Position numbers and translations under genes: made by a program. DNA of 37,597 nt from a virus (Duplodnaviria; Caudoviricetes), in IMG/VR virus record IMGVR_UViG_3300044297_000134, positions 1-37,597 of that record. One strand, written 5' to 3'. Each line of letters opens with the position of its first letter. The first letter of the stretch is position 1. The notes under the pieces were generated by a model. It was not told the origin of the DNA. It made no database searches and saw only the letters and a list, made by a program, of their open reading frames with translations. Shown here one piece after another: positions 1-37,597 of the stretch.

Positions 1-143
1 ACGACAGGAGCGCCAGAGGTGCCAGCGGTGGCGCTTCCGCTGCCGCCGGCACCCATGCTGCCGCCGCCGCCACCGCCACCACCCGCAGCAGCAGAGTTCG
101 CACCGCCGCTTCCGCCGCCGCCACCGAATGCGCTGATAGCGTT
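1..143. repeat. Terminal direct repeat (circular assembly overlap), copy 1
   Basis: 1-143 matches 37455-37597 except A17 vs C37471. The reading frame of the Gly-rich gene is continuous across the junction. Confidence 0.95.
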
Positions 144-1064
144 GATGCCGCTCGAGAACGTCGTTGTGCCGCCGATGCCGCCAGCGCCACCGGACAGACC
201 AGAACCGCCAGCCGCACCGGCCGTACCGCCAGCGCCGACGGTGATTGATTCAGTCGCGCCGAGGTCGGCCGCCGCGTAGGTGCGCTCGATACGCGCGCCG
301 CCACCGCCGCCACCACCGCCACAGCGAACGACTGCGCCGGTCTGCGAGGCACCACCACCACCGCCGCCGCCGCCACCGTAGGCAACGACGCGCACGAATT
401 TCGGGGTGAATGACGTCGGCTTCGTCCACGTCGCCGCGCCTGCCGTGGTGAACGATTGCGTATCAGTCATCGGCGCAACGGTCGGCGCTGCCCATGTGGC
501 ATCGGCGCGCAAAAACGTCGTCGTTCCTCCACCGCTGCCAGGGACAACGCCCTTTGCGCCAGACGTGAACGTGTCGAGATTTTGCGAGACCTGCGTAAAG
601 GTAAGATCTTCGACTGCGCCAGCCCCGGCCGTGAGTCGTCCTTTGATTACCGACGTCGAGATGTTGGCAAGTTTTGCGTTGCTGACAACGCTGTTTGCGA
701 TCGTCGTCGCCACCGTGCCGACGGTGGTTGTAACGTCGCCGGTCAGCGCGGGCATACGCGCAGCCGCAAGCGTGCCGCTCGTCAGATCCGCAGCGTTGCC
801 AGATGCGTTGATCGTTACGGTGCTATTCGCGCCGCCGTCGGCGATCGTAATGCCCGTGCCGGCGGTCAGCGCACGTTCGCCCGTCAGCGTAGCGTTGTTG
901 CCGATCGTGACGTATGCAGCGTTTGTCGGCGCACCGCCGCCGCCACCACCGCCACCGATCACGCCCGCGTCGATGTCATCCTCGATTGTTGCGAGGCGAG
1001 CATCGATCTTGCGCGTTTTGTAGCGGTCAGCGCCGTCGGTGCCGCGCTGCGTGGAGTAGGCCAC
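1..1064 (-). CDS. Glycine-rich tail fibre-like structural protein, 5' part (continues across the junction to 36971; about 515 aa total)
   Basis: Manual translation from GTG 1064: MAYSTQRGTDGADRYKTRKIDARL...TWTKPTSFTPKFVRVVAYGGGGGGGGG.... It is in frame with ORF 36971..37510 (ATG 37510 = position 56). The ORF track missed it because it runs off the end of the window. Confidence 0.85.
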   Translation of the reverse strand, partial: MAYSTQRGTDGADRYKTRKIDARLATIEDDIDAGVIGGGGGGGGAPTNAAYVTIGNNATLTGERALTAGTGITIADGGANSTVTINASGNAADLTSGTLAAARMPALTGDVTTTVGTVATTIANSVVSNAKLANISTSVIKGRLTAGAGAVEDLTFTQVSQNLDTFTSGAKGVVPGSGGGTTTFLRADATWAAPTVAPMTDTQSFTTAGAATWTKPTSFTPKFVRVVAYGGGGGGGGGASQTGAVVRCGGGGGGGGARIERTYAAADLGATESITVGAGGTAGAAGGSGLSGGAGGIGGTTTFSSGINAISAFGGGGGSGGANSAAAGGGGGGGGSMGAGGSGSATAGTSGAPV

Positions 1065-1067
1065 GGA

Positions 1068-2324
1068 TCAGCCCACCGCCAACGTCGCCGGCAGAGCGCC
1101 GGTTCCCATCGCCTGAAATTTCACGACGGGGAACGCGCCGCCAGCCTGCATGGTCGCGCGGAAGTCCGCCGACGGAAGCAATGCATACATACAGCCGCCG
1201 ATCTCGGTGCCAATCTGCAACGACACTTCGCGCGCCGTCGAAATCTGGCCCGCCGCAACGTCGCTGCCAAGCATCGACACAAGTTGCGGTGCGCCAGCGG
1301 CGTATGACCCGTTGTCGATGGCCTCAGGCAGCACCGTCGACGCGTCGCCCAGATAGAGTTCGCCTTCGATCATGAACGATTTGCCGTCGCCCGTGCCGCA
1401 CACGCCGCCGAGCTTGCCGTTCGTCCTCGACGATGTCTCGCGCATGGCGGTCGCGCAGTTGTACGTGATCGACGCGTTGCGCAGCAGGAATTCCACGCCA
1501 TCGAGACGGAAAATCGCGCCGTCGTTGACGAGCGGATTTCCAGCGGTCGGGTCAGCATAAGCGGGATTAGCTTCCGCCACGTCGGACCACGTCGTCGGCG
1601 AGAACGTCGACGACATCGTGACCAGACCCGTGTTCGGAACCGCGATGTTCATGCTCATCGGCGCGCAGCCGAAATAGTCGCGGCGCCAGTCTTCGCCTTC
1701 AGCGGCGAAAAACGCGTGGATGTGGCCCGTCACGCTGTCCGAGACGTCGTACACCGCGAGACGGTAGACGGTTGCGGCATTCGTCGGCGTTCCGCTGTAG
1801 GGGTGCTGCAACGTAACCGACGTGGTCGTGGCACCGCCGCCGGTTTCGACGCGGCCAATCTGCAAGCCCGACGACGTCGCAAACGCGATCACGGCGCCGT
1901 TCTGCACGTTGGCGGCAGCGGTGAACGCCACGACGCCAGTCGACGGCGTGTGACCCGCAGCGGCGATCGTCGGCGCGGCACCGGTCGTCGCGGGCGCAGC
2001 CGTGCCGAAAAGCGACTGCAACAGATAGCCCTGTTCGAGCTTGGTTTCCCACGTCGCGACAGCGGCGCCGGTGTTGGAGTTGACGCCCTTCATTTCAAGC
2101 ACCACCGAGACGTCGGCGGTGTCCTGCGCACCGCGAATGTGCGGATAGCGACGACCACCCAGCGACTTCAACGGACGCTCGATCGGCGTGCGCTGGCGAG
2201 GGAGGAACGATGCGCCGTCGTCGGTGATTTGCAGTGGAAAGAGCGAACCAGGCGTGCCGGTGAAGGTCGACGCGTTGGTATGCAGCGCATAACGCAGGGT
2301 CTGAAGGCGCAAAATGTCGGTCAT
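1068..2324 (-). CDS. Major tail tube protein
   Basis: 418 aa beta-rich protein after the tail terminator. The pattern YLLQSLFG...YFGCAPMSMNIAV..GLVTMSSTF resembles siphophage tail tubes. Confidence 0.75.
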   Translation of the reverse strand: MTDILRLQTLRYALHTNASTFTGTPGSLFPLQITDDGASFLPRQRTPIERPLKSLGGRRYPHIRGAQDTADVSVVLEMKGVNSNTGAAVATWETKLEQGYLLQSLFGTAAPATTGAAPTIAAAGHTPSTGVVAFTAAANVQNGAVIAFATSSGLQIGRVETGGGATTTSVTLQHPYSGTPTNAATVYRLAVYDVSDSVTGHIHAFFAAEGEDWRRDYFGCAPMSMNIAVPNTGLVTMSSTFSPTTWSDVAEANPAYADPTAGNPLVNDGAIFRLDGVEFLLRNASITYNCATAMRETSSRTNGKLGGVCGTGDGKSFMIEGELYLGDASTVLPEAIDNGSYAAGAPQLVSMLGSDVAAGQISTAREVSLQIGTEIGGCMYALLPSADFRATMQAGGAFPVVKFQAMGTGALPATLAVG

Positions 2325-2770
2325 CGCGTGAACCTCACTTCAAGGGTAATTCGCAGTCGCTTGCCGCCCTCGACGTCTTCGACGACGAACGGGGCGATGT
2401 TATCACCGGCGGCGGACACGGCGATAATCGTTGACGTCGGGCGCTGCCAGTTGGCCGAGTTTGACAAGGCGCGGGTGATCTCTACCGCGTCTTCGACGAT
2501 AGCAAGATCCATCGTCGCGCTGTCGACGTCGAAAACGTATTCCACGACGACGTCGAGCGAGACGACGTAGTGCGTTGTCGTCGGTTGGACGTGGCCCAGC
2601 GCGTTGCCGCGCTTCACCGACAACCAGAAACGACGGCTATCCCCGACGGGTTCGCCCTCGCTGCCGTTGTCGTCGTGCTTGAATTTCGGCGGCAGCCCTT
2701 GGCGCTTCACCGTCGGGGCGACGGCGCCGACGATGGAGACAAGCACGGGACGCGCGGATGCCCAGCTCAT
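2321..2770 (-). CDS. Putative tail terminator/completion protein
   Basis: 149 aa, between the head-tail adaptor and tail tube, with 4-nt gene overlaps and a terminal beta-strand RLRITLEVRF. Confidence 0.6.
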   Translation of the reverse strand: MSWASARPVLVSIVGAVAPTVKRQGLPPKFKHDDNGSEGEPVGDSRRFWLSVKRGNALGHVQPTTTHYVVSLDVVVEYVFDVDSATMDLAIVEDAVEITRALSNSANWQRPTSTIIAVSAAGDNIAPFVVEDVEGGKRLRITLEVRFTR

Positions 2771-3675
2771 CGTGAGATCCGAAGGAAGCGCGGCTCTTGC
2801 GATCCCGGTTCGGGCACGTTTGGCGTCACGCTAGTTTGCGATGCCGTAATGAAATCGATTCTGTCCCACGTCGTCTGTTTCGTCTGCTCGTAGGTGGCTT
2901 CGAGACGTTGCACGTATTCCGTCGACGCCTGTGGCCACTGGCGCGCCAGGTGGAGCACGACCGCTGCCGCGTGCATCGGCAACACGAGGTCGTCAGTCAT
3001 GATGTCTTCGTCGAGCACGCCGCGAGCGGCGAGCGATGGCGAAACCATGACCTCCCACGCAGCGTTGATCGCTTCTTCCAGCGTCGTGTCAGTCGCCGAC
3101 GCGAGCTTGCGGACGACAGGGTAGGTTTGTGTCAGTCCCGTTGGTGTCAGTGCGATCGACGTTAGGCGACGTACAACGCGGAATGGCTCTTCCCATTCGC
3201 GCGTGACACCATCGACGACGGCGCGAAAAAGCACATAGCCGGCGCCGGTTTGGTTTGTCTGCGTCGACGTGAGCGCGACCGTGATCGCGATGCCTTTGAC
3301 CGTCGAGCCGTTGGCGACGTCGCACGGCAGCGGCTCGGCGAGGCGAAGTTCGTTTGATGAACCGCTACGCGTTGCGACGACAACGATCTCGCGGCCGTTC
3401 TGCGCGTCGGTGATCAGATAACGTCGGCCAGAAATGATTGCGACCGATGCCGCCAGCGTGATCGAGTCGCTGCCCTCTTGATGCGCGCCTTGCGTCGTCG
3501 TCGATAGACTGTCGATTGTCGCCGCAACGTAGGCAGTTGGATCGTCGGATCCGTTTGCCGCCACGCGTCGCGCCGTCGCCGATGTGGCGACGTGAGACGT
3601 CAACGTCCCGTCCGCGTGAAGGCGCGGATAGGACGTGATCGTCTCCGTCGAGTTCAACAGGACGCGCAGCACCAT
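2767..3675 (-). CDS. Putative head-tail adaptor/neck protein
   Basis: 302 aa with a beta-rich N-terminus and helical C-terminus. First gene of the neck/tail block. Confidence 0.6.
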   Translation of the reverse strand: MVLRVLLNSTETITSYPRLHADGTLTSHVATSATARRVAANGSDDPTAYVAATIDSLSTTTQGAHQEGSDSITLAASVAIISGRRYLITDAQNGREIVVVATRSGSSNELRLAEPLPCDVANGSTVKGIAITVALTSTQTNQTGAGYVLFRAVVDGVTREWEEPFRVVRRLTSIALTPTGLTQTYPVVRKLASATDTTLEEAINAAWEVMVSPSLAARGVLDEDIMTDDLVLPMHAAAVVLHLARQWPQASTEYVQRLEATYEQTKQTTWDRIDFITASQTSVTPNVPEPGSQEPRFLRISR

Positions 3676-3711
3676 GACTTACATAATAGCGCGAACGCCC
3701 GCCGATGTCGA
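3676..3711 (-). promoter_or_regulatory. sigma70-like promoter, probably leaderless
   Basis: TCGACA (3711-3706), 17 nt, TATTAT (3688-3683), 7 nt, ATG 3675. No SD sequence. Confidence 0.6.
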
Positions 3712-3924
3712 CGGTCCGCCACTGCCGCGCGCGCGACGCTGGCGCCGCTTCTTGGCGGTCTCCTCTTCCTCGCCTTCGTCATCCTCGACGTCGTGCACTG
3801 TCACGGGTGATGCGCTGTTGAGCAGGCGAACGGAGACGACCTTGGCGACGACGGCGCCCACTTCCATGCCAAAGCCTACGGCAATGCACTCAAGGATCGT
3901 AACGACGATGTCGATCAGGTCCAT
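3679..3924 (-). CDS. Small predicted membrane protein
   Basis: ATG 3924 overlaps the upstream stop (TGATG). Hydrophobic N-terminus MDLIDIVVTILECIAVGFG and a charged tail. Confidence 0.55.
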   Translation of the reverse strand: MDLIDIVVTILECIAVGFGMEVGAVVAKVVSVRLLNSASPVTVHDVEDDEGEEEETAKKRRQRRARGSGGPSTSAGVRAIM

Positions 3925-4697
3925 CACGCCCTCCCATCGTAGCACTTGCCATCGCGCCAGAAACGCTGCGCGGTGTAGATGACGACGTCGGCGGTAAAAC
4001 GCCCACTTTCGCGCTCGATGTAGAATTCTCCATGCCCCTGCGTCCATCCAGTCGGGCCTTTCAGGTAACTTGCCTCGTCGACAGGGCAGAGACACGGGAT
4101 CCCGAAACCGCCGCGCACGTGCTGCGACCCTTCGGGGCCGGCGACCGGGATCGTGTAAATCTGCGCGCGGTGACAGTGGCCAATGACGAGCGAGGTTCCA
4201 TAGCGCAGCAGATGTTGCTTCGCATAGGCGTCGCCCGCGTAGACGCCGTGGGTGAAGCCCAGGTGTCCGAGCTTGAACACATCACCGTACTTCGTCGACG
4301 TGATACCAAAATCGATCAGCCCTAGCGCCGACTGCCACGTTTCGCGCCCGCGCAGCGTCGGTGCCTTCTTCGCCACGTAACGCACGTAGCGATGTTCGTG
4401 ATTGCCCTCGACGTAGTGGATCGGGCGTTTGCCCATGATCTTGCGCAGGCGGGCGAGCTCGGCGCGGACTGCTTCAACCTCGACGGCGAAGTCAGGTGCG
4501 GGCGTTCCGTCCTCGTGCAGCGAGACAGACAGGAAATCGGCGAAATCGCCGTTAATGATCAGCCGGTCGGGCTTGATGTCTTGCAGGCGCGCGAGAAACG
4601 CACGCCAGGCAAAGACGTCGTGATAGGGGACGTGCACGTCAGAGCACACGACCACCAATTCGGCGTCCTTGCGCGCCCATTTCTTTCGCGCTGCCAT
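3924..4697 (-). CDS. Calcineurin-like metallophosphoesterase
   Basis: Motifs SDVH, GDFAD, GNHE, THG and GHCH in canonical order. Start placed at MAARKK. Confidence 0.9.
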   Translation of the reverse strand: MAARKKWARKDAELVVVCSDVHVPYHDVFAWRAFLARLQDIKPDRLIINGDFADFLSVSLHEDGTPAPDFAVEVEAVRAELARLRKIMGKRPIHYVEGNHEHRYVRYVAKKAPTLRGRETWQSALGLIDFGITSTKYGDVFKLGHLGFTHGVYAGDAYAKQHLLRYGTSLVIGHCHRAQIYTIPVAGPEGSQHVRGGFGIPCLCPVDEASYLKGPTGWTQGHGEFYIERESGRFTADVVIYTAQRFWRDGKCYDGRA

Positions 4698-4705
4698 GAT
4701 GCCCC

Positions 4706-5245
4706 CTAGGCTTTGTGAACCGCTCGCACCCCGCGCACGCGGTAGGTCTTGACGCGCGTCCCCCACGTCGTCGAGCCTTCAAGCCTCACAGCGTCAAGTT
4801 GTGCCTCACGCCCCGTCGCTGGATCGGCGTAGATGATGCGCTTGTTCCCGCTGGCGTCGTATTCCTCACGCAGCGCAAGGACGAAATGGTCGCCGAATGC
4901 GTCGCCGCTATGGTCGACATGCAGGATGGCGAGTCCGCCAGTGCGGAAGGCCTCGCCAATCGAACCGCGCAAAAGCGACGGCTCGGCCGCGTTGATCTTG
5001 TAGTCGGTCTTCAGGCCTGCCAACGCAGCGAGTTTGCCAGTCAATGCCGACGAATGCAGGAACGCGGATTCAGCGATGCCGCGTCGATTCAACATCGGCG
5101 GCAACATTTCTACGCCGGTCAGTTCGCGCGCGGCCTCGCAAAGGCAAACGAGCATGCAGCCAGACCCGCCGATCGTGCTCGGGCCATAGCCGAGCACATC
5201 CGCAGACCAGCGCGGATCAGCCTGCCTGTATCGGGCCGGCATCAC
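4706..5245 (-). CDS. C39-like cysteine peptidase, candidate endolysin
   Basis: YRQADPRW...IGGSGCML (catalytic Cys), DHFVL (His), YADPA (Asp). Adjacent to small membrane-protein genes. Confidence 0.75.
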   Translation of the reverse strand: MMPARYRQADPRWSADVLGYGPSTIGGSGCMLVCLCEAARELTGVEMLPPMLNRRGIAESAFLHSSALTGKLAALAGLKTDYKINAAEPSLLRGSIGEAFRTGGLAILHVDHSGDAFGDHFVLALREEYDASGNKRIIYADPATGREAQLDAVRLEGSTTWGTRVKTYRVRGVRAVHKA

Positions 5246-5463
5246 TTGCCGCCCGGCAGCTTCAGCTTCGTGATCGAATCGGCGATCACGTCGGCGGCGT
5301 CGGCGGCAGCGTCGTTGCTCGGGTCTTTGTCTGCGTGCGCGCGCTTGGCGTACGACCGAAGCATCCCGACGACGACGTCACGCGCGAAGAGTGCCAGCAA
5401 CATCGCGGCAATGCTGGCGGCACCGTGAGGCGAAATCAGATCCTTAGTGAACATTTCAAGCAT
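5242..5463 (-). CDS. Putative holin-like membrane protein
   Basis: 73 aa with a hydrophobic segment AASIAAMLLALFA, directly upstream of the peptidase. Confidence 0.5.
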   Translation of the reverse strand: MLEMFTKDLISPHGAASIAAMLLALFARDVVVGMLRSYAKRAHADKDPSNDAAADAADVIADSITKLKLPGGK

Positions 5464-5704
5464 GGGAACGACCCTCCGAAATCTTGTTCAATGCCGCATC
5501 GATGCGGTCGAAGCGACGATCGAGGTCGTCACGCAGGCGATCGACGGCGCCACGTACGGCGTCAAGCGATTCCTTGCTCGCCTTGTCGCTGCGCACCTCG
5601 GCGACGAGTTCCTCGAGGCGACGGACGCGCGCCTGCAAGGCTGCCCACGACGCAGCACCGCCGGTAGCGGCAGACAGAATCCCGATCACGATCTGTTCGG
5701 TCAC
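5456..5704 (-). CDS. Small TM + coiled-coil protein (lysis-associated?)
   Basis: GTG 5704 overlaps the upstream stop. TEQIVIGILSAATGGAASW is followed by a heptad-like segment. Confidence 0.55.
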   Translation of the reverse strand: MTEQIVIGILSAATGGAASWAALQARVRRLEELVAEVRSDKASKESLDAVRGAVDRLRDDLDRRFDRIDAALNKISEGRSHA

Positions 5705-6234
5705 GGCACGCCCCCATCGACAGCAGAGAGGTCGAAAGCCTCGGTGCGCTCCTCTGGCGAAGGTCCGCCACCCCACTGCACCGGGGCAAAGACCGGCGCG
5801 CTAGGCGTCAGAATAGCCGCCGCTGCGTCGAGCGCGCCTTCGACCGCCGCGTCTCCCGTGCCGGTCAGCGCCTCGCGCCACGAACGAGCCTGCGCGCGCG
5901 TCATGGCCATAGCGACCATGCAGCCCGCGTCCTTCGGCATCGTGCGAAAGCCGCTGATCGCGTTGGCTTCCATCATGGCGAACAGCGCGCGCGCGGCTGC
6001 GGCCTCTGGCACGTCGAGCCCCGACACTTCGCCAGGACGATCGCCGCCCCCCTCAAGCAAAACGGCGCATTGATCGGCGCGCGGTTCAGCGATCAAGACG
6101 CAGTCGCCATCGGGCGGTGCACACTCGATCGTGAACGAACCAGACGGCGCGAGCAGCGATGACAGCGCGGCGAACCCACCGGCTACGCTGCCGCCGACCA
6201 GAACGAGCAATCCGGCGATTTGGTTTCGATTCAT
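5701..6234 (-). CDS. Exported or membrane-anchored hypothetical protein
   Basis: Start MNRNQIAGLLVLVGGSVAGGFAALSSLL (signal/anchor-like), 4 Cys, ATGA overlap with the upstream gene. Confidence 0.7.
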   Translation of the reverse strand: MNRNQIAGLLVLVGGSVAGGFAALSSLLAPSGSFTIECAPPDGDCVLIAEPRADQCAVLLEGGGDRPGEVSGLDVPEAAAARALFAMMEANAISGFRTMPKDAGCMVAMAMTRAQARSWREALTGTGDAAVEGALDAAAAILTPSAPVFAPVQWGGGPSPEERTEAFDLSAVDGGVP

Positions 6235-8423
6235 GGAGCCACCGCGGGCGTCACGACGGACGACCAGAGACGCACGCGCGAAATCAGACACATCGGCGCC
6301 GCCGCCGTTGAGCCTGTCGTGCCGAGGTAGAGAAACGACGACGCCACGGTCGGCAGCGTGGCAAGCGTATCGGTGCCCGTCGAAGTGCCGTCGTAGAACG
6401 CTTCGATGCTGTTGGTCGCCATCGTCTGCCGCAACTTGTGCAACACACCGTCGGAGACGTCGCCGCTACCTGCAATGATCGACCACTGCGCCGTCGTTAC
6501 CGTGCCTTCGCCGACAGCACGGTCAGCCGTCGCGTCGATACCGAGTCGTGCATAGTTCGCCGTTCCTGTTCCAACGCTCGCGAACGTCGACGAGGTGGCC
6601 ACATCCCACGACGGGCAGAGCACCTGCACGTCCATCGTCGATGGGTCGCCCGTGTAATGCGACGCGCCGTCAAATCGCACGTCGTCGGCGTTGCGCGCGA
6701 CACTTGCCGTCGTCGTCGCCAAATACGACGTCATCGTCGGGTACGCTTCGACGCGCACGCCCCAGAAGCCGCAATCGGCGGTCGCATCGGCGTCGGTGTA
6801 CGTCGTCACGCCGTCGGACGGAGCGCAGAGTAGGTCGTGGTCGTGCAACGCAGCGGTGCCCGCGTAGGCGATGCTCATGCGGCACAGATTGACGTCGGCG
6901 ACGCCGTCGCCCGTGGTGTCGATGGGCCACCGTTGTGCGCGAGCATGGATGACGCCAGCCTGCACGGTCTTGACGGCGGCGGCGCAGTCCTCGCCGACGG
7001 TACACGAACCCGACGTGCAGGTCGCCACATCGAACCACGCGGCGCCGCTGACGATGGTGTTGTCGCGCAACACAGCGAACGTCTGCGCGCCGGCCTTCGC
7101 CCACGCCGAAAACGTGTGCGTTGCTGCCGTCAGCGTGATCGACTGTCGCAACCCGTGCTCGGCGAGGCTGTTGTTTCCGTCGACGTCATCGCCCGTGACG
7201 GTCAGGTCTGCGCCAGCCCACGCATCGGCGAGCACATTGTCGCCAACGGTGATGGGCGTCCACGTCGTGCCGAGCGTCTGCGATTGAAGCGCGATGTTCG
7301 ACGCGGCCGGCTCGCTCATGTAGCCGGCGACGGCGGTGCCGCCTGAATAGGTGCGACGGGCGATGCGTGGGAGGGTGCTGCCGTAGCTGTATAGGTGGCG
7401 CACGTTTCCGTCGACGACGTCGACGTTTGCGCTCGTCGCGCGCGTAAGGGTTGTGGGTGCAGCGGTGCCAGCGGCAATGCTAGGCGTCACGCCGAATGCA
7501 GTCGCAACACGAGCGCGCGCAATCGCCGCCCATTGTGTCGGGTTCGTCGCGCCGCCGGCCATGCATTGCGGCGTCCCCGACGGACACTTCCAAATGCGCA
7601 TTGATTCAATCGGGCCGACCGCCATTGAAGACGACGCAGCACCGCCGATGTTGAACGCCGTTGCGTTCGACAGCGTCGTCGACCGTGCGCTGACGTTGAC
7701 GCCAGTTCCTGCGCCGGCATTCAGATAGAAGATCGCGCCGTTGGTCGTCGCCTCGTCTCGGTCAACGAAGACCATCGCATGGGCGAATTGTCCTGCGACC
7801 GTTCCGGCCGATGATACCGACGTCGTCGTCGACGCGGTGCGCATCTCGAATGCATAGCTGTTTGCGCCGCTGCTTTGTCGCAGAGCATAGCCGTCGGTCC
7901 CGGCAAGGCCCTTGTCGAAGACCTTACCATTGGCCGTCGACGTCGACTTGAGCACGAATTCAACGACGAAGTCTTCCGTCGTGATGTCGCCGACTGACGA
8001 CGACGCGGCCGCATGGGTCTTTGCCGTCGCCGAATAGGACACGCCGCGCTCGGTCGAGTCGATCGCGTGAAATGGCGTGTTGATGGTCGTCGTCGGCGAC
8101 GAGCCCGTCCCGGCTTCAGCGAGTGTGACAGCACCGCTGCCGTCGCGGCATGACCAGTTGGTGCCCGAGATGCCCTGCGCATCGCACGCCAGTACCAGCG
8201 TCATCGACACGCTGTTGACCGTGAGGCTATCGCTCAGGTCGTTTGGCGTGGTGTAGCCGGCGACCAAGTCGAAGCTCGGCGATGGGACGACGACGCCGAC
8301 GGGCGGGCGAGAAAATCCGCTGTCACTACCGACGACGAACGACTCCTCGCCGAGGACGAATTGTGCGCGCGCGCCGCCGGAGAGCAGCGCGAGCGCGGCG
8401 ATGAAGCGCCAATGGCGGCTCAC
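6231..8423 (-). CDS. LamG/ConA-like lectin and head-spike-fibre-like protein with Sec signal peptide (730 aa)
   Basis: GTG 8423 overlaps the upstream stop. N-terminus MSRHWRFIAALALLSGGARA/QF. LamG-like motifs (DFVVEFVLK, FAHAMVFVD, IESMRIW) and spike-fibre-like motifs (TLTRATSA...PR...GYMSEPAASNI; GVRVEA..TSYLATTTASVARNAD). Confidence 0.75.
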   Translation of the reverse strand: MSRHWRFIAALALLSGGARAQFVLGEESFVVGSDSGFSRPPVGVVVPSPSFDLVAGYTTPNDLSDSLTVNSVSMTLVLACDAQGISGTNWSCRDGSGAVTLAEAGTGSSPTTTINTPFHAIDSTERGVSYSATAKTHAAASSSVGDITTEDFVVEFVLKSTSTANGKVFDKGLAGTDGYALRQSSGANSYAFEMRTASTTTSVSSAGTVAGQFAHAMVFVDRDEATTNGAIFYLNAGAGTGVNVSARSTTLSNATAFNIGGAASSSMAVGPIESMRIWKCPSGTPQCMAGGATNPTQWAAIARARVATAFGVTPSIAAGTAAPTTLTRATSANVDVVDGNVRHLYSYGSTLPRIARRTYSGGTAVAGYMSEPAASNIALQSQTLGTTWTPITVGDNVLADAWAGADLTVTGDDVDGNNSLAEHGLRQSITLTAATHTFSAWAKAGAQTFAVLRDNTIVSGAAWFDVATCTSGSCTVGEDCAAAVKTVQAGVIHARAQRWPIDTTGDGVADVNLCRMSIAYAGTAALHDHDLLCAPSDGVTTYTDADATADCGFWGVRVEAYPTMTSYLATTTASVARNADDVRFDGASHYTGDPSTMDVQVLCPSWDVATSSTFASVGTGTANYARLGIDATADRAVGEGTVTTAQWSIIAGSGDVSDGVLHKLRQTMATNSIEAFYDGTSTGTDTLATLPTVASSFLYLGTTGSTAAAPMCLISRVRLWSSVVTPAVAP

Positions 8424-8818
8424 TGCGCCGTCACCAGGAAGCGGCATTGCAGCACCGTGGTGCCGGCCGTCGTGATGCAGCGTTCGGGCGTCTGCACGTT
8501 GGCCCCGAAACGGTCGCCGCTCGCATAGTCGACGCCGTTCGACGTCGTCAACGCGGAGCCGCCGCCGGTCTTGCTGCCGACGGTCACGGCGCCCTTGGCC
8601 GTGCATTCGTACGAGATGAGGTTGAATCCGCCGGTCGGTTGGATGGCGATGCCGCCCGCCGTCGTGTCGCACGTGATGCGCTCACTGCGCGGGAAGGCGG
8701 GGCCAACCTTGACCGCAGCGTCGCGCACGGCCTCGATGACCGTGGCTGGCATACTGAAGGCGTAGACTGCGCCAGCGAACAAGAGCACGCCAGCAGCGAG
8801 GATAAGACGGTTTCGCAT
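8420..8818 (-). CDS. Small beta-sandwich protein (spike-base-like) with Sec signal peptide
   Basis: MRNRLILAAGVLLFAGAVYA/F signal peptide, motif GAVTVG...ALTTSNGVDYASGD, 4 Cys. Confidence 0.7.
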   Translation of the reverse strand: MRNRLILAAGVLLFAGAVYAFSMPATVIEAVRDAAVKVGPAFPRSERITCDTTAGGIAIQPTGGFNLISYECTAKGAVTVGSKTGGGSALTTSNGVDYASGDRFGANVQTPERCITTAGTTVLQCRFLVTAQ

Positions 8819-8853
8819 GGGCTGAATTTACCCCACAAAAGGGAACGCGTCAA
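8819..8853 (-). promoter_or_regulatory. sigma70-like promoter, leaderless, for the signal-peptide operon
   Basis: TTGACG (8853-8848), 17 nt, TAAATT (8830-8825), 6 nt, ATG 8818. Confidence 0.7.
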
Positions 8854-8856
8854 AGC

Positions 8857-8890
8857 GCGACGCTCGCCATCTTTCGACAGCGGGCGTCGT
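8857..8890 (-). terminator. Stem-loop with GAAA tetraloop ending the capsid block
   Basis: Minus strand CGACGCCCGCTGTC-GAAA-GATGGCGAGCGTCG followed by CGCTTT. The U-tail is weak. Confidence 0.5.
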
Positions 8891-8908
8891 GTCAATTCTC
8901 GACGAGGA

Positions 8909-9415
8909 TCAGACTTCGCCGATCTTGACCATCGCGAACGACGCGCTGCGGATCGTGACGGCGTTGCCGTTCGTCTGCACCGCAAGGCGGATTTCACACG
9001 TATCGCCAACCGCCGACAGGTCGACGATCGCATACGCGCAACCAACCGCACCGCGCGCGGCAGTGGCCGGCTCGGTCTTCAACGCCTTGGCGCCCTTGGC
9101 GGCGGCGGCAACGCCCGCTTCTTTGGCGTACACCTGCACCGAATGAAACGACGAGTTCACGCCGATCGAATCGCCGATGTTCGCAAGCACCAGGTACTTG
9201 CCGCAGCCGGCGGGCGTGGCAACGGTGGCGACGCCGGTTCCGACGGCAAACGTCAGACCGCCGCCCGTGGTGTTCTTCTTTTCGGTGAAGAGAGCATTCA
9301 CGATGGCTTGCGGCGTTGCAGCCGCAGCGACCGTGATCGCAAAGCCGGTTGCATCGTCGACGTCGACGAGCAGGGCGTTGTGAGTGCCGCCGGTGTTCAG
9401 TGCTGCGAGAGACAT
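8909..9415 (-). CDS. Putative capsid decoration protein, C1q/TNF(BclA)-like fold
   Basis: SD AGGAGG. Motifs GKYLVLANIG, IVDLSAVGDTCEIRL, SASFAMVKIG. Lies downstream of the capsid gene. Confidence 0.55.
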   Translation of the reverse strand: MSLAALNTGGTHNALLVDVDDATGFAITVAAAATPQAIVNALFTEKKNTTGGGLTFAVGTGVATVATPAGCGKYLVLANIGDSIGVNSSFHSVQVYAKEAGVAAAAKGAKALKTEPATAARGAVGCAYAIVDLSAVGDTCEIRLAVQTNGNAVTIRSASFAMVKIGEV

Positions 9416-9429
9416 TCTGACCTCCTAGT

Positions 9430-9579
9430 TCAGTTCCCGCCTTGGCGGCGTTCACGGTTGACACGCTCGGCGGATTCGCGCGCGATCTTGCGCGCCTGCT
9501 CCGACGAGAGATTGGTTGATTTCTTGATTTGCTCGGTCATCTTTTCGACGACGCGTTGCGGGACATCCTTGTCGCTCAT
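9430..9579 (-). CDS. Small hypothetical protein (49 aa)
   Basis: MSDKDVPQRVVEKMTEQIKKSTNLSSEQARKIARESAERVNRERRQGGN. ATGA overlap with the upstream gene and it fills the gap. Below the ORF-track cut-off. Confidence 0.7.
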   Translation of the reverse strand: MSDKDVPQRVVEKMTEQIKKSTNLSSEQARKIARESAERVNRERRQGGN

Positions 9580-10049
9580 GCGCTGGCCTTTCGCGGTGCA
9601 GTCGTCGACGCGACGTTGCGCACGAGACCTTGAATCGAACGCGCGATGTCGCTCGACTGGAGCTGCTCAAGCTGCTGATCGGCAAGGCGCTTGGCCTCGA
9701 CAGACTCAGCAATGAATTTGGCCTGCGCCTTCTTCCACCGCGCCAGCATTTCTTCGCTGTGCTCGCGGTTGATCACGTCGTCTTCGAACGCTCGCCACTC
9801 ATCGCCGTCGGGAATGCTCGACGGCGGAACGGGCTTGTTGAAAACGTCAAACCACGGGCCCACGCCATCGACAAGGAAGATCGGCAAGACGTGCTCTTTT
9901 CCGTCGACGTCGACGGTGACGCGCTTTTGCAGCGCACGCATAAGCGCCTGACGATTGCTCGTCGGGTTGCCTTCCTTGTCGATCCCGTAGTCGTTGAATT
10001 CGACGACGTGGGGGTCTTTCACGCACTTCAACTTGATCGTTCGTCTCAC
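9576..10049 (-). CDS. Hypothetical protein
   Basis: 157 aa with natural composition, co-oriented in the head module. Confidence 0.75.
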   Translation of the reverse strand: MRRTIKLKCVKDPHVVEFNDYGIDKEGNPTSNRQALMRALQKRVTVDVDGKEHVLPIFLVDGVGPWFDVFNKPVPPSSIPDGDEWRAFEDDVINREHSEEMLARWKKAQAKFIAESVEAKRLADQQLEQLQSSDIARSIQGLVRNVASTTAPRKASA

Positions 10050-10070
10050 TGTCGCGCCTCATTCGAGGGA

Positions 10071-10106
10071 GAGAAAGAGAGGGGCAGCGGGATTGCTGCC
10101 CCTCTC
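10071..10106 (-). terminator. Intrinsic terminator after the major capsid gene
   Basis: Perfect 12-bp stem GAGAGGGGCAGC/GCTGCCCCTCTC with a 6-nt loop, followed by TTTCTC. Confidence 0.75.
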
Positions 10107-10113
10107 ACGGCGA

Positions 10114-11106
10114 TCACGCCGCCTTGTAAATGATTTTGATCCCGTGCTCGTCGGTGTGCTCGCCGACGGCCCAGCACCAACGACCGACCGCGAGCAGCGT
10201 GTCGTCGGCAAGGTCGTACTGGAAGCCCAGCGACGGCGAGTAACGCTCGACGAGTTCGCCGAAGCCGCGCACCGAGCCCGGCGCGCCGGTTTCGCCACGA
10301 CCAGCGACGATCAGCGCCGAGACGCGATCGACACCGGCGTTGGCCGTCGACATAACCGCCTTGTTCGCGGCGTAGATCGGAATCCCGGCGAACGAACCAC
10401 GGAAGCCGTTGCGCGACGCATCGGGGCGGTGATTGAAGAACGCCACGTCAGCGGCCGACGACGCGAAGATCGTCGACAGCGGGGCTCCCGTGCCGGCGAC
10501 GGCGAGAGCGCGCAGATCGCCCACGCCCTTCTCCTCGAGGATGAAGACGGCGTCTTCACTTTCGACGTTGTTGCTCAACAGCTTCGTCAGCGCATCCAAC
10601 ATCGTCGCAAACGACAGCGCCGTGTTGGTCGTGCCCGACGAGCCCGACAAGCCGGGGAAGAGCTGGAGCGCGTCGGTCTCGGCGCGCAGGTAGTGGGCCT
10701 GCATGACCTCGGCCATCGCGTCGCGAACGAGCGGGAGCGCGGCCGGATTGCCCGACTGAATCGCCGACAGGACGGCAGCGCGGTCGTAGCCCGTGGGCAG
10801 CGCGAGTTCGATCGAATCGCTCGAAAGCTGCACACCCTGCACCTTCGTGGTGGGCGTGATGCTGATGTTCGACTGAACGCTGAACGTCGCCGGGTTCGAG
10901 AACGCCAGCGCCTCGGTGTCGTCGACGGCGGCGGCGAGCGCGTTCTTCTTGCGGATCTTGCGGACCTTCGTCGAGGCGCCAGCGATCGACGCCTGATTCA
11001 TGAAGGGAAGCACGACGTACTTGCCGCGAAGCGGGTCGAGAGCCAGCTGGCTCATGACCTCAGACAGGATCCAATTAGCGACGGTGACGGACGAGGTAAC
11101 GGCCAC
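10114..11106 (-). CDS. Major capsid protein (HK97-like, inferred)
   Basis: 330 aa with SD AGGAGG. Follows the scaffold gene and precedes a strong terminator. Ends in capsid-like GEHTDEHGIKII. Confidence 0.8.
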   Translation of the reverse strand: MAVTSSVTVANWILSEVMSQLALDPLRGKYVVLPFMNQASIAGASTKVRKIRKKNALAAAVDDTEALAFSNPATFSVQSNISITPTTKVQGVQLSSDSIELALPTGYDRAAVLSAIQSGNPAALPLVRDAMAEVMQAHYLRAETDALQLFPGLSGSSGTTNTALSFATMLDALTKLLSNNVESEDAVFILEEKGVGDLRALAVAGTGAPLSTIFASSAADVAFFNHRPDASRNGFRGSFAGIPIYAANKAVMSTANAGVDRVSALIVAGRGETGAPGSVRGFGELVERYSPSLGFQYDLADDTLLAVGRWCWAVGEHTDEHGIKIIYKAA

Positions 11107-11135
11107 GAGAGCCTCCTAGCGCCTTTCGTGGCGCG

Positions 11136-11813
11136 TTATGCGTTAGGCGCCTTGCCAGCGCCCGGTGCGAACCGAGCGATGCCAAGGGAATTGGGTTGCG
11201 CGCGCCCACCGAGGACGCCCGCAAAGAATTTGGCGACGGCGGACGGGTCGCGCGCCTTGATGTCGGCGAATTTCTTGCCCGACGGGTCGGCGAGTGCCGC
11301 TTCGATGTCCGGTGCAGTCACGCCAGGCGGAGCACCCATCGCGGGAGCGTTGCCGACGGCTTTCGCAGCAGGCGCAGCAGGAGCCGCGCGGAACGCGGCA
11401 AGCACCTTGGCCTTGCTTTCGACGGTCGCGGCGTCGGCGTAGAGAGCGCGCGCGGCCTCGGGCAAACTGGCGGCCTCGGCGTCGAGACGCTTGGTCTCAG
11501 CTTCCTCATGGGCACGCCAGCGCTGGGCGAGGGGCTCGATGCCCTCGAGCTCGGCGAGTCGGCTCTTTGCCGTCTCAAGCGCCTTCGCCAACTCGCCCGC
11601 GCGCTCGGCTTCTTCTTGCGCCTTCTTGCGCGCATCGCGGTCGGCCTTGCGACCGGCGGCAGCTTCGGCTTTCAGTTCGGCGAGTTCGCGCGCAGCCGCG
11701 CGCAGCGCGTCGAGGTCTTCGGCGACGGGAGCAGCGGCAGACGTCGACGTGGTCGCGGCATCTGCCACGGGCGAGGGGTTAGGCGCGCCTTCGGGGGCGG
11801 ATTGGGTGGTCAT
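11136..11813 (-). CDS. Capsid scaffolding protein
   Basis: 225 aa Ala/Glu/Lys-rich coiled coil with Pro-rich linkers, immediately upstream of the capsid gene. Confidence 0.75.
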   Translation of the reverse strand: MTTQSAPEGAPNPSPVADAATTSTSAAAPVAEDLDALRAAARELAELKAEAAAGRKADRDARKKAQEEAERAGELAKALETAKSRLAELEGIEPLAQRWRAHEEAETKRLDAEAASLPEAARALYADAATVESKAKVLAAFRAAPAAPAAKAVGNAPAMGAPPGVTAPDIEAALADPSGKKFADIKARDPSAVAKFFAGVLGGRAQPNSLGIARFAPGAGKAPNA

Positions 11814-11849
11814 GGCACAATCCTACAGCATCGCTTACATAACGCGCAA
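11814..11849 (-). promoter_or_regulatory. sigma70-like promoter, leaderless, for scaffold/capsid
   Basis: TTGCGC, 18 nt, TAGGAT, 6 nt, ATG 11813. The spacer contains GTTATGTAAGC. Confidence 0.55.
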
Positions 11850-11850
11850 G

Positions 11851-12405
11851 TCACGACGACAGCTTGAAGGCGACCTTCTGAATCTCGCGAAAAAGCATCT
11901 CGGTTTGCTCCTTCGTCAAAGCCAGAAACCGACGGGCTGGCGTGTGCGCCGTCCCGTAGTGCAGCCAGTGGGCGACGACGTTATGCGGCGGCGACTGTTT
12001 GCCGGTGCGCTGCATCGTGAACGACCCAGCCGTCTGCTTTCCCTTCGCCAACCGCTTTTCAAATCGCGCAAGACCGCCCGCCTTCGGCTTCCACACTGGC
12101 GACGTGCCAGCGTCAGGCGCGACAATGATCACAACGCGGTTGTCGTTGACGTCGGCACCGCGTGCCTTGACGCTGTTCAGCAGGCCACCCGACAGACGCA
12201 GATCGACCTTCGGCGATTCGCCACCGCGCAAGAGAAAATCGATGTAGCGATTCGAGTACGGCGCGAATTGGTTTCCGTTGGCGTCGACGCCGCGTTTGGT
12301 GCGCTCAATGATCGCACCTGGCACAAGCGCCTTGATCACGGCAGCGACGGCGCGGCCGTTGAATTTCGGCATACGTGGACGACGGATAGGAACGATGCCA
12401 CCCAT
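11851..12405 (-). CDS. Phage virion morphogenesis / tail completion protein (Mu gpG / P2 gpS-like)
   Basis: IIERTKRGVDANGNQFAPYS, VDLRLSGGLLNSV, HYGTAHTPARRFLALT. TAATG overlap with the upstream gene. Confidence 0.75.
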   Translation of the reverse strand: MGGIVPIRRPRMPKFNGRAVAAVIKALVPGAIIERTKRGVDANGNQFAPYSNRYIDFLLRGGESPKVDLRLSGGLLNSVKARGADVNDNRVVIIVAPDAGTSPVWKPKAGGLARFEKRLAKGKQTAGSFTMQRTGKQSPPHNVVAHWLHYGTAHTPARRFLALTKEQTEMLFREIQKVAFKLSS

Positions 12406-13232
12406 TAGGCCACCTGTAGCTGCTGGCGCAGTCGATCGGTGATGTCCTCGCCTTGGCCGTTGGCGCTCGTGTCGAAGACGCGATACCCCAGCCGCAGCGC
12501 CTCGTCCGTCGGTGTCGGCGCCCACGAATGGCGGCAATTGTAGCCGCCGCAGTAGTCGGGCACGTCGAGGCCCTGGCCGTTGTTCATGCCCGACGGCTGC
12601 GTTACTGCCTTGCCGACCCACGTCTTGCAAAATGGGCGGTTCTTTTGGTCGCGTGGCCCGACGTAGACGTAGACCAGGTCGATGCCTTCGTCGGCGGCGA
12701 TTTGCGCTTCGGCCATGACAGCACGTCGACCGACGGCCATGATCGCGGCATCCACCGCCGCTTGCGCTTGGCGGTAGGTGGTATCCATCTTCGTCGACAC
12801 ATCGGCGACGATGTCGCCAAGGCTGCCGCCGGACAGCACACCGCGCGCGACGGCTTCGCGCATCTCGCGTTCGGCGCCCTTGAAGACGCGCACGACGTCG
12901 GCGGCTTGGCGCTCGACGATTTGGTCTAGTTCGGCGCGGACGTCGAGCGAGAGCGTAGCAGGCGCAGCACCGACGACGGCCTCAACCGCCGCAAGAGCAC
13001 GGATGCCCGCCACGCTGATCGCATTCTCGCCAGCCTGTGCCAGCCGATCCGAGATCTGCCGGTAGACCGCTGCGGCAGTCTGTCCTTGACGTCTGACAAG
13101 GCTGTCTTCCCCAGGATTCGTGTCGAGCTGTAGCAGGATGCGAAACAGATCGCGCTCTAGCGCATCCTGCGCGGCGCGCAAGTCGAGGATCGCTTCGTCG
13201 GCGACCGGGCCGGCGAGGTCGGCGCCGCTCAC
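12405..13232 (-). CDS. Minor head morphogenesis protein (Mu gpF / SPP1 gp7-like)
   Basis: YVYVGPRDQKNRPFC...GGYNCRHSW. Directly downstream of the portal. Confidence 0.8.
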   Translation of the reverse strand: MSGADLAGPVADEAILDLRAAQDALERDLFRILLQLDTNPGEDSLVRRQGQTAAAVYRQISDRLAQAGENAISVAGIRALAAVEAVVGAAPATLSLDVRAELDQIVERQAADVVRVFKGAEREMREAVARGVLSGGSLGDIVADVSTKMDTTYRQAQAAVDAAIMAVGRRAVMAEAQIAADEGIDLVYVYVGPRDQKNRPFCKTWVGKAVTQPSGMNNGQGLDVPDYCGGYNCRHSWAPTPTDEALRLGYRVFDTSANGQGEDITDRLRQQLQVA

Positions 13233-14767
13233 TGCTTAGTCTGCCCCGCAGACGTCTCACGCAGCGACGTGAACGGCGACCCAGAGACCGACACATTGGC
13301 GAGTCGCGCCGCAGGGGCCATCGCGCCGCGCGATTGTTCGAGGTGCGCGAGCGCAGCGTTGCGATCGGCAGACAGCCCGAGCATGACGCGCGCGTCGGCC
13401 TCGTCGATGATCTTGGCGGTCAGGAGCTCAAGCACGCGCTGCGTCTTCGCTGCGTCGTCCTCGTAGCTCTTCGCGACGCCCATCGTGACCTGTGGCGAGC
13501 ACCCATCGAACGACGCGGGCGCCGTCGGGCTGAAACGTGCGAGCAGATCGAGCACGATCGGCAGCACTTCGGATTCCTCGAAGTCGGCAAAAACGGGGCG
13601 CTGCTCGGCGATGCGTTGATCGTGCGGCGCGTTGGCGATGATCTTCGCCACGCCCGACTGTGGCGCACCAGGTGTCACGGCGTAGGCATCGGGGCTGTTG
13701 CCACGGCTAACGCCCAGCTCTTGCAGGTCGCGCGTCGCGCTGGCCTCAATCGCGGCATGGTTCGCCGACGGCGTGAGGTATTGCAGCGTCTCGCCACTTC
13801 CGACGTGGATCACGCTGTCGGGACCGCCGATCAATTCCTTCGTTTCGCGCATCGTCCCGGCGTAAAGCGCCTGTGCGTGCGCTTGCAGGTTGATCACGTG
13901 CTGGCGGTTGCTGCGTGCGACGTTGAGATTGTCGACGTTGACGGCGACGTCACGATCTGGTTCTGGCCACATTCCACCCGACGGTGCTTCGGTGCGCAGG
14001 AACGCGACGGGCAGACGGCCTTCGTAGACCTCCGACGGCGTCGACGTCTTGCCATCCTCACTCAACCGACGCTGCGTCCACGGCGCCCACGTCTGCACCT
14101 GCCCGCGATCGTCCTCGGTCCACTCTCGTGACCACACCCACCAGACGTCACTCGCACCGTCGGCTTGTTCCTTTGCCTGCCGAATGGCGCAAAACCAGAT
14201 CATCTCGTCTTCATCGGGCGCTGATTGGTGCGTGATCGTGACGACGTCGTGGGGCCAGTAGAGATGCGCCACGCATTCGCCGTTATCTGCGGCGTCGATC
14301 TTGCGATAGCCCAGCACGACGACGGCAGCACGGGCACCGGTTGCCGCGCGGCGCTCGACCTCTGGCATAAGCACATCAAGCGCGAGATCGTCGACGGCCT
14401 CGGAGAATGCGACCATACGCGGGTCGTCCTCGGCGAGCGGCTGCCCCGCATCGTCGACCAGCTCGCGCTTTGCGGGCGTCATGTAGACGCCAGAATCCTG
14501 CCGCGCGAAGAAACGCAGCCAGTTCACCGGGTCGATCGGCATCGCCGCACCGGTCTTCGGGTAGGCCTTCGCCAGCGCAGTGCGGATGATCGCCTGTTGG
14601 TCGCCTGCGTACCGTTGCGCAAGTCCCTTGACGACGATGTCGTAGTCTGCGGGGCGCTGCTTTCGGCCAGCGTCGAGCAACGCGCGCAATTGGTCGGGTT
14701 GCCATGCGCCCGCGTCGTTGCGGATCTGCTCGATAACGGCGTCGCTGGCGGCGTTCGCGAAAATCAT
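13229..14767 (-). CDS. Portal protein
   Basis: 512 aa between the terminase and minor head genes. Contains GRLPVAFL and a QSGVA motif. Confidence 0.8.
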   Translation of the reverse strand: MIFANAASDAVIEQIRNDAGAWQPDQLRALLDAGRKQRPADYDIVVKGLAQRYAGDQQAIIRTALAKAYPKTGAAMPIDPVNWLRFFARQDSGVYMTPAKRELVDDAGQPLAEDDPRMVAFSEAVDDLALDVLMPEVERRAATGARAAVVVLGYRKIDAADNGECVAHLYWPHDVVTITHQSAPDEDEMIWFCAIRQAKEQADGASDVWWVWSREWTEDDRGQVQTWAPWTQRRLSEDGKTSTPSEVYEGRLPVAFLRTEAPSGGMWPEPDRDVAVNVDNLNVARSNRQHVINLQAHAQALYAGTMRETKELIGGPDSVIHVGSGETLQYLTPSANHAAIEASATRDLQELGVSRGNSPDAYAVTPGAPQSGVAKIIANAPHDQRIAEQRPVFADFEESEVLPIVLDLLARFSPTAPASFDGCSPQVTMGVAKSYEDDAAKTQRVLELLTAKIIDEADARVMLGLSADRNAALAHLEQSRGAMAPAARLANVSVSGSPFTSLRETSAGQTKQ

Positions 14768-15114
<347 letters not shown>

Positions 15115-15118
<4 letters not shown>

Positions 15119-16434
15119 CCCACGATGCCCCATTCGTCGGTGGTCGTCGTCGAGGCTGTCACGTTGGCGCGCGGTCGATGCACCGGCCATTGCCAGTGAC
15201 AGAGATAGCCGAGCGCGTCGATGCCGTGGTCGATGTCGCCCCGCTTCTCGGGTTCGCCGTTCTTGTCGAGCGCCTGCGTCTCGAGCGCCTTCGTCAGCAC
15301 CGGCGCCGCATCGGCGTCGACCGTCACGCGTCGATCGCGAAACAACACGTTCAGCGTGTTGACGCGGTCGACGACGGGCGGATTGGCGCGCCCATGCACC
15401 GGCCGGAAGCCGGCCTGCAAGAGCAAATGCACGTCCGACAACGACGACGTCGAGCGCAACGCGGTACCACTGGCGTCGACGTAGGCAGGGATCCGCATGG
15501 CGTGGACGTCTGCGCGAGAGACCCTGCGCCCGCGGGTGCGCTCGTAGTAGCGCGCGATCCAATCCGCCACGCGCTCGGCGTGCTCGTCCGTCGTCGTGCC
15601 ACCTTCCTTGACGACCTCGCCCACGACGTGCGCCATACGCCGTGCCTCGTCGACTTCGGCCACGATCCAATGCATGAAGCGCACGTTGAAATCGCACCCG
15701 ATCATGATCCTGCCCTGACCAGGTTTCACGATCGGAGTCGCACAATGCACGCGACGATCGAACCGCCCATACACACGACCGCCGCGCGCGGTGCGCACGC
15801 CTTCGAGCTTCTCGCTGATCGCCTCTGCCGTCCCGAGTCGCGCCTTGCTCTCGTCGACGTAGCTGGCGGGAAGGAATGGGTTGTCCGTCGTGCGGATCAC
15901 ATACGCGCGCGTCGACGGCGAGGGCTTGGCAAGGATCAAGTCGTACGCCGGCCCGTAACCTTCGGGCGTGCCGGTCAGCAGGATCTCGAGGGCGTCACCC
16001 ACGCGAACGCGCGACATCGCGGGGACTAGCGCCTCCGGGTCGCACAACTCCCATTCATCGATCCACGCGCCGACGGCGTTGATCCCTTCCGTTGACCTCG
16101 GCCTGTCGAGCGAGCGACACCAGAGCTCGAACCGCTTGCTGCGACCCACCTCGAACACGTGCGCTTGCTTCCAGTGTTTCCACGGCACAGCCCATCGGTC
16201 CAGATTCTCTTGAATCGACCGTTCCATCACGTCACGCACCATCGGGTAACTAGGCTCAGTACAGAGGATCGGCCCGTCGTGGCCAGCGCGCAGACCGAGG
16301 TCGAGGCAGTACGCCACGCCGAGCGACGTCTTCCCGCTGCCATAGCCGCCACTCACGACCCTGATCCCCGGCCCACGATCGGCGAGCACGGCAAGATGTC
16401 GTTCGCCAAACTGTGCGACACCTCGGACTGTCAT
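15115..16434 (-). CDS. terL: Terminase large subunit
   Basis: Walker A GGYGSGKT, Walker B AWIDE, motif III LTGTPEG, nuclease motifs GCDFN and DHGIDALGY. Confidence 0.95.
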
Positions 16435-16622
16435 CCTTCGACCACCCAGCGCACGGCTTCGCCCTCATCGTCTGCAACGTCATAGGGCAACAACGTGTCG
16501 TCAAGGCGTACGAGCAAGTGCCAGCGCCCAAGCCAACCGATCGGAACGGCCAGCCGTTCGACGCGCGACCCGATCCGCAAACTATGCGCCGTGCGTCCGT
16601 GCCGCAGATAGGACATGATCAC
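16431..16622 (-). CDS. Small hypothetical protein
   Basis: Coupled overlaps at both ends. MSYLRHGRT...EAVRWVVEG, with the start at GTG 16622 or ATG 16616. Confidence 0.55.
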   Translation of the reverse strand: MIMSYLRHGRTAHSLRIGSRVERLAVPIGWLGRWHLLVRLDDTLLPYDVADDEGEAVRWVVEG

Positions 16623-16828
16623 GCCAGCCCCCGATCGGCCGACGTGGGCGCGCGTTCGTCGTCCTCGTCGTCCGTGTGCGCCTCGGCGATGTCGGCGCAC
16701 GTCAGCAGCAGCGTAGCCAACGCGCGCGCGGCATCTGGCGAAACGGCGAGCTCGAGGTCGAGCAGCACAAGCACCACGCTCGCCCCATCTGCGAGCGCGC
16801 CAATCCCTTTGCGTCGTGCGGCACTCAC
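16619..16828 (-). CDS. Small hypothetical protein
   Basis: 69 aa with 4-nt overlaps with both neighbours. Confidence 0.55.
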   Translation of the reverse strand: MSAARRKGIGALADGASVVLVLLDLELAVSPDAARALATLLLTCADIAEAHTDDEDDERAPTSADRGLA

Positions 16829-17121
16829 TCTGCCGCCGTCGACGTCACGACCGACGGCACGAAGTCCACGGTATCAACCTTGCCCTCGTCGGGCGTCAGC
16901 GGTTGCGCTTCGGGAATGCGGCCAAGGTTGCGGTCGATGATGATCTCGACGGCTTTGATCGCAATCTTCTCGTCGTCCGAGCGGGCCAGCGCGCGCAAGC
17001 GATCGAGCGCCTCCGGCATCATCGACGCAAAGATCGCCTGCGTCTCTGCGCGCGTCAGACTGCCAGGTGGCAGCTTCGGCCGACCAGTGGGATTGCCGCT
17101 TTGTCCCTTCTTGAACGTCAC
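16825..17121 (-). CDS. terS: Putative terminase small subunit (DUF5681-like N-terminus)
   Basis: FKKGQSGNPTGRPK motif, AAGGA upstream of GTG 17121, located upstream of terL. Confidence 0.7.
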   Translation of the reverse strand: MTFKKGQSGNPTGRPKLPPGSLTRAETQAIFASMMPEALDRLRALARSDDEKIAIKAVEIIIDRNLGRIPEAQPLTPDEGKVDTVDFVPSVVTSTAAE

Positions 17122-17141
17122 GCTGGCACGATCCTTGTTTT

Positions 17142-17157
17142 GACTTGCTAGCAAGTC
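17142..17157. promoter_or_regulatory. Perfect 16-bp palindrome upstream of terS
   Basis: GACTTGCTAGCAAGTC, 9 nt downstream of a TGG-TAGGCT extended -10 candidate (17175-17167). Confidence 0.5.
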
Positions 17158-17174
17158 TCGACGACAAGCCTACC

Positions 17175-17204
17175 AGAAAACAACAGCGGGGCACCATGCC
17201 CCGC
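17175..17204 (-). terminator. Intrinsic terminator between the replication and packaging genes
   Basis: GCGGGGCA-TGG-TGCCCCGC followed by TGTTGTTTTCT. Confidence 0.6.
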
Positions 17205-17466
17205 CGTCGTCGCCCGCTGGACTTGCCGTCGGTTAGTCTTGCACGCCTTTTTGTGGCGTTCAAGACAACGCATTGACGAATTTTCCAGTTGCAGCGCAGC
17301 GATAAAGCATAACTTCCACGCGGCGCTTGCGTCCCTCGGCCGGGGCGCTTCCAAGATAGGCCTTGCCATCGAACCCTTGCGCCACAAGGTGTGCCGCGAA
17401 ACGCGGTCCAATGGCGCAACGTCTTAGTCGTTAGAAAACGAAGAACCAAAGGATCTTACAGATCCC

Positions 17467-17541
17467 CTTTCTTCCTTCCTAACTACCTACCCACCCTCTA
17501 AAAAAGTCTCCCCCTGTACCCCTTGGAAGGAAGGAAGAAAG
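17467..17541. repeat. 14-bp inverted repeat in a non-coding, purine/pyrimidine-skewed region (candidate origin)
   Basis: CTTTCTTCCTTCCT (17467-17480) and AGGAAGGAAGAAAG (17528-17541), just downstream of the primase gene. Confidence 0.6.
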
Positions 17542-17578
17542 ATTTTCGAGCGCAGGCAGACGCCTTGACTCTACCCGA

Positions 17579-19876
17579 TCACTCAACGAGGCGCAAGACG
17601 GTGGCTGCCCTCCCCTTGCTGGCGCGCTTGGCTATTTCAAGTCGCTCCTCTTCAAGTAGCCGCCGACAGGCACGCTCGACGGCATCTGCGGAGAGCTTGC
17701 GGCAAGCCCGCAATACGTCGGTTCTGGTGGCCCATCCGTCCGCGTCCGCGTGGGCCATGATCGCCGCTTCGACGGCCGCAACCTGCCCCGCCTCGTCATC
17801 CCACTTTGGCGCGCTGTGGTCCCGCAGCGACCGCGCCACGATCGCGCTAGATGCCTCTACAAGCGCGATCGCCGTCCAAGCTACATCCTCGGTCACTACG
17901 GGCCACGATCCGGGTTGCTGCCGCAGCACAGCGAGCACGAGCGACAGCCGCGTCGCCTGCTCTGCGCACCGTCCGAGCAACGCGGGCGGCACATCTCCCG
18001 CTAGCGGCGTCCGGCGCCGGTCGTCCAGGTGATCGGCGTAGTTCGCAAGGACCGCCGCCCCACCCGCGTCCTGTACCTCGTCGGGCACATACACCCGGAT
18101 CGCATCGCCCGCTTTTGTGTCTCCGTGTGGGTTGGCGCGCACCCATTCCTCGTGTTCGATGCGCCAGCCGTCGATGGCGCTCGCCACGGCCGCCGGAACA
18201 TCGCGCGCGGTTGGCGCCGGCCGCTGGCGCTGCGGCAATATCGAGAGCGCCTCGACCCAGAAATGGCGCCCCATGAAACCGTCATCGATCGCGAGCTGCC
18301 CGACCGCGTCGTGCAGCGCAGACGGCGTTGACGACCCGAAGATCGATAAGGACGGCGCAACGAGCACCCGATCGGCGCCGCCACGCGCTACCGACGTCGC
18401 GGCGCGGTAGGTTCCGGTTCCCTTCGTCGTCAGGTCGAGCAGCAGCCCGCGCATCTCGCGTTGGTGTCCGCTGCGGCTGTCGAAAAGCGCTTTCAGTCGC
18501 GGGCCATATTCGTCGAGCACGAGCAGCAGGCCGTGACCCTCTAGCGTCGCCTGCTCGATGCGCGCCAGCGTCGACACCGTCGACGAAAGATCGTTCGCAC
18601 CGACGAGCGCCGCCCATGATCGTTCAAGCGCCTGCGTCAGCGCACCTTGCGGTCGCCCCTTGCCGTGCGCCGTGTCCGCCACCGCGCACACGATCTGCGC
18701 CGACGTCGATCGCTCGTAGACCCATCGCCGCCCGCACATCGCGGACCCGAGTGCGATCAGCGCCCCGATCGCAAGCCCCGGTTGCGGGTACTCGGCGCCG
18801 GCCATGACCCACGCCGGAAACGAGTCACACAACCCGCCCAGCGCGCGCACCTCGTCGTAGACCCGCCACGTATCCGCGTCGTCGCGTTGCGGCAGCCGCC
18901 GGAACGAACGCGGCGCCCGTTTTGTCGGTTTTGTCGTCGTTTCCTGCACTTCCCCATCGTCGACGTCGTCGGGTACGAGCGCCAGTGAGGCGTCGCCGTG
19001 GATCTCGGCGCCGTGGAATGGGTCGTCGAGCGACGACGAGGCGAGCAAGTGCCCTGGCGCATGGCCCTTCGGATCCGGCTTTGTCGATGCCTCGCGCGCC
19101 TTGTGTTCGAGTTCGCGATCCGACCACGGTGGAGTGCAGCGCAAATTAAATTCACGCAGCACCTCGAGGACGTCGCCCTCGTCCAACCCGAAACCGGTAG
19201 CACACGCGCGCGCAACTGCCATCGTCGAGCTATGCCCACCCGCGCCAGAGATAGCGCCAGGCATACGCGCTACGTAGGCCCGCGCGCGACGCATCGCCGT
19301 GTCCCGGTCGCCTATCCGTGCCGACGGCAGGACGAGCGCCCGTTGTGCCTGTACGCTGGCGCGTTTGTAGGAGCGCATCGCATCGAGCACCCACGTTGGG
19401 ATCGGTGCAGGTTCGACGTCGACGAGAATTTCGTACTGCCGCCCATCACCAACGACCGAACCAGGTGCGAGCACGTATCCACCATTGCCCCGCGTGTCGA
19501 CGTCACCATAACCTAGGCATTTATCGGCCTTCTGCGTGTTCCGCAGCACGTCGTCGTCGTCGAGCCCGTCAGGCATTCGGTAGTAGTAGTGCGCGCCCCC
19601 CCGTGGCGTTCCGACAAGCATCGTCGGGTCCAGACGATCGTGGATCGGGTGGCCTCCCTCGCTGTCGACGTCGACAACGAAGAGACCGCTTCGCCGCCCC
19701 GTCACGATCGCCACCGGCGCCTGCGGATACTGCGCCCACATCACCCGGATCGTCGCCTCGTCGGTGCTTGCCCGGTTCGGCCAGTCTTTGATGATCGGCC
19801 GTTTGTTCGCGCCCGTCGGAAAGACGGGCCAGCCACGCGCCGCAAGGGCCAGCGCAACGTCTACGTGGTTCTTCAT
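17579..19876 (-). CDS. Bifunctional DNA primase/polymerase with PriCT and C-terminal DUF3987-like helicase region
   Basis: GWPVFP, AIVTG..SGLFVVDVD, TPRGGAHYYY, DTRGNGGYVLAPGS (Prim-Pol); FNLRCTPPWSDREL (PriCT); LLVLDEYG, GFMGRH. Confidence 0.9.
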   Translation of the reverse strand: MKNHVDVALALAARGWPVFPTGANKRPIIKDWPNRASTDEATIRVMWAQYPQAPVAIVTGRRSGLFVVDVDSEGGHPIHDRLDPTMLVGTPRGGAHYYYRMPDGLDDDDVLRNTQKADKCLGYGDVDTRGNGGYVLAPGSVVGDGRQYEILVDVEPAPIPTWVLDAMRSYKRASVQAQRALVLPSARIGDRDTAMRRARAYVARMPGAISGAGGHSSTMAVARACATGFGLDEGDVLEVLREFNLRCTPPWSDRELEHKAREASTKPDPKGHAPGHLLASSSLDDPFHGAEIHGDASLALVPDDVDDGEVQETTTKPTKRAPRSFRRLPQRDDADTWRVYDEVRALGGLCDSFPAWVMAGAEYPQPGLAIGALIALGSAMCGRRWVYERSTSAQIVCAVADTAHGKGRPQGALTQALERSWAALVGANDLSSTVSTLARIEQATLEGHGLLLVLDEYGPRLKALFDSRSGHQREMRGLLLDLTTKGTGTYRAATSVARGGADRVLVAPSLSIFGSSTPSALHDAVGQLAIDDGFMGRHFWVEALSILPQRQRPAPTARDVPAAVASAIDGWRIEHEEWVRANPHGDTKAGDAIRVYVPDEVQDAGGAAVLANYADHLDDRRRTPLAGDVPPALLGRCAEQATRLSLVLAVLRQQPGSWPVVTEDVAWTAIALVEASSAIVARSLRDHSAPKWDDEAGQVAAVEAAIMAHADADGWATRTDVLRACRKLSADAVERACRRLLEEERLEIAKRASKGRAATVLRLVE

Positions 19877-19965
19877 TTCGTGATCTCCCTTGTCATCCCT
19901 TGCACGCCAGCGAGCGAGCCGCTAGCCTCTCCCCTGTCGGTCACGTCGTGGTCTCCGACACTCCC

Positions 19966-20408
19966 TCAGCACCCACCGTTCGCGCGGTGGGTGTTGTCTT
20001 TTGCGTAAATCATCCGGCGCACCTGCTGCGCGTGGAACACCTTGGACGTGCGCGCGACGAACCCGCGAGCGGCGAGCTCCGCGGCGACGGCACGAAGCGA
20101 AAGCCCTGTTTCGTAAAGTGTGCGGGCCTGACGGATGGTTGCTTGTTCGCCCTCGTGAGGGAGCAGGGTCACGCCGTCGTCTGCGATGGCGTAACCATAG
20201 GGGCGTGCCCGCCAGTTTTCTGTCCGAGTTGCGCTTTCCTCTTCATCCCTGCTTTTGTCAGTGTCGCGTGATGCGTCATGTCGCGTGAGTGAACGAGGCC
20301 ATGACATCGACCGCAAAGCGAAATCGTCTTTGTTCCACCAAGTGACCGCGGGACCACATGGTGATTGTGTAGGTTGCTTATGCTTTCACACTCAAAACAC
20401 TTGTTCAC
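19966..20408 (-). pseudogene. HNH endonuclease fused to a serine-recombinase-type DNA-binding region, split by a 1-nt frameshift
   Basis: CFEC..HHVVPRSLGG..LCGRCHGLVH then TKAGMKRKAQLGQKTGGHAP. Continues in the -1 frame as YGY...GEQATIRQ...GLSLRAVAAELAARG. The break is at the C4 run 20200-20203. Confidence 0.75.
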
Positions 20409-20417
20409 TTCGTCACC

Positions 20418-22148
20418 TCAAAAAGGAAGATCGTCGCCATCCCACGGATCCACACTAGGTAGGATCGGATCCACACTAGGTAGGATCGGCTCGTCGTCCT
20501 CGCCCGGCTGGCGACCTTCCGCGAGCAGCAGTCCGATCACGCGCGTGTAGTCTCCGTCGGGCTTCGTGCGAATCTTGAGCACGCGGCGCATTTCACCAGC
20601 GCGTAGACGCTCGACGGCTTCGGCTACGGTATCGGGCGCTCGCGTTCCCACGTTCGTCGCCCACCACTTGATCGCCTTCTCGCGCGCGAATCCCGCGTGC
20701 TCAAGGCAGATCCATTCGCTCGCGATTTTCTTCGGCACGCTCGTCGCCTTGCCGTCGTCGGCGGCAAAGTAGTCGATCCGCAGCGTCGGCGGCGCGTCCG
20801 GTGCGCCCTTCTTCGTGTGGCGCACGAACGCCACCTCGCCCACGTCGTGCTCCGTCGACGTTTCGCGCTTGCCGCCGATGCTGCCCGTCGATAGCACTGG
20901 CAGCGACGACGCGCGCTCGTTCGCTTTCTTCTCCGGCGGCGGGAATTCGTGGTCGCACTCCTTGCAGATGCGCGCGCTCGCCGGCTGTTCGGCGCAGCAC
21001 TGCGGGCACGTCTTGATCGGTGCATCGCCGCCGCCTTCGCTTTTGCGCTCTTTGATTCGCACGTCGTCGACGGGGCCGTGGCGCGCAATGTTGCCCCCGT
21101 AATCGAGCACCAGGCAATCGCTCTTCCCATCGGCGACGCGCATCCCGCGCCCGACCATCTGCACCCACAGCGACGCCGAGCACGTTGGGCGAACGACCGC
21201 GAGCACGTCGACGACCGGGGCATCAAATCCGGTTGTGAGCACGTCGCACGACGCGATGGCGGTCAGTTCACGCCGGCGGAATTTCGCGATCACCGCCTGC
21301 CGAACGATCTGTTCTGTCTCACCGACGATCAGTTCGCAGGAAATCCCGCGCTCGATCATCGCGTCGCGAAGGTGCGCCGCGTGCCCGACGCCAACGCCAA
21401 AGAGCAACGCCGACGTGCGCCCGCCTTCGCGTATTGCCGCCGCCACGTCATCGGCTACACGTTCTGTCACGCTGGCCACGTCAGCGGCCAGTTCAAGGTC
21501 GCGCAAGACGAATTCGCCAGCGTTGCGCCCGACGGCGGAGATATCCACCGTCGCCGACGCGTCGCCCGTCACGAGCGGCGATAGGTAGCCTTGCGCGATC
21601 AGGTCAGGGATCGCGCAACGGTACACGATCGAGGCGAACAGCGCGTCACTGCCCTGCGTCAAATAGCCCTGTCCTAGCCTGTACGGCGTGGCGGTCAGAC
21701 CAACGACGCGCAACGCGGGGTTGTCTTTGCGCAACGCATCGACCAGCCGCCGGTACTGCGTCCCCCCGTCGGGCGAGATCAGATGCGCTTCGTCGACGAT
21801 CAGCACGTCCACACGGCCCAGAATGGCCGCGCGCTTCGCGATCGATTGCACCCCGCAGACCGTGATCGCTTTGATCGATCGCTGCCCTAGACTGGCGCTG
21901 TAGACGCCGATAGGTGCCTCGGGCCATACGCGCCGACAAGCCGCCGCGTCTTGCTCAATCAGTTCGGCGCGGTGTGTGGCGATCACGACGCGACCGCCGC
22001 ACTCCTGCACGATCACGCGGGCAAGTTCGCCGATAATGGCGCTCTTGCCACCGCCCGTTGGCACCTCGACGAGTGGGTTGGTTCCTCCGCGCTCCCAGTA
22101 GGTGATCACCGCGTCGATCGCTGCGGATTGGTAGTCGCGCAGCTTCAT
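20418..22148 (-). CDS. SF2 DEAH helicase with Zn finger (RadD/YejH-like)
   Basis: LRDYQ, PTGGGKS, DEAH, GLTATPYR, LTTGFDAP, QMVGRGMR, CPQC/CKEC. Acidic tail DDLPF. Confidence 0.92.
   Translation of the reverse strand: MKLRDYQSAAIDAVITYWERGGTNPLVEVPTGGGKSAIIGELARVIVQECGGRVVIATHRAELIEQDAAACRRVWPEAPIGVYSASLGQRSIKAITVCGVQSIAKRAAILGRVDVLIVDEAHLISPDGGTQYRRLVDALRKDNPALRVVGLTATPYRLGQGYLTQGSDALFASIVYRCAIPDLIAQGYLSPLVTGDASATVDISAVGRNAGEFVLRDLELAADVASVTERVADDVAAAIREGGRTSALLFGVGVGHAAHLRDAMIERGISCELIVGETEQIVRQAVIAKFRRRELTAIASCDVLTTGFDAPVVDVLAVVRPTCSASLWVQMVGRGMRVADGKSDCLVLDYGGNIARHGPVDDVRIKERKSEGGGDAPIKTCPQCCAEQPASARICKECDHEFPPPEKKANERASSLPVLSTGSIGGKRETSTEHDVGEVAFVRHTKKGAPDAPPTLRIDYFAADDGKATSVPKKIASEWICLEHAGFAREKAIKWWATNVGTRAPDTVAEAVERLRAGEMRRVLKIRTKPDGDYTRVIGLLLAEGRQPGEDDEPILPSVDPILPSVDPWDGDDLPF
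20445..20489. repeat. 21-bp tandem duplication in the helicase tail
   Basis: CGGATCCACACTAGGTAGGAT x2 (plus CGG), encoding PILPSVD twice. Confidence 0.95.
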
Positions 22149-22678
22149 CGCTTCACCTCTGCAACGCAGATCGTGTCGTTGTGTGCGCCACCGTGGCAAA
22201 CAAGGAGAATTTCAATCATGCGCCAGCCTCGATTTTTGCCAAATCCAACCGACGACCAACCAAAGGACAACGCTATTGTTCCGCTCATCGCCAGCCGATC
22301 CATCTTGTCTTTGCATTCGGAATACAGCGCCGCCGTCTGGCTTTGTCGCATTCCAAGATTCAGCCCCGCGCCGTCGTAACACTCGGCCATTTGTCGCGGA
22401 GAATACGGTGGATCAAAAAGCAAAAGATCGGCAGTCAACCCTTGTGCCACAAGCTCATCGAGCCACGCTTCCGACGTTTTGCCGCTATGACGCAGATCAT
22501 TTCGATGCGTCCCGATTGTCGATGTTCCGGCAAACGGATCGACGATCACGCCCTTTCCGTCGACGTATGACGCAACAAATGAACGGATCGGTGGTATCTG
22601 AAACGTCCACGGCGAAGGCATGGCCCACGCGCGCGACATCTTGATGGATTCAACCTCGAAAAAATCGGTTTGAATCAC
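22145..22678 (-). CDS. Compact DNA adenine methyltransferase-like protein
   Basis: VDPFAG (motif I) then LFDPPYS (motif IV). GTG start overlaps the upstream stop. More AT-rich than its neighbours. Confidence 0.8.
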   Translation of the reverse strand: MIQTDFFEVESIKMSRAWAMPSPWTFQIPPIRSFVASYVDGKGVIVDPFAGTSTIGTHRNDLRHSGKTSEAWLDELVAQGLTADLLLFDPPYSPRQMAECYDGAGLNLGMRQSQTAALYSECKDKMDRLAMSGTIALSFGWSSVGFGKNRGWRMIEILLVCHGGAHNDTICVAEVKR

Positions 22679-22920
22679 GGCGCACCCAGCGCCGCGACGA
22701 GCGCCGCGACAACCCGATCGCGCACCGACCAATCAAGCACCTGCCCCGACCGCAGCCCGTCGAGCGCCTGCGTTGCCGCGACGACGAGCGCGTCACGGTG
22801 GGCGCGCGTCAGCACGAGCTCGGTTCGCAGCGCGTCGATTTCTACCCTGCGCCAATCCTGCGGCGTGATCTCTTGCGCGACCGCTGCGCTCCACCGGTTG
22901 ATCTGATCTGCGTCTGTCAT
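22675..22920 (-). CDS. Hypothetical protein, first leftward early gene
   Basis: 81 aa, SD GGGAGG, directly downstream of the leftward promoter. Confidence 0.7.
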   Translation of the reverse strand: MTDADQINRWSAAVAQEITPQDWRRVEIDALRTELVLTRAHRDALVVAATQALDGLRSGQVLDWSVRDRVVAALVAALGAP

Positions 22921-22961
22921 GGTCTCTGCCTCCCATCGCGGAGGATCCGCGTTGTGCAGCC

Positions 22962-22990
22962 ACCGTAACGCGGATCTGTTCTTTTGTCAA
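22962..22990 (-). promoter_or_regulatory. Leftward sigma70 promoter
   Basis: TTGACA, 17 nt, TACGGT. Overlapped by the inverted repeat GATCCGCGTT (22944-53) / AACGCGGATC (22967-76). Confidence 0.8.
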
Positions 22991-22998
22991 TGCAACGG

Positions 22999-23027
22999 TT
23001 GACACGACACCGGATCGCGGCTAGAGT
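22999..23027 (+). promoter_or_regulatory. Rightward sigma70 promoter
   Basis: TTGACA, 17 nt, TAGAGT, at the point where the coding strand switches. Confidence 0.85.
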
Positions 23028-23075
23028 GATCTCACCAACCACGCGCTGCCGAGCGCAAACAACGGAAACGAGACA

Positions 23076-23270
23076 ATGACCACGATCAACACGACCATCA
23101 CCACGAAGTCCGGCCGCATCGTTCGCATTCGCGTGCAGCCTGTCGGAATCAACCACGGGTTTTGGTCCGACCTTGTCGCGCGCAACGGCCGCGTCGTCGC
23201 CGAGATCGGATGCTACAGCAGCCGCGAAGCCGCAGAGACCGCCGCCGCAGACCGCGCTGCTCGCATCTGA
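23076..23270 (+). CDS. Hypothetical early protein
   Basis: 64 aa, first ORF after the rightward promoter. Confidence 0.7.
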   Translation: MTTINTTITTKSGRIVRIRVQPVGINHGFWSDLVARNGRVVAEIGCYSSREAAETAAADRAARI

Positions 23271-23294
23271 CACCGCGCACATACGGAGACCACG

Positions 23295-23405
23295 ATGACC
23301 AACTGGCACACCCTGCACCCGATCGTCCGTCGCGCCATCCTGCGCGAAGCATTCCGACGCGGCGTCGACATCGAGACTTTCTACGCCACGATCAACAACC
23401 ACTGA
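23295..23405 (+). CDS. Small hypothetical protein (36 aa)
   Basis: GGAG SD. MTNWHTLHPIVRRAILREAFRRGVDIETFYATINNH. Confidence 0.6.
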   Translation: MTNWHTLHPIVRRAILREAFRRGVDIETFYATINNH

Positions 23406-23421
23406 AACGGAGACCACGACC

Positions 23422-24114
23422 ATGTTGAACAAAAAGTCCCTCGCCGACGCCGTCGGCAAGCACGCCCCGAAGATTTGCGTTTACGGCGCCGCTGGCGCAG
23501 GAAAGACCACCCTCGTTGCCAGCCTGCGCGGCAAGGTTCTGATCCTGTCGGCCGAAGCTGGCTTGCTTTCCCTCGCTGGCGCAGACCTCGACGCCGACGT
23601 CGTCGAAGTGCAAAGCATCGAAACGCTGCGCGCCGCCTACGCAGAGATCAAAGCAGCGCCCGACGTCTACGATTGGGTCGTGCTCGACAGCGTCAGCGAG
23701 ATCGCCGAGGTCGTGCTTGCCAGCGAGAAAGCAAAGACCAAAGATCCGCGCCAAGCGTACGGCGCGCTGCAAGACGCGATGCTGCAAATCATGCGATCGT
23801 TCCGGGACCTGCCGTGCGGCGTCTATTTCAGCGCCAAGATGCAGGCGACGAAAGACGAAGCGACGGGGCGCGTCAGCTACGGAATCGGGATGCCAGGCAC
23901 CAAATTGGGCGAGCAGATTCCCTACTTGTTTGACGAGGTCTTTCGTCTCGTCGTCGTCGACGAGGACGACGGCAACGGCGGCAAGGTGGCGAACCGCTAC
24001 TTGATGACCGCCACCGACGGCAAGAGCACCGCGAAAGACCGCAGCGGTCGCCTTGACGTTTACGAGCCCGCAGACCTCGGCGCGATCGTGGCGAAGATTG
24101 GCGGTGTGGCGTGA
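23422..24114 (+). CDS. Sak4-like / AAA_24 ATPase (ssDNA annealing)
   Basis: VYGAAGAGKTT, LSAEAG, VVLDSVSE, AKDRSG. Near an SSB-like gene. Confidence 0.85.
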   Translation: MLNKKSLADAVGKHAPKICVYGAAGAGKTTLVASLRGKVLILSAEAGLLSLAGADLDADVVEVQSIETLRAAYAEIKAAPDVYDWVVLDSVSEIAEVVLASEKAKTKDPRQAYGALQDAMLQIMRSFRDLPCGVYFSAKMQATKDEATGRVSYGIGMPGTKLGEQIPYLFDEVFRLVVVDEDDGNGGKVANRYLMTATDGKSTAKDRSGRLDVYEPADLGAIVAKIGGVA

Positions 24115-24386
24115 CGAAGAAAGACAGCATGGTTGGATTGTTGCGGTTGCTCGTCTCGACGAGACTGGAACGAGCCGCCCGCGAAGCCCTCGCCGCCGAG
24201 GAAGCGCGCGGGGGCTGGCAAATCCCGGCGTCGATGGTCCCGCCGCCACCAGACACGTTCACACGCAGACAGGTTGAGGTGATGCTGCACATCGCCCTCA
24301 CCGTCCGCACCGACGAATGGACGACCAACAGCGTCGACGAGCGCGTGGCTACGCTGCTGGCCATGTTCGCGAAGGAAAAGCCATGA
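24111..24386 (+). CDS. Hypothetical protein (paralog of the 27390-27665 C-terminus)
   Basis: GTGA overlap. GWQIPASM...TLLAMFAKEKP is shared with the second copy. Confidence 0.7.
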   Translation: MTKKDSMVGLLRLLVSTRLERAAREALAAEEARGGWQIPASMVPPPPDTFTRRQVEVMLHIALTVRTDEWTTNSVDERVATLLAMFAKEKP

Positions 24387-24678
24387 CCCGAAAAGCGCCC
24401 GTCAACAAAGACACTTGGTTGGAATACTCCCCCAACTCCGCTGCGGCCTTTGCGATAACTCCGGTTTCATTCGCATCGGCGATCGGGTTCTACCTTGTTG
24501 ATGGAATTCATGGGTTACGGGAATGCCGATGTCGATGCTTGCCGTACTGAACCTTGAGGAGATCGCAAAAGATTACGATGCGTATGACGACGTCGACGCA
24601 TGGCGCAACGCCGGGAATAATGCCTGCGAACGTACGCGCAGGGCTCTTGAAAAGATTACAGCAGGCGACGACGCATAA
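24383..24678 (+). other. One frameshifted or two small hypothetical ORFs (24383-24550; 24523-24678)
   Basis: Coupled ATG 24383 begins MTRKAPVNKDTWLEY. A second frame gives MPMSMLAVLNLEEIAKDY...GDDA. Relatively AT-rich. Confidence 0.35.
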
Positions 24679-24756
24679 CCGCCCGCCGGAGCGTATCCGG
24701 CCCAGCCTCACGCGGGGATAGGCGCCCGCATCACGACCACAACCAACGAGGATCAC

Positions 24757-25302
24757 ATGGCGAGCGATTGGACAAACAACGACAACGACGGCAACGACAC
24801 GGCGCTTGGGTTTTCTCTTGCCGACGTCGACACGACCCCAGAGCTTCTGCCGCCTGGTGTGTACCCGGTGGCGTGCACGCGTGCGCGTGTGACGACGTCG
24901 AAGAACAACCCGTTGACGAAGATGGCCGAGCTCGAGGAAACCATCATCGACGGCGACGGCAAGGGTCGCAAGATTTGGTCGCGCTACATCGTGGCGCACG
25001 AAAAGTCGGAGGTCATGGCGCGCGGTCGCCGCGACCTCGCGATGGCTGCGCGCACCTACGGCGTTGCCGGTGACGACCTCGCCGATTTTGTCGGCCGTGA
25101 GTGCTCGGCCTCGGTCGCTGTCGAGGCGGGCAAAGACGGGTACGCCGACCGAAACAAGGTGACGAAGCGCACCGCGTCGTCGACCTCGAGCGCGCCCGCG
25201 CCGAAGGCGAGCGCGCCAGGTGCTGCAAAGCCGGCCTCTGCTGCTGCTCCGTCGTTCCTCACCCAGCGGCGCGCCACGCCGAAGGTTCACAACGACGCGT
25301 GA
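24757..25302 (+). CDS. DUF669-like ssDNA-binding protein
   Basis: ELLPPGVY, KGRKIW, YADRNKV and an Ala/Pro-rich tail. SD GAGG. Neighbour of the Sak4-like gene. Confidence 0.75.
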   Translation: MASDWTNNDNDGNDTALGFSLADVDTTPELLPPGVYPVACTRARVTTSKNNPLTKMAELEETIIDGDGKGRKIWSRYIVAHEKSEVMARGRRDLAMAARTYGVAGDDLADFVGRECSASVAVEAGKDGYADRNKVTKRTASSTSSAPAPKASAPGAAKPASAAAPSFLTQRRATPKVHNDA

Positions 25303-25401
25303 CGATTCCGTCGCGTGTGGCCCCGAGCGCGACAACCCGCAGGCATTTCGCAGGTGGTCGTATGCTTGGAGACATCGGGGCATTTTCTAGGAGATGAAAA
25401 C

Positions 25402-25644
25402 GTGATCGAACGATACCGGGGACCACGACGAATCAGGCTCGACGGAGAGCGCCTGTCGGCACTCAGGCAGAGCAAGGGCCACGTGCTTGAGTACGTCGCG
25501 AAGGCGTGCGGCGTAACGCGCCAAGCGGTGCACCGATGGGAGACCGAGCGCGCGCTGCCCGACGACCGCGCGATCGAGCGGCTGATCGCGGTGTTCGGAA
25601 TCGAAGACCTTGCAAAAGTTCTTGACGTCAAAACATGGGAGTAA
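25402..25644 (+). CDS. XRE/Cro-like helix-turn-helix regulator
   Basis: LSALRQSKG..LEYVAKACGVTRQAVHRWET...P. SD AGGAG before GTG 25402. Confidence 0.85.
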   Translation: MIERYRGPRRIRLDGERLSALRQSKGHVLEYVAKACGVTRQAVHRWETERALPDDRAIERLIAVFGIEDLAKVLDVKTWE

Positions 25645-25646
25645 AC

Positions 25647-25865
25647 ATGGAACCAGAAGAGATGACGAAGACCTCGATTGAAGAAATCTGCGACCAAGTC
25701 AGGACACTCGCAATGCAATGCGCGCAAGCGCGCCACGTCGCCTACGACGCGATCGTGATGCTTGAAATGCTCGTCCCCGCTGGCGTTCTGACACCGATGG
25801 ATCAGATTGCCGTGACGCAGCTTCGAAAGCGGCTTGATGCGCTTTACCCGTGGGCAAAGCGATGA
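25647..25865 (+). CDS. Hypothetical protein
   Basis: 72 aa, SD GGGAG, ATGA overlap with the downstream gene. Confidence 0.65.
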   Translation: MEPEEMTKTSIEEICDQVRTLAMQCAQARHVAYDAIVMLEMLVPAGVLTPMDQIAVTQLRKRLDALYPWAKR

Positions 25866-26257
25866 GCCAGCCAGACCTCAAGACGATGACGTTTCGCGAC
25901 GTAACGATCGAAGGGATGAAGCTCGGCGCCGCGCTAAACGCTCGCGTGCATTGGACGTCACGAGCAAGCAAGGTGCGCCGTGAACGTCTCGCCGTGCGCG
26001 CTGCACTGGCGCACGGTTGGCGGCCAGATGTCGAGACCGCCAGCCCGCCGACGACGTGCACGATGATCCGCATGGCGCCGCGTGCTCTTGACGACGACAA
26101 CCTTGCGGGCGCGTTCAAGGCGATCCGCGACGAAGTCGCCGCGTTCTTCGGCGTCGACGATGGGCCGAAGGGTCCGATCACGTGGTGCTATGAACAACGC
26201 AAAGGCGCGCCAAAGCAATACGCCGTGTGCATCCGGCTTACATGGAGTGAAGCATGA
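25862..26257 (+). CDS. RusA-like Holliday junction resolvase
   Basis: LNARVHW...RALDDDNLAGAFKAIRD...GVDD acidic catalytic pattern. Confidence 0.7.
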   Translation: MSQPDLKTMTFRDVTIEGMKLGAALNARVHWTSRASKVRRERLAVRAALAHGWRPDVETASPPTTCTMIRMAPRALDDDNLAGAFKAIRDEVAAFFGVDDGPKGPITWCYEQRKGAPKQYAVCIRLTWSEA

Positions 26258-26991
26258 CGACGAAGAAACCACGACGAAACTACAGGGACGTTAACGGTAA
26301 GAAGTTGCCAGGCGTGACGACGATCCTCGGCGTGTTGGACAAGCCCGCGTTACTGTGGTGGGCGGCACGGGAAGCCGCGCAGGCTACCGCTGCCGCTATC
26401 GTCGACGGTGGGATGCCCGCCGACCGCGCGATCGAGGTCGGGAAGAAGGCGCCTTTCCAGCGCCGCGCAGAAGCCGCCGACGCAGGCACGCAGGCGCACG
26501 CGTGCGTTGAAGCGCATTACGCTGGCGAGCCGTGGCCAGAGGACGCCAGCGACGCAGCGCGAGCCTGTGCCCAGCGCGTGATCGACCACATTGCCGCGCG
26601 CGGCTATCAGGTCGTCGTCAGCGAATGGGCGGGGACGATTGGCGAATACGGAAGCGGTTTCGCCGGCACGCTTGACCTGATCGTCGAACGCGACGGCTTG
26701 CGCTACATCGCCGATCTAAAAACCGGGAAAGCCGCCTTTGATGAGGTCGTGCCGCAGCTTGCCGCCTATGCAAATATGTGGTTTTGGTACCGTGATCAAC
26801 TTGGTGAAAACCCAATCATCGATCGAGGGATTGTCTTTCACGCTCCAATCGAAGACGACGTCGTCAACGAGATCGAGTTGACGCGCGAAAATCTTGATGC
26901 AGGTTGGCGCCTGTTCAATGCTGCGCGCGCGGCCTATTGGGCGCGCAAAGACGCGAAGCTCCCCGGCAAGAAAGAAGAGGACGAAGAATGA
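26254..26991 (+). CDS. PD-(D/E)XK (Cas4/RecB-like) exonuclease
   Basis: LPGVTTIL, GTQAH, FAGTLDL, IADLKTG, QLAAY. Confidence 0.88.
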   Translation: MTTKKPRRNYRDVNGKKLPGVTTILGVLDKPALLWWAAREAAQATAAAIVDGGMPADRAIEVGKKAPFQRRAEAADAGTQAHACVEAHYAGEPWPEDASDAARACAQRVIDHIAARGYQVVVSEWAGTIGEYGSGFAGTLDLIVERDGLRYIADLKTGKAAFDEVVPQLAAYANMWFWYRDQLGENPIIDRGIVFHAPIEDDVVNEIELTRENLDAGWRLFNAARAAYWARKDAKLPGKKEEDEE

Positions 26992-27191
26992 CGAAGCGGA
27001 TCCTTGTGCGCGGCCAAGATGTGAAAGCCCTCGTCGACGTGCTCGTCGAAGAGGCACGCGACGACGCAGCAGAACACCTGTATGCGCTCGACCAGTTGCG
27101 GGCAGAGGTCGATCGGTTAGCGCATGAAAATCGCACGTTGCGCGCTACGCTTGAAGCACGGGCGCAGCACGCGCCAGTCGACAACGCATAG
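26988..27191 (+). CDS. Hypothetical coiled-coil protein
   Basis: ATGA overlap. MTKRILVRG...LDQLRAEVDRLAHENRTLR. Confidence 0.65.
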   Translation: MTKRILVRGQDVKALVDVLVEEARDDAAEHLYALDQLRAEVDRLAHENRTLRATLEARAQHAPVDNA

Positions 27192-27200
27192 GAGCAAATC

Positions 27201-27665
27201 ATGCCAGGCAAGCGAGACGAGGCGAAATGGAAGCGGGCGAAAGACGCCGTTAGCAAGAGCAAGGGCAAGGCTGAATCGGCCTTCACCGACCGCGATTGGG
27301 GCCTTGTGCCGCGCATGACGCGCACGGAAAAACATACGCTCGGGGCTTGCATCCCCCGAGGGCTGGCACCTCGTTGCGAAGGAGAAGCCGTGACGTGCCG
27401 AGGATGCGGGCCAAGCCCCGACCCAGAGCAGGACCGCGAGCACAACGATTGGTGTCCTGACAATCCGCGCGCGGGCTGGACGATCCCCGCGTCGATGCTC
27501 GCCCCGGCGACGCCGCCCGACCACTACACCCTCGATCAAGTCCGCGTGATGCTGCGTGCCGCAATCACCCACTCGTGGTCCACCCACTTGTGGTCGAGGA
27601 CGAGGCCGATCGAAGAACGCATCGACACGCTGCTCGCCATGTTCACCCCGAAGGAGAAACCATGA
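27201..27665 (+). CDS. Hypothetical, probably chimeric ORF with an internal start at GTG 27390
   Basis: SD AGGAG before 27201 and a second SD AAGGAG before in-frame GTG 27390 (TCRGCG...GWTIPASM...KEKP). Confidence 0.5.
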   Translation: MPGKRDEAKWKRAKDAVSKSKGKAESAFTDRDWGLVPRMTRTEKHTLGACIPRGLAPRCEGEAVTCRGCGPSPDPEQDREHNDWCPDNPRAGWTIPASMLAPATPPDHYTLDQVRVMLRAAITHSWSTHLWSRTRPIEERIDTLLAMFTPKEKP

Positions 27666-27988
27666 CCGAGAACAAGACGCTCTCGCAGGAGGACTTCGTC
27701 AAGTCCTACGCCAAGAAGTCCAAGATGACCGTCGAAGATTGCCTGCGCCTGCTTATGCCGATGCCGGGGGGCTGCGTGGGAAGGTGGCCCAGACGACAAC
27801 GTCGGAGCCCCCTCCCGCGTGGTTGTTCCCGCCCTCGATTCCTCCCTGCCGCCAAGCTTGGAGAGGATTCGAGGGCGTCGCCTTTTCTGCATTGCAGCAG
27901 GTCGGGCACGCCAAACGTACCCTGCGCGTCACCAGAAAATCTATCAGGAAATGGGCGGCACCTAGTCGCCAAGGAGACCACGACGTGA
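27662..27988 (+). CDS. Hypothetical protein, possibly degenerate
   Basis: SD AAGGAG and ATGA overlap. Natural-looking N-terminus MTENKTLSQEDFVKSYAKKS followed by off-frame-looking sequence. Confidence 0.4.
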   Translation: MTENKTLSQEDFVKSYAKKSKMTVEDCLRLLMPMPGGCVGRWPRRQRRSPLPRGCSRPRFLPAAKLGEDSRASPFLHCSRSGTPNVPCASPENLSGNGRHLVAKETTT

Positions 27989-28731
27989 CCGCACAAATCT
28001 ACCTTGGACGCTGGCAAGATGCGCTAGCGCACGTCGACACCGTCGACGCCATCATCTGCGATCCGCCTTATGGGGCGCGGACGCACGAAGGGCATTTTTC
28101 TGGTTGCTCGACCGAGCCAGACGAATCCGTCTCGCGCCTTGGATACGACGACAAGCGCAAACGACGTCGACCGATTGCCTATACTGGCTTCACCGTTGAC
28201 GACGTGCGCGCGTTCGTCGCGTCGTGGATGCCACGTTGTCGCGGGTGGTTTGTCGCTATGACGTCGCATGACCTTGTCCATGCGTACGCCGACGCACTAG
28301 AGGCGGCAGGCCGGTACGTGTTTGCGCCGTTGCCATTTGTCGAGCCGGGGAAATGCCCACGGCTAACAGGCGATGGTCCTGCGTCGTGGACGTGTTGGAT
28401 CGTGGTTGCGCGTCCAAAGTCAAAGCGTTTCCAAGGATGGGGAAGTCTCGATGGTGCGTACGTATTTCCCAAGGGAACCGTTGAGCAGATACGCGAGGTC
28501 GTAGGCGGCAAACCGCTCGACCTCATGCGCGCCATCGTGCGCGACTATTCACGCCCCGGCGACCTCGTCTGCGATCCTTTTGTGGGCAGCGGCACGACGG
28601 CGCTAGCGTGCGCGATCGAAGGCAGGCGTTTTGTCGGGGCAGAGGAGAAGCCAGAGCACTACGCGATTGCGACGAAACGACTCAGCCGTGGTTTCACGCG
28701 CGATATGTTCAGCGGGGGCACCGATGCGTGA
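27985..28731 (+). CDS. Beta-class N4-C/N6-A DNA methyltransferase
   Basis: IICDPPYG ... KPLDLMRAIVRDYSRPGDLVCDPFVGSGTT. SD AAGGAG before GTG 27985. Confidence 0.9.
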   Translation: MTAQIYLGRWQDALAHVDTVDAIICDPPYGARTHEGHFSGCSTEPDESVSRLGYDDKRKRRRPIAYTGFTVDDVRAFVASWMPRCRGWFVAMTSHDLVHAYADALEAAGRYVFAPLPFVEPGKCPRLTGDGPASWTCWIVVARPKSKRFQGWGSLDGAYVFPKGTVEQIREVVGGKPLDLMRAIVRDYSRPGDLVCDPFVGSGTTALACAIEGRRFVGAEEKPEHYAIATKRLSRGFTRDMFSGGTDA

Positions 28732-29080
28732 TTTTCTCTTTTCCTGTGGCGTCTTCGACGATGACGACAGACCCGCGCCGAAGCTCGGGCCAGTGCGCAA
28801 CATCGACGAACAACCGATTCAGGCGCACCAATGGCAATACTTTTGCCCCGGTTGCGGTGGCCTGCTCGTCGACCCGTCGATGTTGTCGGGGTTATGTAAG
28901 CCATGCCACGCAGCGAAAGAGGACGACAGGCGAAAAAAAGAGCAGCGCAAGGCAGCGCAAGAACGTGCGCGCCTCGACGTGGCGGCGATCGTGGGCAACC
29001 TATGCGCGCACTGTGGCGTGCGTAGACGCAAGCACCTTTCGCGCTATTGCGGTCAGCGTGCGTGCGAGCGCCACGAATGA
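28724..29080 (+). CDS. Zinc-finger protein
   Basis: CPGC, CKPC, CAHC and CGQRAC, with a charged helix between the two halves. Confidence 0.65.
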   Translation: MRDFLFSCGVFDDDDRPAPKLGPVRNIDEQPIQAHQWQYFCPGCGGLLVDPSMLSGLCKPCHAAKEDDRRKKEQRKAAQERARLDVAAIVGNLCAHCGVRRRKHLSRYCGQRACERHE

Positions 29081-29304
29081 GCAGCACGACGGATTACCAG
29101 GACTACGCCGACGTCGACGGGCAGACACCGGGAATGCTGCGGCATAATCTCCGACGCGCGCGCGAACGGATTGCCACGTTGATCGGGATGCTCGACGAGG
29201 AGCGCGCCAAGCACGCCGAAACGCGTACCGAGCTTCGACGGCTGCGCGTGCGGATGGATGCAGCCACACGGGCGCTTAGTGGCTGCGGCGGGCGACTTGA
29301 TTGA
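29077..29304 (+). CDS. Hypothetical coiled-coil protein
   Basis: ATGA overlap. Last rightward gene, overlapping the convergent tail gene by 29 nt. Confidence 0.6.
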   Translation: MSSTTDYQDYADVDGQTPGMLRHNLRRARERIATLIGMLDEERAKHAETRTELRRLRVRMDAATRALSGCGGRLD

Positions 29305-29935
29305 TCGACATAAGAACGATGTCGAAGGCGACGCTTGCGGTCGCCTCAATCTCGATGATGCGTTCCTGATAGCCAGGGATCAGCGGCGTGTACGCCTCGC
29401 CCGATGACGTGATGCCGGCCGTCGACATCGTCAGCGTTGTCGACTGTGACGGACCAGCCTGTCCCTCGGCGCCGTAAATGCGGATTGTGGCGCTCGCTGT
29501 CCCGGCGCCAGCCGTGCGGATGCCGCGCACGACGAGCAGGCCGCGCGAATAGGGCGTCAGCGGTGCCTGCTGAAACGGGCGCACGATCAACTTGGCGGTC
29601 GTTAATTGCTTTTCGCCTGTCGTCGTAAACGACATGATCGCCTCTTCGCCGTAGAGGTTCGTCGAGGCGCCAGTCCCCTCGTAAATCCATAGCGGGTGCT
29701 GTAGCGCATCGCCCCATGGTGGGCCGCTGCGGTCGACGCCTGCGCGCCCCTGTGGGTTCGTCGGCGTAACAATCCCGTCGGCCGCGATGGCTGGCACTCC
29801 GGTGGCGAGCTCGTAGAGGTAGCGCACGCGGCCAGCGAGACTCTGCGCGATCACGGCTAGCGCGGGTGCATTGCTTTTGACCTGCGCCTGTTGCAACGGT
29901 GCCGACGAGATAGCGCGGGAAATGGGACGGGGCAT
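29276..29935 (-). CDS. Tail-tip protein (219 aa)
   Basis: SD GAGG before MPRPISR. Last gene of the tail block. Shares a module with the upstream gene. Confidence 0.7.
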   Translation of the reverse strand: MPRPISRAISSAPLQQAQVKSNAPALAVIAQSLAGRVRYLYELATGVPAIAADGIVTPTNPQGRAGVDRSGPPWGDALQHPLWIYEGTGASTNLYGEEAIMSFTTTGEKQLTTAKLIVRPFQQAPLTPYSRGLLVVRGIRTAGAGTASATIRIYGAEGQAGPSQSTTLTMSTAGITSSGEAYTPLIPGYQERIIEIEATASVAFDIVLMSINQVARRSH

Positions 29936-29942
29936 CGATACC

Positions 29943-31313
29943 TCAGGGTGTGAACGCCAAGCCGTAGCCGAGCAGCAGGAGTTCGCGACCACCGATCGCG
30001 CCGCCAGCCGTGTTGCGGACTTCGATTGCGACGACGTTGGAGACGCCAGCGGAGAACGGGGCAGCGGTGATCGTCGCAGACCATAGGTTCGTCGTGCCAA
30101 GCTGCGCGAAGTTGACCCACGCGCCAGTTCCGCCCGCAGTCGAGATGCGCGCCTGCCACGTTCCGGCGCCGCCCGTTGCATAGTCCAGCCCGAGCACGAC
30201 GACGTCGAGGTCGCTTGAAGACGTCGAGAACGGCGGGAAATACATGATCGATCGCGACACAATCGCGACCTCGTTCGCGGCCGTGGTTTGCGGATAACGC
30301 GCCCAGTCGATCGGTCCCTCAATCGGCGAAGACGTCGAAAGAGTGCCAAGAAAGTCAGACTTTGTCGTTACGTTGACGACGCGCATACACCCGAGCGCTA
30401 TTGATGCGACCGGGAATTCTAGCAGCGGCTCTGCCCCGAAGACGCTGCGGTTATGGTCGCGCGTCGTCGTCATCGTAGTCGTGTTGTTGCCGGGAATCGG
30501 AGAGCCTGTCACGTATTCCCACATCGACCCGAGCATACGATTGAGGCGCGTCAGCACCCACGCGTCGAGCGGCGCATGGTCTGCGGTCATCGCGGCGTCG
30601 ATGTCGTCGGCGGCTGCGTTCGTCGGCGTCAGCGTCGACGCGTGCGTTGGGTATGGGTTCCCCGTTGCGCTTGCGCCAGGCATGGTGATGCCGTTGGACT
30701 CGCCAAGACCGACCCACGACGGATAGATGCGCCAGCCGTAGAGGTAGCCGTTCGGATCGGTCTCGTCGTAGAGCAGGCGACGCTTGACGGCGATGTATTG
30801 CCAGCCGGTCCCTAGTCCCGTCAGCGAAAATGCGCTCGTCCATGTTCCGGTATTGCCGTTGCGCCAAGGTGGGGCCTCGCGCACGTATGCCGGCGAGAAT
30901 GACCCGGCAACCTGCGTCCACGACGTGTTGAACACGTCGACAGACAGCGAACCATCGTTCACCCGTACCGGGTGTACTTCGCAGTCGACCTCAAGGTTCC
31001 ACTCTGAAATACCGACCGGGATGAACACCGGTAGAACGAGAATGTAGTAGTCCGACTCGATAGCGGCACCGCGAAGCATAATGTCGCGGTTGATCGTCTG
31101 CGACGGATACGGCAGGCGCATCGGGCACCCACGCCCGCTACCGCTGTGGTTGATCGTATCCGTCGCCGAATGGCCGTTTGCCCCGGTGACCTTGTCGAAG
31201 ACGAGCGCGAAATCGCCGGCCGTGTTGTCGATGGTGCGCGAGTAGATCGATGCATCGCGCGCCGTCTCTGAGACAGGGACGCCAACGAACGATGCATTCT
31301 TGCGACGAGCCAT
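29943..31313 (-). CDS. Tail-tip/baseplate protein with internal duplication (456 aa)
   Basis: TAATG overlap. Two helix + beta-sandwich-like modules. Confidence 0.7.
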   Translation of the reverse strand: MARRKNASFVGVPVSETARDASIYSRTIDNTAGDFALVFDKVTGANGHSATDTINHSGSGRGCPMRLPYPSQTINRDIMLRGAAIESDYYILVLPVFIPVGISEWNLEVDCEVHPVRVNDGSLSVDVFNTSWTQVAGSFSPAYVREAPPWRNGNTGTWTSAFSLTGLGTGWQYIAVKRRLLYDETDPNGYLYGWRIYPSWVGLGESNGITMPGASATGNPYPTHASTLTPTNAAADDIDAAMTADHAPLDAWVLTRLNRMLGSMWEYVTGSPIPGNNTTTMTTTRDHNRSVFGAEPLLEFPVASIALGCMRVVNVTTKSDFLGTLSTSSPIEGPIDWARYPQTTAANEVAIVSRSIMYFPPFSTSSSDLDVVVLGLDYATGGAGTWQARISTAGGTGAWVNFAQLGTTNLWSATITAAPFSAGVSNVVAIEVRNTAGGAIGGRELLLLGYGLAFTP

Positions 31314-33538
31314 TAGCGCCACCTCGGTTCGTAGTTCGTCGCAGTCGACAGCGTATTGACGTATCCGTCAAGGAAGGCGAGCGCGGCGAATTCGCTTTGC
31401 GTGTAGCCGCTTGTCGTGACTCCGTCGATCGTCGTCGCGGCAGGGTCGGCGACGATGTAGTCGACGCCGCCAGCAATCACGAACGCAGGCGCAGCCGTGA
31501 TCGTGATCTGCGTCGTCGACACCAGCGAGGCAACGGTCGTCGAATGGTAGACGGCGCCGCTGATGTCGTAGATGCGTACGGCCTGCCCGACGAAGAAATC
31601 ATTTCCCGGTGACGTCCCCGAGACTTCCGGCCCCGTCGTCGCGAGCGTCAGCGTCGTTCCGACGATCGACGTGATCACGGCCGCAGGCGAGACGACGAGC
31701 AACGGATCGAGAACCAGCAGGCGCACGTCGACGCGTGCTGCGTCGTAGCGTGGGCGACGCGAGACGACACGCGCGCGCGCGCCCTCGAGCGTTCCACCGC
31801 GAAGGTCGGGCAAGCCCGAGAACGCGTCAGGCAAGCCCGACAGGGTCACAACGTCGCCGATGCGCAAACTCAGGTGCGCCATCGTCAGCGACATCGAAAC
31901 GTAGCGGCGCGCCAGCCCGTTATCGCCACGCTGGATGTCAGCGGCGATCGTCTGCATCTCGCCAACGGTCAGCGCGGCAGGATTGCGGTAGCTGTTCGGC
32001 TGGCGTCGTTGATACTCGACGATCCCGATTGAGCGGAATTCAAGTTGCTGCCGTTCCTGTGTACGCGGATAACGCTTGGCGGTCGCCGTGTCGATCAGGT
32101 TGAGCTCAACGCGGAATTCTTCGTTGGTTGGCGAGTAGTCGCATTGTGCCGTCGCGATCGGGTAGATCGCGCTTTCGTCGGCAACCACTTCGATCCGGCT
32201 GTCGGGGATGACCGAATGCACGCCGAGCGCCGTTGACGACGACACGCGCGGTGTAGCGAGCGAAAAGACAGATAGCTTCCCGTCGTTCGTGATGCGCGTT
32301 GCGGCGCCGTTGAGTTGGCACCACTCGCGCAGCGCGGCGCTGATCTTCTGCTCTTTGTCGACGACGATGTTGAATGGACGCGTGAACGGGTAATCGGTCC
32401 ACGCTGTCGTATCTATCTCGGATGACGCGAACCCAGCACCCATGCGCCAGCCGGGATCGGTGGCGGTTTGCAGTCGACCCGGCAGGACATCGGGCGATAG
32501 CTGGCCCTCTTTCGATTGCAAGAGATAGAGCATCGACGACGGAATGCCGCCGACCATGGCAATCTGTTTTAGCGAGTCGACGCTACGGATGAATTCCTCA
32601 AAGCGCCAGCCGGTGAAGCTGCGCCGGAATCGCGGCTCAGGGTAGATCGCGATCTTGTTGTTCACCGTGTCGACGTTGGCGAGGTCGAAGATCGCGCCCT
32701 CGTCGCCTGCGCGCGCGACGACGTAAGACGGCCACGCAGCAGCAAGGCGAAACGCCGTCGCGTCATCGACGGGGAATTCGTACGCGGTTCGACCGCCCAC
32801 CGTCGTCGTCGTGTAGCGGTCGGTGACGTTCGACGCCGACAAGCCAATACCGATCGAGCGTTCGTAGAATTCTTGAGCGCAGGACGCCAGCGACAGCGAC
32901 CAGAAGAGGTCGCCGGTATGGCGTGGCGGCTCGTCGACGATCCACGTTCCTAAAAGCTGCTCGCTACCGCCGCCGTTGGCGTCGAGCGTGTAGCCATAGA
33001 GATACGCTCGACGACCACGCCACGACGGAGGGGTAGTGTAGATCGGATCCTCGTAGCCCGTCGTCGCGCCATACAGCGGGCGCGCCGTCGACCCGAAGAC
33101 GCCGCGCGTGCATCCGGTGAAGCTCGCGCCAACGGTTCCGACCTTGATCGTTTCGCCGTCCGTGTAGACCGTTTGCCCGTTGGAAAAGCCGAGCGTCGAA
33201 AAAACCGTCAGCGACGTAGCCGCAGCGGTGGCGTCTGCCGTAAGCCACGTTGCGCGCCGCTTGTTGATCGCGAACAATGACGAGAGTGTCTTCGCATCGT
33301 CGTCGAGAAGATCGATCTCGAGCGTCGCGGCAAGCTCGCGCCGCTCGTCCATGTCGAGGGCTGCTTCGCCCTCTTCGATCCGAGTGATGCCGGCGAATTG
33401 CGTGTAGCCCGACAGCGACGTGGCGACTGCCGCGGGGATCGTGCGTTCGACGAACGCCACGGGCACGCCCTCGACGCGCAAGGCAAGCACCAGGTCGGCG
33501 TGGAGGTCAGGCCCAGCGAGGTCGGCGTAGAGCGTCAC
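31313..33538 (-). CDS. Tail hub / central tail-tip protein
   Basis: 741 aa, second gene after the tape measure. Contains hub-like LRIGDVVTL. Confidence 0.65.
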   Translation of the reverse strand: MTLYADLAGPDLHADLVLALRVEGVPVAFVERTIPAAVATSLSGYTQFAGITRIEEGEAALDMDERRELAATLEIDLLDDDAKTLSSLFAINKRRATWLTADATAAATSLTVFSTLGFSNGQTVYTDGETIKVGTVGASFTGCTRGVFGSTARPLYGATTGYEDPIYTTPPSWRGRRAYLYGYTLDANGGGSEQLLGTWIVDEPPRHTGDLFWSLSLASCAQEFYERSIGIGLSASNVTDRYTTTTVGGRTAYEFPVDDATAFRLAAAWPSYVVARAGDEGAIFDLANVDTVNNKIAIYPEPRFRRSFTGWRFEEFIRSVDSLKQIAMVGGIPSSMLYLLQSKEGQLSPDVLPGRLQTATDPGWRMGAGFASSEIDTTAWTDYPFTRPFNIVVDKEQKISAALREWCQLNGAATRITNDGKLSVFSLATPRVSSSTALGVHSVIPDSRIEVVADESAIYPIATAQCDYSPTNEEFRVELNLIDTATAKRYPRTQERQQLEFRSIGIVEYQRRQPNSYRNPAALTVGEMQTIAADIQRGDNGLARRYVSMSLTMAHLSLRIGDVVTLSGLPDAFSGLPDLRGGTLEGARARVVSRRPRYDAARVDVRLLVLDPLLVVSPAAVITSIVGTTLTLATTGPEVSGTSPGNDFFVGQAVRIYDISGAVYHSTTVASLVSTTQITITAAPAFVIAGGVDYIVADPAATTIDGVTTSGYTQSEFAALAFLDGYVNTLSTATNYEPRWR

Positions 33539-33541
33539 GGG

Positions 33542-34345
33542 TCACACCTTCGCATGTAGGCGCAGATCGGTGGAGTACAGCGGCACGCCCGGCCCAAGGC
33601 GCTGCGGCTCAAAGCGCGACAGCGCATCCTCGGAGAAGTTGCACATGCTCGTCAGCGTCGATGACGACAGCGCTGAAAGCGTCGTGCCCGTCACCGTCGG
33701 CTGCTCGTGGAGTTCGAGCGCGGCGCCTGCGCCGAAGCGCTCAAGGAATCCCTCAAGCGTATCCTGCGTACCAGCGAGCGCGCGCCTGACCAGCATGCGG
33801 CGCTCGTCGACGAAGGCCAGCCCGAGACGATAGGATTGCATGCGCGCCGAGCGCGTCACGCCTTGCACGCGGCCAGATACCGCGCGCGGTACGGCAACGA
33901 TCCGCTCGCTGTATGGTTCGATCTCGCGCGCGATGTCGTTGGATACCCATCCCGCCGCGCACGCCTTCGTCGATGTCTTCGCGGTCGCGCTGACCGTGTC
34001 GTTGGCGCTGAATCCAAGCAGGGCCTCGTCAAACGTCGTCGCGGCGTCGGCCCAAAGCACGCCGAAGTTGTCGGCGCCGGTCGCGCGTGTGATCGTGATC
34101 GTAGTGTGCGCTGTCGCCGGGTCGATGCTGCGCGAAACAGTGATCGTGTAGGTGTTCGCCGATATGTTGGCGTTCTCAAGCGCGGTTTTCAGCGCGGGCA
34201 ACAAGTCGCCTGCCGCACCGTCGCCGCGGAGGTAGTAGGTGCCCGCCAGGATCGTGGCGTTGCCGGTGTTGGCGCCTTCGGTGAAGCGCAACACGTTGTT
34301 TGCGTTCGTCAGAACGATCGCGCCGAGCATGACGGGATAGCTCAC
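33542..34345 (-). CDS. Distal tail (Dit-like) protein
   Basis: 267 aa immediately after the tape measure. Assignment is positional. Confidence 0.55.
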   Translation of the reverse strand: MSYPVMLGAIVLTNANNVLRFTEGANTGNATILAGTYYLRGDGAAGDLLPALKTALENANISANTYTITVSRSIDPATAHTTITITRATGADNFGVLWADAATTFDEALLGFSANDTVSATAKTSTKACAAGWVSNDIAREIEPYSERIVAVPRAVSGRVQGVTRSARMQSYRLGLAFVDERRMLVRRALAGTQDTLEGFLERFGAGAALELHEQPTVTGTTLSALSSSTLTSMCNFSEDALSRFEPQRLGPGVPLYSTDLRLHAKV

Positions 34346-35985
34346 GCTGCACCTCGACGACGGTTTCCCGTCTGCATGACCTTCGCGATTTCACGCGCGG
34401 TATCTTCGGGCAACGGCCCACCGACGCCATAAGAAACATTGATCACAAGCGGCCCGCCACCGTCGCCGCCACCACGCGACGACCGAGGTGATGCGCCACG
34501 GTCGCGCGATGCGCTGCCTGCGCCCTTGGTTTCGGCGGGCGGCGTCATCGCCGTGCCGACGCCGCCCATCGTCAGACCGACGCCGACTGCGGCGACGCCC
34601 GTAGCGATCATGCCCGCGCCCATGCCGGGCGTCAGCGGGTTTGCCGACATGATGGCGCCCTCAAAGATGGCGCGCGTACCGCTGGCGACAAGCTGTTGTC
34701 CGGTCGCCGAAAGGAACGACGCGATCGCCTTCTGCTCGGCATCCTTCTCGCCCTTGATCTTGGCGTCGATGTAGCCTTGCGATGTCGACATGAGTTGCGA
34801 TGCGACGGTTTGCCCGATGCCGATCTGAAATTCCGCTGTCGACTTTTCAACCGCCTTGATTGCGTCGGCCTTCTCTTTCGCGGCTTTCTTTTCTTCCGCC
34901 GCCCGTTCCTTTGCCTCTTTCTTTGCGATCTTCGTCTTTTCCTTTTCCGCTTTCTCAAATCTATTCAATTCCTGATCGGCAAACTTGTCTTCCGTCGCGA
35001 TCAAGTCGCGCATGTTCGCTTCTGTCTCTTTCGCGCGCGCGTCTTCTTCGGCCTGCATGGCAGCGATGCCGCGCTTGATGCGGTCTTGCAGCGCCTTCGC
35101 CGAATACTTGTTGTCGATGACGCCAAACTTTCCGCCGTCCTCTTTCTTTGCGGCGTCGCGCGCAGCCTCTTTCGCCGTTAGTTCGGCATTCGCCTTTGTC
35201 AGCGCCTCAAGTTCTTGTTTCTGTTGCGCAAGGAGACCATTGTAGTCCTTCAATCGCGCGGCTGAATCCTTTGCCATCTGCTCGCGCGCGGCCTGCGCTT
35301 CTTTCATTTCCGGCGTCACAACATCTTGCAGACCGAACGCCTGCCACACCGATGTCATCGCCTGATTTTTCAGTGCGTATGCGCCAGATTTCGCCGCTTG
35401 CTGAATTCCGGGAAGATTCTTGCCAAGCGTTTCGATGCGCTTTTCAAGAGATGCGATGTTGGCGCGGTAGGTGTCCTCTTCGACCTCGCGCGCGGTCTTG
35501 CCGAAGTTCTTGAGTTCCATCTGTGCGTCTTTCAACGCCTGCGTCAAGTCTTCGGTCGTTTTTTTCGGCCCCTCGCGCAACGCTTTGTCGAAGCCATCAA
35601 GCGCGCCGCGCCACGCGCCCATATTGTCGGCGATTTCTTGTTGGATTGCGCTGTATGCCTGCCATGCACTCGAAAGCTGCGAAACGGCGACGGCGGCAAT
35701 ACCGATGCCACCGGCGAGGCCGAGGCCGCCACCAAAAGCCTGCACAACCTGCGGCATGTTGTTGACGACGCCGCGCAAACCATACTGCGCGTCGTCGACA
35801 AATTGACCGAGCACAAGCATCTTTTGCGCGGCCATGCCAGTCGACTTTTCAAGCGCAGGCATCGCCGCGCCGGCCTTCTTCGCGTTGGTCTCAAGTTCGC
35901 TGATTCTGGCGTTCAGTTGCTTCAGTTGATCAGACGCCATGACGGCATCGACGACGACCTTTAGCTCCATTGTCTCGCCGGCCAT
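34342..35985 (-). CDS. Tail tape measure protein
   Basis: 547 aa, helical and Ala/Lys/Glu-rich with Gly-rich hydrophobic segments. DDAQYGLRGVVNN and C-terminal VINVS. Follows the chaperones. Confidence 0.85.
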   Translation of the reverse strand: MAGETMELKVVVDAVMASDQLKQLNARISELETNAKKAGAAMPALEKSTGMAAQKMLVLGQFVDDAQYGLRGVVNNMPQVVQAFGGGLGLAGGIGIAAVAVSQLSSAWQAYSAIQQEIADNMGAWRGALDGFDKALREGPKKTTEDLTQALKDAQMELKNFGKTAREVEEDTYRANIASLEKRIETLGKNLPGIQQAAKSGAYALKNQAMTSVWQAFGLQDVVTPEMKEAQAAREQMAKDSAARLKDYNGLLAQQKQELEALTKANAELTAKEAARDAAKKEDGGKFGVIDNKYSAKALQDRIKRGIAAMQAEEDARAKETEANMRDLIATEDKFADQELNRFEKAEKEKTKIAKKEAKERAAEEKKAAKEKADAIKAVEKSTAEFQIGIGQTVASQLMSTSQGYIDAKIKGEKDAEQKAIASFLSATGQQLVASGTRAIFEGAIMSANPLTPGMGAGMIATGVAAVGVGLTMGGVGTAMTPPAETKGAGSASRDRGASPRSSRGGGDGGGPLVINVSYGVGGPLPEDTAREIAKVMQTGNRRRGAA

Positions 35986-35987
35986 GT

Positions 35988-36347
35988 TCAGCGACCTTTC
36001 TGCGCCGGCAAGGGCGCTGCCTCGCGCTGGCGCGCATCGTCGGTCATCTTAGCACCTCGGCCCGCGTCGATGACGCTAAAAGCGTCGACCGCATGCGTCG
36101 ACAGCACGCGCAGGGCCTCGATCCCCGGCTTGCCCTCGCAGGCACGCCAGAGCGCGAGCGGTCCCGTCACGTCGGGATGATCGAGCAGGTGACGCCGTGG
36201 GCAAGTGCGCGTCTCGTGCTCGGTACCGGCGAAGAACGCCATGCTTGCGCCGCCGTGGCAACCAAAGGATTTCCGCCGCGCTGCGGGACACCGCGAGCAG
36301 TCGAATTCGCTCAGGTCGACAGCGGTTGCAGCCCACAGCGCACGGCT
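35988..36347 (-). CDS. Tail assembly chaperone, -1 frame extension (gpGT-like, about 324 aa fusion)
   Basis: The -1 frame is open from the slippery site to the stop at 35988: SRALWAATAVDLSEFDCSRCP...GCH...TCPRR. Confidence 0.8.
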   Translation of the reverse strand, partial: SRALWAATAVDLSEFDCSRCPAARRKSFGCHGGASMAFFAGTEHETRTCPRRHLLDHPDVTGPLALWRACEGKPGIEALRVLSTHAVDAFSVIDAGRGAKMTDDARQREAAPLPAQKGR

Positions 36348-36961
36348 TTTCCCGGGGGAAGCTCGAGGAAATGCCGCGCCGCCGTGTAAAGCGGCAGCAG
36401 CAGGCCGGCGAGGCGCAGCGCGGGCATCGACTCGGCCACGGTTGGCTTCAATCCCGCAAGCCCATCCAGCTTCGCCACGACGCCCACGACGGTCGTCTCG
36501 TAGGCGCGCTCGAGACGATCATAAGCTTCGCGACGCGCCATGACGTCGTCGCCCTTGCTGGCGTCACGGATGGCCATCCATGCCGCCTGCGTTTGCGCGT
36601 TCCAGAGGCGACGGGTCGCGTCGTCGACGATCTGCATCGTGACCACGATCCCATCAAGCGCGGCGTCTGGCGCAAAGTCGCCAAGCGGCTCGATCGCGTT
36701 GCCCTCTGTCGCTGCTGCAAGTTCGCGCGCGGCGGCGGCGACCTTCGCGCTATCGCGTTCGCCGTGCGCCAGAGACGCGCGCGCGACGAGTTCTCCCACC
36801 TCTTGCCAGTTGGTCGAATCGTCGAGGGGAATCCGCGCCTTCGTGCGCGCGTCGATCTCAGCCTGTCGTGAAGCGCGCGCGGCTTCGTGGGCCTCGCGCA
36901 AGACGTCGAGCAAAGCGACGGGGGCGCCTTGCTGACCGGGATAGATAAGAATTGTGGCCAT
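36311..36961 (-). CDS. Tail assembly chaperone (gpG-like)
   Basis: 216 aa upstream of the tape measure, with a slippery heptamer near its 3' end. Confidence 0.8.
   Translation of the reverse strand: MATILIYPGQQGAPVALLDVLREAHEAARASRQAEIDARTKARIPLDDSTNWQEVGELVARASLAHGERDSAKVAAAARELAAATEGNAIEPLGDFAPDAALDGIVVTMQIVDDATRRLWNAQTQAAWMAIRDASKGDDVMARREAYDRLERAYETTVVGVVAKLDGLAGLKPTVAESMPALRLAGLLLPLYTAARHFLELPPGKAVRCGLQPLST
36347..36353 (-). other. Programmed -1 ribosomal frameshift site G GGA AAA
   Basis: X XXY YYZ heptamer in the correct phase (CCG GGA AAA), analogous to lambda G/GT GGGAAAG. Confidence 0.85.
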
Positions 36962-36970
36962 GCGTCAGGG

Positions 36971-37597
36971 CTACCACGAAAAGACGAAAACCGCACCAAC
37001 GCCGCCAACGCCGCCGGCACCGCCGCTGCCCGTGTTCGATCCGACACCGCCACCACCACCGCCACCACCGCAAACGCCGCCGACGCCGCCCGCCGCACCG
37101 CTTGTGTTCGCGGTAATCGTCCCGCCGCCGCCGCCGCCGCCATAGCCGCCACGGTTCGCGTTTCCTGCCGTTCCGACGCCGCCCGCCGTAGGCGCTGCGC
37201 CCGATGTGCCAGCCGTACCGCCGCCGCCGCCCGTCGTCGTCGCTGCACCGCCCGCAGTAGCAGCGACTAGGGCAGGCGTGACGGTCGCGCCTGCACCGCA
37301 ACCGCCGCCTGCGCCGCCCCAGACAGTGCCGCCACCGGCAGAGTTCGCGGGGACGTTGGTGTGTCCTCCGCCTCCGCTGCCGCCGTGCTCGGTCATCACG
37401 GGCGCCGTCGCGGTCACGCTGCCCGCACTACCGCCGCCGCCGACGGGGACGGCGACGACAGGAGCGCCAGCGGTGCCAGCGGTGGCGCTTCCGCTGCCGC
37501 CGGCACCCATGCTGCCGCCGCCGCCACCGCCACCACCCGCAGCAGCAGAGTTCGCACCGCCGCTTCCGCCGCCGCCACCGAATGCGCTGATAGCGTT
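36971..37597 (-). CDS. Glycine-rich tail fibre-like protein, 3' part
   Basis: Gly-rich repeats ending GGAGGVGGVGAVFVFSW. In frame with 1..1064 after circularisation. Confidence 0.85.
   Translation of the reverse strand, partial: NAISAFGGGGGSGGANSAAAGGGGGGGGSMGAGGSGSATAGTAGAPVVAVPVGGGGSAGSVTATAPVMTEHGGSGGGGHTNVPANSAGGGTVWGGAGGGCGAGATVTPALVAATAGGAATTTGGGGGTAGTSGAAPTAGGVGTAGNANRGGYGGGGGGGTITANTSGAAGGVGGVCGGGGGGGGVGSNTGSGGAGGVGGVGAVFVFSW
37455..37597. repeat. Terminal direct repeat, copy 2
   Basis: Matches 1-143 with one mismatch. Confidence 0.95.

Follow-up and report, generated by a model that had tools for sequence, protein, structure and literature searches.

A probable RcGTA-type accessory head spike with export-type leaders and paired cysteines in a freshwater tailed phage

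Here we report a three-gene cassette, A-B-C, from a freshwater tailed phage that probably encodes an RcGTA-type head spike, accessory and swappable. Its proteins would be exported through Sec, folded with disulfides outside the cytoplasm and docked on capsid vertices at lysis. That the spike likely folds outside the cytoplasm follows from export-type leaders and paired cysteines that are kept across relatives; its docking on capsids we only infer. Completion of tailed-phage particles is generally placed in the cytoplasm, and an exported spike that joins at lysis would, if real, add an assembly step and tie virion finishing to lysis timing. Throughout, the window is the whole stretch of viral DNA analysed (37,597 nt), all cassette features lie on its minus strand, and published systems are described from excerpts of the papers cited.

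Results

Gene A (8420..8818; 132 aa, 4 Cys) consists of a leader, a short helical arm and a single jelly roll, and is a candidate spike base. Gene B (6231..8423; 730 aa, 12 Cys, GTG start) is laid out as leader, putative docking tag, LamG-like domain, head-spike-fibre domain and second LamG/CBM-like domain, with six Cys pairs, and gene C (5701..6234; 177 aa) has four conserved Cys and no known family. The genes are joined by stop-start overlaps, GTGA and ATGA, and GTGA recurs at the junction with an 82-aa gene (5456-5704). The default ORF caller extended B to a start at 8672 and C to one at 6291; homologues of both begin instead where a previous sequence-only reading had placed them, and its coordinates, starts, N-termini, cysteine counts (4/12/4) and coupling of the three genes all held. 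Pieces of the stretch are matched without differences by contigs of three other runs, one of which covers 7994-9265; no RNA holder is listed. Late virion and lysis genes form the neighbourhood of the cassette, in unrelated phage types.

Upstream of A, a GC-rich hairpin with a weak U-tail (8858..8889; region z -1.9) lies 3' of a 168-aa gene, followed by a sigma70-like promoter, TTGACG-17-TAAATT (8825..8853), placed 6 nt from the ATG of A, so that the A mRNA is likely leaderless. The hairpin and private promoter described earlier are both present, but the promoter score is at chance level (1 found vs 0.9 +/- 0.9 expected) and the promoter occurs in only 2 of 20 loci, which makes "independently promoted" a lineage-specific description; a general private promoter for the cassette is rejected on that count. 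Both elements recur in one relative, L001, where the hairpin is kept with stem changes, and a Shine-Dalgarno-like site precedes A in 17 of the 20 loci.

Leaders were assessed with a simple n/h/c heuristic rather than SignalP. It flags A, B and C together with 1 of 24 other window genes, confirming above chance the hydrophobic, leader-like N-termini previously noticed, and is positive for 61/61 A rows, 86/96 B rows and 69/88 distant A-family representatives. By this heuristic the predicted cleavable Sec leaders of A (8759..8818, residues 1-20, ending in AxA) and B (8364..8423, residues 1-20) show the Sec/SPI features of a basic n-region, a hydrophobic h-region, a small-x-small site and sequence drift. 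The A leader drifts more than its body (0.42 vs 0.73), as does that of B (0.32 vs 0.48-0.68), with the n/h/c character of both retained. The A leader is a confident helix in the AlphaFold model. Neither a lipobox nor a second membrane segment was found in A, B or C, nor a lipoprotein ORF in the window, leaving no evident route to the cell surface; leaders reading "AASC" were rejected as lipoboxes because sister sequences carry V or I at that site.

The N-terminus of C shows no extra drift (0.65 vs 0.63 for the body). Its conserved, Gly/Ala/Ser-rich segment (6151..6234, residues 1-28) is likely an uncleaved, SAR-like signal anchor: across 71 rows it has a median of 24 uncharged residues, 53% G/A/S and 1 basic residue, matching the sequence description of SAR domains as 1-2 basic residues and then about 20 weakly hydrophobic, Gly/Ala-rich residues, of which the defining test is membrane release by a pinholin or an uncoupler (PMC9239132). 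From its sequence, C seems to remain anchored instead of being cleaved, and of the earlier suggestion that it is an anchor or chaperone, "anchor" fits this conserved, drift-free membrane segment. C gave zero atlas or PDB matches, and it travels with the body of B across loci.

Cysteines pair by co-presence as 50-114 (phi 1.0) and 72-125 (phi 0.97) in A, and as 80-92, 280-287, 474-480, 533-551 and 603-712 (phi 0.71-1.0) in B, where Cys 469 and 514 are invariant; this agrees with the pairing already suspected. Past residue 30 the number of cysteines is even in 60/61, 94/96, 64/65 and 67/71 rows of four row sets, and the pairs of the A-B cassette look intramolecular. Leaders and cysteines co-occur in homologues, as the export reading had proposed to check: among 37 distant fibre-domain proteins, Cys469 is present in 0/27 covered leaderless sequences vs 3/5 covered leader-bearing ones, and L019, a leaderless full-length relative, keeps 1/12 Cys columns. 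At one locus, L021, a leader-bearing gene at the A position has zero Cys. Drifting leaders, paired cysteines and leader-Cys co-occurrence together give strong, if indirect, support to Sec export and oxidative folding of the cassette proteins.

B belongs to the RcGTA head-spike-fibre family. Residues 370-579 (6687..7316) match NF048003 (E 1.8e-15, 58 bits vs a curated cutoff of 36) and B matches Rcc01080 (6tb9_F3) with E 5.9e-14; the proposal of an RcGTA-type fibre with LamG-like domains is also upheld by a LamG/ConA-like fold matching laminin G, CBM40 and AbnA domain 4 (Z 17-18). PF13385 is precomputed on some B homologues, and Pfam and PHROGs returned zero matches for A, B or C. Clostridial binding-domain folds were rejected as kin of B, sharing only the LamG fold at 6-14% identity. 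In one structure search a baseplate protein, 9b45, was the top solved match to the fibre domain (Z 20.9, rmsd 3.6, 196 aligned). The DTTGDG loop noted before is part of a DxxGDGxxD loop (6894..6920, residues 502-510), an insertion relative to Rcc01080; DxxGDG (502-507) is present in 86/96 rows, with mostly T or S at position 3, where the calcium loop motif, which we take to be Dx[DN]xDG, has D or N. Two further settings of the fibre domain, within a tail protein (L005) and in a protein of a cellular contig that bears a leader (L012, the single GTDB match), show that the domain alone does not mean "head". B and the capsid protein (10114-11106) had zero matches among 50,697 GenBank phages.

The model of A is a single jelly roll (pLDDT 88); among solved structures the PM2 vertex spike matches it best (Z 9.3, rmsd 2.4, 84 aligned, 11% identity). 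The earlier assignment of A as an RcGTA-type spike base agrees with this fold and with gene order, as a small jelly-roll gene immediately precedes the fibre gene here; the RcGTA base was not among the matches listed by Foldseek, two VIA runs and two PDB profile searches. A shows no sequence link to Rcc01079, and a 65-row A alignment gave only single weak matches in PHROGs, Pfam and NCBIfam. A is connected with the RcGTA base, and is as modelled a candidate base, through its fold class, gene order and tag covariation. A complex prediction with four copies of mature A and the B tag scored 0.02, which speaks neither for nor against such a complex.

The mature N-terminal tag of B (8304..8363, about residues 21-40) is Gly/hydrophobic and of low confidence in the lone model. 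Tag similarity follows the body of A and not that of B (Spearman 0.75 vs -0.05 over 25 loci that are not phylogenetically independent), and the tag is retained at 7 loci with unrelated fibre bodies. It adjoins the 3' end of A, so linkage contributes to the covariation; across 14 loci it is better conserved (0.46) than the leader that separates it from A (0.27). A tag class that follows A subtype, new here, would by analogy be like the peptide that joins the RcGTA fibre to its base.

In loci that include the capsid gene, window-type A is always accompanied by a window-type capsid (50-88% identity). The argument that the A arm follows the capsid rests on one chimera, L006, whose arm is identical to window-type arms at 13/18 positions and to L009 at 2/18, and whose body is 53% identical to L009, against at most 38%; a crossover within A would account for it just as well. 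Arm-MCP and body-MCP correlations (0.59 vs 0.63, 16 loci) do not discriminate. Near-identical B and C occur in phages with unrelated capsids (L007, L008), and the cassette lies 3' of tail genes in L007, L017 and L065 and 3' of the portal in L008 and L014. L101 is a natural deletion of most of the cassette and L019 a naturally leaderless fibre; the small leaderless gene preceding the latter has no detectable relation to A (probability 0.2) and is a positional analogue only.

Discussion

In the route that we favour, the cassette would be expressed late, alongside capsid and lysis genes; Sec export and removal of residues 1-20 from A and B would expose the A arm and the B tag, host Dsb-type enzymes would oxidise the proteins, and an A oligomer (a pentamer by analogy) would capture one B through its tag. 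A weak anchor would keep C in the inner membrane, where it may hold or cap the B body until the holin acts and sets it free. At lysis the A arm would bind capsid vertices, and the lectin-like B domains would give a first, reversible binding to host surface polysaccharide. The likely benefit would be that disulfide bonds make the lectin domains stable, while these stay separate from the capsid until they are released. More tentatively, the virion might be built in two compartments: spikes would be pre-assembled and oxidised in the periplasm, parked on the inner membrane through C acting as a signal-anchor-release protein, and then, once the holin has freed them, would snap onto capsid vertices during lysis, while removal of the leader would unmask a tag code specific to the base; such a code, if true, would make fibres of any type swappable between phages.

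We consider it unlikely that the proteins are exported and never join the virion, forming instead a lectin complex that is tethered to the envelope of the infected cell, permanently anchored by C, and has a role in receptor masking or superinfection exclusion. The conserved membrane segment of C, the leader-bearing fibre-domain protein on a cellular contig and the movement of B and C between phages with unrelated capsids would all suit such a complex, and in a monoderm host Sec export by itself would reach the cell surface. However, the cassette sits late, between capsid and lysis genes, no integrase was recognised among the window genes scanned, an outer-membrane route was not found, and the base and tagged-fibre layout of a proven capsid spike is retained. 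Less probable again is release at lysis as free particles (soluble lectins or decoys) or docking away from the head, on tail or neck: loci with the cassette 3' of tail genes or portal and the baseplate match of the fibre domain point that way, whereas the closest solved fold of A is a vertex spike, window-type A keeps to window-type capsids, and the window has separate leaderless tail-fibre genes besides B.

It is very improbable that the N-termini are not export signals at all and that the spike assembles in the cytoplasm like that of RcGTA, its disulfides forming in air after lysis. Although virion disulfides can arise spontaneously (PMC13576161), leader calls rest on a heuristic and AlphaFold renders the A leader as a confident helix, that heuristic flags just one control gene, very different leader sequences retain the basic-hydrophobic-small pattern, and the Cys pairs accompany leaders, being nearly lost from the leaderless full-length relative. 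The favoured route of export and docking at lysis would, if true, explain why structural modules of uncultured phages contain signal peptides, where annotation would label such proteins as secreted and non-virion. It is testable on three small genes, for which cleavage sites are predicted, Cys pairs are named (six in B, two in A), tag-base combinations that match or mismatch are at hand, and nature supplies the leaderless fibre of L019 and the deletion of L101.

A description of an exported, disulfide-folded head spike joining at lysis was not found in the literature searched. Disulfide-crosslinked virions, among them a siphovirus tail tube, Milano and Q-beta (PMC13576161), likewise have Cys-stabilised parts, but here the pairs look intramolecular and accompany leaders; "signal peptide" and "periplasm" have zero occurrences in that paper. 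C resembles SAR endolysins such as Mu gp22 (PMC9239132) in its N-terminus of one basic and about 24 uncharged residues, about half Gly/Ala/Ser, and differs in not being recognisable as an enzyme. The best structural match of A, the jelly-roll domain of PM2 P1 (PDB 2vve, 2w0c), belongs to a tailless, lipid-containing phage, whereas A is one domain with a leader.

The RcGTA head spike consists of a base, a pentamer of Rcc01079, and the fibre Rcc01080 (PDB 6TB9; PMC7296036, PMC5026251, PMC10218006), and RcGTA mutants retain about a third of activity. There too the gene for a small jelly roll comes before the one for the fibre; the capsid is bound by base N-termini, and the base pentamer by fibre residues 2-10 (PMC7296036), which leaves no place for a leader. 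Our cassette shares this gene order, a homologous fibre domain, a short Gly/hydrophobic N-terminal fibre peptide and, judging by L101, an accessory role. In contrast, leaders precede the A arm and the B tag (in all A rows and most B rows), B carries a further two LamG-like domains along with six Cys pairs and the DxxGDG loop, and a third, anchored gene is added. The leaders in particular, set against the leaderless RcGTA fibre (PMC7296036), mark the cassette as a variant of the RcGTA-type spike.

Cassette and genomic setting

The genes A (8420-8818, minus strand, 132 aa), B (6231-8423, minus strand, 730 aa) and C (5701-6234, minus strand, 177 aa) form a real and conserved cassette, and the features ascribed to it by the sequence-only reading, including signal-peptide-like N-termini and cysteine-rich products, were all found in the sequence. 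The virus record, complete by estimate at 37,597 bases, was traced to freshwater sequencing runs. Family matches identified genes for terminase, portal, minor head, primase and helicase as well as tail-type genes. A gene of 330 aa (10114-11106), which has no family match, probably encodes the capsid protein, judging by position and size. Neither this protein nor B had a counterpart among the cultured phages searched. The cassette is flanked on one side by the capsid region and on the other by small holin-like genes with a 179-aa peptidase-like gene, labels that we presume to be correct, family searches having given no match. No lipoprotein ORF was found in the whole window, and there is therefore no o-spanin candidate.

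Several neighbouring genes were also noted. A leaderless, beta-rich 168-aa gene (8909-9415) precedes A; it has no family match, shares 45-96% identity with its relatives, was not detected in the related loci L009, L096 and L101, and possibly encodes a cytoplasmic decoration protein. A metallophosphoesterase gene (3924-4766), kept at ~80% identity in close relatives, lies between the peptidase-like gene and the head-tail genes. At L002, L065, L097 and L098/L099 a gene of 276-347 aa separates the cassette from the holin-like genes; it carries what we take to be a GxSxG patatin-like motif and is possibly a membrane-lysis enzyme. A 9-Cys lipoprotein-like gene is inserted within the cassette at L100:11457-11813.

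A promoter proper to the cassette had also been proposed. The sequence is present, but it scores at chance level and occurs at only two of the 20 loci checked, the window and L001, which retains the hairpin, -35 box, 17-nt spacing and TAnnnT pattern. The -10 box ends 6 nt upstream of the A ATG and there is no Shine-Dalgarno site, an arrangement that fits a leaderless transcript for A. At 17 of the 20 loci a ribosome site stands right behind the preceding gene, and the cassette normally belongs to the late operon. The top promoter-like site of the scanned regions (22999-23027, plus strand, 10/12) directly follows a hairpin and stands where the plus-strand replication genes begin.

Predicted folds and export

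B belongs to a known fibre family: it passes NF048003, and its profile matches Rcc01080, the fibre of the RcGTA head spike. In its model (pLDDT 91, residues 1-40 below 50) a LamG-like domain (roughly 64-310) precedes the fibre domain, which is followed by a second domain of LamG/CBM-like type. Two segments are inserted relative to Rcc01080: the DxxGDG loop and the Cys-rich stretch at 469-480. The A model (pLDDT 88) consists of a helix (25-35) and a single jelly roll, with PM2 spike P1 as best solved structural match; 39 matches among predicted viral proteins (E up to 0.001) are uncharacterised or unnamed in all but one case. The fibre domain also occurs inserted in a leaderless tail-region protein (L005:19801-21123), whose start is related to window 33542-34345, and several times in a leader-bearing protein of >1,460 aa on a cellular contig labelled Bdellovibrionales (L012:9038-13438).

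Export with disulfide folding is very probably the route taken by the cassette products. By a basic/hydrophobic/small-x-small heuristic, used in place of SignalP, leaders were found in all 61 A rows (60 matches plus the query) and in 86 of 96 B rows (the query and 95 of 98 matches, excluding P0114, P0147 and P0161), compared with one of the other 24 genes in the window. When a profile was built from mature A only, it recovered 88 representatives at 50% clustering; 69 passed, and most of those failing retain a hydrophobic stretch. The A and B leaders are less conserved than their bodies.

Co-presence pairs the A cysteines as 50-114 and 72-125 (65 rows: the query and 64 of 88 representatives, after removal of fragments and long extensions) and those of B as 80-92, 280-287, 474-480, 533-551 and 603-712, leaving the invariant Cys469 and Cys514; 11 rows gain a pair at 162-188. 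Among 37 distant fibre-domain proteins, some of them related (59 of 73 loci examined, duplicates and fragments removed), 31 lack a leader. Cys469 occurs in none of the 27 leaderless proteins covered there, and together with Cys514 in three of the five leader-bearing ones covered. L019 is a natural cytoplasmic control: its full-length leaderless B relative (30% identity) keeps one of 12 Cys columns, and the phage has baseplate-type genes. That fibre and a small leaderless gene (L019:9582-11968) follow lysis-like genes, and no third gene was found downstream of it. L021 has leaders with few cysteines; cysteines are therefore not required for export.

The C leader is as conserved as the C body, longer, and rich in Gly, Ala and Ser with one basic residue (71 rows, every match). 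It agrees with the SAR domain description in the available text of PMC9239132, in which the defining test is experimental. SAR-timed release is a tentative and rather doubtful proposal.

Proposed assembly and docking of the spike

In RcGTA, according to the accessible part of PMC7296036, residues 2-10 of the fibre attach to the base pentamer, and the base itself binds the capsid through its N-termini. In B, a Gly/hydrophobic tag of several classes follows the leader, with one A subtype per class. A single tag is common to all 14 loci that have window-type A, seven of which carry it on unrelated fibre bodies. Across 25 hand-picked, non-redundant loci, with linkage as a confound, tag similarity tracks A (0.75) and not the B body (-0.05); tag conservation is 0.46 against 0.27 for the leader separating it from A, with one row misregistered and one Gly fixed by construction. 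C tracks the B body, remaining with B where A switches subtype and giving way to other anchored Cys-rich genes where the B body changes. Alternative fibres with the same tag and a different body (L002:10384-12099, L097:10393-12111) end in what is presumably an SGNH-esterase-like motif set.

Head docking at lysis is the reading of the cassette that we modestly favour, and its weakest step is the link between the A N-terminal arm and the capsid. The L006 capsid is 90% identical to that of the window and its A joins a window-type arm to an L009-type body, the L009 capsid showing 30% identity; this single chimera is also explicable by crossover position, and an arm-versus-capsid correlation over 16 loci does not discriminate. 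At L101:9839-10160, in an otherwise window-like phage, the first 66 A codons are fused to the end of C and B is wholly absent, either by natural deletion or by assembly error. If real, it would make the spike dispensable, as in RcGTA, where the available text of PMC5026251 reports ~two thirds of activity lost in spike mutants.

Comparison with known systems

Our literature search, in which few subscription journals were represented, turned up no account of tailed phages with exported head spikes. The accessible portion of PMC13576161 treats virion disulfides without signal peptides, and that of bioRxiv 10.64898/2026.09.13.751334 mentions signal peptides for host fimbrial proteins only, noting none on the P22 tailspike. 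The RcGTA fibre binds capsule, as stated in the available text of PMC10218006. The whole cassette would work like the RcGTA head spike, but without the leaderless character of that system.
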